Positions 1 through 44,212 of a stretch of DNA of 44,212 bases are shown piece after piece. The notes beneath the pieces were generated by a model, which ran no database searches, was not told where the DNA came from, and worked only from the letters and a program-made list of their open reading frames with translations. Position 1 is the stretch's first letter. Every line of letters begins with the position of its first letter. Position numbers and translations under genes: made by a program. This DNA comes from Clostridiales bacterium (GTDB taxonomy: Bacteria > Bacillota > Clostridia > Monoglobales > WRBX01), in the NCBI GenBank assembly GCA_031263785.1, contig JAISFC010000010.1:1-44212 (forward strand). Reading direction: 5' to 3'.

Positions 1-243
1 TGGAAATGTTGCGGAAATATGAGAAAAAACAGGTAATTATGGTTGCGTGATTTTGCAGGGCTTCATGTCATGCGGAGCTTTTTTTCAAAAGTGTTACCTA
101 TCTATTGACTTTTAACACCCGCAAATTCCGGCTACAAATATTGCCTCTTGATTTTTTCCGAAAAGTGTGTTATTATTATTGTGTGATGTTGTTGAACGTA
201 ATGTTGCCGGCGAGGAAGTATACGTCTTTTTTATCATAAATAT

Positions 244-317
244 TGCCGAATTGTGTAATGGTAGCACAGCAGATTCTGATTCTGCTTGTCTGGGTTCGAA
301 TCCTAGTTCGGCAACCA
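244..317 (+). tRNA. tRNA-Gln (CTG)
   Basis: Acceptor stem TGCCGAA/TTCGGCA, anticodon arm GCAGA-TTCTGAT-TCTGC, T-loop GGTTCGAATCC and an encoded CCA. Confidence 0.95.
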
Positions 318-322
318 AAAGA

Positions 323-374
323 TGCCTCTTCGAGGCAATGAAAAATGTCAAATGATAAATTATGAATGATAAAT
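323..374 (+). repeat. 52-bp post-tRNA element, copy 1 (hairpin plus AATGAxA heptamers)
   Basis: Matches 41663-41714 with 2 mismatches. Both copies start after a 5-nt gap following a tRNA CCA. Confidence 0.85.
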
Positions 375-559
375 CGAATATAATTGAATTAGAAGGCAAG
401 CGGTGGAATCCGATGTTCCCGTCCTGACCGACGATTACGCGCCTACGGAATTTTATTTTAAAGGAATCTGACGCGACTGCATAATTTCGTGTGAGATTTT
501 CTATGCGACGATATTTGCCGAATATTGATAAATAGAACGTTGTTTCGGGGGGAATTACG

Positions 560-1078
560 ATGTCTACAAGCAGAGGTTTCGTAAGAAACAGTTCAAACAA
601 AAGGCACTTCAAATTAATAAGCCAAAATAAAGACGCTAAGAAAAATGCCATCGGCTTCTGCAATAACATGATTCATCGCGGCTGGCTTTCGAGGGAGGTT
701 GTTTATGAGCATGAATGCTTGGAGAGACGGTGCCTGCATTTTCAAAGGCAACCTCATATTTTTTGGAAAATATTTGACAAAGAATTCGTAAAAACAACAT
801 TGACGCTTGACGAAATAGAACAACGCCGGATTAAAATTTCCGATATGTTCAAGTCCACTTGCCTTCAGGCGTTCGAGCGTTTTAACGTATACGTCACTTC
901 TATTCGCGAAGACGGACACCTTATTGAAATCATTTACACAGCCGCGAATAGGCTGGATTTGCGCGACTATGGCAGGGAATTGGGTAGAGAATTTGAAGCT
1001 CCCGTGTATTTCCGCTTTAAAAAAACAAACCCGCATATCCTCGATAAGCTGCTCGCTTCTATGGACTCGAAGAATTAA
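560..1078 (+). CDS. Hypothetical protein with an N-terminal Cys/His cluster, possibly Zn-binding
   Basis: 172-aa ORF with a G-rich RBS-like stretch upstream and the motif GFC-x4-HRG-x9-HECL-x3-CxH. Confidence 0.7.
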   Translation: MSTSRGFVRNSSNKRHFKLISQNKDAKKNAIGFCNNMIHRGWLSREVVYEHECLERRCLHFQRQPHIFWKIFDKEFVKTTLTLDEIEQRRIKISDMFKSTCLQAFERFNVYVTSIREDGHLIEIIYTAANRLDLRDYGRELGREFEAPVYFRFKKTNPHILDKLLASMDSKN

Positions 1079-1129
1079 GAATTATAAATTTCAATCCGAA
1101 CGCCGCGTTTTATCACGATGATTGCGGCG

Positions 1130-2530
1130 TTACTTGATTAAATAAGCCTTCCTCAAGATCTTTTTGCACCAATCCTGCGTAAACACAAGCGCGTAGAGGG
1201 CAATGGCGAACGGGACTATCGGCAGAAAAAGTCTGGCATGGTCTTCGGGTGAGCCTATCGCAATTGTGATTATGTGTGAAATCACGCATACGGAAAGCCC
1301 TAAGCCAATCCAATCGAGCGGTCCCTTGCGGATGCGCTTAATTATTATCACCAACATATTGATAAGCGCAATGAATGCCGTAACTCCCATCGGTATGAAC
1401 GAGCTCAGAAACACGAAGGTCAACAGCGGTATGTAAGGCTCAAACATATCCTCGGTTATCGTGCCGCTTACGTCCAAAGGAAGAAAATGCGCGGTAGGCT
1501 CAAGAAGCGCTTTGCCCAAATTCCCCACGATGTATTTTATGTAATCCGTCTTATGCAGGGCAATCGTGGACTTTACATACGCTTCTATTTGCGACGCGGG
1601 GAAATATTCCAGCGGCTCCCATGCCGCCATATAATAGCTGCCGTCCAGATATGAGGGTATAGCCTTGATATATTCCGTAATTTCAGGGTAATAGGGATTT
1701 TCCACCAGCCTCGCGTTCATAAGATTCATGGTCTGATTGGCGCATATTTCCACGTACGTCAGCGAATTGCAATCGTTCTGCGCGCTATTCGCCTGCACAT
1801 ATGTAAACAACAACGCAACGCACAATCCGCCCGCCGCCAGCCCCGTCAAGCTCGCCCGCCAATCCGCGCGGTCTATTATGAGCTTCAACATCCAAAACGC
1901 CAAAATCACCGCGAATATCGTTAAAAATGACGGTCGGAGCATTATCAACAAAAACGCGTACACCGAGATTACCGCGGCAGTTCGACACCGCGGTTTTTGT
2001 ATGTGGCGCACCAATAAATAAATTAAAATCGTACTGAGTGAAATGGAAAGTGATTCGGTGAGAATGTATTTATTCGCCTGAATAAGCATCGGCGACGCCC
2101 CGTAAAAAAGAGTGCCGATAGCCCGCGCGCGCTTGCTGTTTGTAACGCGTTTGAGCAGCTTCCACATGAACCACACCGAAATAAGCGAAATTATATTCTG
2201 CCACACCATGACCCAAATAAAACCGCTCCCATAGCTCTCGCCGCCGAACGAGAATATCTTGATAAACAGCGGATACAGCGGCGTGCGGATGGGGTCTATG
2301 ATGCCGTGGAATATGTCCCCGGAGAACTGCGTCGAATATGTGGCGGTGTCGTTTTCGAGGGCGATAAACGGCTTTGTGAGCAGCAGCAACCCAATGCGGA
2401 AGGGTATTAAAAACACATACATTTGCCAAATCGACAAGCCGTCCAGCGCGCGCACCGCAGGGAGAATAACGCGCCTAAAAACGCGTTCGGGGAATTTTAT
2501 GCATGCTTCCAGCACGTCAAGCGCTTTCAT
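1130..2530 (-). CDS. Polytopic membrane glycosyltransferase (GT-C, ArnT/PMT-like)
   Basis: Many TM helices and the motifs [14 protein letters not shown] and RP. The ATG at 2530 has a GGAGG RBS and overlaps the upstream stop. Confidence 0.7.
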
Positions 2531-3968
2531 GGTATCCGCCCTCCGTGTTGACATTCCAAACCTTTTCCGCATTTGTGCCGTTTTTAAGCGCGTCCACGGC
2601 ACACAGCGCGGTGAGCATGGAGTGGTCCATATTATTATACCTATGCTGCCCGTTGCGCCCGATGCAGTACAAATTCGGCATTTTATCAAGGAATTCACGC
2701 ACCAGCCCAAACTCCGAATATGAGTCAAAATACGCCGGATACGCCTTTTTAACCCGCAAACGCACCGAATCCTTTACGTCCCCGCGCTCGAGAATATCAA
2801 TCTTTTCCAGCTCGTCAACCGCAAAATCAATAAACGCGTCGTCGGGCATCTCCCACAAATCGTCGCCCTCGTCGCAAAAATACTCCAAACCTATCCAAAC
2901 GGTATTTTCATCCTCCACCATATACGGCGACCAATTGTTAAAAATTTGCAAACGCCCCAATTTTACGTCGTGTTCCTGTATGTAAATCCAACAATCGGGC
3001 GGATAATTTTTGCCGCCCTCCTTAATTTTAAGCTTGTCCGCCAGCAGCCCCACGGTCATAAAATCGCGGTATGGCAGGTTTTTTGCGACATCAGCGGCTT
3101 CCGACGGCACATCGTTCATCGCCGCCAACAAATCCTTAATCGGCATGGACGAGAAGAAATAATCGCCCTCCACCCGCTCGCCGTTCGCGAGGGTCACGTG
3201 CGTCAGCCCCACGGCATCCCGCGTTATCCCCGCAACCTCACTGTTCATGCGTATTTCTCCGCCCAGCTCACGTACCTTGTCCGCCAATTGTTCGTAAAAT
3301 TCGCCCGGACCGTGCTTAGGATAGGAAAATTCTTCGATTAGCGACGTTTCCCGCTCCTTGTTCAGCCCTAACGCCGTTAAAATCAGCTTTTTCAGCGACA
3401 ATCCGCGAATCCTCTGCGCCCCCCAGCTCGCGTCAATCACGGACGGGTCGCGCCCCCACACTTTGGCGGTGTAATCCTTAAAAAACATCTTATATAGCGG
3501 CGTTCCGAAGCGATTTATCATGAACGCCTCCAGCGACACTTCCTTGCGTCGGAAAATCCGCGCCGTCACGTAGCCCGCGCCCACCAGCAGCGTCCTCCAC
3601 ACCCCCATATTGCGAATCGTCCGCCATTTAAGCGAAAGCGGATAGTCGAAAAATTTGCGTCGGTAAAAAATGCGCGAAACACGCGGACGGGTAAGCATGT
3701 CCGGCATTATCTCCTTCCACAGCGCGAGAATGCGCTTATCCTTCGTGAAAAATCGATGCCCGCCGATGTCCATGCGGTTGCCGTTGTGCAGGGCGGTGCG
3801 CGAAATGCCGCCTATGTATGCGGACGCCTCTAAAATAATCGGCTTATAATCCGTGCTTTTAAGCATCTCATACGCGGCGGTCAGCCCCGCGGGACCCGCT
3901 CCGATAATTATCGCCGTCTTCGCAGGCGTCTTTTCCTCATGCTCTGTTACGATATTCTTTTTTTCCAC
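2517..3968 (-). CDS. NAD(P)/FAD-dependent oxidoreductase (protoporphyrinogen-oxidase / UDP-galactopyranose-mutase-like family)
   Basis: Rossmann motif [13 protein letters not shown], plus DIGGHRFF and [15 protein letters not shown]. Confidence 0.85.
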
Positions 3969-4039
3969 GGCTCTCTCCTTTTTGTTACGTTGTCCCGCGA
4001 CCGAAGAGGCAGCGGCATACGTCGAAATTATCAGCTCTA

Positions 4040-4504
4040 TCAGTCGGTTATTGCGTAGCTGCCCTTCACCATCACCAATAAATCCGTCTGTGCCACCAGC
4101 CCTCTGCCGTCGTCCAGCGGCACAATCAGCAACGCGTTAGGAGGAGCGTCGACGCCGTCAGCAAGGTCGTGCCCTGCCGTCGTGTTAGAAATTCCGCCCT
4201 TCTTTGTGGCGAAAATCTTCGCGGTTCCCTGGCGCAGAATCATCTCCGTCCCCTCGTTGCACAAAAGCCGCTTCCCGTTCGGTACCTCGATTACACGAAA
4301 GCTCGTCGCCGTCACTTCCGCGCCGGGGGTCAGCTTGCTCACCTCGCCGTCAACATACGCCTTCACCTGCGTTATCCGCTGTTCCACATAGCTAAGCGAG
4401 ACCACAGGATCGTCATCCGCGCCCGGCGCCGCCGCAATCACCATAACAAGCGCCGACATAATTACCGCCAAAATGCCGCTTGCCGCTAAAATCTTCTTTT
4501 TCAT
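4040..4504 (-). CDS. Conserved exported hypothetical protein
   Basis: GGAGG RBS before MKKKILA, a signal peptide, and DPVVSLSYV / GTEMILRQG / DGRG motifs like those of clostridial hypotheticals. Confidence 0.75.
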
Positions 4505-4626
4505 TTGTTTTATTCCTCCTCCGCGTTGTCCGAAGCGCAGAAATTTTGCAGCCATAGAGTTTTCCGCACCGCGGTCCTATATTTTTCATTTTAACATTTT
4601 TCATATTGAGTACAATCCCGGCAGTG

Positions 4627-4977
4627 TCAGACGGTCTTCCCCAATCCGAACGAAATCGACAGCGCATCATCCACGCGCCCCATTATGCCCTCGTCCAGAT
4701 GCCCCATCCTCTCGCGAAGACGCTTTTTGTCAATTGTGCGAATTTGCTCCGCCAAAATAACGGAATCCTTCGCCAGCCCAAAATCACTCGCCTGAAGCTC
4801 TATATGCGTGGGCAGCTTCGCTTTATTAATTTGTGACGTCACTGCCGCCGCTATCACCGTGGGGCTGTACTTGTTGCCCACATCGTTCTGTACAATCACG
4901 ACAGGGCGCATACCACCCTGTTCCGAACCTACAACAGGGCTCAAGTCGGCGTAATAAATATCGCCTCTTTTTACCAT
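4627..4977 (-). CDS. mazF: MazF/PemK-family mRNA interferase (NdoA/EndoA type)
   Basis: [24 protein letters not shown]...[13 protein letters not shown]...[10 protein letters not shown]. 116 aa from the ATG at 4977, which has a GAGGTG RBS. Confidence 0.95.
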
Positions 4978-5022
4978 ATTTGTCACCTCATTTGTAATTG
5001 CAAGGCGACGCCTATGGTCACC

Positions 5023-5157
5023 TCACAGTTTTTTTTCGTACATCTCTAATTGTTTGTTGTCCGCCTCAAGTGCTTCTTCAGCAAGCGCAAGGTTTATTGC
5101 GCCCATTTCTTCGTAACCTTCCGCCATCTTACGGATAAATTCCGGGTTGTTCAGCAT
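5023..5157 (-). CDS. mazE: Minimal MazE/NdoAI-type antitoxin (44 aa, toxin-binding region only)
   Basis: Not in the ORF track. MLNNPEFIRKMAEGYEEMGAINLALAEEALEADNKQLEMYEKKL resembles the NdoAI C-terminal GYxEMxxINL motif, has an AGGGGG RBS and lies directly upstream of mazF. Confidence 0.85.
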   Translation of the reverse strand: MLNNPEFIRKMAEGYEEMGAINLALAEEALEADNKQLEMYEKKL

Positions 5158-5221
5158 TGGGCATGCCCCCTATTAGTATATGTGCGCGCGGGACTGCTCG
5201 TTCACCCCGCACTATATACTA

Positions 5222-5250
5222 ATTATAACAGAACCGTCTTTATTCGTCAA
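5222..5250 (-). promoter_or_regulatory. Sigma-A promoter of mazEF
   Basis: TTGACG-17 bp-TATAAT on the minus strand, with an extended -10 TG. Confidence 0.7.
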
Positions 5251-5418
5251 TGACATTTTTTTCAAAATATTACAAATTATTCTTTTTTTGTTCGCGCACT
5301 CGTCTAATACGCCGTTAAGTATACATTTCTCTCCTTTCTGTTCAGATTGTTTCCACTTACAAGTTTTTCAATTCTTATTTTGTCTAAATTTATTTTACAC
5401 CATCGTAAACAAAAAGCT

Positions 5419-5435
5419 TGCCGAATCTTGTCGAA
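5419..5435 (+). promoter_or_regulatory. Tandem Spo0A boxes
   Basis: TGCCGAA-tct-TGTCGAA: two TGNCGAA matches 3 bp apart in the divergent mazEF/LCP intergenic region. Confidence 0.5.
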
Positions 5436-5631
5436 TGTATTTTTTTATTTTTTTCCGCGGGGAGGTAGCACGGATTCGGCAACGTTTTCATAGCTTATAA
5501 TGCGCGTCTTTCGATTGCAATTTTATTTTTCATAACGGGAAAATATTAAATTTCCTTAAAAAGGGGGTTGCATTTTTCTTCGAATTCTGATAAGATGTGC
5601 GCATAAGGAAAATGAGGAGGCAGGTTGCAAA

Positions 5632-6531
5632 ATGCGAAGGCAGGCTAAACCCGGACGAATAGCGCTTATGGTTTTTTTAGCGTTAATTATGTGCGTTTCA
5701 ATAATCGGCGGTGTGTTTGTCGCGAATTCTTTCATGACCGCGCTTAACCCCGCGCTAACCGAAGACGGCGAGGTAATTGAGGCGGATATGCCTTTAGGCG
5801 ACGATATGAACATTCTCGTGCTGGGTACGGACGGCTCGTCGCTGCTTACCGACACTATGATTCTGTTCCACATCGACACCAAAACGCGAACCCTCAAAAC
5901 TCTTTCAATACCGCGAGATACCCGCGTCAAATACAACAACAGCCACATCAAAATCAACTCGGCGTACGGCTATAAGGGGCGCGAAAAGTCCACTATCGAA
6001 GCGGTAAAAACGCTCACCGGTCTGCCCGTGAACTACTACGTAACCGTCGGGCTAAACGGATTCCGCGGCATTATCGACTATCTGGGCGGCGTTGACATAA
6101 ACGTTCCAAAAGACATGTATTATTCCGACCCCGCGCAGAAGCTGAACATAAATCTCAAAGCCGGTATGCAGCACATGGACGGCGCAACTGCCGAAAAATA
6201 CGTGCGTTTCCGCAAAGGGTACGTGGATCAGGACATCGGGCGTATGCACGCGCAGCAGGAGTTTATAAAAGAACTCATTCGTCAAAAATTCACGCTGGCT
6301 AACATCGTGCGCGCGAAAAGCATATTTGAGGAATTAAAGAAATATGTTTCAACTAATTATACGCTCGGCGAGATTGTATCCACCGCAAACAAGCTAAAGG
6401 GCATGGACACCACTAATATTCTTTCTTTTGACGTCCCCGGGGAGGCGCGGACTATCGACAACATAAGCTATTGGGTTGCCGACGACGCCGAGCTCAAGCT
6501 CTTAATCGAAAGTAATTTCAGCTCAAAATAG
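5632..6531 (+). CDS. LCP (LytR-CpsA-Psr) family protein
   Basis: N-terminal TM helix, then NILVLGTD, TDTMIL, LSIPRDTRV, KINSAY and YVRFRK...DIGR. Confidence 0.93.
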   Translation: MRRQAKPGRIALMVFLALIMCVSIIGGVFVANSFMTALNPALTEDGEVIEADMPLGDDMNILVLGTDGSSLLTDTMILFHIDTKTRTLKTLSIPRDTRVKYNNSHIKINSAYGYKGREKSTIEAVKTLTGLPVNYYVTVGLNGFRGIIDYLGGVDINVPKDMYYSDPAQKLNINLKAGMQHMDGATAEKYVRFRKGYVDQDIGRMHAQQEFIKELIRQKFTLANIVRAKSIFEELKKYVSTNYTLGEIVSTANKLKGMDTTNILSFDVPGEARTIDNISYWVADDAELKLLIESNFSSK

Positions 6532-6580
6532 GGCGGTACATTCACATAACACATTAAAATTTATCTAATCAGGGGGTTTT

Positions 6581-7927
6581 ATGGGTATTTTATTCGGAAC
6601 TGACGGCGTACGCGGCGTTGCAAACGCGGAATTGACGCCTGAATTAGCATTTAGACTTGGGCAGGCGGGCGCAATGGTTTTAACCAGCGAGCGTCACAAA
6701 CCGAGAATTTTAATAGGAAAAGACACGCGCATGTCGTCAGAAATGCTGGAAGCCGCCTTAATTGCCGGCATTTGCTCCGTGGGCGCGGAGGCGGAGCTGT
6801 TGGGCGTCATTCCCACGCCGGCGGTGGCATATTTAACGCGTGTTTCGGGCGCGGACGCGGGGATTGTCATCTCAGCCAGCCACAACCCGATGGAGTATAA
6901 CGGCATCAAATTTTTCAACAGCAGCGGCTATAAGCTCAGCGACCGGCTGGAAAACGATATTGAGGAGATTATCCTGCACACGCGCGAAAATATTCCCCGC
7001 CCCACCGGCGCTGAAATCGGGAGGGTCGTCCACAACGAACAGGCGCGGAATGATTATATTCAATACCTCATCAGCACGATGGAATGCAGGCTGGATGGCA
7101 TGAAAATCGCAATCGACTGCGCAAACGGCGCGAACAGCTCCATCGCGGGCGAGGTTCTGTCCTCTCTGGGGGCGGAAACTCAAGTGATTAATAACCAGCC
7201 GAACGGCGCAAATATCAACCTCAATTGCGGGTCTACGGCAATCGGGGGCATATCGGAATATGTGGTTAAAACGGGCGCGGATTTGGGGCTTGCCTTCGAC
7301 GGCGATGCCGACCGCGTTCTTGCCGTTGACGAGCATGGCAAGCTTGTGGATGGCGACAAAATCCTCGCCATTTGCGGCGCTCATATGAAAAAGCAGGGCA
7401 AGCTGGCGGGGAATACTATCGTGGCGACGGTCATGAGCAATCTGGGGCTGACGATAGCCGCGCGCAACGAGGGGATTGACATCGTGTCCGCAAATGTCGG
7501 CGACCGTTTTGTGCTGGAACAGATGTTAAAAGGCGGCTTTAACCTCGGCGGCGAGCAGAGTGGGCATATTATTTTCCTTGATTATAACACCACGGGCGAC
7601 GGGTTGCTGACGGGGCTGCGGCTGGCGGAAATTTGCAAAACGAGCGGGAAAAAGCTGTCCGAATTGGCGGGAATAATGCAGGTCATGCCGCAGGTGCTAA
7701 TCAACGCTAAGGTAGCAAGCGACAAGAAATACACATATAGTAATCATGCGGGCATTATGAGCGAAATTGCCGTGTTGGAATCCGAATTCGCGGGCGAGGG
7801 GCGCGTGTTAATACGTCCGTCGGGCACGGAACCGCTCGTGCGGGTGATGATTGAGGGCAAGGACCGTGACCGCCTTGAAACCGCGGCGAAAAAGCTGGCG
7901 AATTACATTGAAAAAGAGTTGGCTTAA
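6581..7927 (+). CDS. glmM: Phosphoglucosamine mutase
   Basis: FGTDGVRG, ISASHNP, DGDADR, GGEQSGH and RPSGTEP motifs. Confidence 0.97.
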   Translation: MGILFGTDGVRGVANAELTPELAFRLGQAGAMVLTSERHKPRILIGKDTRMSSEMLEAALIAGICSVGAEAELLGVIPTPAVAYLTRVSGADAGIVISASHNPMEYNGIKFFNSSGYKLSDRLENDIEEIILHTRENIPRPTGAEIGRVVHNEQARNDYIQYLISTMECRLDGMKIAIDCANGANSSIAGEVLSSLGAETQVINNQPNGANINLNCGSTAIGGISEYVVKTGADLGLAFDGDADRVLAVDEHGKLVDGDKILAICGAHMKKQGKLAGNTIVATVMSNLGLTIAARNEGIDIVSANVGDRFVLEQMLKGGFNLGGEQSGHIIFLDYNTTGDGLLTGLRLAEICKTSGKKLSELAGIMQVMPQVLINAKVASDKKYTYSNHAGIMSEIAVLESEFAGEGRVLIRPSGTEPLVRVMIEGKDRDRLETAAKKLANYIEKELA

Positions 7928-7957
7928 CGTGGGTAACACGAAAGGAGTGCGTGTTTT

Positions 7958-9781
7958 ATGTGTGGAGTGGTAGGTTATGTTGGCAAGGAGCAGGCGGCGC
8001 CGATTTTGCTCGACGGGCTTGCGAAATTGGAGTATCGGGGGTACGATTCCGCGGGGGTGGCGGTTTTCGGCGATTCCATAAAGGTGCAGAAATGCGAGGG
8101 GCGGCTGAAGGTCCTGCATAAAAAAATAAAGGGCGGCAGCTCTATGAGCGGCACTATGGGCATTGGTCACACGCGTTGGGCGACCCACGGCGAGCCCTCG
8201 GACGCGAACTCCCACCCGCACACCAGCGCGGAGGAAAACGTGGCTGTCGTGCATAACGGAATCATCGAAAACTACCTGGAATTAAAGGATTTCCTGAAGA
8301 ATCACGGCTGCGTTTTTACCTCGGATACGGACACCGAAGTCATTGCCCACCTCATTGACCACTATCACGACCACGACCCGCTCAAAACCCTGATTAAGGT
8401 GATGAATAAGCTGGAAGGGTCGTACGCTCTGGGCATCATGTTCAGCGAGAATCCCGGCGAGCTGTACGCCGTGCGCAAGGATAGCCCGCTGATTGTCGGG
8501 CTTTCAAAGGGTGGCAATTTTATCGCCAGCGACATACCCGCCGTGCTGCCGCACACCCGCGACGTTTATCTGCTCAATGACAAGGAAATTGTGCGCCTCA
8601 CCGCTGATGCTGTGAAAATTTTTAACACGGATGAGGAGCCGATTAAAAAAGACGTCTATCACGTGGAATGGGACGTTTCGAGCGCGGAAAAAGGCGGCTA
8701 TGAGCATTTTATGTTCAAGGAAATTATGGAGCAGCCGAAAGCCGTGCGGGAAACCGTTCGCCCACGCGTCAAGCGCGGCAAGATTGTGCCGGACGAATTC
8801 CAAATGTCGCCTGAAGATGTGAAAAATATTGATAAAATACATATAATCGCCTGTGGCTCCGCCTATCACGCGGGCGTCGTCGGGAAGTATCTAATTGAGA
8901 AAATGGCGCGCATCCCCGTCGAGGTCGACTTGGCGTCCGAATTTCTCTACCGCAGCCCGATGATTACCAACCGCACGTTGATGCTCGTAATCAGCCAGTC
9001 CGGCGAAACTTTGGATACGCTGCGCGCATTGCGTGAGGCAAAACGCCTCGGCGGGCGCGTTCTCTCCGTCGTGAACGTGGTGGGCAGCTCGATTGCGCGC
9101 GAAAGTGACGATATTATCTACACTTGGGCGGGTCCCGAAATTGCCGTGGCGACCACGAAGGCGTACAGCACACAGCTGGCGGTGATTTATCTGCTGGCGG
9201 AGTATTTCGCCGTGCAAAAGGGAATCAAGAACGCCGAACAGACCGCCGCTTTTCTCGACGAGCTGGCTAAAATCCCCGCTAAAATAGAACAAATCATCAA
9301 AAACACAGAGAACATTCAGTTTCTCGCCTCGCAATTTGCGGCGGCAAAGGATGTGTTCTTCCTCGGGCGGGGCATAGATTACGCCGTCGCGCTGGAAGGG
9401 TCGCTAAAATTAAAGGAAATTTCCTACGTCCACTCCGAAGCGTACGCCGCGGGCGAGCTAAAACACGGCACTATTTCGCTTATAGAAAAAGGAACCCCCG
9501 TCGTTGCGCTTGCCACTCAGGACGAGCTTTTTGACAAGATAATGAGCAATATCCGCGAGGTTAAGGCGCGCGGGGCGGTAGTGCTGGCGGTAGTGCCCGA
9601 AAATCAGCCTACAGCCGAACAATTCGCCGACCATGTTCTGTACGTCCCCAAAACCATCCCTGAGCTCACGCCCTCTCTGGCGGTCATTCCTCTGCAACTT
9701 TTCGGCTATTATATGGCGGCAGAACGCGGATGCGACATAGATAAGCCACGGAATCTAGCTAAATCCGTGACCGTTGAGTAA
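7958..9781 (+). CDS. glmS: Glutamine--fructose-6-phosphate aminotransferase
   Basis: N-terminal MCGVVG, GHTRWATHG, SQSGET and C-terminal PRNLAKSVTVE. Confidence 0.98.
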   Translation: MCGVVGYVGKEQAAPILLDGLAKLEYRGYDSAGVAVFGDSIKVQKCEGRLKVLHKKIKGGSSMSGTMGIGHTRWATHGEPSDANSHPHTSAEENVAVVHNGIIENYLELKDFLKNHGCVFTSDTDTEVIAHLIDHYHDHDPLKTLIKVMNKLEGSYALGIMFSENPGELYAVRKDSPLIVGLSKGGNFIASDIPAVLPHTRDVYLLNDKEIVRLTADAVKIFNTDEEPIKKDVYHVEWDVSSAEKGGYEHFMFKEIMEQPKAVRETVRPRVKRGKIVPDEFQMSPEDVKNIDKIHIIACGSAYHAGVVGKYLIEKMARIPVEVDLASEFLYRSPMITNRTLMLVISQSGETLDTLRALREAKRLGGRVLSVVNVVGSSIARESDDIIYTWAGPEIAVATTKAYSTQLAVIYLLAEYFAVQKGIKNAEQTAAFLDELAKIPAKIEQIIKNTENIQFLASQFAAAKDVFFLGRGIDYAVALEGSLKLKEISYVHSEAYAAGELKHGTISLIEKGTPVVALATQDELFDKIMSNIREVKARGAVVLAVVPENQPTAEQFADHVLYVPKTIPELTPSLAVIPLQLFGYYMAAERGCDIDKPRNLAKSVTVE

Positions 9782-9851
9782 ACAAAATAAATTATTTAAG
9801 CAATGGGGGACGCATCACACCGAATTCCCCTCGATTTTCTTTTACCAAGCG
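9775..9851. repeat. 77-bp direct repeat, left copy
   Basis: Near-identical to 11386-11462. It begins in the 3' end of glmS and contains a GGGG...CCCC hairpin. Confidence 0.9.
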
Positions 9852-9974
9852 CAAAATAGAGTGGTTATAGATTAAAGTTGCGCAAAACTCGTTCATAAAA
9901 GTGTGGAATTTATTAAATAAGTCGTTGACTTTTGTGCTATAATATAGTATAATCGAAATAAGAGGTGAACGAGT

Positions 9975-11273
9975 ATGTTTAGAAAAATAACCGCGCAGCT
10001 TGAGGAATGGCGGGAAAGCCCGTATAGGAAACCGTTGATATTACAGGGCGCAAGGCAGGTCGGCAAGACGTATATCGTGTTGGAATTCGCCAGAAACCAT
10101 TATGACAACATCGTTTCGGTAAATTTCGAGCGCGAGCAGGATGCAAAAGCAATCTTTGAGGCGAGCATCGACCCGGAGGAGGTCATTCCGCGCCTTGCTC
10201 AAAACAAAAAGCAGTCGATAACAAAGGGACGCACCTTGCTTTTTCTTGACGAAATTCAAGCGTGTCCATCTGCGCTTACATCACTAAAATATTTCAACGA
10301 GAACGCCAACGATTATCACGTGATAGCTGCGGGAAGTCTGCTCGGCGTGGCGGTTGCGCATGACCAATACTCCTTTCCCGTTGGCAAGGTGAACACAAAA
10401 ACGCTGTGTCCTATGGATTTTGAGGAATTCTTAATCGCGCTCGGCAAGGGGGATTTAGCGCTCAAAATTCGAGAGCGCTTTGAAGATAACGCTCCGATGG
10501 AATCGTGGCTTCACAAGGAGCTTTTGGGACATTATCGTTCATATTTAATTATAGGCGGTATGCCGTCCTGTGTTAATCTGTTTAAAGATACGCGGGACTA
10601 TACCCTTATCCGCGATGCGCAGAACGCGATTTTGACCGATTATCTGAACGACATGAGCAAGTATAACACCGAGAACGAAATCAAAAAAACGCGGCTCACA
10701 TATTCTGCCGTATCAGCGCAGTTGTCGAAGAAGAACACTCGATTTCAATATAAACTGGTTAAAAAAGGCGGCAGGGCAAGCGAGTTTGAGAACGCAATTG
10801 AGTGGTTGGCGCTGTCCGGTATCGTGTCAAGGGTTTACAACGTAGATGCGATAAAAAAGCCTCTTGAAGACTATAAAAACATCGACAGCTTCAAGATTTT
10901 CTTTTCCGATATCGGGCTTTTGAACGCGAATAAAAACATCATCCCGGAAGACATCCTGTACGAATCGCCTGACCTTAACGATTTCAAGGGCGGCATGACC
11001 GAGAACTACGTCTGCCAGCAGCTTGTGACGGGTAGAAAAATCTTATACACATGGCACAGCGAAGGCATCGCAGAGATTGACTTTATCTACCAAGACGCGC
11101 AGGGCAAGCTAATTCTCGTCGAGGTAAAGTCGGCGGACAACACTCAGGCGAAGTCGCTGACCGCCTATGTGAAAAAGCACAAGCCAGCGTACGCAATTAA
11201 GCTTTCCACGAAGAATTTCGGGTTCGTGAACGGGATTAAAACCGTTCCGCTCTATGCGGCGTTCTGTATTTAA
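9975..11273 (+). CDS. AAA_14 ATPase with C-terminal DUF4143
   Basis: Walker A GARQVGKT, Walker B LDEIQ, GGMP and a C-terminal EIDF...VEVKS nuclease-like motif. Confidence 0.9.
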   Translation: MFRKITAQLEEWRESPYRKPLILQGARQVGKTYIVLEFARNHYDNIVSVNFEREQDAKAIFEASIDPEEVIPRLAQNKKQSITKGRTLLFLDEIQACPSALTSLKYFNENANDYHVIAAGSLLGVAVAHDQYSFPVGKVNTKTLCPMDFEEFLIALGKGDLALKIRERFEDNAPMESWLHKELLGHYRSYLIIGGMPSCVNLFKDTRDYTLIRDAQNAILTDYLNDMSKYNTENEIKKTRLTYSAVSAQLSKKNTRFQYKLVKKGGRASEFENAIEWLALSGIVSRVYNVDAIKKPLEDYKNIDSFKIFFSDIGLLNANKNIIPEDILYESPDLNDFKGGMTENYVCQQLVTGRKILYTWHSEGIAEIDFIYQDAQGKLILVEVKSADNTQAKSLTAYVKKHKPAYAIKLSTKNFGFVNGIKTVPLYAAFCI

Positions 11274-11297
11274 CAAAATAACAAAACTGTATTCAAT

Positions 11298-11329
11298 GGG
11301 AAGTCCGGCAAAGGCTTCCTGCTTTTTTT
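11298..11329 (+). terminator. Probable intrinsic terminator
   Basis: GGGAAGTCC...GGCTTCCT hairpin followed by a T-run, just after the ATPase stop. Confidence 0.55.
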
Positions 11330-11385
11330 ATCGAAAAGTTAGGGCATGAGAAAAGATTTTTGAGAGAGCAACATTAAAATTCCAA

Positions 11386-11462
11386 TGAGTAAATAAAATA
11401 AATTATTTAAGCAATGGGGAACGCACCACACCGAATTCCCCCTAATTTTCTTTTACCAAGCG
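11386..11462. repeat. 77-bp direct repeat, right copy
   Basis: Near-identical to 9775-9851. It includes the stop codon of the convergent 11453-12511 gene. Confidence 0.9.
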
Positions 11463-12511
11463 TACCCTCCATATAGTACCGGCTTAAATTCATTTGCTTT
11501 ATATTCGTAAGCAAAAGCTTCCGGTATATCCCATGTAATGCCCGAAACTATTACTTCGCAGATTCCGTCATTGTTCAAATCATATATTCCCAAAATATCG
11601 TAAATGCAATAGGATTCAGATGCTGATTCTTCTTCACCTGTTGGAATTACATGTGTAAAAAGCTCCTTAACATCTTTAAAATCATCTTTTACCATACAAA
11701 TTATGGAATAAGCGCCGCCGTACTTCCGCGCTAATGTTTCTTCCGAAAACATTTCATATGCACGGCTGGCATTGGCCGCTATAAAATGCTCTACAGCGCC
11801 GTCATTATCAATATCCGCGCTAATTATTTTATCTATTTTTACCTCTGTGCCATTCACTCCTTTTTCTCTTAACAATTTTTTAACAACATCATAATACTTT
11901 GAATACTCTCCCGTATTCGTAATATTTTCCTTAACAATCGCTCCGTTTTTGGGCAAGGGATTATAATCTCCCGTGATAAATAAATATTTTTTGTAGTCTT
12001 CGCTTTCAAGCTTGTCGCCATGAACAAATTTCGGAAGATGTAAGTACCCATTACCATAAACGCTGTCAGGGAAATAACTAGTTAGATTTTCCGCTACCAT
12101 ATGATTTTGGTCAAAAGCAAAAAACCTCATATCATTTTTCCGATTCTCAACGTCATTCTCACTATTTTTTTGATTTTCGTCGTAATTCTCATCATTGTTT
12201 TTATTTTTATCAAGACTTTCAAGCCACGCATCCGTTTGTTCCGTTCGTTCCAAATTCAATTCTTCATTGCCCATATACGAATGCCACACGCCATCTTTAT
12301 ATGTACCTAAATAATATCCTCCGGCGCTAATCCAATTTTCAAATGCTTTTTCTTGCTTTATAGCATCTAATTCACTTAAAATTTCTTCTTTCTCTAAATT
12401 TAACGCCGCCATGTTTGAATTAAGTTTGTGGTTAATTAATACCATTGCAACAACAACTATCACTAACAAGCCGGTTAGTATAATCAGCATATTAACCCTT
12501 TTTTTCATCAT
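11453..12511 (-). CDS. Membrane-anchored or secreted hypothetical protein with DxDxDG (FG-GAP/VCBS-like) motifs
   Basis: GGAGG RBS before MMKKR, an N-terminal TM helix, and the motifs ADIDNDG and YDLNNDG. AT-rich. Confidence 0.75.
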   Translation of the reverse strand: MMKKRVNMLIILTGLLVIVVVAMVLINHKLNSNMAALNLEKEEILSELDAIKQEKAFENWISAGGYYLGTYKDGVWHSYMGNEELNLERTEQTDAWLESLDKNKNNDENYDENQKNSENDVENRKNDMRFFAFDQNHMVAENLTSYFPDSVYGNGYLHLPKFVHGDKLESEDYKKYLFITGDYNPLPKNGAIVKENITNTGEYSKYYDVVKKLLREKGVNGTEVKIDKIISADIDNDGAVEHFIAANASRAYEMFSEETLARKYGGAYSIICMVKDDFKDVKELFTHVIPTGEEESASESYCIYDILGIYDLNNDGICEVIVSGITWDIPEAFAYEYKANEFKPVLYGGYAW

Positions 12512-12534
12512 TAATTCCTCCGATTCTTTTAAGG

Positions 12535-13443
12535 CTAAAAGCACAGCCGCACTGAATTCCCCGCGGGGATGGCGATTTTACGCGCTGTGACGGGCAAAGC
12601 AAGCTCGTCCGCCTCGCAATTTTTGTTCATAATCAGCTCCATAATCGCCTTAAGCGTTCCCGCCGACATGCCCGTGGTATACGAATTTAAAAGCATAAAA
12701 AGCGGGCTTTCCGTCAGCGTTTGCTTGCATAATTCCAACAGCTTGCACAGCTCGTCCTCAATTTTCCATATTTCTCCGTTGGGTCCGCGTCCATACGACG
12801 GCGGGTCCAGAATTATCGCGTCATATAGGCTATTTCTCCTTATTTCGCGCGCCACAAACTTGGCGCAGTCATCCACTATGTATCTAATCGGACGGCTTCC
12901 CGCCCCGTTTAACGCCGCGTTTTCCTTCGCCATCTGCACTATTCCGCGCGACGCGTCCACATGGCACACTTCCACTTGGGGAAAGACCTCCCCCTGTGGC
13001 ATCGCGTCCCCGTCCGACAAATCCGTGCGCCCCGCCAGCGACGCCGCGATTGTTGCTCCGCCCGTGTAGGCAAAAAGGTTCAAAACACGCACCTTTTTCC
13101 GCCCGCTCCCCTTTATCCGCTCGGCGATAAACTCCCAATTGACCGCTTGCTCCGGGAAAATCCCCATGTGTTTAAACCCCATGGGCTTAACCCAAAACTT
13201 CAAATCACCATACGAAACCGCCCATTTTTCCGGCAATTTCTTGTTAAAACTCCACTCGCCGCCGCCTTTGTCGCTCCGCGTGTACACCGCCGCCGCTGCC
13301 TCCCAACGCGGGTCCGCTTGCGGCAAATCCCAAACAGCGGTCGGGTCCGGACGAATGAAAATCTCGCTCCCCCACCGCTCCAGCCGCCGTCCACACGTCG
13401 CGTCAATCAGCTCATATTCCCGCCATTTGTCCGAAATCCTCAT
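12535..13443 (-). CDS. Class I SAM-dependent methyltransferase (RlmI/YwbD-like)
   Basis: FKHMGIFPEQ, VLNLFAYTGG and ILDPPSYGRG motifs. Confidence 0.88.
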   Translation of the reverse strand: MRISDKWREYELIDATCGRRLERWGSEIFIRPDPTAVWDLPQADPRWEAAAAVYTRSDKGGGEWSFNKKLPEKWAVSYGDLKFWVKPMGFKHMGIFPEQAVNWEFIAERIKGSGRKKVRVLNLFAYTGGATIAASLAGRTDLSDGDAMPQGEVFPQVEVCHVDASRGIVQMAKENAALNGAGSRPIRYIVDDCAKFVAREIRRNSLYDAIILDPPSYGRGPNGEIWKIEDELCKLLELCKQTLTESPLFMLLNSYTTGMSAGTLKAIMELIMNKNCEADELALPVTARKIAIPAGNSVRLCF

Positions 13444-13445
13444 AC

Positions 13446-15560
13446 TTATCCCTTTTTACCTTTTCGCGCGGTTTTCTTGCACTCCTTGTTGCTGCACACT
13501 ATCCGCTCCTGCCCCTTAAACCGCTTTTTCACCATAACCGCCCCGCATTTTTCGCACTTTTTGTCGGTCGGCATGTCCCACGACATAAACTCACAACCGT
13601 TGCCGTTGCGCTCACAGCCGTAATAAACCTTGCCGCGCTTGCTCTTTTTGATGAGCACCTTCGCGCCGCACACGGGGCAATTTACGCCCGCCTCCACCAC
13701 AATCGCCTTGGTATTGCGACACTCCGGGAAGCCCGGGCACGCCAAAAACCGCCCATATCTCCCTATTTTATACACCATCATCCGCCCGCACTTTTCGCAC
13801 GGGATGTCGCTGACCTCGTCCTTCAGCTCCACCTGCCCTATTTCCGCCTCCGCCTTGTCCAGCGCAACGGAAAAATCGGGGTAAAAATCCCTCAACACGT
13901 CCACCCAATCGCGCTTGCCGTCCTCCACGCTATCCAGCTGCTCTTCTATGCTCGCCGTGAACTTCATATTGACGATTTTATCAAAATATTCCGCAAGCAG
14001 CCCCGCGACTATGGTCCCCAATTCCGTCGGAAAAAGCGTCTTCCCCTTGCGATTCACATACCCGCGCGAAATAATCGTGCTAATCGTCGGCGCATACGTG
14101 CTCGGTCTGCCAATCCCCTCTTCCTCCATCGCCTTTATAAGCGTCGCTTCCGTGTAATTGGGCGGAGGCGCGGTGAAATGCTGCTCGGGCACAAGCTTGC
14201 TAAGGTTCAGCCGCTGCCCTTCCGCCAAATCAGGCAGCTGCTTCGCCTTTTCCTCTTCCTCGTCCCTGCCCTCAATGTACAGCTTCATAAATCCCGCGAA
14301 CTTTATTTTCATGCCGCTCGCTCTGAAAATATAGTCGTTTGCCGTGATTTCTACGGATATCGTATCCAGCACCGCGCTCTCCATCTGGCTTGCCACAAAG
14401 CGGTCCCAAATCAATTTATAAAGCTTATAAAGTGGCGCGTCCATCGAGTTTTTCGCCAATTCCGGCGTGATTTCGACATACGTCGGACGGACCGCCTCGT
14501 GTGCGTCCTGCGCGTTCTTTTTTGAGCGATAAAAACGCGGCGAACCCGGCAAAAATTTATCGCCGTACTCATTTTTTATGAACCCGCGCACCGCCCCCAA
14601 CGCCTCGTTGGAAATGCGCAGAGAATCGGTACGCATGTAGGTAATCAGCCCGACTACGCCACGCCCCGGGATATTCACGCCCTCGTACAGCTGCTGCGCC
14701 AGCGACATTGTGCGCTTAGAGTTGAAATTGAGCTTGCGCGACGCCTCCTGCTGCAGCGTACTCGTGATAAACGGCGGCGCGGGATTCCGCTTCTTTTCCG
14801 CCCTTTTGACCGACTTCACCACATAGTCCGCGCCCTTCAGCTCGGCGAGAATCCCGTCCGTCTGGCGCTTGTCCTCCAGCGCGATTTTCTTCTCCTTGCC
14901 GTGGAAACGCGCGCTGAACTTCTCCTTAAACAGCGCGTCAATCGTCCAATACTCCTGCGGCTCAAACGCGTCAATTTCGCGCTGACGCCGAACAATCATG
15001 TCCGTCGCAACCGACTGGACACGCCCCGCGGAAAGCCCCTTCTTAACCTTGCGCCACAAAATAGGGCTTATCTTATACCCCACCACGCGGTCGAGAACAC
15101 GCCGCGCCTGCTGCGCATCCACAAGATTTTTGTCAATATCACGCGCGTTTTTTATCGAATCCTTGACCGCCGTCTTGGTAATCTCGTTAAAAGCAATGCG
15201 CGCCGTCTTGCTCTCGTCAACGTTCAACACCTTCGAGAGATGCCACGAAATCGCCTCGCCCTCGCGGTCAGGGTCAGTCGCGAGATACACTTTCTGCGCG
15301 ACTTTCGCCTGCTTTTTCAGCTTGGCAAGTAGCTCGCCCTTCCCGCGCACGGTGATATATCGCGGCTCAAAATCATGCTCAATATCAACGCCCAGCTGGC
15401 TTTTCGGCAAGTCGCGCAAATGCCCCATACATGCCTCAACTTTATAATTTGAACCCAAATATTTAGCGATTGTCCGCGCCTTTGACGGCGACTCCACTAT
15501 CACCAAATATTTTTTTGACGCACTTACTTTCGACGAACCCGCCACCCTTGTATTAGCCAA
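13446..15560 (-). CDS. topA: DNA topoisomerase I
   Basis: VIVESPSKA, ATDPDREGEAI, SAGRVQS, ITYMRTDS and C-terminal zinc ribbons. Confidence 0.98.
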   Translation of the reverse strand: MANTRVAGSSKVSASKKYLVIVESPSKARTIAKYLGSNYKVEACMGHLRDLPKSQLGVDIEHDFEPRYITVRGKGELLAKLKKQAKVAQKVYLATDPDREGEAISWHLSKVLNVDESKTARIAFNEITKTAVKDSIKNARDIDKNLVDAQQARRVLDRVVGYKISPILWRKVKKGLSAGRVQSVATDMIVRRQREIDAFEPQEYWTIDALFKEKFSARFHGKEKKIALEDKRQTDGILAELKGADYVVKSVKRAEKKRNPAPPFITSTLQQEASRKLNFNSKRTMSLAQQLYEGVNIPGRGVVGLITYMRTDSLRISNEALGAVRGFIKNEYGDKFLPGSPRFYRSKKNAQDAHEAVRPTYVEITPELAKNSMDAPLYKLYKLIWDRFVASQMESAVLDTISVEITANDYIFRASGMKIKFAGFMKLYIEGRDEEEEKAKQLPDLAEGQRLNLSKLVPEQHFTAPPPNYTEATLIKAMEEEGIGRPSTYAPTISTIISRGYVNRKGKTLFPTELGTIVAGLLAEYFDKIVNMKFTASIEEQLDSVEDGKRDWVDVLRDFYPDFSVALDKAEAEIGQVELKDEVSDIPCEKCGRMMVYKIGRYGRFLACPGFPECRNTKAIVVEAGVNCPVCGAKVLIKKSKRGKVYYGCERNGNGCEFMSWDMPTDKKCEKCGAVMVKKRFKGQERIVCSNKECKKTARKGKKG

Positions 15561-15653
15561 ATAAAAACCCCTTTATTTTTCTATGCGCCGCGGAAGCCGG
15601 ACGCCAACGCGCCGGACGCACCTATTCAAGCCAATTTCGCCCTCGCTGTGATG

Positions 15654-16760
15654 CTAGCTCGTTTTGATGTAGTTCTTCCCGGACACCTTCCTTATTTTAC
15701 CCCAAATTTCTAAGATTGTCAACAGTGCATTTATCTCCTGCGCGCTCAGCCCTGTCAAATTCACCAAATCATCGGTGTTTTTAGGCTCGTTTTTGTCCAG
15801 CGCCGCCACTATCTTTTTCTGGTCCGGCGAAAGCTCACGCCCCTTGACGGCTTTGTGCACCTCCAAATCACCGCTGCTCTCCTTCGCGTCAATGCCTATG
15901 TCACGCAGCAGGTCCTCCGCGCACGTCATCATCCGCGCGCCCTTTTGGAGCATTTCAATGTTCCCGCTCCCCCGCTCGTTGTCGAGGTTCGTGGGCAGAG
16001 TATACACCACGCGCCCTTGCTTCCACGCCAAATCAGCGGTTATCCTGCTCCCGCTCGACTTTGTGCATTCCACCACAACCGTCCCCAGCGACATACCGCA
16101 TATAAGCCGATTTCGGGCGGGAAAAAGCATCGACAGCGGCTTCGTCCCCGGCGGATGTTCGGAAACCACCGCCCCGCTCTTCTCAATCATTTGCTTGAGC
16201 TTGCCGTTTTCGGGCGGGTACAGCACATCCACGCCGCAGCCAAGCACCGCTATCGTTCGCCCGCTCGCCATAATCGCGCCCTTGTGCGCTATGCTATCAA
16301 TCCCGCGCGCCATGCCGCTGACAATCACACAGCCGTTCTCCGCAAGCCTGTAGGCTATCTTTTCCGCGTATCTCTCGCCATAATGGGAAAAATTCCGCGC
16401 TCCTACCATCGCAATGGGATAGATTAGCTGGCGGAGGTTGCCCACGTAATACAAAAGCGTGGGCGCATCGGGGAGGTCGCGCAAAAGAGGCGGATAATCG
16501 CAGTCTTCGTACTGCAACAGCCCAATCTCCTTCTCTTCGCACTCGGCGAAGATTTTTTTGGCAAGGTCAAGGTCCTTGTCCGATAGCAAATCGACCATTT
16601 TCGGCGCGATTTCACTTGCCGCCAGCTCCTGAGGCGTCGCCTCGAAAACCTTCTTCGCGCTACCGAAAACACGCAACGCATTGCACCTCTCACAGGCGTT
16701 CGCGCGCGCCACCGATGAGAGCCACACATCATAAATTAATTGTTCGTCTAACTTTTTCAT
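15654..16760 (-). CDS. dprA: DNA-processing protein DprA
   Basis: IVSGMARGID, FPARNRLI and a C-terminal winged helix, in the canonical position upstream of topA. Confidence 0.95.
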   Translation of the reverse strand: MKKLDEQLIYDVWLSSVARANACERCNALRVFGSAKKVFEATPQELAASEIAPKMVDLLSDKDLDLAKKIFAECEEKEIGLLQYEDCDYPPLLRDLPDAPTLLYYVGNLRQLIYPIAMVGARNFSHYGERYAEKIAYRLAENGCVIVSGMARGIDSIAHKGAIMASGRTIAVLGCGVDVLYPPENGKLKQMIEKSGAVVSEHPPGTKPLSMLFPARNRLICGMSLGTVVVECTKSSGSRITADLAWKQGRVVYTLPTNLDNERGSGNIEMLQKGARMMTCAEDLLRDIGIDAKESSGDLEVHKAVKGRELSPDQKKIVAALDKNEPKNTDDLVNLTGLSAQEINALLTILEIWGKIRKVSGKNYIKTS

Positions 16761-17502
16761 ATATTATCACCCCTGTCGCAATAGAAACATTTAAAGATTC
16801 TCCGCCGAATATCGGGATTTTCACCCGCGTCTCGCATTCCGCCAAGACGTTTTCACTAATACCACGCGCCTCACTGCCCACAACAATCGCCGTCTTGCCG
16901 CTTAAATCCGCGTCGTACAGCATGTTATCACCATCGACGCAAGCCGCAATTCCACGAAATTTGCCCTCCCTAATCAATAAGGGTAAATCGCTGTCCGGCA
17001 TGACTAAAAGCCGAAAAATCGCTCCCATTGTAGCCCTCACCACCTTCCCGCCGTATGGGTCCGCGCAACCCGCAGACAGCGCCACCGCCTCAACTCCGGC
17101 GCACTCAGCCGTGCGGATTATCGTCCCCAAATTTCCCGGTTCAGATATCCCGTCACACATGACAATATTGCTCTTTCCCGCAATATCAGCGGCGTTCGCG
17201 CGGGGCGGTATCTTGCATACCACCAACACCCCCTGCGAATTTCGGGTTTCGGCAATGGCGTCAAACACCTGCGGCGGGACATAACGTACAAAATCCTTGC
17301 CCCGCTCCGAAATATCCCCGAAAATCTCCCTTATTTCCGCCTCCTGCTTGCAGGTTACGACATATTGCACCTCCGCCCGCGAATTGTCTTCCCTAAGGGC
17401 TTCGCTTGCAAGCCGCACGCCCTCTCCGACGAAAATCCCTGTTTCATCACGATATTTCCGCATTTGCAATTTCTTTATTAGCTTTATTTCTTCCTTGTTC
17501 AA
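16729..17502 (-). CDS. TrmH/SpoU-family RNA methyltransferase
   Basis: PGNLGTIIRTA, VGSEARG and ESLNVSIA motifs. TTG start at 17502 after GGAGG. Confidence 0.92.
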   Translation of the reverse strand: MNKEEIKLIKKLQMRKYRDETGIFVGEGVRLASEALREDNSRAEVQYVVTCKQEAEIREIFGDISERGKDFVRYVPPQVFDAIAETRNSQGVLVVCKIPPRANAADIAGKSNIVMCDGISEPGNLGTIIRTAECAGVEAVALSAGCADPYGGKVVRATMGAIFRLLVMPDSDLPLLIREGKFRGIAACVDGDNMLYDADLSGKTAIVVGSEARGISENVLAECETRVKIPIFGGESLNVSIATGVIIYEKVRRTINL

Positions 17503-17731
17503 ATTCTGCTTTCCTCCCCTAAACGGCATTGTACTGCGTTTGCATCTGATAACCGCAAGGTTTACAATCACGCAATTTACACCGCCGCCGCCTCTATTGT
17601 ATACTATATGTGCAATTTTGTCAAGAAAAAAGACTTTCTGACTGTCAATTTGCTTTGCAAAAATAATGCTTGCAACGACAGCCTGTCTGTGGTATAATTA
17701 TTGCAGGTTCAAAAGAAAGGGGCATAATAAA

Positions 17732-18271
17732 TTGAGTAAAAAATTTTTGTGGTTAATTATCGCCGTAGTTGCGATATTGGGCGTGTATTTTGCCTTTTTT
17801 AATAAAACTGCCACAACACGTAGCGATATATTATTTGAGGATTCGTACATATACCACGAATGGGAAATTGCGGGATTTGAATATACAGGAAACGTGATTC
17901 TCGTCGACGGAAGTATTTACAGCTTTAGCTTCAGCGAAAAAGACGAATATTCCACGACTTTGTCCGAAGATTTAAAAGAGATGAATAAATATATTTTGAA
18001 AAATGCGAAGCTTGAAACGACAAGAGTTTCTAATGATGATTTAGCGAAAATGATAGAGTACGCCGCACAAATTGACGCCGATAAATACATAGAAGGGACA
18101 ATCGTAGGCGCCGATATGGGTTCAAGCGTTATTCAAATATATGATTATGAGACTAATAGTAAGATTTTGCTAAAGGAGTCTGGAGATTTTTCATCGGAAA
18201 ACACAAGCCCGCATGCAGAGGATTTGGTGCAGCTAATCGAAAAATACAGATATGAGATTCACGGATATTAG
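17732..18271 (+). CDS. Membrane-anchored hypothetical protein
   Basis: AAAGGGG RBS before a TTG start, an N-terminal hydrophobic helix, and a TTGCAA/TATAAT-like promoter upstream. Confidence 0.7.
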   Translation: MSKKFLWLIIAVVAILGVYFAFFNKTATTRSDILFEDSYIYHEWEIAGFEYTGNVILVDGSIYSFSFSEKDEYSTTLSEDLKEMNKYILKNAKLETTRVSNDDLAKMIEYAAQIDADKYIEGTIVGADMGSSVIQIYDYETNSKILLKESGDFSSENTSPHAEDLVQLIEKYRYEIHGY

Positions 18272-18322
18272 ACTAAAATCGCATATATAACAGCTTTGTT
18301 TTTCGAGGGTCTATTTGTTGTT

Positions 18323-19195
18323 TTAGTCATTGTTATCAGTGCCTTTAGCAATGACGTCGGTAAGTAATTTAGCAAAATCAAGGGCGTTCATCTTAGTTAT
18401 GACGGGCTTTCCCGTTTCTCTTTCAACCTCACGCCTTGCTATCCCCGCAACCTTGCCGCCACGCTTGGCAATATCCAAATTCTCATCGAAATTCTCGGGT
18501 TTTTCCTCTTTTGATATAGCGGTCGTTGTCGCTTCCGCAAGCTGATTTATCGTGAGTTCAAGCATCGACATATTATCACGCAGATTTTCCTTTTTAAGCC
18601 CTTTATGGTCTTTATATTGACGGGTGGTCATGCCACTCCAATTACGAGTGATTTCGTCCGTTAAAATGGCATATTCTTTGCCCTTTGCAACGCCGCCTTT
18701 ATCCCATTCGTCCGTCAAGTCCTTTCGCACCTGAACAGCCTGCAAACGCTGATTTATCCACGCGGGAGAATAGCCCTTTTTGAGGTATGTAGATAATGCT
18801 CTGTCAATTGCCAATTCAGGGTCGATGGTTTCGTCAATACGTTCTTTCCCCGCTTCTGCAAGCCACATTTTGAACGGTTCGGCTTTTTTAGAAGGAATAG
18901 ATTGGATTATTCGCAAAATTCCATCGATTTTAGCGACATCTGTAAATCGCATTTTGCCGTCATACGCTTTCATTTTCAACCGGTTACAGATTGTAACCGG
19001 TTCATTTCCCTCTTCAATTAAGCGATGTTTTAGGACTTTCCAATAATTTCTTGCTAAATCGTGCGTTGGTTGTTCCGTCAAAATTTCGCAAACGTCGACA
19101 ATAGAAAAATACCATTCTTCTTGGCTCGCATCCCAAACGGAGCGAATTTCTTTGCCTTCAAACAGCTGAAGTTTATTATTATCATTCATTTTCAA
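18323..19195 (-). CDS. Bro-N domain protein (antirepressor-like)
   Basis: IRSVWD...WYFSIVDV, RIIQSIPSKKAEPFKMWLA and KGLKKENLRDNM motifs. Confidence 0.88.
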   Translation of the reverse strand: MKMNDNNKLQLFEGKEIRSVWDASQEEWYFSIVDVCEILTEQPTHDLARNYWKVLKHRLIEEGNEPVTICNRLKMKAYDGKMRFTDVAKIDGILRIIQSIPSKKAEPFKMWLAEAGKERIDETIDPELAIDRALSTYLKKGYSPAWINQRLQAVQVRKDLTDEWDKGGVAKGKEYAILTDEITRNWSGMTTRQYKDHKGLKKENLRDNMSMLELTINQLAEATTTAISKEEKPENFDENLDIAKRGGKVAGIARREVERETGKPVITKMNALDFAKLLTDVIAKGTDNND

Positions 19196-19273
19196 TCACC
19201 AAATACATTATATACGTCCATTGATAATTTGTCAATACATTTGTGTAAGAGCATATTTCCCGCATTATAAGCG

Positions 19274-20452
19274 TTAAAACTCTGCATCTATTCCCCGACC
19301 ACGCCTTGCTTGCCGACGACGTTCCCGCCTGTGCAATATCCCACTTAAATCGGGGAGAATTGCCGTCAATAACGTCATCGCCGTCGTTATTAAAGCCAAA
19401 ATTAGCGCGTAAACCATTGCGTTGAGCGGCGGTACCTCCGATACCAACGGGCGGAAATTGGAAAAGGCGGTGGTAATCGTGGTTGACACGTTCGCCATCA
19501 GAAATTTTGCCCCAAAAAACGCGTATACAGCCGCGAAAACTCCCTGGACGGCTTTGAGCGCCACGTATCTGCACTTAAATCTGCCGCCGGAGGGCAGGAA
19601 TTCAAAGGTCTGCATGCTGACGCACAAACCGCCGAAGGTGACCAAAAATGCCGCAATTGCAATGATAATATGCCATGACATCGCTGTCGGCGCGGAGGCG
19701 AGCATGGCGGTACCGCGCGTCATTTCCAATAGCCCCGCCAGCACAGACGCGGCGGCGGGCGGAATATTCAGCGAGACCAACGCCGTCTGAACAAGCCGTA
19801 TAATTGCCGAAAATAACACGATATACGCGCACACGGTCGCGAGCGAAACCACGGACTCGCGCACCGCGCTTTCATCTCCGCTCGGCGCCTCAGCGTTCGG
19901 CGCAGCAGGCGGAATTCTGCGCTTTTTTGAGGACATGACCAAAAATAATCCCAGCGTCACTGCCGAAAGAATGTGCGCGGCGTACAAAATAACGCCCGCC
20001 ATAAACGACCTGAATAAGCCCGCTCCCACCGCTCCCATGATAAACAGCGGTCCCGAATTGTTGCAGAAAATAGCCATTTTTTCCGCCTCGTCGCGCGTGA
20101 TTAGCTTGCTTTTTAATAGGTCCGCCGCGATTTTCGCTCCCATCGGATAGCCGCTCAACAGCCCCGCGACAAACGCGAACACATATGGCGGCAGACGACG
20201 GGAAAACGCCTGTATAACGCCTAAATCTATCAACGCGCGGATTAGTATCATGAACGGTAGCAGCGACGGGATTATTACGCGCGCGCACAAATCCACGCCT
20301 TCCTTTGCCCCCATGATTGCACTGCTTGGCGCAACGACAACGGCGGCGGCGACCGCGGCGATGACAAATATAAGCGTCCCACGCCTTAGCTTCGGGCTTA
20401 ACAAAACCGCATTTCCACCCGCTTTTCGGCTCCTAAATGCCACTACTTTCAT
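19274..20452 (-). CDS. ylbJ: Sporulation integral membrane protein, YlbJ-like
   Basis: IIPSLLPF, LLSGYPMGAK, NNSGPLFI, GLLEMTRG and FGGLCV motifs in a polytopic protein. Confidence 0.8.
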   Translation of the reverse strand: MKVVAFRSRKAGGNAVLLSPKLRRGTLIFVIAAVAAAVVVAPSSAIMGAKEGVDLCARVIIPSLLPFMILIRALIDLGVIQAFSRRLPPYVFAFVAGLLSGYPMGAKIAADLLKSKLITRDEAEKMAIFCNNSGPLFIMGAVGAGLFRSFMAGVILYAAHILSAVTLGLFLVMSSKKRRIPPAAPNAEAPSGDESAVRESVVSLATVCAYIVLFSAIIRLVQTALVSLNIPPAAASVLAGLLEMTRGTAMLASAPTAMSWHIIIAIAAFLVTFGGLCVSMQTFEFLPSGGRFKCRYVALKAVQGVFAAVYAFFGAKFLMANVSTTITTAFSNFRPLVSEVPPLNAMVYALILALITTAMTLLTAILPDLSGILHRRERRRQARRGRGIDAEF

Positions 20453-20655
20453 TACCTCACCTCCGCCTCAACTACTGTTTTGTTTGCAATTTACCTTTCC
20501 CATTCTTTACTTTACATTACCAACTACTAATAGTATACTATTTGCAAAACGGATATATTTTACTTTACATTTTCGCGATTTAAAAAGACCCGTTGAGAAA
20601 AAAATCTGCATAGATTGTCAAGTAAACCACAAAAATCCACAATAAAATCCGGAAG

Positions 20656-20692
20656 AAAAAAACCGCAAGGAAGTTAATCTTCCTCACGGCTT
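20656..20692 (-). terminator. Intrinsic terminator of the 852-aa gene
   Basis: Minus strand reads CCGTGAGGAAG-ATTAA-CTTCCTTGCGG followed by a T-run. Confidence 0.75.
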
Positions 20693-20743
20693 AATCTTTA
20701 TGTATCTTTAAAACTAAATTATACTTTCTCCTGAACTATTATT

Positions 20744-23302
20744 CTATAATGTCGGAGCTCCACCACCACTGGGTGGTTTTTGACCCAAAAGGCTATTCCT
20801 CTTAATTGCCTCCAGATTATTCAATGCGCTCTCCCTTATACTTTCCATTCCTTCTACGTACCCCTGCTGCATGGAAAGAGCAATTACGTATTTTTCATTG
20901 ATAGGAGCCAACGATTCCGCAATTTTATCAATCTCGGCAAGAATCTTTCGTTCAACATCTACTGTGTCATCATTTATTTTATTAATCCTTTTTGTATGTA
21001 TGTTTTCCAGCTTACGTCTGTCCTCGTTTAACTGTGGCAGTGGTTTTTCTTTATCCAATGTAAATTTTCTGAAATCTTCTTCTGCAGCAGCTATTTCTGT
21101 TCTTGCTTCAGCTTCTCTAGCGCTATTGAAGTTCGCCAAACGAGTACCCGCAGTTTTCTTCATGTCGGTAATTTTAGCATCAAATTCTTTACCTACGTTA
21201 GCTATGTCCGCTTCAGCTTTTGTTTTTATTTTTTCAATTTGAGCCATTTTGTCATCATCATCAATATCTGATTGTGCAATTTCTTTTTGTCTCAAGTCTG
21301 CTACATTGTTAATAGTTGCTGCTTCAGCATCAAATGCTTTGCCTGACTCCGTAATATACGTAGTTATTTCTTCGTCAACTTCATTTTGCTTTCTAGCAAT
21401 CTCTCTGTCCCTGTTAGCCTCTATATTCTTAATCTTATTGTCTTTGCTTATTTTTTCTGCGCCAACAAGCGCGTGAATATCTTTTATACGTCTATCGTAC
21501 CCATGTGTCTCCTGTTCGAGAGAATATCTATCATTCTCCTTCGCTATATCGGTCTCTTCTTTTAGATCAGCTTCCACTAACAATTTAAATTGTGCGGCTT
21601 GCTGTTCAACAAGCTCCGTCATCTTCTTCAAGCTTTTTCTTACTTCCGCGCTTGCCTTTGTTTCAGCTGTCAACTTAGCATAAGGATCATACGGAATGTT
21701 GTCATGCGTTGCCCGCATTAAATTAACCATCGCCTCGTATGGATTATCAAGAACTACATTAGGCTCCGGCTCCAGAAAATCGGGTACAAGTCCTCTTATG
21801 GGTAAAGGTCCGGTTCCGGTTACAGGTCCGCCTTTGGGCGCAGATTCAGGTTTTATAACTTCCGCATTTCTCCTCATCTCATCTTGCGCTTCCGCTTGCT
21901 TTTCCAAAAATTTCCGCTTTTCCTCGGCGGCTTTGTCTCGAGCCTCTTGCTCCACCCTGGCTTTCTCGTCCGCCAATCTTTTCGCTTCTGCTTCTCTGGC
22001 TTTGTCCGCCACCACTTGTCTCTCTCTCTCTATTTTATCGTGTATTTCCTGTGCTTTTCTTATTACTTCTTTCTTGTCTTCCAGCTTTTCGGTTACAAAG
22101 GGGACAATATACTTATTATACCCTTCGTTCTGCATATCTTCTATTAAACTTGTTATACAATCATAAACATTATTCGGCGCTTTTGAGTCTTCAAAAACTG
22201 ACTTCACGTATTTAAAGACCGGTTCAAAAGCTTCCTCTTCCTTTAATTTATACTCAAAGTTATATTTTTCTTTATTCCCGTTTATAATCTCTGCCATTCG
22301 CTTTTTTGTCTCTAACGCCATCAGTTCCATAGCTTCCGATAAATCCGCAGGCAGCCAATCTAAAGCTTCTCCCGCTCCGATTTTTTTGTCGATAAATGAA
22401 TTTAATATTCCTATTGCTTCCTCTTTTGTCATTTCATCCATGTTATTTCCTCCCTCAATTTGACCTTGTGCTTGCTCTTGCTCCGGCTCCCCTTCGCCTC
22501 TTCCTTCCGCAAATCCATCTGATGCTCTACTTAAAGTTCTTTTTAAATCTTTAAACCATCCCATTACCCTTCTCCCCCATCCTTTATTTTTTAGTTCTTC
22601 CAACGTTTTCGTATGTAATAGTTCCTGATTCGCTTCAAAAATCTCATCTCTACGCCGATCCATCGCTTCCGCTAGTTCGTCTATTCTCTTTGCGATGGCG
22701 TCCCATTCTTCATTTGACGCTCTCGCCATATTTTTCTCTCTTAACAACTTCATCAGCTTATCCAACTCCGCTTGCATTTCTTTGCATTGCGGGTCCCTTG
22801 CGTAAAGCTTCTCTAATTGTCTATCAAATTCTTTATTAAATTGACGTACTCTCCACATCCCGCGCCCAGCGCTGCCCCAGCCACACTTTTCAAGTAACGG
22901 CTTGAGACCCATACCGACCGCGAACACTCCGATCGCCGCCGGCAACAACAAACCCGCGTTAGCTACCCCAACGCCCCACATTGCAAGCGCAAGCACAGCG
23001 GACCCTCCTCCCATGAGGGTACGATACTTGCTTCCTGCCTTATTATTAAAAGGTTGCATGTCTTTTAATGCCTTTTCTCTGCCTTCCTTCGTTGCGGGCA
23101 TTGCATCCCACGGCATGTTATTCTTTCCTATTAAGAGGTCAAATATCTTCGAAATTATTACCGCAGTCCAGCTCCCGTAGCCCGTGCCTCCGTCATTTGC
23201 GTGTTGCATTGCAGCCTGATTCGCGCCCATTGCCTCAATTAGCGCTCGCTCTTCATTTGCTTCAGGTCTTCCACTTTCATTTCTGTCTGCCATAATGTTC
23301 AA
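20744..23302 (-). CDS. Orphan coiled-coil protein with an N-terminal hydrophobic hairpin
   Basis: 852-aa ORF rich in E/K/A heptads, with a hydrophobic segment around aa 96-132, its own promoter and terminator, and lower GC than its neighbours. Confidence 0.8.
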   Translation of the reverse strand: MNIMADRNESGRPEANEERALIEAMGANQAAMQHANDGGTGYGSWTAVIISKIFDLLIGKNNMPWDAMPATKEGREKALKDMQPFNNKAGSKYRTLMGGGSAVLALAMWGVGVANAGLLLPAAIGVFAVGMGLKPLLEKCGWGSAGRGMWRVRQFNKEFDRQLEKLYARDPQCKEMQAELDKLMKLLREKNMARASNEEWDAIAKRIDELAEAMDRRRDEIFEANQELLHTKTLEELKNKGWGRRVMGWFKDLKRTLSRASDGFAEGRGEGEPEQEQAQGQIEGGNNMDEMTKEEAIGILNSFIDKKIGAGEALDWLPADLSEAMELMALETKKRMAEIINGNKEKYNFEYKLKEEEAFEPVFKYVKSVFEDSKAPNNVYDCITSLIEDMQNEGYNKYIVPFVTEKLEDKKEVIRKAQEIHDKIERERQVVADKAREAEAKRLADEKARVEQEARDKAAEEKRKFLEKQAEAQDEMRRNAEVIKPESAPKGGPVTGTGPLPIRGLVPDFLEPEPNVVLDNPYEAMVNLMRATHDNIPYDPYAKLTAETKASAEVRKSLKKMTELVEQQAAQFKLLVEADLKEETDIAKENDRYSLEQETHGYDRRIKDIHALVGAEKISKDNKIKNIEANRDREIARKQNEVDEEITTYITESGKAFDAEAATINNVADLRQKEIAQSDIDDDDKMAQIEKIKTKAEADIANVGKEFDAKITDMKKTAGTRLANFNSAREAEARTEIAAAEEDFRKFTLDKEKPLPQLNEDRRKLENIHTKRINKINDDTVDVERKILAEIDKIAESLAPINEKYVIALSMQQGYVEGMESIRESALNNLEAIKRNSLLGQKPPSGGGAPTL

Positions 23303-23331
23303 CCTCCCCGCAATTGTATCACTATATATTT

Positions 23332-23360
23332 ATTATACATCTTTTTTGCCGGCTTGTCAA
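23332..23360 (-). promoter_or_regulatory. Consensus sigma-A promoter of the 852-aa gene
   Basis: TTGACA-17 bp-TATAAT on the minus strand. Confidence 0.8.
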
Positions 23361-23541
23361 TACTTTTTTTGTTTTTTAATGTTAAATTTATGTAAAGACG
23401 CCTTTTTACGGCACGGCGCGAGGCGGCGAATCTGGCAAAAACACGCGTTAAATGGGCTATATATGCTTTAACGCCCCTCACAAATTGAAAGAGACGTTAA
23501 AGTAGGCGCATTATAATTTATTCTTGCAGGTCAAGCCGTCG

Positions 23542-23616
23542 TGGCACCCTCGGCGCGAATCGAACGCACAATGTTCCCTTAGGAGGGGAAAGTTATATCC
23601 GTTTAACTACGAGGGC
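23542..23616 (-). tRNA. tRNA-Arg (CCT)
   Basis: Minus strand reads GCCCTCG...TTCCC-CTCCTAA-GGGAA...GTTCGATTC...CGAGGGT-G-CCA. Confidence 0.93.
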
Positions 23617-23745
23617 GTATTTAATTAGTATGACCGCACCCGCTTCCGCCATGCCGCCACATATAGTTTAGCACATTTCGGCTAATATGTCAAGGAATTC
23701 ACGCCGCCTCCACGCACGCCGCAGTCGGGCTCCGATAATTTAAGC

Positions 23746-23774
23746 TTGACAAGGATAGCTTTTTGGTATAAAAT
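23746..23774 (+). promoter_or_regulatory. Sigma-A promoter of dnaN-recF
   Basis: TTGACA-17 bp-TAAAAT directly before the AGGAGG RBS of dnaN. Confidence 0.75.
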
Positions 23775-23796
23775 ATCAGCAGGAGGGGGTAATATC

Positions 23797-24960
23797 ATGA
23801 AATTTGTATGTGAACGGGATATCTTTCAAACAGCGGTCGGCACGGCGATAAAAGCCGCCGCCACGGGTACGCTTGCACAGATTACGTCGGCGGTGCATAT
23901 CACGGCACGCAAGGACAAAACCATTACACTCACCTGTAATAATCTGGAAATTTCGATAGATTACACTGTTGAGGCAAGCGGCGTTTCTAAGGAAGGCACG
24001 GGCGCGATTCCCGCGAAGATTTTGGGCGATATGGTCCGCAAATTCACGGCGGACAACGTCACTGTGCAGTGCGATGACAAGCACAATTTCACAATCGACT
24101 GCGGCAAGGCGCACTTTGAAATTAACGGGCTGGACCCGGCGGAATTCGCGCTGCCGTCCGAGATTGCGCCGGAATATTCCATCAGCGTCAAGGGCGAAAC
24201 TCTGCGCGAGCTGATACGCGGCAGCACATTTGCGGCTTCGACAAGCGAGTCGCGGGTGATGCTCACGGGATGCATGCTGGAGCGCGACGGGAAATTTATT
24301 CGCATGGTCGCGCTGGACGGATACCGCATGGCAATGCGCCAATTTGCGCTGGAATCCGCCGCGACTAAAAAAGGCGGCAAGGCGGAAAAAGACAAGAAAA
24401 TCAGCAGTGAAAAGACGGCGGTGGTGATTCCCGCGAAGGCGCTGAACGATTTCAGCCGCTTTACAAGCGAGGGCGAAAACGACGTGGAAATTAGCGTAAG
24501 CCGCAGTCACGCCGCGTTCGAGATTCAGGCGGAGACGGGGAAAATGCGCTTTATATCGCGTGTTTTGAACGGCGAATTCATGGACTACACCCGTACGCTC
24601 CCCAACGAGAACGAATGCGGAGTAACGGTGGAAACGTCGGCATTAATTCGGGCGTTGGAGCGCACCACGTTGGTCATCGCCAGCGACCAAATGCGCTCGC
24701 CCCTGCGCATGAACATCGGCGGGGACGGCATCCACATGAGCTGCGCCACAATCGCAGGGAAGGCGGAGGACCACGTTCAGGCGGAGATAAGCGGAAACCC
24801 GCTGGAAATAGGCTTTAATCACCGTTTCCTAATTGAGGCGGTGCGCAACGCCGACGCCGAAAAAATACATATACAGTTTGCGGGAAGTGTGCGTCCGTGC
24901 CTGATTCAGCCCGCGGAGGGCGATGATTTCAAGTATGTGGTGCTTCCCGTGCGGCTGTAG
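23797..24960 (+). CDS. dnaN: DNA polymerase III beta sliding clamp
   Basis: Starts MKF, contains MVALDGYRMA and IGFN, and ends YVVLPVRL. Confidence 0.95.
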   Translation: MKFVCERDIFQTAVGTAIKAAATGTLAQITSAVHITARKDKTITLTCNNLEISIDYTVEASGVSKEGTGAIPAKILGDMVRKFTADNVTVQCDDKHNFTIDCGKAHFEINGLDPAEFALPSEIAPEYSISVKGETLRELIRGSTFAASTSESRVMLTGCMLERDGKFIRMVALDGYRMAMRQFALESAATKKGGKAEKDKKISSEKTAVVIPAKALNDFSRFTSEGENDVEISVSRSHAAFEIQAETGKMRFISRVLNGEFMDYTRTLPNENECGVTVETSALIRALERTTLVIASDQMRSPLRMNIGGDGIHMSCATIAGKAEDHVQAEISGNPLEIGFNHRFLIEAVRNADAEKIHIQFAGSVRPCLIQPAEGDDFKYVVLPVRL

Positions 24961-24963
24961 CGC

Positions 24964-26019
24964 ATGATTCTTTCGCGGCTGGAACTGAATAATTTTCGGA
25001 ATTACCCCCATAGGGAGTTCGTTTTCAGCGACGGCGTGAATGTCATCCGCGGCGCGAACGGCACGGGCAAGACCAACATTTTAGAGGCGATACACATGCT
25101 TGCGACGTCGAAATCGCACAGAATGGCGCGGGAGCGTGAGATAATCCTGCATGGGCAAGCGTTTTCGCGGATACGCGCGGAATTTTCGGCGCGAGGGCGG
25201 GTAAATGAGCTGGAGGCGCGGCTGGGTCCCGACCGCCGCAAGCAATTCAGCAAAAACCATGTCCCCGTCAGGAAAACGTCTGATTTAATAGGGTTTTTGA
25301 GCGTCGTGATGTTCTCGCCCGACGACCTGCAAATAATCAAAGGGTCCCCGCAAGCGCGGCGCAAAACCATAGATTTGTCGCTGTGCCAGATGAGTAAACG
25401 TTATTTTCAGTTGCTTTCCAACTGCAACCGTGTTTTGGTGCAAAAAAATAAATTGCTCAAGTCCGACGCGGCGGCGGACGCGTTGGAGGTTTGGGACATG
25501 CAATTAGCCCGATTCGGCACGGAAATAAGCCGTCTGCGCGCGGAATACATACAAATCCTGAGCGAGGAAGCGCGTGGACGCTTTAGCGAGCTGATGGGCT
25601 TGAAATTGGGGCTCACCTACACGTGCGGGGCGGGCGAGGGCGTCGCCGATGAGGATGCGTATTACGACGAGATTGTGCGAAACGCTGATAAAGAGAGGAA
25701 ATATCGCCAATCGCTGGTGGGTCCGCACCGCGACGACTTCCACATCACGATTTCCGAGCGGTCGGCACGGGCGTACGCGTCGCAGGGGCAGCAGAGAAGC
25801 GCCGTTATCGCGCTGAAAATGGGGCAGGTTGAGATTCTGCGGTCGCGCTTGGAGGAACCACCGCTGCTCCTCCTCGATGACGTGATGAGCGAACTCGACA
25901 GCGCGCGCCAAAAATACATACTTTCCTCTGCAAACGACGGGCAGGTTATAATTACCACCGCGAATAAAGCCCCAGCGATTCCGCAGGCGGGATGCAATGA
26001 GATAGACGTGGAAAGTTAA
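24964..26019 (+). CDS. recF: DNA replication/repair protein RecF
   Basis: NFRNY, GANGTGKTN, GPHRDD, SQGQQRS and LLLDDVMSELD motifs. Confidence 0.96.
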   Translation: MILSRLELNNFRNYPHREFVFSDGVNVIRGANGTGKTNILEAIHMLATSKSHRMAREREIILHGQAFSRIRAEFSARGRVNELEARLGPDRRKQFSKNHVPVRKTSDLIGFLSVVMFSPDDLQIIKGSPQARRKTIDLSLCQMSKRYFQLLSNCNRVLVQKNKLLKSDAAADALEVWDMQLARFGTEISRLRAEYIQILSEEARGRFSELMGLKLGLTYTCGAGEGVADEDAYYDEIVRNADKERKYRQSLVGPHRDDFHITISERSARAYASQGQQRSAVIALKMGQVEILRSRLEEPPLLLLDDVMSELDSARQKYILSSANDGQVIITTANKAPAIPQAGCNEIDVES

Positions 26020-26122
26020 AAAAAATCACCCCCAAAAGGGGATGATTTCATCGTACTCGCAATGATTATACTTAGTATAATCCTACTTGCAACGATTTTT
26101 ACTTCGTTCATTTGTTTTTACA
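26018..26122 (-). ncRNA. Putative trans-acting antitoxin sRNA (toxin-less unit 0)
   Basis: Minus-strand TTGACA (26157-26152)-17 bp-TATAAT (26134-26129), ending in a hairpin plus T-run at 26018-26048. The body is complementary to the RBS and 5' CDS of the two downstream peptides. Ends are approximate. Confidence 0.6.
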
Positions 26123-26174
26123 ATTATTATTATAAACCATTTCCGGTGTCTTGTCAAGTATTTTTTTTTTGCTA

Positions 26175-26203
26175 TTGACAAATTACGACTTTTACTATAA
26201 AAT
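26175..26203 (+). promoter_or_regulatory. Sigma-A promoter of type I toxin mRNA, unit 1
   Basis: TTGACA-17 bp-TAAAAT. Unit 2 has TTGACA-17 bp-TAGAAT at about 26593-26621. Confidence 0.75.
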
Positions 26204-26288
26204 ATCTACAAGAGAGTTAAATACTGAAAACAGCGACAAGCTGGACGGTTATGCTCACTCCCATCTTAAAAAGAGAGGGGGTGATTGT

Positions 26289-26399
26289 ATGATAATTGCA
26301 TTGATTATACTTAGTATAATCTTACTTGCAACAATTTTCTCAGCAATAGTTAGTTTATATAAACTAGCAAAGAGAAATCGATATTATACAAAGAAATAA
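26289..26399 (+). CDS. Type I toxin-like peptide 1 (36 aa, holin-like)
   Basis: MIIALIILSIILLATIFSAIVSLYKLAKRNRYYTKK: one TM helix and a basic tail, with a GAGGGGGTG RBS held in a hairpin. Confidence 0.85.
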   Translation: MIIALIILSIILLATIFSAIVSLYKLAKRNRYYTKK

Positions 26400-26544
26400 C
26401 CGCCAACGTAGCAAGCGATTAGACGGTTATTTCAACCCAATATCGTGAGCATAGCCGTTTGACGTTTTTGCTCTCTTACTTTTTTTGCGATTATTTATAT
26501 TTTTCGCTTATCGACAATAATTATACTAGCTACTTTTCTTCTCT
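26390..26544 (-). ncRNA. Putative cis-antisense antitoxin RNA, unit 1
   Basis: Minus-strand TTGACA (26579-26574)-17 bp-TATACT (26556-26551), ending at the GAAATAACCG...CGGTTATTTC hairpin over the toxin stop. Ends are approximate. Confidence 0.65.
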
Positions 26545-26705
26545 ACTATTAGTATAAACTATTTTCAGCGTCTTGTCAAGTATTTTTTTCTATTGACAAA
26601 TTACGACTTTTAATATAGAATATCTACAAGAGAGTTAAGACTGAAAACAGCGACAAGCTGGATGGTTATGCTCACTCCCATCTTAAAAAGAGAGGGGGTG
26701 ATTGT

Positions 26706-26816
26706 ATGATAATTGCATTGATTATACTTAGTATAATACTACTTGCAACGATTTTCTCATCTATAGTTAGCTTATATAAACTAGCAAAGAGAAATCGATA
26801 TTATACAAAGAAATAA
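26706..26816 (+). CDS. Type I toxin-like peptide 2 (36 aa)
   Basis: Not in the ORF track. MIIALIILSIILLATIFSSIVSLYKLAKRNRYYTKK, one residue different from peptide 1 and offset by 417 bp. Confidence 0.85.
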   Translation: MIIALIILSIILLATIFSSIVSLYKLAKRNRYYTKK

Positions 26817-26957
26817 CCGCCATCACTGCTAACGATTAGACGGTTATTTCAACTGAATTTTCGTGAGCATAGCCGTTTGACGTTTTTGCTCTCTTACTTT
26901 TTTTGCAATTATTTATATCTTTCGCCTATCAACAAAAATTATACCAATTCTTCCTAT
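26807..26957 (-). ncRNA. Putative cis-antisense antitoxin RNA, unit 2
   Basis: Minus-strand TTGACA (26992-26987)-17 bp-TATAAT (26969-26964), with the same terminal hairpin as unit 1. Ends are approximate. Confidence 0.65.
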
Positions 26958-27043
26958 ACATTTATTATAAACTATTTTCGGCGTGTTGTCAAGTATTTTT
27001 TTTGCCGTTTGCGTGTCGATTATCCGCGAAGCTTGCTATTCCC

Positions 27044-30000
27044 CTAATACATCGTCACCACCAGCGGCAACGGCTGCATCCTCGTCTTCCCGAGGTATCG
27101 CAGCACCGTCGTATAATCCGCGGCATCCACCCCCAAATACTCGTTTATATTGTAAATCGTCGTGATCCCCTCAATATTATCATTCCCCACCTGCCCCTTA
27201 ATCGTGTTCAGGTCCGCCGTCGTTATCGCATACTTGTTCACGCTGTTCAGGTAAAACGCCCCCGCATATAGGTACGCTATATCATTAATCGACAGCACCG
27301 ACGCCTCCGTCAGCCCCCCCACATTCATCTTCGTCCCGTCAATGTACATCTCCGCCCATAGGTAGCTCTCCTGCCTCACCGTCCCAACATCCCCGCCGTT
27401 CGACCCATATCGGCTAAACCTCAACATATACTTCGGCGCACCTGTGTCGGGGTCGCTCAGCGCAATCGCCTCCGCCAGCTCCTTCGGTATCCTCATCTCC
27501 CAATTGTATACCGCCAAACTCTTGTTCGCCATCACTCCCGTCATGTTCATCGGCTGCGTGTACACTATATCCTCCACCCGCCCGATAATCGTCCCGTCCG
27601 TCTCCACCTCATATAACTCCACCCTGATCCCCGCGTCCATCCTCTGCAGGTCCGGCGTGTAGTTTAGGTCCGCAAAATATGCCCGCTGCTTCCCCGTCAG
27701 CACCGCCCGCCCGCGCAATGTCACCTCAAAATCCGTTATCTCGTCGAATATCATCACCTCAACCGTCGGCACCCCCAAGTTCACATACTCGTTCGTCACC
27801 GACTCAATATACCCCGTCGCTAGCACGTACGCCCCGTAATCCCCATAATTACTGCTAATAACCCCCTTGCTCCCGCCCATCCCAAATAGCGGATCCTGCT
27901 GAATCCCGTTGAGATTGCTATACTCCTTAATGTGGAACGGCACATTAAACTCCGAATCGTCCCTAACCTTGTAATGAATCCTAAAATACGGCGTCTGATT
28001 CTCCACCGTATGCGGCACGGACGGCAACGATTGCCCCTCCAGCACCGCCCAACTCAGCAGAAACTTCCCCGCCGCGTTGATAACACTCACCACCTCCGTC
28101 GACGAATCATAAGGCGTCAAATCGCTCAGGGACGTCCCGTTCACCACCACGCTCCCCAGCCCCTTTATGTCAAAATCAATCGTCTCAAGGTCGGTAATCT
28201 CAATCTTGTCGTTGTCGAATAGGAACGGCAACGCCATCGCAAACCCGTCCAGCCCATATGGGTTCTCAAAAGAAACATCAATCGTCCCCTCCATCCCCAC
28301 CTTCTTCTTCGTGTCGTCGGGGGACATAAGCACACTAATCGCGCCCGCCTGCAGCACCTGGCTGTTGATATCAAACGCCACGCGGGTGTACGCCTTGCCA
28401 TAGACGCTCTTGCCCGCCGTAACCTTCACCAGCTCCTCCGCCGCCGTCTCCCTCAGCCAGAAATATACCTGCCCGACGGAATCCGTGTAGACGTCCTTGA
28501 TTCCATAAACGTTGCCCGCCGGCGCCTGCGCCATGTCCACATTGCCGATTTTCCCGCTCAATACCTGCGCGTTCGCCACCGCGGGTCTGCCCACCTGCCA
28601 TATATTGTAGTACACATTTTGGTTCGAGTTGTTTCTCGGTCGCGGACCCTTAAGATTATTAACGTACACGCTCCCGCCGTTAATTCTAACCTCCCCCACT
28701 CCCTCATAAACGCTCCCGCCGCCGATTGCCGCGCCGGTGTCACCGTTTGCTATCGCCCGCACGGTGCCGCCGTCTATCATGATTTCTGCCCTGGTCTGGA
28801 ACTGCATCCCCGTCCTTCCGCCTATTCCCGCGCAGGATACCATGCCGATTGCGGTCACACTCCCTCCGGTGATAGTTACGATGCTGCCCTGATTCTGGAC
28901 GCCAATCCCCGCGCCGGCGCTGCCGTCCGTGGGTCCGCTTGCAACAATATCGCCGCCGCTGATAATTACATTCACTTGGACGCCGTTACCATCGGCTGAA
29001 TTGCCAAGACCAATCCCCGAACATAGATTTGATCCCCCCGTCGCCCTTACCTTTCCTCCCGAAATATTAATGTAAATACGGGAATTGCTACCGGCGGAGA
29101 GTCCATAGCCTATTCCCGCGCCGCTGACGCTGGTTGCCGTAATGTCGCCTCCGGATATATTAATGGTCCCTTGCTGTTGTGATGCAGTGCCTCCGCCTAT
29201 TCCCGCGCCTCCCGTGCCGTAAGCTTTAATTATACCGTCGTATATATTGATTATCCCAAAGTGACCGGCAGTCCCGCCGGTTCCTCCGCCGATAGCGGCG
29301 CTATTATTGCCATACGCTGTAATTTCACCGCCGGCTATGTTAATTTCATTTATAGTGGACATAGTGCCGCCGCTGCTTCCCCCGGTGCCTATGCCCGCGG
29401 AGTTGCCCTTTCCATACACCGTGATTTTTCCGCCGGATATATTAATTTTATCAAGCATATTAAGATATCCGCAGCCGATGCCCGCGCCATAATTATTCCC
29501 GGAGTCTATCGTAATATTTCCTCCGGATATATTAATGGTTCCGGTCGTGCTTATACCGGTGCCGCCTACATACCCATTTCCTATACCCGTGCCGTAGTTA
29601 AAAGTAGGAATCTTGATTATACCGCCGGTTATGGTAATTTCGTCAACGCGCCGACTGCCGCCAATTCCCGCGCCGGCGTAACCACTAGCGTCGTTCATCC
29701 CCCTAGCTTCAATCTTGCCGCCGTTTATCTTAATTATTCCGCTGTCGCCAAACCGACCCGCGCCGATGCCGGAGCCCGTGCCGCCTTCACATATAGCGAG
29801 AATTTCCCCGCCGTTTATCGTAATTTTGCCGCCGTGCCCCGTTATGCCGTTGTTTGACGGGTTTTGCCCGCCGCCGATGCCCGCCGCTTCAGTTGCCGCC
29901 CGCGCTTCTACCTTGCCGCCGTTTATCGTAACTACGCCGTTGCTCCCACGATAGCCGCCGCCAATGCCCGCGCTGGTGCTGCCCCCCCGCGCATATATTG

Positions 30001-33000
30001 TGCCGCCATTTATCGTGATTTCTCCGCTCTCTTTCGTCGTGGCGCTCCCGATGCCCGCGCCTAAGGAGTTTGTCGATGCGTTTAAGCTACCGGGACCGTC
30101 TATAGTTATTTTTGTGCCCGCGTTCACTTCCAGCGCAGCGTGGTTCGTCACTCCATAAAGTATATTCGTCCCCATAATCACCAAGTTCACCGTCGTACCC
30201 GTGCCGTCAAGCAGAAATGCAGCGCTGTCCGCCAGCCCGTTCATGTTCATATGTACATTCACCAGCGCGACATTCGCGGTAACCCCGGTCGCCACCACGA
30301 TTCTGTATTTAGTTAAAGTCGCATTTTCATTCACAATCATATAATCGCTGTTGCTCGCGAGCGTTATAACGCCGCTCATCTCCGTCCAGCCGGGACCACC
30401 GGCAGATAGGTCGTTAAGCGACAAATCAATTGTCCCGGGACCAACCAAGGTTTTCATCTGCGTGGTCGCCCCGCGCAAATAGCTCCCCGAGTAGGTTATC
30501 CCCATCAGCTTAAACTTTATTTCCTCCTCCACCGTGCCGCTGTCGTTCGTCATCGGTAGGTAGAGGTACAATCTGGAGTTGCTGTCCGTGTATACGTCCC
30601 TAATTCCATACACCTTCAACGTCGCGTTTGCCGTCTGCTCGCACCCAATCGTGTCAATTACGCCGCTCGTCACCTTCGAGTCCGGGAAGGACGGGTTCAA
30701 AGTGAGCGTATTCCTGTAGACGTCCAGCCCCGCGCTATTTTTAGGCGCTATAACGCCGCCGTTCACCGCGCGCACGCTCCCGCCGTTTATCGTCAGCGAT
30801 GCCTCCGAGCCGTCCGTCGTGGAGCTCGCCCCCAAGCCTATATCGTTTTGCCCCGTCGCGGTTGCACGGGTTGTCCCGCCGTTTATCGTGATTGCAATAG
30901 CTTCGTCCGAGGACCCCCCTGTGCCGATTCCCGCGCCGCTCCCGCCGCCTTGCGCCGTTATCCTGCCGCCGTTTATCGTTATTTCAGTCGAGCCGCCCGT
31001 CACCGTTCCGCCCGAGCCAATCCCCGCGCCCGCTCCCTTGCCCAGCGCGTCTATCGTCCCTCCGTCTATCGTAATCGTGCCGCCGTTGCTCCCTTTGCCG
31101 CCGCCTATCCCCGCGCCGCTTCCGCCGCCCGACGATGCCGTTATAGTTCCGCCTGTTATATGTATCTCCCCTGCCTCGCAGCCGTCCGAGCTGCCTATCC
31201 CCGCGCTGTCCGCGCCGCCCTCCGCCGTTATATTTCCGCCGCTTATCGCTATTTTGCCCGCCTCGCCGCCGATGCCCGCCGCCTTTTGCCCGCCGCCCGT
31301 CGTCCAAGTGTACGCCCAAATAGTCGCTTCGCCGGTATCTTCCGATATAATAATCTCATCAACCGTCCCGCCGTCGCCCGCTCCGATTGCCGAGCCGCCA
31401 TTGCCGCACCAAGCATCAACATCGCCGCCGCTTATCGTTATCTTGCCCACCTCGCTGTCCGTTCCGCCGCCGATTGCCGCGCCACCGCCCGAGGACCCCA
31501 CGTCTATAGTGCCCGCTGATATAACAATTTCGTCAATCTTGCCGCCCTCGCCCGCGCCTATTCCCGCGCCTTTAGCTCCAACGCCATTGTTAGTTGTTCC
31601 AATGTTAATCGTCCCGCCGTCAATATTAATAGTCCCCACCGTGCCGCCGCCGATTCCCGAGCCGCCATCCACGGTCATAACCTTATCCTCGGAGTTTTTA
31701 ATGCTTATTTCGCCGATGGACGCGCCCTCGCTTGCGCCTATTCCCGCCGCTTTTGTGCCGCCCGTCGCCGTAAACGTTGTATTATCTTCTATTATAATGC
31801 TGCCTTCCGAGCCGTCAGTACCCTTGCCGACGCCAATCGCCGCGCCGCTACCTTCATTTAATACGTTCACATCGCTTCCGGTAATCTCAATCGTGCCGCC
31901 CCATCTCGTATCCACGCCCGTGCCGATAGTCGCCCCGGCGCCCTCGTTGCCCGCCACGATAGTCGAGTTCGTAATCGTGATATCCCCCGCCGAACCGCCG
32001 CCAATTGCGGAATTACCGCTCATTCCGGTCGATGTAATTTTAGAGTTATCTATCTTAATATCACTCGTCCCTTTGAACGACGCGCCTATTCCCGTCCCGT
32101 AGCCTAAGCCGGATTGACTTACTTCATTTGTCTGCACGACATATCCACCGCTATTTATCGTTATCACGCTGTGGTTGCCGTGCGTCTTCGTCCCGCCGCC
32201 GCCGCCAATTGCCGCCGCCTGCCCGGGGTTATCCTTCGTGTCCTCATCCGTACTGCCGCTTGCCCAAACCTGCACGATACTACCAACTATATTTATTTCG
32301 CCGCCGTTTACCGTTGTCGCCGCGTCCGTGGCATACCCGCCGCCGATTCCCGCGCCCCACTCACCTGCCGCTACCACGTTCATCTCAACAGATCCCGTAT
32401 TTCTTATATTTATTACTCCCGCGTTCGGGTTGCCGCCAAGCCGCTCATCGCCGCCGCCTATGCCCGCCGTATAACCAATAGCATTTAACGTCGCTCCACC
32501 CCAATACGGTCCGGAGTTCTCTATTATCAATTCCGCGCCCTCCGGCACGTAGATTCCCGTATTATCTTTCGATTGAATGGTGGTGGCGTAATGCGGATGT
32601 CCGCCTCCTGCTACTGAATACACTTGCAAAGTCACTTTTGCTCCCTCGCCTATTGATAGTGCCGGGAGACCGGTTTCCGTTATTATGCTATCGCCGTACA
32701 TATATATAACCGCTTCCACTTCCATAGCTACGGCAAAACTATGCGTCCAATTAGCGGTGGCTATTTGATAATTTCCGTTCTCCGTGATTGTAATTATACC
32801 GTTCTGAACTACCCACCCCGTGTCTCCTTCGCCCTCAACTTCGGAATCTATCGTTACCCATTCGTCGGCTGCCTTCGCCACATTTACATCATCCACATCA
32901 TTTATCTCCGGGTTGGGCATTAGAGCCAATATCATGGCGGACATCAACAAAACCGCCCATATTTTCCTCCATTTTGCACTCATCATTATCTTCCGCAACC

Positions 33001-33022
33001 CCTTCCACATGCTCCCCCGCAC
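27044..33022 (-). CDS. Giant secreted Gly-rich repeat (beta-solenoid-like) surface protein with cohesin/dockerin-like C-terminus
   Basis: Signal-peptide-like N-terminus, dozens of GAGIGGG...ITIxGGxI repeats, two YGIxDVYTD modules, and a C-terminal ITTADL...VDAADY dockerin-like duplication. Confidence 0.85.
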   Translation of the reverse strand: MRGSMWKGLRKIMMSAKWRKIWAVLLMSAMILALMPNPEINDVDDVNVAKAADEWVTIDSEVEGEGDTGWVVQNGIITITENGNYQIATANWTHSFAVAMEVEAVIYMYGDSIITETGLPALSIGEGAKVTLQVYSVAGGGHPHYATTIQSKDNTGIYVPEGAELIIENSGPYWGGATLNAIGYTAGIGGGDERLGGNPNAGVINIRNTGSVEMNVVAAGEWGAGIGGGYATDAATTVNGGEINIVGSIVQVWASGSTDEDTKDNPGQAAAIGGGGGTKTHGNHSVITINSGGYVVQTNEVSQSGLGYGTGIGASFKGTSDIKIDNSKITSTGMSGNSAIGGGSAGDITITNSTIVAGNEGAGATIGTGVDTRWGGTIEITGSDVNVLNEGSGAAIGVGKGTDGSEGSIIIEDNTTFTATGGTKAAGIGASEGASIGEISIKNSEDKVMTVDGGSGIGGGTVGTINIDGGTINIGTTNNGVGAKGAGIGAGEGGKIDEIVISAGTIDVGSSGGGAAIGGGTDSEVGKITISGGDVDAWCGNGGSAIGAGDGGTVDEIIISEDTGEATIWAYTWTTGGGQKAAGIGGEAGKIAISGGNITAEGGADSAGIGSSDGCEAGEIHITGGTITASSGGGSGAGIGGGKGSNGGTITIDGGTIDALGKGAGAGIGSGGTVTGGSTEITINGGRITAQGGGSGAGIGTGGSSDEAIAITINGGTTRATATGQNDIGLGASSTTDGSEASLTINGGSVRAVNGGVIAPKNSAGLDVYRNTLTLNPSFPDSKVTSGVIDTIGCEQTANATLKVYGIRDVYTDSNSRLYLYLPMTNDSGTVEEEIKFKLMGITYSGSYLRGATTQMKTLVGPGTIDLSLNDLSAGGPGWTEMSGVITLASNSDYMIVNENATLTKYRIVVATGVTANVALVNVHMNMNGLADSAAFLLDGTGTTVNLVIMGTNILYGVTNHAALEVNAGTKITIDGPGSLNASTNSLGAGIGSATTKESGEITINGGTIYARGGSTSAGIGGGYRGSNGVVTINGGKVEARAATEAAGIGGGQNPSNNGITGHGGKITINGGEILAICEGGTGSGIGAGRFGDSGIIKINGGKIEARGMNDASGYAGAGIGGSRRVDEITITGGIIKIPTFNYGTGIGNGYVGGTGISTTGTINISGGNITIDSGNNYGAGIGCGYLNMLDKINISGGKITVYGKGNSAGIGTGGSSGGTMSTINEINIAGGEITAYGNNSAAIGGGTGGTAGHFGIINIYDGIIKAYGTGGAGIGGGTASQQQGTINISGGDITATSVSGAGIGYGLSAGSNSRIYINISGGKVRATGGSNLCSGIGLGNSADGNGVQVNVIISGGDIVASGPTDGSAGAGIGVQNQGSIVTITGGSVTAIGMVSCAGIGGRTGMQFQTRAEIMIDGGTVRAIANGDTGAAIGGGSVYEGVGEVRINGGSVYVNNLKGPRPRNNSNQNVYYNIWQVGRPAVANAQVLSGKIGNVDMAQAPAGNVYGIKDVYTDSVGQVYFWLRETAAEELVKVTAGKSVYGKAYTRVAFDINSQVLQAGAISVLMSPDDTKKKVGMEGTIDVSFENPYGLDGFAMALPFLFDNDKIEITDLETIDFDIKGLGSVVVNGTSLSDLTPYDSSTEVVSVINAAGKFLLSWAVLEGQSLPSVPHTVENQTPYFRIHYKVRDDSEFNVPFHIKEYSNLNGIQQDPLFGMGGSKGVISSNYGDYGAYVLATGYIESVTNEYVNLGVPTVEVMIFDEITDFEVTLRGRAVLTGKQRAYFADLNYTPDLQRMDAGIRVELYEVETDGTIIGRVEDIVYTQPMNMTGVMANKSLAVYNWEMRIPKELAEAIALSDPDTGAPKYMLRFSRYGSNGGDVGTVRQESYLWAEMYIDGTKMNVGGLTEASVLSINDIAYLYAGAFYLNSVNKYAITTADLNTIKGQVGNDNIEGITTIYNINEYLGVDAADYTTVLRYLGKTRMQPLPLVVTMY

Positions 33023-33059
33023 GCATTTCTTTTTTCTTCTATGTCTATTTAATCACACT

Positions 33060-33128
33060 TGTAACAAAATTGCAACACTTTTTTTTATTTGTAACAAAAA
33101 TGTAATATTTCTGTAACATTTCTGTAAC
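33060..33128. promoter_or_regulatory. 11-bp-periodic TGTAAC direct repeats (OmpR/WalR-type operator)
   Basis: TGTAAC-N5-TGTAAT-N5-TGTAAC-N5-TGTAAC at 33090-33128 and TGTAAC-N5-TGCAAC at 33060-33076. Confidence 0.55.
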
Positions 33129-33244
33129 ATTTCTCCCGACACCCCCACCGCCATTTATCCCCTTTTCCCCCCATAACCACCGACTAAATTAACATTCCAC
33201 CATCCCCCCCCCAAAATAACACAAATCCCCACTTCCTCCCCAAC

Positions 33245-33279
33245 AAAAAAAAGACGCCGAAGCATATTCAGCGTCTTTT
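33245..33279 (-). terminator. Intrinsic terminator of PIN module B
   Basis: Minus strand reads AAAGACGCTGAA-tatgc-TTCGGCGTCTTT followed by a T-run. Confidence 0.75.
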
Positions 33280-33284
33280 ATAGA

Positions 33285-33449
33285 CTATATACCAACTTTT
33301 CCCCTTCTTCTTGCTGCCACATACTCACTTCTTCGCCTGCCGTCTTCTCTGGCAAGCTTCAAAAACTCCTCGTCCGACAGATGTTTTGTGGCTTCATAAC
33401 GTTCCGCTCTTTTTTTATGCAGATATTCAATCGGCAACGGATTATTCAT
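33285..33449 (-). CDS. 54-aa partner of PIN protein B (candidate antitoxin)
   Basis: Not in the ORF track. MNNPLPIEYLHKKRAERYEATKHLSDEEFLKLAREDGRRRSEYVAARRRGKVGI. The ATG overlaps the PIN stop and has a GGAG RBS. Confidence 0.75.
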   Translation of the reverse strand: MNNPLPIEYLHKKRAERYEATKHLSDEEFLKLAREDGRRRSEYVAARRRGKVGI

Positions 33450-33930
33450 TATCATCATCTCCTTCGATAAATATTGCCGGGGTTTGTATGTTTGGTTGAT
33501 ACACCCCTAACTTTCCGTTAATTTCCTGCACCATTTCAATAGTGCGTCTTTTAACGAAGTGTTTCATATTCCAACTTAATATATATTTGCAGTCGCTTAT
33601 GCTTGCAACCGCTATGTGTCGACAATCCGCTCTTGCCCTCGCCGGCAAAACTCCTGTTTCTAAATACTCATTTGCAAGCGACAAAGATTTTTCCGTTTCC
33701 TCAACCTCTGTGTATTCCAACATATTCAGAACATCGTATAACGCGTCTATTTCCTCTTGCGTTCCACAATCTTCAATTTCTTCGTAAACGACAGGGGAAA
33801 CAACTATTTCATATTCTCCCCGTTTTAATTGTTCCCAAAGCTTTCTGGTGATATCACGCTTTTCCGGCGTGTCGTCCGCGTAATAATGGCTAACCACAGA
33901 AGACTCAACATACACTCTTGGCTTAATCAC
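33442..33930 (-). CDS. PIN-domain protein B (VapC-like)
   Basis: VYVESSVVS, VSPVVYEE, DCRHIAVA and SWNMKH motifs. GTG start after AAAGGAG. Confidence 0.88.
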   Translation of the reverse strand: MIKPRVYVESSVVSHYYADDTPEKRDITRKLWEQLKRGEYEIVVSPVVYEEIEDCGTQEEIDALYDVLNMLEYTEVEETEKSLSLANEYLETGVLPARARADCRHIAVASISDCKYILSWNMKHFVKRRTIEMVQEINGKLGVYQPNIQTPAIFIEGDDDNE

Positions 33931-34079
33931 GAGCTTTCGCTCCTTTCTTCCTACTATTAGTATAGCATTTGCCGCGGTAAAAGTCAATATATTTTTACCA
34001 AATTTGTAAAGCGTCTATAATAACATGTGCGTTTCCATTTGTGCAACGCACCGTTGCACAAATTCCGCGCCATTCAAAT

Positions 34080-34112
34080 AAAAAAAGACGCTGAAACATA
34101 TTCAGCATCTTT
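34080..34112 (-). terminator. Intrinsic terminator of PIN module A
   Basis: Minus strand reads AAAGATGCTGAA-tatgt-TTCAGCGTCTTT followed by a T-run; paralogous to 33245-33279. Confidence 0.75.
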
Positions 34113-34116
34113 ATCG

Positions 34117-34281
34117 TCATGTTCGGGTAGCTCTCGCTACGTTCCCTCTCGCTTTCGCCTTTAAATACAGCGGATTTTCCACGGAACGCTTTAAAATTTC
34201 TTCGTTTGACAAATCCTTTGTTTCTTCGTAGATTTCAGTTCTAATTCTACGCAATTCCTTCATCGGCATTGGATTATTCAT
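34117..34281 (-). CDS. 54-aa partner of PIN protein A (candidate antitoxin)
   Basis: Not in the ORF track. MNNPMPMKELRRIRTEIYEETKDLSNEEILKRSVENPLYLKAKARGNVARATRT, paralogous to 33285-33449. Confidence 0.75.
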   Translation of the reverse strand: MNNPMPMKELRRIRTEIYEETKDLSNEEILKRSVENPLYLKAKARGNVARATRT

Positions 34282-34762
34282 CTTCCTCATCCCCTTCTCC
34301 TATATATACGGCAGGTGTCTGTATGTTAGGTTGAAATATTCCCAACCTTCCGTTTACTTCTTGCACCATTTCCATAGTTGCTCTCCTTACAAAATGTTTC
34401 ATATTCCAGCTTAATATATATTTGCAACCGTAAACACTTGCCACGGCTATATGTCTGCTGTCAACCTTTGCCCTCTGCGGCAGAACCCCCGTTGCCATAT
34501 ATTCGTCGGAAAGCGAAAGCGTTTCGTCGGTCTCTTCAATCAACGTGAAATTAAGCTCATTAAGCAGGTTATATAGCACATCTTTTTCTTCCTGCGTTTT
34601 GCATTTGTTTATTTCTTCAAAAACAACCGGCGAAAATGCTACTTCATGTTCTCCTTGTTTTAGTTGTTCCCAAAGCTTTCTAGTAATATCACGCCGCCAC
34701 GGTCTGTCGTCTGCGTAATAATGGCTAACAACCGAAGAGTCCAAATATACTTTTGGTTTCAT
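34274..34762 (-). CDS. PIN-domain protein A (VapC-like)
   Basis: VYLDSSVVS, DSRHIAVA and SWNMKH motifs. It shares a TTGACT-17-TATACT promoter sequence with module B. Confidence 0.88.
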   Translation of the reverse strand: MKPKVYLDSSVVSHYYADDRPWRRDITRKLWEQLKQGEHEVAFSPVVFEEINKCKTQEEKDVLYNLLNELNFTLIEETDETLSLSDEYMATGVLPQRAKVDSRHIAVASVYGCKYILSWNMKHFVRRATMEMVQEVNGRLGIFQPNIQTPAVYIGEGDEEDE

Positions 34763-34855
34763 AACCCGCTTCCGCTCCTTTCTTCTTACTATTAGTATAG
34801 CATTTTGCGCGGTAAAAGTCAATATATTTTTACCAAATTTGCAAAGCGTCCATTC

Positions 34856-36073
34856 TTATTGTTCCAAAAGCCAGTCGGCTATGTGCATCAATTTTATGCC
34901 CTCATGGTTGCCCCCTGCAAGCTCCCCCGTCGAAAGAACATATTTAGGGTAATTATCTTGTATTTTAAGCAAATTGCCATATTCTCTATCCTTTGTATCT
35001 TGCTTTTTAATTTCCTCCGCCACTTGAATATACAGCTTCTCCCCTTGCCTTTCCGCCACAAAATCAATCTCATTTTCATTATATTTGCCCACATACACAT
35101 CATATCCCCTGCGGCAAAGCTCCAAATAAACGATGTTTTCAAGTATGCCGGTCAAATCTGTATCATCGTAGCCCAGCACGGCGTGCTTGAAGCTTGCGTC
35201 CGATATATAAAACTTTTCGAGAGTCCTAAGTATCTCCTTGCCCTGAATATCATAACGGGAGCAGCGATAGAGAATAAAAGCGTCCTCCAGCTTCTTGAGA
35301 TAATCATAGATTGTTTCAATATTAACGGTTCTATTATCACTTTTAAAAAACTTCGCAATGCTATTAGCGGAAAAAGTATTACCAACATTATTAAAAGCAA
35401 ACTTGACTATTCGCTCTAGCAGGTCAACCTTTCTGATTTCACTGCGCTTGACAATATCCGTGAAAATCGTTGTATTGTAGATGTCTTTGACGAGTGTATA
35501 GGCTTCATTTCTATCCGTCGGCGTTTTCGCGACCGCCGGGAAACCGCCGAATTCGACATAATTCTTAAATTCATCCTTAACCGCCCCGAGCGTCGTATAG
35601 GTTTTCTTAAACTCCAAAAACTCCGCGAAAGAAAGCGGAAAAACCGGGATAGAAACATAACGCCCCGTTAAATACGTTGAAATTTCCCTCGAGAGCATAC
35701 GCGAATTTGAGCCGGTAACAAAAATTTCGCAATCATATTCGCTGCCATCAAAAAACGTATTGACAATGCGCTCCCAGCCGTCAACTTCCTGTATTTCATC
35801 AAGCAACAAATACAACTTCCCTTTAACCGCGAACTTTGCCTTTAATTCTTCAAAAATTCGCTTAGAAGGCACATCTTCATATTCAAAAGCGGCATAGTTA
35901 ATATAAACTATGTTTTCATCCTTAATCCTTCTGGATTTGAGTTCTTCAATAATCATTTGCATAATAGTCGATTTTCCGCTCCTGCGGACACCAACCAAAA
36001 CCTTGACAACGTCAAGCCCAATCAGCTTCTTAACTTTTTGGATGTAATCATTTCTTTTTATCAACTTAACCAC
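34856..36073 (-). CDS. AAA_14 ATPase with DUF4143
   Basis: GVRRSGKS, LDEIQ, TGSNS, GGFP, LENIVYLEL and EIDFVA motifs. Confidence 0.9.
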   Translation of the reverse strand: MVKLIKRNDYIQKVKKLIGLDVVKVLVGVRRSGKSTIMQMIIEELKSRRIKDENIVYINYAAFEYEDVPSKRIFEELKAKFAVKGKLYLLLDEIQEVDGWERIVNTFFDGSEYDCEIFVTGSNSRMLSREISTYLTGRYVSIPVFPLSFAEFLEFKKTYTTLGAVKDEFKNYVEFGGFPAVAKTPTDRNEAYTLVKDIYNTTIFTDIVKRSEIRKVDLLERIVKFAFNNVGNTFSANSIAKFFKSDNRTVNIETIYDYLKKLEDAFILYRCSRYDIQGKEILRTLEKFYISDASFKHAVLGYDDTDLTGILENIVYLELCRRGYDVYVGKYNENEIDFVAERQGEKLYIQVAEEIKKQDTKDREYGNLLKIQDNYPKYVLSTGELAGGNHEGIKLMHIADWLLEQ

Positions 36074-36244
36074 CTCTAACTATATTATAACCCAAATAAA
36101 AATTTTTGTCAAGAACTTTTTATGGTTATAACCCGAAAAACTTTCGCAAATTCCCTCGCCGCAACTTTTGATATTGACAAATCTAATTTAAAATAGTATA
36201 ATTGAAATTAGAATAATCCAAAATAGAAAGTGATGTGTTGCCGT

Positions 36245-37654
36245 ATGCAATTTTTCGGAAGAAACAGCGAATTAGAGCATTTAGAAAGTGAATTTAGCAA
36301 GGATAATAGCACGTTTGTCGCTATATATGGTCGTAGACGCGTGGGGAAAACCCGCTTAATTAAGGAGTTTATCAATGAAAAAAACGCCTTGTATTTTCTC
36401 GCGAGCAAGGAAAGCGAAGTGCTGAATTTACAGGATTTTTCAAGAGCTGTCGACGAATTTACGGGAACGAGCCACACGACGAAATCAAGGTATGACAATT
36501 GGCGCGACCCTTTTATTGATATTGTAAATTTTAAATCTAACGAAAAAAAGGTTATTGTTATAGACGAATTCCCCTATTTAATCAAAGAAAACTCTGCCAT
36601 ACCATCAATATTCCAATGGATTTGGGACGAAAAGTTGAGGGACGCTAATATTATGCTTATTTTGTGCGGTTCACACATGAGCATGATGATTGAGCACATT
36701 TTCAATTATTCCAGCCCTTTGTACGGACGCAGGACCTCGCAAATAAAGCTAAAGCCTATTTCTTTTTCAGAGTTTAACGCAAATTCGACAGGGAGTTTTG
36801 AAAATAAAATTGAAAGATATGCAATTACAGGGGGCGTCCCTCGTTATCTTGAGTTTTTCTACGACGCAAGCTCCATTCAAAAGCAGCTTGAAAGCAGCGT
36901 TTTTTCGACTAATAGCTTTTTATACGAAGAGCCTATGTTTTTGTTGAAAGATGAAGTTGAAACGCCTGTAACTTATTTATCCATACTAAAAACAATTAGC
37001 ATGGGCAGGCACAAACCCTCTGAAATCGCGACTGTTCTGGAGAAAAAAAGCAACGACCTATCGCCATATTTAAACACTTTAATTGACTTGGGTTTTATTG
37101 AAAAGCAGGTGCCGATAACCGAGAACAATCCCGAAAAATCAAGGAAAGGACTATATTTTATAAGTGATAATTTTATGCGTTTTTGGTTTAAGTATGTCGC
37201 CCCGAACAAAAGCCAATTAGAGATTGACAATAAGCAAACGGTTTGGGAAGCCATGGATAAGGATTTTATTTCTTCGTTTGTTGCCCGCAGTTACGAGGAT
37301 ATTTGCAAAGACATCTTCTTGAATTTGTGGAAAACAGGGAGCATAGATTACTCCCCTACTAAAATCGGTTCGTTCTGGCAAGGCGATATGCAAATTGACG
37401 TTGTTTGCCCTGATAATTCCCACAAAAAAGTATTTTTCGGCGAGTGCAAATATCACGAAAAGCCGATTGACGCCGATGTATATTTTGATTTGAAGAAGAA
37501 AGTTACGGAAAACAAGGAATTAACACAGAATTTTGCCGGTTATGAATTTATCTATGGCATTTTTTCTAAAAGCGGATTTACGCAAAGGCTTTTAGATGTC
37601 GCGAAAGATAATGAGGATTTATTGTTAATAAACGAGGATAAAATCATAGTCTAA
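36245..37654 (+). CDS. Archaeal-type ATPase with DUF234/nuclease-like C-terminus
   Basis: FFGRNSEL, YGRRRVGKT, IDEFPY, SPLYGRRT and GECKY motifs. Confidence 0.9.
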   Translation: MQFFGRNSELEHLESEFSKDNSTFVAIYGRRRVGKTRLIKEFINEKNALYFLASKESEVLNLQDFSRAVDEFTGTSHTTKSRYDNWRDPFIDIVNFKSNEKKVIVIDEFPYLIKENSAIPSIFQWIWDEKLRDANIMLILCGSHMSMMIEHIFNYSSPLYGRRTSQIKLKPISFSEFNANSTGSFENKIERYAITGGVPRYLEFFYDASSIQKQLESSVFSTNSFLYEEPMFLLKDEVETPVTYLSILKTISMGRHKPSEIATVLEKKSNDLSPYLNTLIDLGFIEKQVPITENNPEKSRKGLYFISDNFMRFWFKYVAPNKSQLEIDNKQTVWEAMDKDFISSFVARSYEDICKDIFLNLWKTGSIDYSPTKIGSFWQGDMQIDVVCPDNSHKKVFFGECKYHEKPIDADVYFDLKKKVTENKELTQNFAGYEFIYGIFSKSGFTQRLLDVAKDNEDLLLINEDKIIV

Positions 37655-37723
37655 TTTGAATTGAATAATCCCGATTATCATAAATGAGCTATTCGATATT
37701 TTTGAATAGTTCATTTTACCTTT

Positions 37724-37740
37724 TGTCGATTGTTGTCGAT
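37724..37740 (+). promoter_or_regulatory. Possible tandem Spo0A boxes upstream of spo0A
   Basis: TGTCGAT-tgt-TGTCGAT, each 1 mismatch from TGNCGAA, 3 bp apart. Confidence 0.35.
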
Positions 37741-38019
37741 TCCTGCGGTTGCGCGAATTGTCGACTATGCACTTATTTTGCGACCGATTGTTGGTCACTC
37801 GTTTTTCCCCTGTTCCATCACATTTTTGCTTTATTTCGCTTTTTATTTTAAATTTTTCTGGAATAAATTGGAAAAAAACTCTTGACTTTTTTTTACATTT
37901 GTAATAAAATATTCTCAAAGGGTTTCATGCTGAAAAAATTCCTCAACCGTCCATGCACCGCACCTCCCAATCGCGGCTCGCTTGAGGTAAATCATTTATT
38001 ATAGAAGGGATTGGTAAAC

Positions 38020-38808
38020 ATGCAACAAGAAACAATTTCCGTCATTGTCGCCGATGACAACGTCGAATACCGCACTTCCGTCGGCAATTTCCTCCAGCTG
38101 GAGAAGGGTATCGAGGTGCTTATGCTCGCCGAAAATGGTGAACAGGTGCTTTCGTTTATCCGCGAAAACCCCGTCGACCTCATTCTCCTGGACCTCGCTA
38201 TGCCCGTCCTCGACGGCGTCGGCGTGCTGAAAGCCATGCGCGAAATGCACTTCCAGCGCCGCCCTAAGGTTCTCGCCGTTTCCGCCATGCCAAGCGACTG
38301 CGTCACGCGTGAGGTTATCGACCTCGGCGCCTCCTTCCTCATGGTCAAGCCGATGACTTACAACGCTATAGCCGACCGAATCCGCACCATCACCCGCTCC
38401 AAAGATACGCCTATGGTCGCGCTTTCCGACGTGGCGCATGCCGTGCCGGACCTCGAGGTGAGCGTTACAAATATGATTCACGAGGTCGGGATTCCCGCCC
38501 ACATCAAGGGCTATCAGTACTTACGCACCGCTATTATGCGCGTTATTGAGGACAATTCCTTGATTGAGTCGGTCACGAAGCAGCTTTACCCCACCATCGC
38601 CCGCGCATATTCCACCACCCCCAGCCGCGTGGAGCGCGCGATTCGGCACGCGATTGAGGTGGCGTGGGACCGCGGAGACGTCGACGTGCTCAACCGATTC
38701 TTCGGGTACACCATCAATAACGAGAAGGGAAAGCCCACTAACAGCGAGTTTATTGCCATGATTTCCGATAAGCTGCGCCTTATTATCAAGTCGCGGCGCG
38801 AGGCGTAA
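38020..38808 (+). CDS. spo0A: Sporulation master regulator Spo0A
   Basis: Receiver domain (ADDN, LLDLAMP, KP) plus [31 protein letters not shown] and KPTNSEFIA. Confidence 0.98.
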
Positions 38809-38866
38809 CTGCGCGGCGTTTAGGCTGATTCCGTCATGGACACCGAGAATCGAATCTGTAAAATTA

Positions 38867-38938
38867 AGCAGCTCCCTTGTTGAAATTTGGGGGTTGCATT
38901 TTTTTGCTTATGTGATATAATCGTAACTGTGAGTTGAA
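38867..38938 (+). repeat. Duplicated promoter region, copy 1
   Basis: AGCAGCtCCCTTGTTGAAATTTGGGGGTTGCATTTTTTT...TATAAT, similar to 41473-41545. Confidence 0.8.
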
Positions 38939-38957
38939 AAAGGAGGAAATAAATATT

Positions 38958-40112
38958 ATGAAAAGATTTATAAGTTTATGCTTAGCGTCCGTAATGTGTT
39001 TGTCGGTGCTATCCGCGTCGGCGGAGCCACCAATCACGGTTTTGCTCGACGGCAACATAATTGAATTTGACCAGCCGCCGATTATCGAAAACGACAGAAC
39101 GCTTGTGCCGGTGCGCAAAATCTTTGAAGCAATGGGCGCAACCGTCGACTGGAACGACGAAACAAACACTGCCACGGGGACAAAAGGATATATTATCATT
39201 GTAATGCAGATAGGCAATAACATAATCACGAAAAACGGTCAGCAGATTGAGCTTGACGTTCCGCCGCAAATTGTCAACGACCGAACGCTCGTACCCGTCC
39301 GCGCCGTTGCCGAAGGTCTTAATTGCACGGTCGGCTGGGACGATAATCTACAGCAGGTATCCATAGCCACCGAAACCACCTATGACAACATCCCGCCGTC
39401 TTCCTATAAACCGACATATAAAGACGTTTATGAGCGCGGATATGATTTGGGATACAGCCGTGGCGAGGCGGCAGGCAAGAAAAACGCAAGCTTCGACGAC
39501 TACGATAAAATGGCTCTGGCAATGGGTCAAGAAGGTCTCAGTAACGAGGCGGAAAAAGATTTTAACGAAGGCTTTGCAAGCGGATGGAAGCTTGGTTATG
39601 AGACCGGGTTTAAAGAGTGGGAGGCATCCAAGGCAAATCCGGACCCTTCGCTATCCAACCCTATAGAACAGATTTTCAACCTGCCCGACCTACCACTGAC
39701 TGTGCGCGACCGGGACAACGGCTTGGAAATTCAAATCAACGAAATTGTCGTTAAGCGAGGCGTGGACCGCGATAATAAATCGAATGATAAAATGACCACC
39801 ATAAAGCTATCGTGCGAAATTTTGCGAATTTACAACCTTACGATTAAAGCGCCTAATATTGAAGTGTCCATTTCCAGACATGGCGACGGTGAGCCTCCAA
39901 AGGGATTCGGCAGTTCCTTGGTTTTTACCGGCACGGATTATGCCAACGGCTTGGGCATTTTTGACGGCAATCAAGCAAAAAAACAAGTGGGCGACACCTT
40001 TGAGGCAAACGTCGTTTTTCCTACCGGCTTCCCGAATGTTTCCGACACCAATCAGCCTTATATAAACGAAGTGGACGTATATATGGAGCGTAATCACACG
40101 TTGTTAAGGTAA
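38958..40112 (+). CDS. Copper amine oxidase N-terminal (stalk) domain protein, paralog 1
   Basis: Signal peptide, PIIENDRTLVPVR, GATVDW and PQIVNDRTLVPVRAVAE motifs, with a variable C-terminus. Confidence 0.9.
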   Translation: MKRFISLCLASVMCLSVLSASAEPPITVLLDGNIIEFDQPPIIENDRTLVPVRKIFEAMGATVDWNDETNTATGTKGYIIIVMQIGNNIITKNGQQIELDVPPQIVNDRTLVPVRAVAEGLNCTVGWDDNLQQVSIATETTYDNIPPSSYKPTYKDVYERGYDLGYSRGEAAGKKNASFDDYDKMALAMGQEGLSNEAEKDFNEGFASGWKLGYETGFKEWEASKANPDPSLSNPIEQIFNLPDLPLTVRDRDNGLEIQINEIVVKRGVDRDNKSNDKMTTIKLSCEILRIYNLTIKAPNIEVSISRHGDGEPPKGFGSSLVFTGTDYANGLGIFDGNQAKKQVGDTFEANVVFPTGFPNVSDTNQPYINEVDVYMERNHTLLR

Positions 40113-40175
40113 TCTCCCTGCGACGGTATTATGTGATATATTAACTATGAGTTCGAACATGGAGGGAACAAAATT

Positions 40176-41306
40176 ATGAAAAGATTTATAAGTTTATGCT
40201 TGGCGTCTGTGATGTGTTTGTCGGTGATATCCGTGTCAGCGGAGCCACCAATCACGGTTTTGCTCGACGGCAATCTAATTGAGTTTGACCAGCCGCCGAT
40301 TATCGAAAATGACAGAACGCTTGTGCCCGTGCGGAAAATATTTGAGGCAATGGGCGCAACCGTCGACTGGAACGAAGAAACAAACACTGCCACGGGGACA
40401 AAAGGCTATATTATCATTGTGATGCAGATAGGCAACAACATAATCACGAAAAATGGTCAGCAGATTGAGCTTGACGTTCCGCCGCAAATTGTCAACGACC
40501 GAACGCTCGTGCCCGTCCGCGCCGTTGCGGAAGGTCTTAACTGCACCGTCGGCTGGGACGATGATTCGCAGCAGGTATCCATCACTACCGCGCCCACTGA
40601 TAACGGTCTTCCTACATTCCCTTACACCCCAACATACAACGACGTTTATGAGCGCGGATATGATTTGGGGTACAGCCGCGGAGAGGCATCCGGCAAGAAA
40701 AATGGGAGTTTTGACGAATATGATAAAGCTTATCTGGCGATGGGCAACGAAGGTCTCAACGACGAGGCAAAAAAGAATTTCAACGAAGGTTTTGCAAACG
40801 GATGGGCGGATGGTTATGAAATTGGCTTGAAAGCGTGGGAGGAAGAACAGTCAAATCCTAAGCCTTCGCCCACCGCCCCAATAGAACAGATTTTTAAACT
40901 GCCCGACCTACCAATGGCTTTGAAATACGAATTCGCTCCATTTGAGATACAAATCAACGAAGTTGTTATTAACAAAGGCGTTGACGGCAATAATCAGCCG
41001 AATCCTAAAAAAACTACCGTAACGCTGTCGTGCGAGATTTTGCAAATTCCCGACCGGTGCCCACAGGTGCCTTCCCTCTACATTAATGTGGCTATGACCG
41101 ACGAACAGGGACGTAGCATCGGCAGCCCCAATGCAAAAATCAGCGCTAAGGATTTGGGCATTTTCTCTAATTATGGCGACGCCAAAAAGCAAGTGGGCGA
41201 CACCTTTGACGTAACCTTTGTTTTGGATTACGGCTTCCCGAATGTCGCTGATACTCGCGGTAATCGTCATATAAATGTTGTGAGATTCGAGTTCCAGGGG
41301 TATTAA
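40176..41306 (+). CDS. Copper amine oxidase N-terminal (stalk) domain protein, paralog 2
   Basis: First ~135 aa nearly identical to paralog 1, with a diverged C-terminus. Confidence 0.9.
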   Translation: MKRFISLCLASVMCLSVISVSAEPPITVLLDGNLIEFDQPPIIENDRTLVPVRKIFEAMGATVDWNEETNTATGTKGYIIIVMQIGNNIITKNGQQIELDVPPQIVNDRTLVPVRAVAEGLNCTVGWDDDSQQVSITTAPTDNGLPTFPYTPTYNDVYERGYDLGYSRGEASGKKNGSFDEYDKAYLAMGNEGLNDEAKKNFNEGFANGWADGYEIGLKAWEEEQSNPKPSPTAPIEQIFKLPDLPMALKYEFAPFEIQINEVVINKGVDGNNQPNPKKTTVTLSCEILQIPDRCPQVPSLYINVAMTDEQGRSIGSPNAKISAKDLGIFSNYGDAKKQVGDTFDVTFVLDYGFPNVADTRGNRHINVVRFEFQGY

Positions 41307-41472
41307 CCGCCCGTTGCCGTCACTTGACGGCGCATATTAGTTGACACAACAAGCATATACAGCGGCTTTGCATGATGAAATAAAAAGAATTGCGTAAGCA
41401 ATTCAACAATACCTGTTCCCTGTTCCCTATAGAGTTAGGGTATCGTTGCGGCGAAATGAATTCGCCTTCACG

Positions 41473-41545
41473 AGCAGCCCCCTTGTTGAAATTTGGGGGT
41501 TGCATTTTTTTTATTTATGTGTTACAATAGTAATTGTGAAGTGAA
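41473..41545 (+). repeat. Duplicated promoter region, copy 2 (upstream of the tRNA)
   Basis: TTGCAT...TACAAT promoter-like sequence, similar to 38867-38938. Confidence 0.8.
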
Positions 41546-41580
41546 CACGAGGCGGATTTTTGTTTTTGTTCCGCTAATTC

Positions 41581-41657
41581 GCGCCTTTAGCTCAGTTGGT
41601 TAGAGCAACCGGCTCATAACCGGTCGGTCCGGGGTTCGAGTCCCTGAAGGCGCACCA
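41581..41657 (+). tRNA. tRNA with CAT anticodon, most likely tRNA-Ile2
   Basis: Cloverleaf with ACCGG-CTCATAA-CCGGT and CCA. The body CCTTTAGCTCAGTTGGTTAGAGC resembles Firmicute Ile2 rather than fMet/Met. Confidence 0.9.
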
Positions 41658-41662
41658 AAAAG

Positions 41663-41790
41663 TGCCTCTTCGAGGCAATGAAAAATGACAAATGATAAAT
41701 TGTGAATGATAAATAAAACCCAAAGTCCACACAATAGGCGCTTTTTGTATTTATCATTCATCATTAACCGAAAGCGAATCATTTTTCATT
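41663..41790. repeat. Post-tRNA element, copy 2, with an inverted right arm
   Basis: 41663-41714 matches 323-374. 41749-41790 (ATTTATCATTCA...TCATTTTTCATT) is an imperfect inverse of the left arm. Confidence 0.8.
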
Positions 41791-41855
41791 TCTCTTCGTC
41801 TTCCGCAAAAAAATAACAGCGATTGCAGTAGAATAAAGTTACAAGAGGGCGAGAC

Positions 41856-42749
41856 ATGAGCAAACAAAAGGTTTCAATTCGATTTTTTGATAACACGGAA
41901 GTACGTGCCATTTGGGATGATGAGCATTCAAAATGGTGGTTTTCGGTTGTTGATATTATTGGAGTTTTAACTGATAGTAAAGACCCGCGAAAATATTGGA
42001 CAGTTTTGAAAACAAGATTAAAAAATTCTGATTTTCAAACGACTACAAATTGTAGTCAGTTCAAATTAACTGCGGAAGATGGCAAAAAGCGTCTTACTGA
42101 TTGTCTTTTGCAGGACGATATTGTTAAACTTGTTGAAGTCGTGCCAAGCAAAAAATCCAAAAAATTCATTGAATGGTTTACTTATAGCGATGAAACTATA
42201 GACGGTAAGAGTAAAACAAAGGCTTATGCGTTGTTTGACAGTTCGCTCATCGACACCATTGAAGTCGGCACAACGAAAGGTTTACAACAAATCCACGGCT
42301 ACTTGTTTGGTGGTTTGTACGACTTTGCGGGTCAAATTCGCACGGTTAATATCGCAAAAGGCGGGTTTAGATTTGCTCCGCTCCAATTTCTAGAAAGAAC
42401 ATTAAACACAATTGAAAATATGCCTGAAACCTCATTTGACGACATAATCGATAAATATGTTGAAATGAATGTTGCTCATCCGTTCCGCGAGGGAAATGGA
42501 CGCTCGTCTAGAATTTGGCTTGATTTGATTTTGAAAAAGAACCTCAAGCGTTGCGTTGATTGGAGCAAAATCGGCAAAAAAGAATATCTAACCGCTATGC
42601 AAGAATCCACGATGGACACAACCAGAATCAAAGGCTTATTGGAAAACGCGCTAACCGATAAAATCAACGACCGCGACGTGTTTATGAAAGGTATCGACTA
42701 TTCTTATTATTATGAGGAAGAAGACGATATCGAGGATACCGGCGAATAA
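41856..42749 (+). CDS. fic: Fic protein adenylyltransferase with an N-terminal Bro-N-like domain
   Basis: Catalytic [12 protein letters not shown], a C-terminal SYYYE autoinhibitory-type motif, and an N-terminus similar to the Bro-N protein at 18323-19195. Confidence 0.9.
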
Positions 42750-42752
42750 TGT

Positions 42753-42965
42753 TTAATCCGTTTTGTATTGCTGCTCGATTTCCAGCAACTCTTCCGTTGA
42801 AAGATTCGCTTGCGGCTTAAAAGGCAACTCGCCGGAATTTACCACTTGCTTGATAAACATATTTATGGCAGAAGAAAACGTGAGCCCCATGCTTCGGAAG
42901 GTAATGTCCGCTTTCTTCTTGAGCGATTTGTCGATTCTAATGCTTGTGTTTACGGTATTAGTCAT
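42753..42965 (-). CDS. RelB/DinJ-family antitoxin (orphan)
   Basis: TSIRIDKSLKKKA...GLTFSSAINMFIKQVV...LPF, with an AGGAG RBS. Confidence 0.85.
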   Translation of the reverse strand: MTNTVNTSIRIDKSLKKKADITFRSMGLTFSSAINMFIKQVVNSGELPFKPQANLSTEELLEIEQQYKTD

Positions 42966-43118
42966 TGCTATCATCTCCTTATACTATCATTATACTACAT
43001 ATAATATGCAATGTCAATACAAAAATCAAACATGGAAAATAAATAAATATATTAGGATTATGGCTTGCAATTTTGCGGCGGATTTGTTATACTTAGCCTA
43101 ATAGGGAGATGATAGGCG

Positions 43119-43934
43119 ATGTTAGCGATTAGCAAGCGAACGCAATTAGCGGCGGAAGTGTCAAAACAAGCGGGCGTACAAATATTAGAGATACAAAAAG
43201 GTGATATGGGAACTCGCTCGAAAGGCGCGAATGATGTCCTCACAATTGCCGATACAACCAGCGAAAAAACCATAACCGACGCTATTTCTTCGGCATTCCC
43301 GAATGATGGAATAATCGCGGAAGAGGGGAGCCGCAAGCAAAGCCAAACAGGATATACATGGGTTATTGACCCGCTGGACGGCACTCTTAATTTTTCACGC
43401 AAAATCCCGCTTTACGCGGTTAGTGTTGGTTATCTAAAAGATGGCAAGCCCAAGGGTGGTGCCATGTTTATTCCGGCTGTTTCCGAGCTGTTTGTTTGCG
43501 AGCGGGGAAATGGCGCGTATTTGAATGGCGGGAAAATAAAAGTTTCAAACAATGAGCTTGCGGATTCTCTCTCAACGGCTGAATTTAATAATCGTTCCGT
43601 TGAATCTCGAAATTGGCTGAACGATATCCACAAAAACCTTATGGAAAACACTATGAACGTCGAAAAACTATTTTCGACGGTAATTTCTTTGTGTTACGTA
43701 GCTTGTGGAAGAACCGAATTGCATTGCGAATTGGAGTGCTTTTTGTGGGACATTATGCCCGCAGGATTGCTCATCGAAGAAGCCGGCGGAAAGTTTACTC
43801 AAATCGACGGAAGCCCTGTGGATTATTCACAGATGCAAAAGCAATGCGTGCTTGGCACGAACGGAATAATTCACGATAGCGCGCTGGACTTGATAAAGCC
43901 AAAACAAGCGCCACTTCGCTCTGCCGAGCAGTAG
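43119..43934 (+). CDS. Inositol monophosphatase family protein (SuhB-like)
   Basis: AEEG, WVIDPLDGTLNF and WD...AG...EEAGG motifs. Confidence 0.92.
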   Translation: MLAISKRTQLAAEVSKQAGVQILEIQKGDMGTRSKGANDVLTIADTTSEKTITDAISSAFPNDGIIAEEGSRKQSQTGYTWVIDPLDGTLNFSRKIPLYAVSVGYLKDGKPKGGAMFIPAVSELFVCERGNGAYLNGGKIKVSNNELADSLSTAEFNNRSVESRNWLNDIHKNLMENTMNVEKLFSTVISLCYVACGRTELHCELECFLWDIMPAGLLIEEAGGKFTQIDGSPVDYSQMQKQCVLGTNGIIHDSALDLIKPKQAPLRSAEQ

Positions 43935-44129
43935 ACAATCCAGCCGCAAGTTTTCCCACGATACTTTGCAAATGAGCGTAACGAATTTGAAAGCACCTAG
44001 ATATTTTTTTCATTCAGATTCGTGAAATCGGCTTCAAATACGGGGATTATCAGATTTATATGATTCGGGAGTCTTTTTTTTATTTTCGATAATCTGTTAT
44101 GATACAATAGAAGGGTAACAAAAAAAGAA

Positions 44130-44212
44130 GACAAAGCGCCTCAAAAATGATATGATGTAAGTAACCAAACAAACACATATCGGAGGGCTTTGTCTATGGA
44201 TATTATAACACA
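44130..44212 (+). mobile_element. Possible left end of an IS with a truncated transposase start (ATG at 44196, MDIIT...)
   Basis: GACAAAGC...GCTTTGTC inverted repeat that sequesters a GGAGG RBS, then an ORF cut by the window end. The leader resembles clostridial IS leaders from memory only. Confidence 0.3.

Follow-up and report, generated by a model that had tools for sequence, protein, structure and literature searches.

The window, i.e., the whole stretch of 44,212 nucleotides that was analysed, belongs to a genome bin of 1.45 Mb in 92 contigs. Downstream of recF it holds an array of three units in the order unit 0, unit 1 and unit 2, and unit 0 is without a complete toxin gene. The gene recF and the features of the two live units are as follows.

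24964..26019, plus strand: recF, a 351-aa open reading frame (ORF; Pfam SMC_N, E 5.6e-19) with stop codon TAA at 26017-26019
26175..26203, plus strand: promoter of toxin 1, TTGACA-17-TAAAAT, from the promoter scan; back-to-back with the promoter of unit 0
26289..26399, plus strand: toxin 1, an ORF of 36 aa with an N-terminal hydrophobic helix and a basic tail; by duplex prediction a target of the unit-0 RNA (sRNA0, below)
26384..26544, minus strand: predicted cis antitoxin RNA of unit 1 (promoter 26579..26551; conserved structure and U-run), overlapping the toxin 3' UTR
26706..26816, plus strand: toxin 2, an ORF of 36 aa, 97% identical to toxin 1; likewise a target of sRNA0 by duplex prediction
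26801..26957, minus strand: predicted cis antitoxin RNA of unit 2 (promoter 26992..26964; conserved structure)

Units 1 and 2 and the distribution of their family

Both toxins are small (<70 aa) hydrophobic peptides with a polar or charged C-terminus, as expected for type I toxins, and all five aligned toxin members share the YKLAK motif and the basic tail without variation. The initial annotation assigned to each unit its own antitoxin overlapping the toxin 3' end, and this was borne out: a two-hairpin antisense gene with promoter and terminator was detected in 7/7 complete units from three sources. The minus-strand promoters of the cis antitoxins score 11-12/12, and the toxin/antitoxin layout is kept in each of the six aligned units. 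At the sequence level, the antisense RNA genes of units 1 and 2 thus combine their own promoter, a terminator and complementarity to the toxin mRNA, and the two units represent a putative toxin-antitoxin (TA) system of type I from an unnamed family.

In the native units, the Shine-Dalgarno (SD) sequence is predicted to be sequestered in a leader hairpin, and long-range 5'-3' pairing is predicted whose 3' partner lies under the antitoxin; the native toxin mRNA may undergo a structural switch upon antitoxin binding. The long-range pairing resembles the 5'-3' fold-back of hok/sok. The native units also resemble bsrG/SR4 (PMC3834814), in which the antitoxin lies over the toxin 3' end, the SD is sequestered and long-range 5'-3' pairing occurs (mechanism reviewed in PMC6562991, in part). 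Unlike these two systems, the native peptide family matches no Pfam/NCBIfam model: searches at E up to 10 returned no Fst, Ldr or other toxin family, and the best match was OppC_N (E 0.018, under the cut-off). It should be noted that in the Fst/Ldr (par) systems the toxin 5' region recurs as direct-repeat copies within the cis antitoxin. Membership in this group was rejected, since there is no family-model match and the cis antitoxin holds no toxin-5' copies. In particular, a Par-like design with such a copy in the ~60-nt 5' extension of the cis antitoxins was discarded because 74/500 and 316/500 shuffles score at least as well; alignments of this extension to unit 0 also score within shuffles (31/500 and 239/500).

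The Rfam search of 25500-27500 gave eight matches at E up to 10, all far under the gathering level (best 23.4 bits vs 52), and the protein atlas yielded unnamed clusters only (0.79-0.82, under the lead level). The toxin family is very rare, with three representatives among 1.84 billion proteins and occurrence in 2/151 genomes of the order. The DNA search of relatives produced a match at E ≤ 0.001 in 6/41 genomes (own genome, G000, included). Apart from the own genome, TA units among the matches that were read occur in three places of the sister genome G001 only; G010, G013, G024 and G039 had matches of 24-83 nt. G001 carries four full toxin units, all solo. The search of G001 for toxin-less modules returned 28 partial matches. 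Each of them falls on the promoter ends of the query, and none covers the toxin leader or coding part; one, L151, is an unrelated promoter. The design of unit 0 is thus not recurrent in the data at hand, given the solo units and the nature of these partial matches. The family has two genomes in the collection, and the recF of G001, with an identity of 45%, has different genes behind it; therefore, there is no orthologous comparator locus.

We also scanned larger collections for the family. A 16-mer scan of genome contigs found at least 120 stretches; among the matches listed, a toxin-like ORF lies beside the motif in three, L084 carries the same peptide as the C5 unit of G001, and L105 and L111 were set aside as not resembling the toxin family. 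In metagenome contigs, the 22-mer leader pattern had no matches, and the peptide profile gave 134 pattern matches, one of which was confirmed (L146, a solo unit). None of 51 pattern matches in viral contigs was confirmed. The own genome outside the array contains only short promoter-like matches, two of them (C68 and C2) being ordinary promoters of other genes.

Unit 0 and its minus-strand promoter and terminator

The features of unit 0, part of which overlap recF, are as follows.

26018..26025, minus strand: terminator U-run, given by A8 on the plus strand, from the sequence and the terminator scan; overlaps the recF stop codon
26022..26049, minus strand: terminator hairpin of the predicted RNA (12 pairs, 4-nt loop), the remodelled anti-SD/SD fold-back of a toxin leader
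26037..26062, plus strand: translation-start relic with SD remnant AGGGGA, ATC for ATG, and codons 1-4; 8/26 positions differ from both toxins
26063..26099, plus strand: 37-nt core spanning toxin codons 5-17, with a palindrome at 26064-26082; 35/37 and 36/37 identical to the live toxins
26100..26121, plus strand: remnant of codons 18-24 (TSFICFY) from a divergent toxin paralogue, by translation and profile match
26112..26167, minus strand: promoter module D3, one of three array copies in this repeat family (others 26534-26589 and 26947-27002; 80% and 73% identity)
26129..26157, minus strand: TTGACA-17-TATAAT promoter of the predicted RNA (12/12), with the start probably near 26122

Unit 0 was initially annotated as a decayed copy of the toxin gene. 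The toxin-like segment is indeed present: 26037-26099, corresponding to the ribosome-binding site (RBS) and the first 17 codons of both 36-aa toxin genes, matches 26276-26338 (84%) and 26693-26755 (86%) in a BLAST search of the own genome. In the ungapped repeat family D2, which has three copies, the unit-0 copy lies 239 and 656 bp from the toxin copies. Family homology extends past 26099 and reaches codon 24 at 26121 (profile match 26056-26121, E 3.2e-6). The reported replacement of the start codon (ATC at 26050-26052) was confirmed, as was the absence of a forward promoter, with no plus-strand promoter-like site found by the promoter scan within 26018-26160. Conversely, the statement that unit 0 has no fold-back UTR proved incorrect: the hairpin 26022-26049 aligns arm for arm with the anti-SD/SD hairpin of the toxins, with 10 loop columns missing. 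Unit 0 has lost its promoter, most of the leader, the start codon and everything past codon 24, and it has kept the SD/anti-SD hairpin and codons 1-24. It resembles units 1 and 2 only in the 5' part of the toxin and in the module D3 with the promoter; the antitoxin body (26384-26500) is unlike anything in unit 0.

The relic is heterogeneous in its ancestry. The region 26037-26062 is the most divergent start region in six family members (15-19/26 identical positions, compared to 21-26 among the others), and all eight changes specific to unit 0 fall in these 26 nt, the 37-nt core having none (p = 4.0e-4). This core falls together with units 1 and 2, and its palindrome matches a hairpin that is kept with compensatory changes across six toxin mRNAs. 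Codons 18-24, on the other hand, group with the C12 unit of G001 and with L146 (17/22 and 16/22 identical, respectively, versus 11/22 for units 1 and 2). Thus, the description as a toxin-gene relic stands, whereas derivation from unit 1 or 2 does not, and unit 0 is, from these alignments, a mosaic relic of a more divergent toxin paralogue. It should be noted that, even in the absence of selection, the core could stay similar through gene conversion, the repeats being separated by 239 and 656 bp.

At codon 25, the relic is joined to the standard minus-strand promoter module of the array. The perfect minus-strand promoter was verified (TTGACA at 26157..26152, 17 nt, TATAAT at 26134..26129; 12/12). 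The exact TTGACA-17-TATAAT pattern occurs seven times in the 44-kb window versus 0.01 expected from 100 shuffles, and 5/5 of the perfect-consensus sites outside the array sit 10-29 nt upstream of the start of a same-strand ORF. Because of this excess and these positions, sites of this type seem to be genuine promoters in the genome.

The minus-strand hairpin with its T-run was also found as annotated (26049..26022, 12 pairs, 4-nt loop, with T-rich sequence after it). Two terminator-like sites, this one included, were flagged in 25800-27200, where 1.2±0.9 are expected in shuffles. The alignment of the hairpin with TCACTCCC...GGGGGTGAT of units 1 and 2 leaves a gap of 10 columns in the loop, and the hairpin derives from the toxin fold-back through loop deletion. 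Its energy is -18.3 kcal/mol on the minus strand, compared to -12.2 kcal/mol on the plus strand, where two G-U pairs become A-C mismatches. With its shortened loop and the A8 that now adjoins it at the recF stop, it has the form of a canonical terminator, but solely on the minus strand. The suggestion that the same hairpin also ends recF was not supported, because the plus-strand hairpin is weak and neither a T-run nor a terminator was flagged there; indeed, the terminator scan flagged no canonical plus-strand terminator between recF and toxin 1.

The predicted RNA and its pairing with the toxin mRNAs

The promoter and terminator of unit 0 delimit the following feature.

26018..26122, minus strand: predicted RNA of ~100-105 nt (sRNA0) with an open 5' tail, a central hairpin and the terminator, from fold and duplex energies

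The fold energy of sRNA0 is -33.9 kcal/mol (z -6.4), which was reached by 0/200 shuffles. Its duplexes with the two toxin mRNAs have energies of -93.9 and -93.7 kcal/mol, compared to -34.8±4.0 kcal/mol in 300 shuffles. The net dimer gain after unfolding is -20.3 and -15.8 kcal/mol versus -3.7±1.9 kcal/mol in 30 shuffles, and it is small beside the net binding of the cis antitoxins (about -125 kcal/mol). The predicted pairing spans 26254-26362 on toxin 1 and 26671-26762 on toxin 2, and these two toxins are the only strong matches to unit 0 in the 1.45-Mb own genome. At the sequence level, sRNA0 has the properties of a trans-encoded type I antitoxin in the manner of IstR-1, OhsC, AgrB or RalA, i.e., a separate unit that does not overlap its targets and partial complementarity that is sufficient for pairing.

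The distribution of accessible positions is less favorable. The most accessible part of sRNA0 is the 5' tail (unpaired probability 0.89), which matches the toxins poorly (16/29 mismatches), and the matching core is mostly folded (0.16-0.38). Complementarity at the SD and start codon is also poor, with 8/26 differences, including five true mismatches. The initial annotation envisaged a ~105-nt RNA pairing with both toxin mRNAs at the translation start; the pairing in silico is far above shuffles, but the RBS and start codon are the worst-matching part, and in the model the interaction depends on codons 5-17 rather than on the RBS.

These features suggest the following mechanism. Unit 0 is what remains of a third toxin gene, more divergent than the other two, in the unnamed type I family, and firing of its promoter would produce a ~100-nt minus-strand RNA. 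The 37-nt core, near-perfectly complementary to codons 5-17 of both toxin mRNAs, and the weaker complementarity at the SD would allow pairing in trans with both, with the moderately open stretch 26083-26099 as the likely seed. Pairing might block ribosome entry or early elongation, or provide a long duplex for RNase III. This would constitute a second layer, at a different site and common to both toxins, above the 3'-overlapping antitoxin of each unit; the identity of the core to the live toxins would be maintained via concerted evolution (gene conversion). Unit 0 is a plausible trans-acting second antitoxin, and we consider the chances of this role to be about even. The complete scenario is more tentative: a dead paralogous toxin gene may have been domesticated as a shared second antitoxin, with its fold-back turned into a terminator, the array promoter placed at codon 25, and the core kept in register by concerted evolution, so that each mRNA would be guarded at its two opposite ends by antisense RNAs unrelated to each other, a private 3' antitoxin and a common RNA that blocks the 5' coding region.

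Described layered systems and alternative explanations

Layered or shared designs are already in print, namely dinQ with agrA/agrB, SR6 acting on yonT and yoyJ, SprA2AS, and orphan orz. The search for the exact two-tier design in open-access papers by word matching found no description, which is weak evidence of absence. In the E. coli dinQ locus (PMC3567139, in part), at least two short antisense RNAs, with a separate promoter and terminator for each, lie beside a small membrane-toxin gene; there is trans pairing with about 31 nt of the toxin mRNA, and the copies differ in match quality. However, agrA and agrB are mutual duplicates acting at one site, whereas sRNA0 is unrelated to the cis antitoxins, comes from a toxin stump and would target another part of the mRNA, in a setting of two toxins and three RNAs. 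The S. aureus pairs SprA1/SprA1AS and SprA2/SprA2AS similarly combine a 3' overlap with repression at the ribosome-binding region by pairing outside the overlap, but both parts reside on one RNA, and cross-regulation of paralogues was not found there (PMC6393315, in the part available), whereas sRNA0 is predicted to act on both toxins; moreover, the 5' extension of the native cis antitoxin is unlike the toxin 5' region. In yonT-yoyJ/SR6 of B. subtilis, one antisense RNA serves two toxin mRNAs, so that 3' pairing with decay and 5' RBS pairing occur in one locus; the two ends of this single RNA act on two different toxins (PMC6562991, in part), in contrast to two different RNAs that would act here on the same mRNA, the 5'-acting one being common to paralogous toxins.

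The orphan orz of E. coli zor/orz ('orz-only', OrzPmg) is also a toxin-less unit in or beside a tandem type I locus that has retained its promoter, and it is expressed; '1.5-copy' zor/orz arrays exist as well (PMC11264685, in part). It is, however, a normal antitoxin gene that lost its toxin, whereas unit 0 has lost the antitoxin body too, and the antisense of the toxin's own 5' part would be transcribed. An orphan antitoxin of the orz-only type was rejected for unit 0, which is not homologous to the normal antitoxin RNA of the family.

A serious rival, which we regard as possible, is that unit 0 is an inert by-product of unequal recombination or deletion in the tandem array, transcribed or not. 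Any pairing with the toxins would then lack a selected or significant role in regulation, since a fully complementary cis antitoxin is already available for each toxin. Duplication and degeneration of tandem type I loci have been described (PMC2887945, in part), and further precedents are agrA, a partly degenerate duplicate (PMC3567139, in part), and the orz-only loci (PMC11264685, in part). Gene conversion alone can explain the identical core, the promoter module is merely the repeated D3 element of the array, the open 5' tail of sRNA0 mismatches the live toxins, and a second example was not found in G001. Conversely, the 12/12 promoter, the correct spacing, the rebuilt strand-specific terminator and the untouched 37-nt core coincide in one unit, while the adjacent 26 nt took eight changes; a near-perfect antisense of 37 nt, if transcribed, could hardly be ignored by the toxin mRNAs.

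Another explanation, which appears improbable, is that unit 0 serves as an insulator: the hairpin and the strong convergent promoter, located 110 nt downstream of the end of recF, would arrest read-through from this gene or collide with it and so shield the toxins, the RNA being incidental. The lack of a canonical plus-strand terminator between recF and toxin 1 fits this function, but the plus-strand hairpin is the weaker one and has no U-run, transcripts running through from recF would still encounter the leader structures of the toxins themselves, and the 37-nt core identity to the toxins is left unexplained.

Two remaining explanations have very little probability. Small-protein genes could be proposed, since a 31-aa ORF on the minus strand (26111..26016) fills the predicted transcript and a 38-aa ORF on the plus strand (26062..26178) retains the toxin hydrophobic helix from an internal ATG. 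Neither ORF has an SD sequence, however; the minus-strand stop begins only with the final U of the U-run, and terminated RNAs would therefore mostly lack it, and the plus-strand ORF has no promoter and lacks the family-invariant YKLAK tail. Likewise, a mis-joined or collapsed repeat might be suspected for a tandem repeat in a 92-contig bin from a short-read metagenome, but unit 0 is not a collapsed copy, given the many positions at which it departs from units 1 and 2, and the junction of recF, unit 0 and unit 1 (25700-26276) is spanned with 0 differences by a single 4290-nt contig in another assembly of the DNA run X1, which may share the same reads, X1 being possibly the source sample of the window. 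In this run, labeled termite gut metagenome, 0.80 of the sampled words are present, compared to almost none in two runs from that study, and the run search returned no RNA run; the bins 26720-26872 are empty in Logan's contigs of X1, although a hole there proves nothing.

If unit 0 works as the trans-acting second antitoxin predicted here, it would exemplify a simple route to a new antitoxin RNA: a deletion in a duplicated toxin unit would set an existing promoter antisense to the toxin 5' end, a trans-acting repressor of the surviving paralogues would arise at once, and gene conversion would keep the match. It would also provide a natural example of one mRNA under two antisense layers that differ in mechanism, with one RNA common to paralogous toxins, in a host toxin family that is itself undescribed. 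If domesticated, unit 0 would represent pseudogene-derived antisense control in a bacterium; if only a relic, it would be a clean example of the decay of a tandem type I array.

Genomic setting and conserved structures of the putative toxin array

Contig C78, which is the window, belongs to a genome bin of 1.45 Mb in 92 contigs, and an AT-rich block of ~1 kb (30-39% GC vs 52-60% in the flanking genes) lies behind dnaN-recF. This block holds a toxin-less relic directly after recF (unit 0) and two live toxin units (units 1 and 2) with a spacing of ~417 bp and an identity of 90-93%.

Genes and predicted features of the array
23746-24960: dnaN
24964-26019: recF, upstream of the AT-rich array block
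26175 and 26593, plus strand: toxin promoters of units 1 and 2 (11/12 each)
26289-26399 and 26706-26816: toxin ORFs of units 1 and 2, 36 aa, N-terminal hydrophobic helix and basic YKLAKRNRYYTKK tail
26579 and 26992, minus strand: convergent promoters of units 1 and 2 (11/12 and 12/12)
26490-26589 and 26904-27002, minus strand: outer promoter regions of the units
26303-26321 (unit 1), 26720-26737 (unit 2), 26064-26082 (unit 0): 7-bp coding-region hairpin
26245-26258 with 26445-26458, and 26662-26675 with 26863-26876: leader/3' UTR pairing, also in L018, L023, L025 and L146

In the leader of each live unit, CUCACUCCC pairs with the SD GGGGGUGAU, and units 1 and 2 are laid out like a type I toxin-antitoxin locus whose antisense RNA overlaps the toxin at its 3' end. 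The toxin peptide matched no Pfam or NCBIfam model, and the array RNAs matched no Rfam family. A search of 1.84 billion proteins gave three representatives of the toxin family (E ≤ 0.001); the family occurs in 2 of the 151 genomes of the order, i.e., the present genome and a sister genome with four solo units (G001), and in a single metagenome contig (L146), and none was found in viral contigs. We classify the array, judging from its sequence, as a putative type I toxin-antitoxin array of an undescribed family.

Several RNA structures are shared by the family. The 7 complete units share a two-hairpin antitoxin followed by a U-run, and in 6 toxin mRNAs the anti-SD hairpin is kept and covers the start codon as well. 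The 7-bp hairpin, within toxin codons ~6-12, is kept in 6/6 toxin mRNAs, with both-sided compensatory changes at five of the seven pairs. A 14-18-bp pairing between the leader ACGGYTATGCTCAC and the toxin 3' UTR GTGAGCATAGCCGT is possible in all six units (-22.6 to -27.3 kcal/mol), and in L146 the changes on both partners match. The cis antitoxin (each unit's own 3'-overlapping antisense RNA) covers the 3' partner, and the anti-SD arm overlaps with the 5' partner, so that the leader fold could switch when the antitoxin binds; such a switch in units 1 and 2 would resemble both bsrG/SR4 and the hok fold-back. In the units of the present genome, the minus-strand promoter (the repeated module D3) is perfect or nearly so and lies ~60 nt outside the place where the solo units of G001 and L146 have their antitoxin promoter; that place holds just a 9/12 site here (26517..26490), and the cis antitoxins of the present genome probably have an extra 5' extension.

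In G001, recF is 45% identical to the window recF and has other genes downstream: it overlaps a 98-aa ORF (L164, 2586-2882), which is followed by further genes. This 98-aa gene is absent after recF in the present genome (window 26019-26170), with the toxin array in its place. Converging on the array is a 1992-aa ORF (27044-33022, minus strand) with many GAGIGGG-like repeats and a signal-like N-terminal segment, probably encoding a large surface protein.

Ancestry, promoter and terminator of unit 0

The initial annotation described a toxin-like segment with a replaced start codon, and both points hold: 26037-26099 is 84% and 86% identical to the two toxins, and ATG reads ATC. The family profile matches 26056-26121 (E 3.2e-6), with homology up to codon 24; the unit-0 frame reads IVLAMIILSIILLATIFTSFICFY and departs from the family at the invariant K25. 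The alignment to D3 begins at 26121-26124, and therefore the fusion point is placed at about codon 25; the fusion would have arisen by deletion within a unit.

Identity of unit 0 by segment
Translation start, 26 nt: 18/26 to units 1 and 2; 15-19/26 to other members; other members among themselves, 21-26/26
Core 26063-26099, 37 nt: 35/37 and 36/37 to units 1 and 2; 24-29/37 to other members; unit 1 to unit 2, 34/37
Codons 18-24, 22 nt: 11/22 to units 1 and 2; 17/22 to C12, a solo unit of G001; 16/22 to L146

All changes unique to unit 0 (8/8) fall within the 26 nt of the start region, and the core has 0 (p = 4.0e-4); at each of the three core sites that differ between units 1 and 2, unit 0 has one of the two states. 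The sequence thus indicates that unit 0 is what remains of another, older paralogue, with a core homogenised with the live toxins and a heavily rewritten translation start. Of the "decayed toxin copy" proposed earlier, the toxin-gene stump is retained, whereas a plain copy of unit 1 or 2 gives way to this mosaic.

Two small ORFs are found in unit 0. One of 31 aa (26016-26111, minus strand) fills the predicted RNA, and the first base of its stop codon is the terminator's last U; another of 38 aa (26062-26178, plus strand), with an ATG from a T-to-A change at 26062, retains the toxin hydrophobic helix. No Shine-Dalgarno was found in the sequence for either.

The minus-strand promoter is perfect, as had been stated (TTGACA-N17-TATAAT, 12/12), and the hairpin with T-run was flagged as a minus-strand terminator, one of just two in 1.4 kb. 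Exact promoters of this form number 7 in the window vs 0.01 expected, and chance is not a serious source of the unit-0 features. The five perfect sites outside the array (19207-19235, 23332-23360, 36084-36112, 36174-36202 and 42989-43017) each lie 10-29 nt upstream of a same-strand ORF start, and thus a perfect site in this genome looks like a working promoter. Several of these ORF starts are very near the -10, and their leaders may be very short or missing.

The absence of a fold-back UTR, claimed earlier, has to be reversed: the 26022-26049 hairpin is itself the fold-back of the toxin leader, with TCACCCCC aligned with the toxin anti-SD TCACTCCC, GGGGATGAT with the toxin SD GGGGGTGAT and ten loop columns missing, and in duplex prediction both its arms pair with the two toxin-hairpin arms. 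A shortened loop, a change in one arm and the A8 run by the recF stop make it a canonical terminator in the minus orientation (-18.3 kcal/mol). The plus-strand form has two A-C mismatches, a UUUC tail and a weaker fold (-12.2 kcal/mol), and the scan flagged no terminator on this strand, which argues against the suggestion that it also terminates recF. Promoter and terminator together make transcription of the predicted minus-strand RNA (sRNA0) quite likely.

The sole run listed with the sequence is a DNA run, X1, labelled termite gut metagenome. In a second assembly of X1, one contig spans recF, unit 0 and the start of unit 1 with 0 differences, which speaks against a mis-join; it should be noted that X1 may be the window's source sample, and the bridging contig is not independent biology. 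The X1 contig over the junction of units 1 and 2 (26459-26693) has a word depth of 4.8 vs 8.5-8.9 on either side, a depth that gives no copy number.

Predicted pairing of sRNA0 and the inert-relic alternative

Starting near 26122 and ending in the U-run, sRNA0 would be ~100-105 nt long, with a predicted open 27-nt 5' tail, palindrome-made central hairpin and terminator (-33.9 kcal/mol, z -6.4). Its predicted duplexes with the toxin mRNAs, from the leader hairpin to ~codon 24, have energies of -93.9 and -93.7 kcal/mol vs -34.8±4.0 (best -52.2) kcal/mol in 300 dinucleotide shuffles, and the net dimer gain after unfolding both partners is -20.3 and -15.8 kcal/mol vs -3.7±1.9 (30 shuffles). The proposed pairing with both mRNAs at the translation start is thus borne out as a predicted duplex with each, but the match to the SD and start codon is poor. 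The likeliest pairing seed would be the moderately open stretch 26083-26099 (unpaired probability 0.38 in sRNA0; 0.57 and 0.34 in the toxins); the complementary palindromic hairpins, with loops of just 3 nt, could also make loop-to-loop contact. A duplex over codons 5-17 that takes in part of the SD would block initiation or early elongation, or form an RNase III substrate, as antisense antitoxins are described to do (review, PMC6562991).

The main rival to a designed regulator is that unit 0 is an inert relic. Besides the poor start-site match, the best-exposed part of sRNA0 is the part that mismatches the live toxins, the cis antitoxins bind far more strongly (~-125 kcal/mol), and gene conversion could hold the core alike without selection. 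A second unit-0-like case was sought in G001 and none was found, the family comprising two genomes in the collection, G001 and the present one. We consider the inert relic a serious though less likely reading, and hold the reality of a trans effect of sRNA0 on the toxins to be evenly balanced.

Comparison with known type I systems

Type I loci are well known to duplicate in tandem and to decay (PMC2887945). The closest cases found are dinQ, with two tandem trans antisense RNAs, one partly degenerate (PMC3567139); SprA2AS, with 3'-end overlap yet RBS repression via a non-overlapping 5' domain, and no cross-talk (PMC6393315); SR6, handling two toxins by two modes (PMC6562991); and "orz-only" loci, which are expressed orphan antitoxins (PMC11264685). 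We classify unit 0, with membership of no named family claimed, as a candidate that would work like a trans-encoded type I antitoxin. Each of the four cases differs from unit 0, whose predicted RNA has no relation to the usual antitoxin of the family, runs antisense to a toxin stump, targets the opposite mRNA end and would be common to two toxins.
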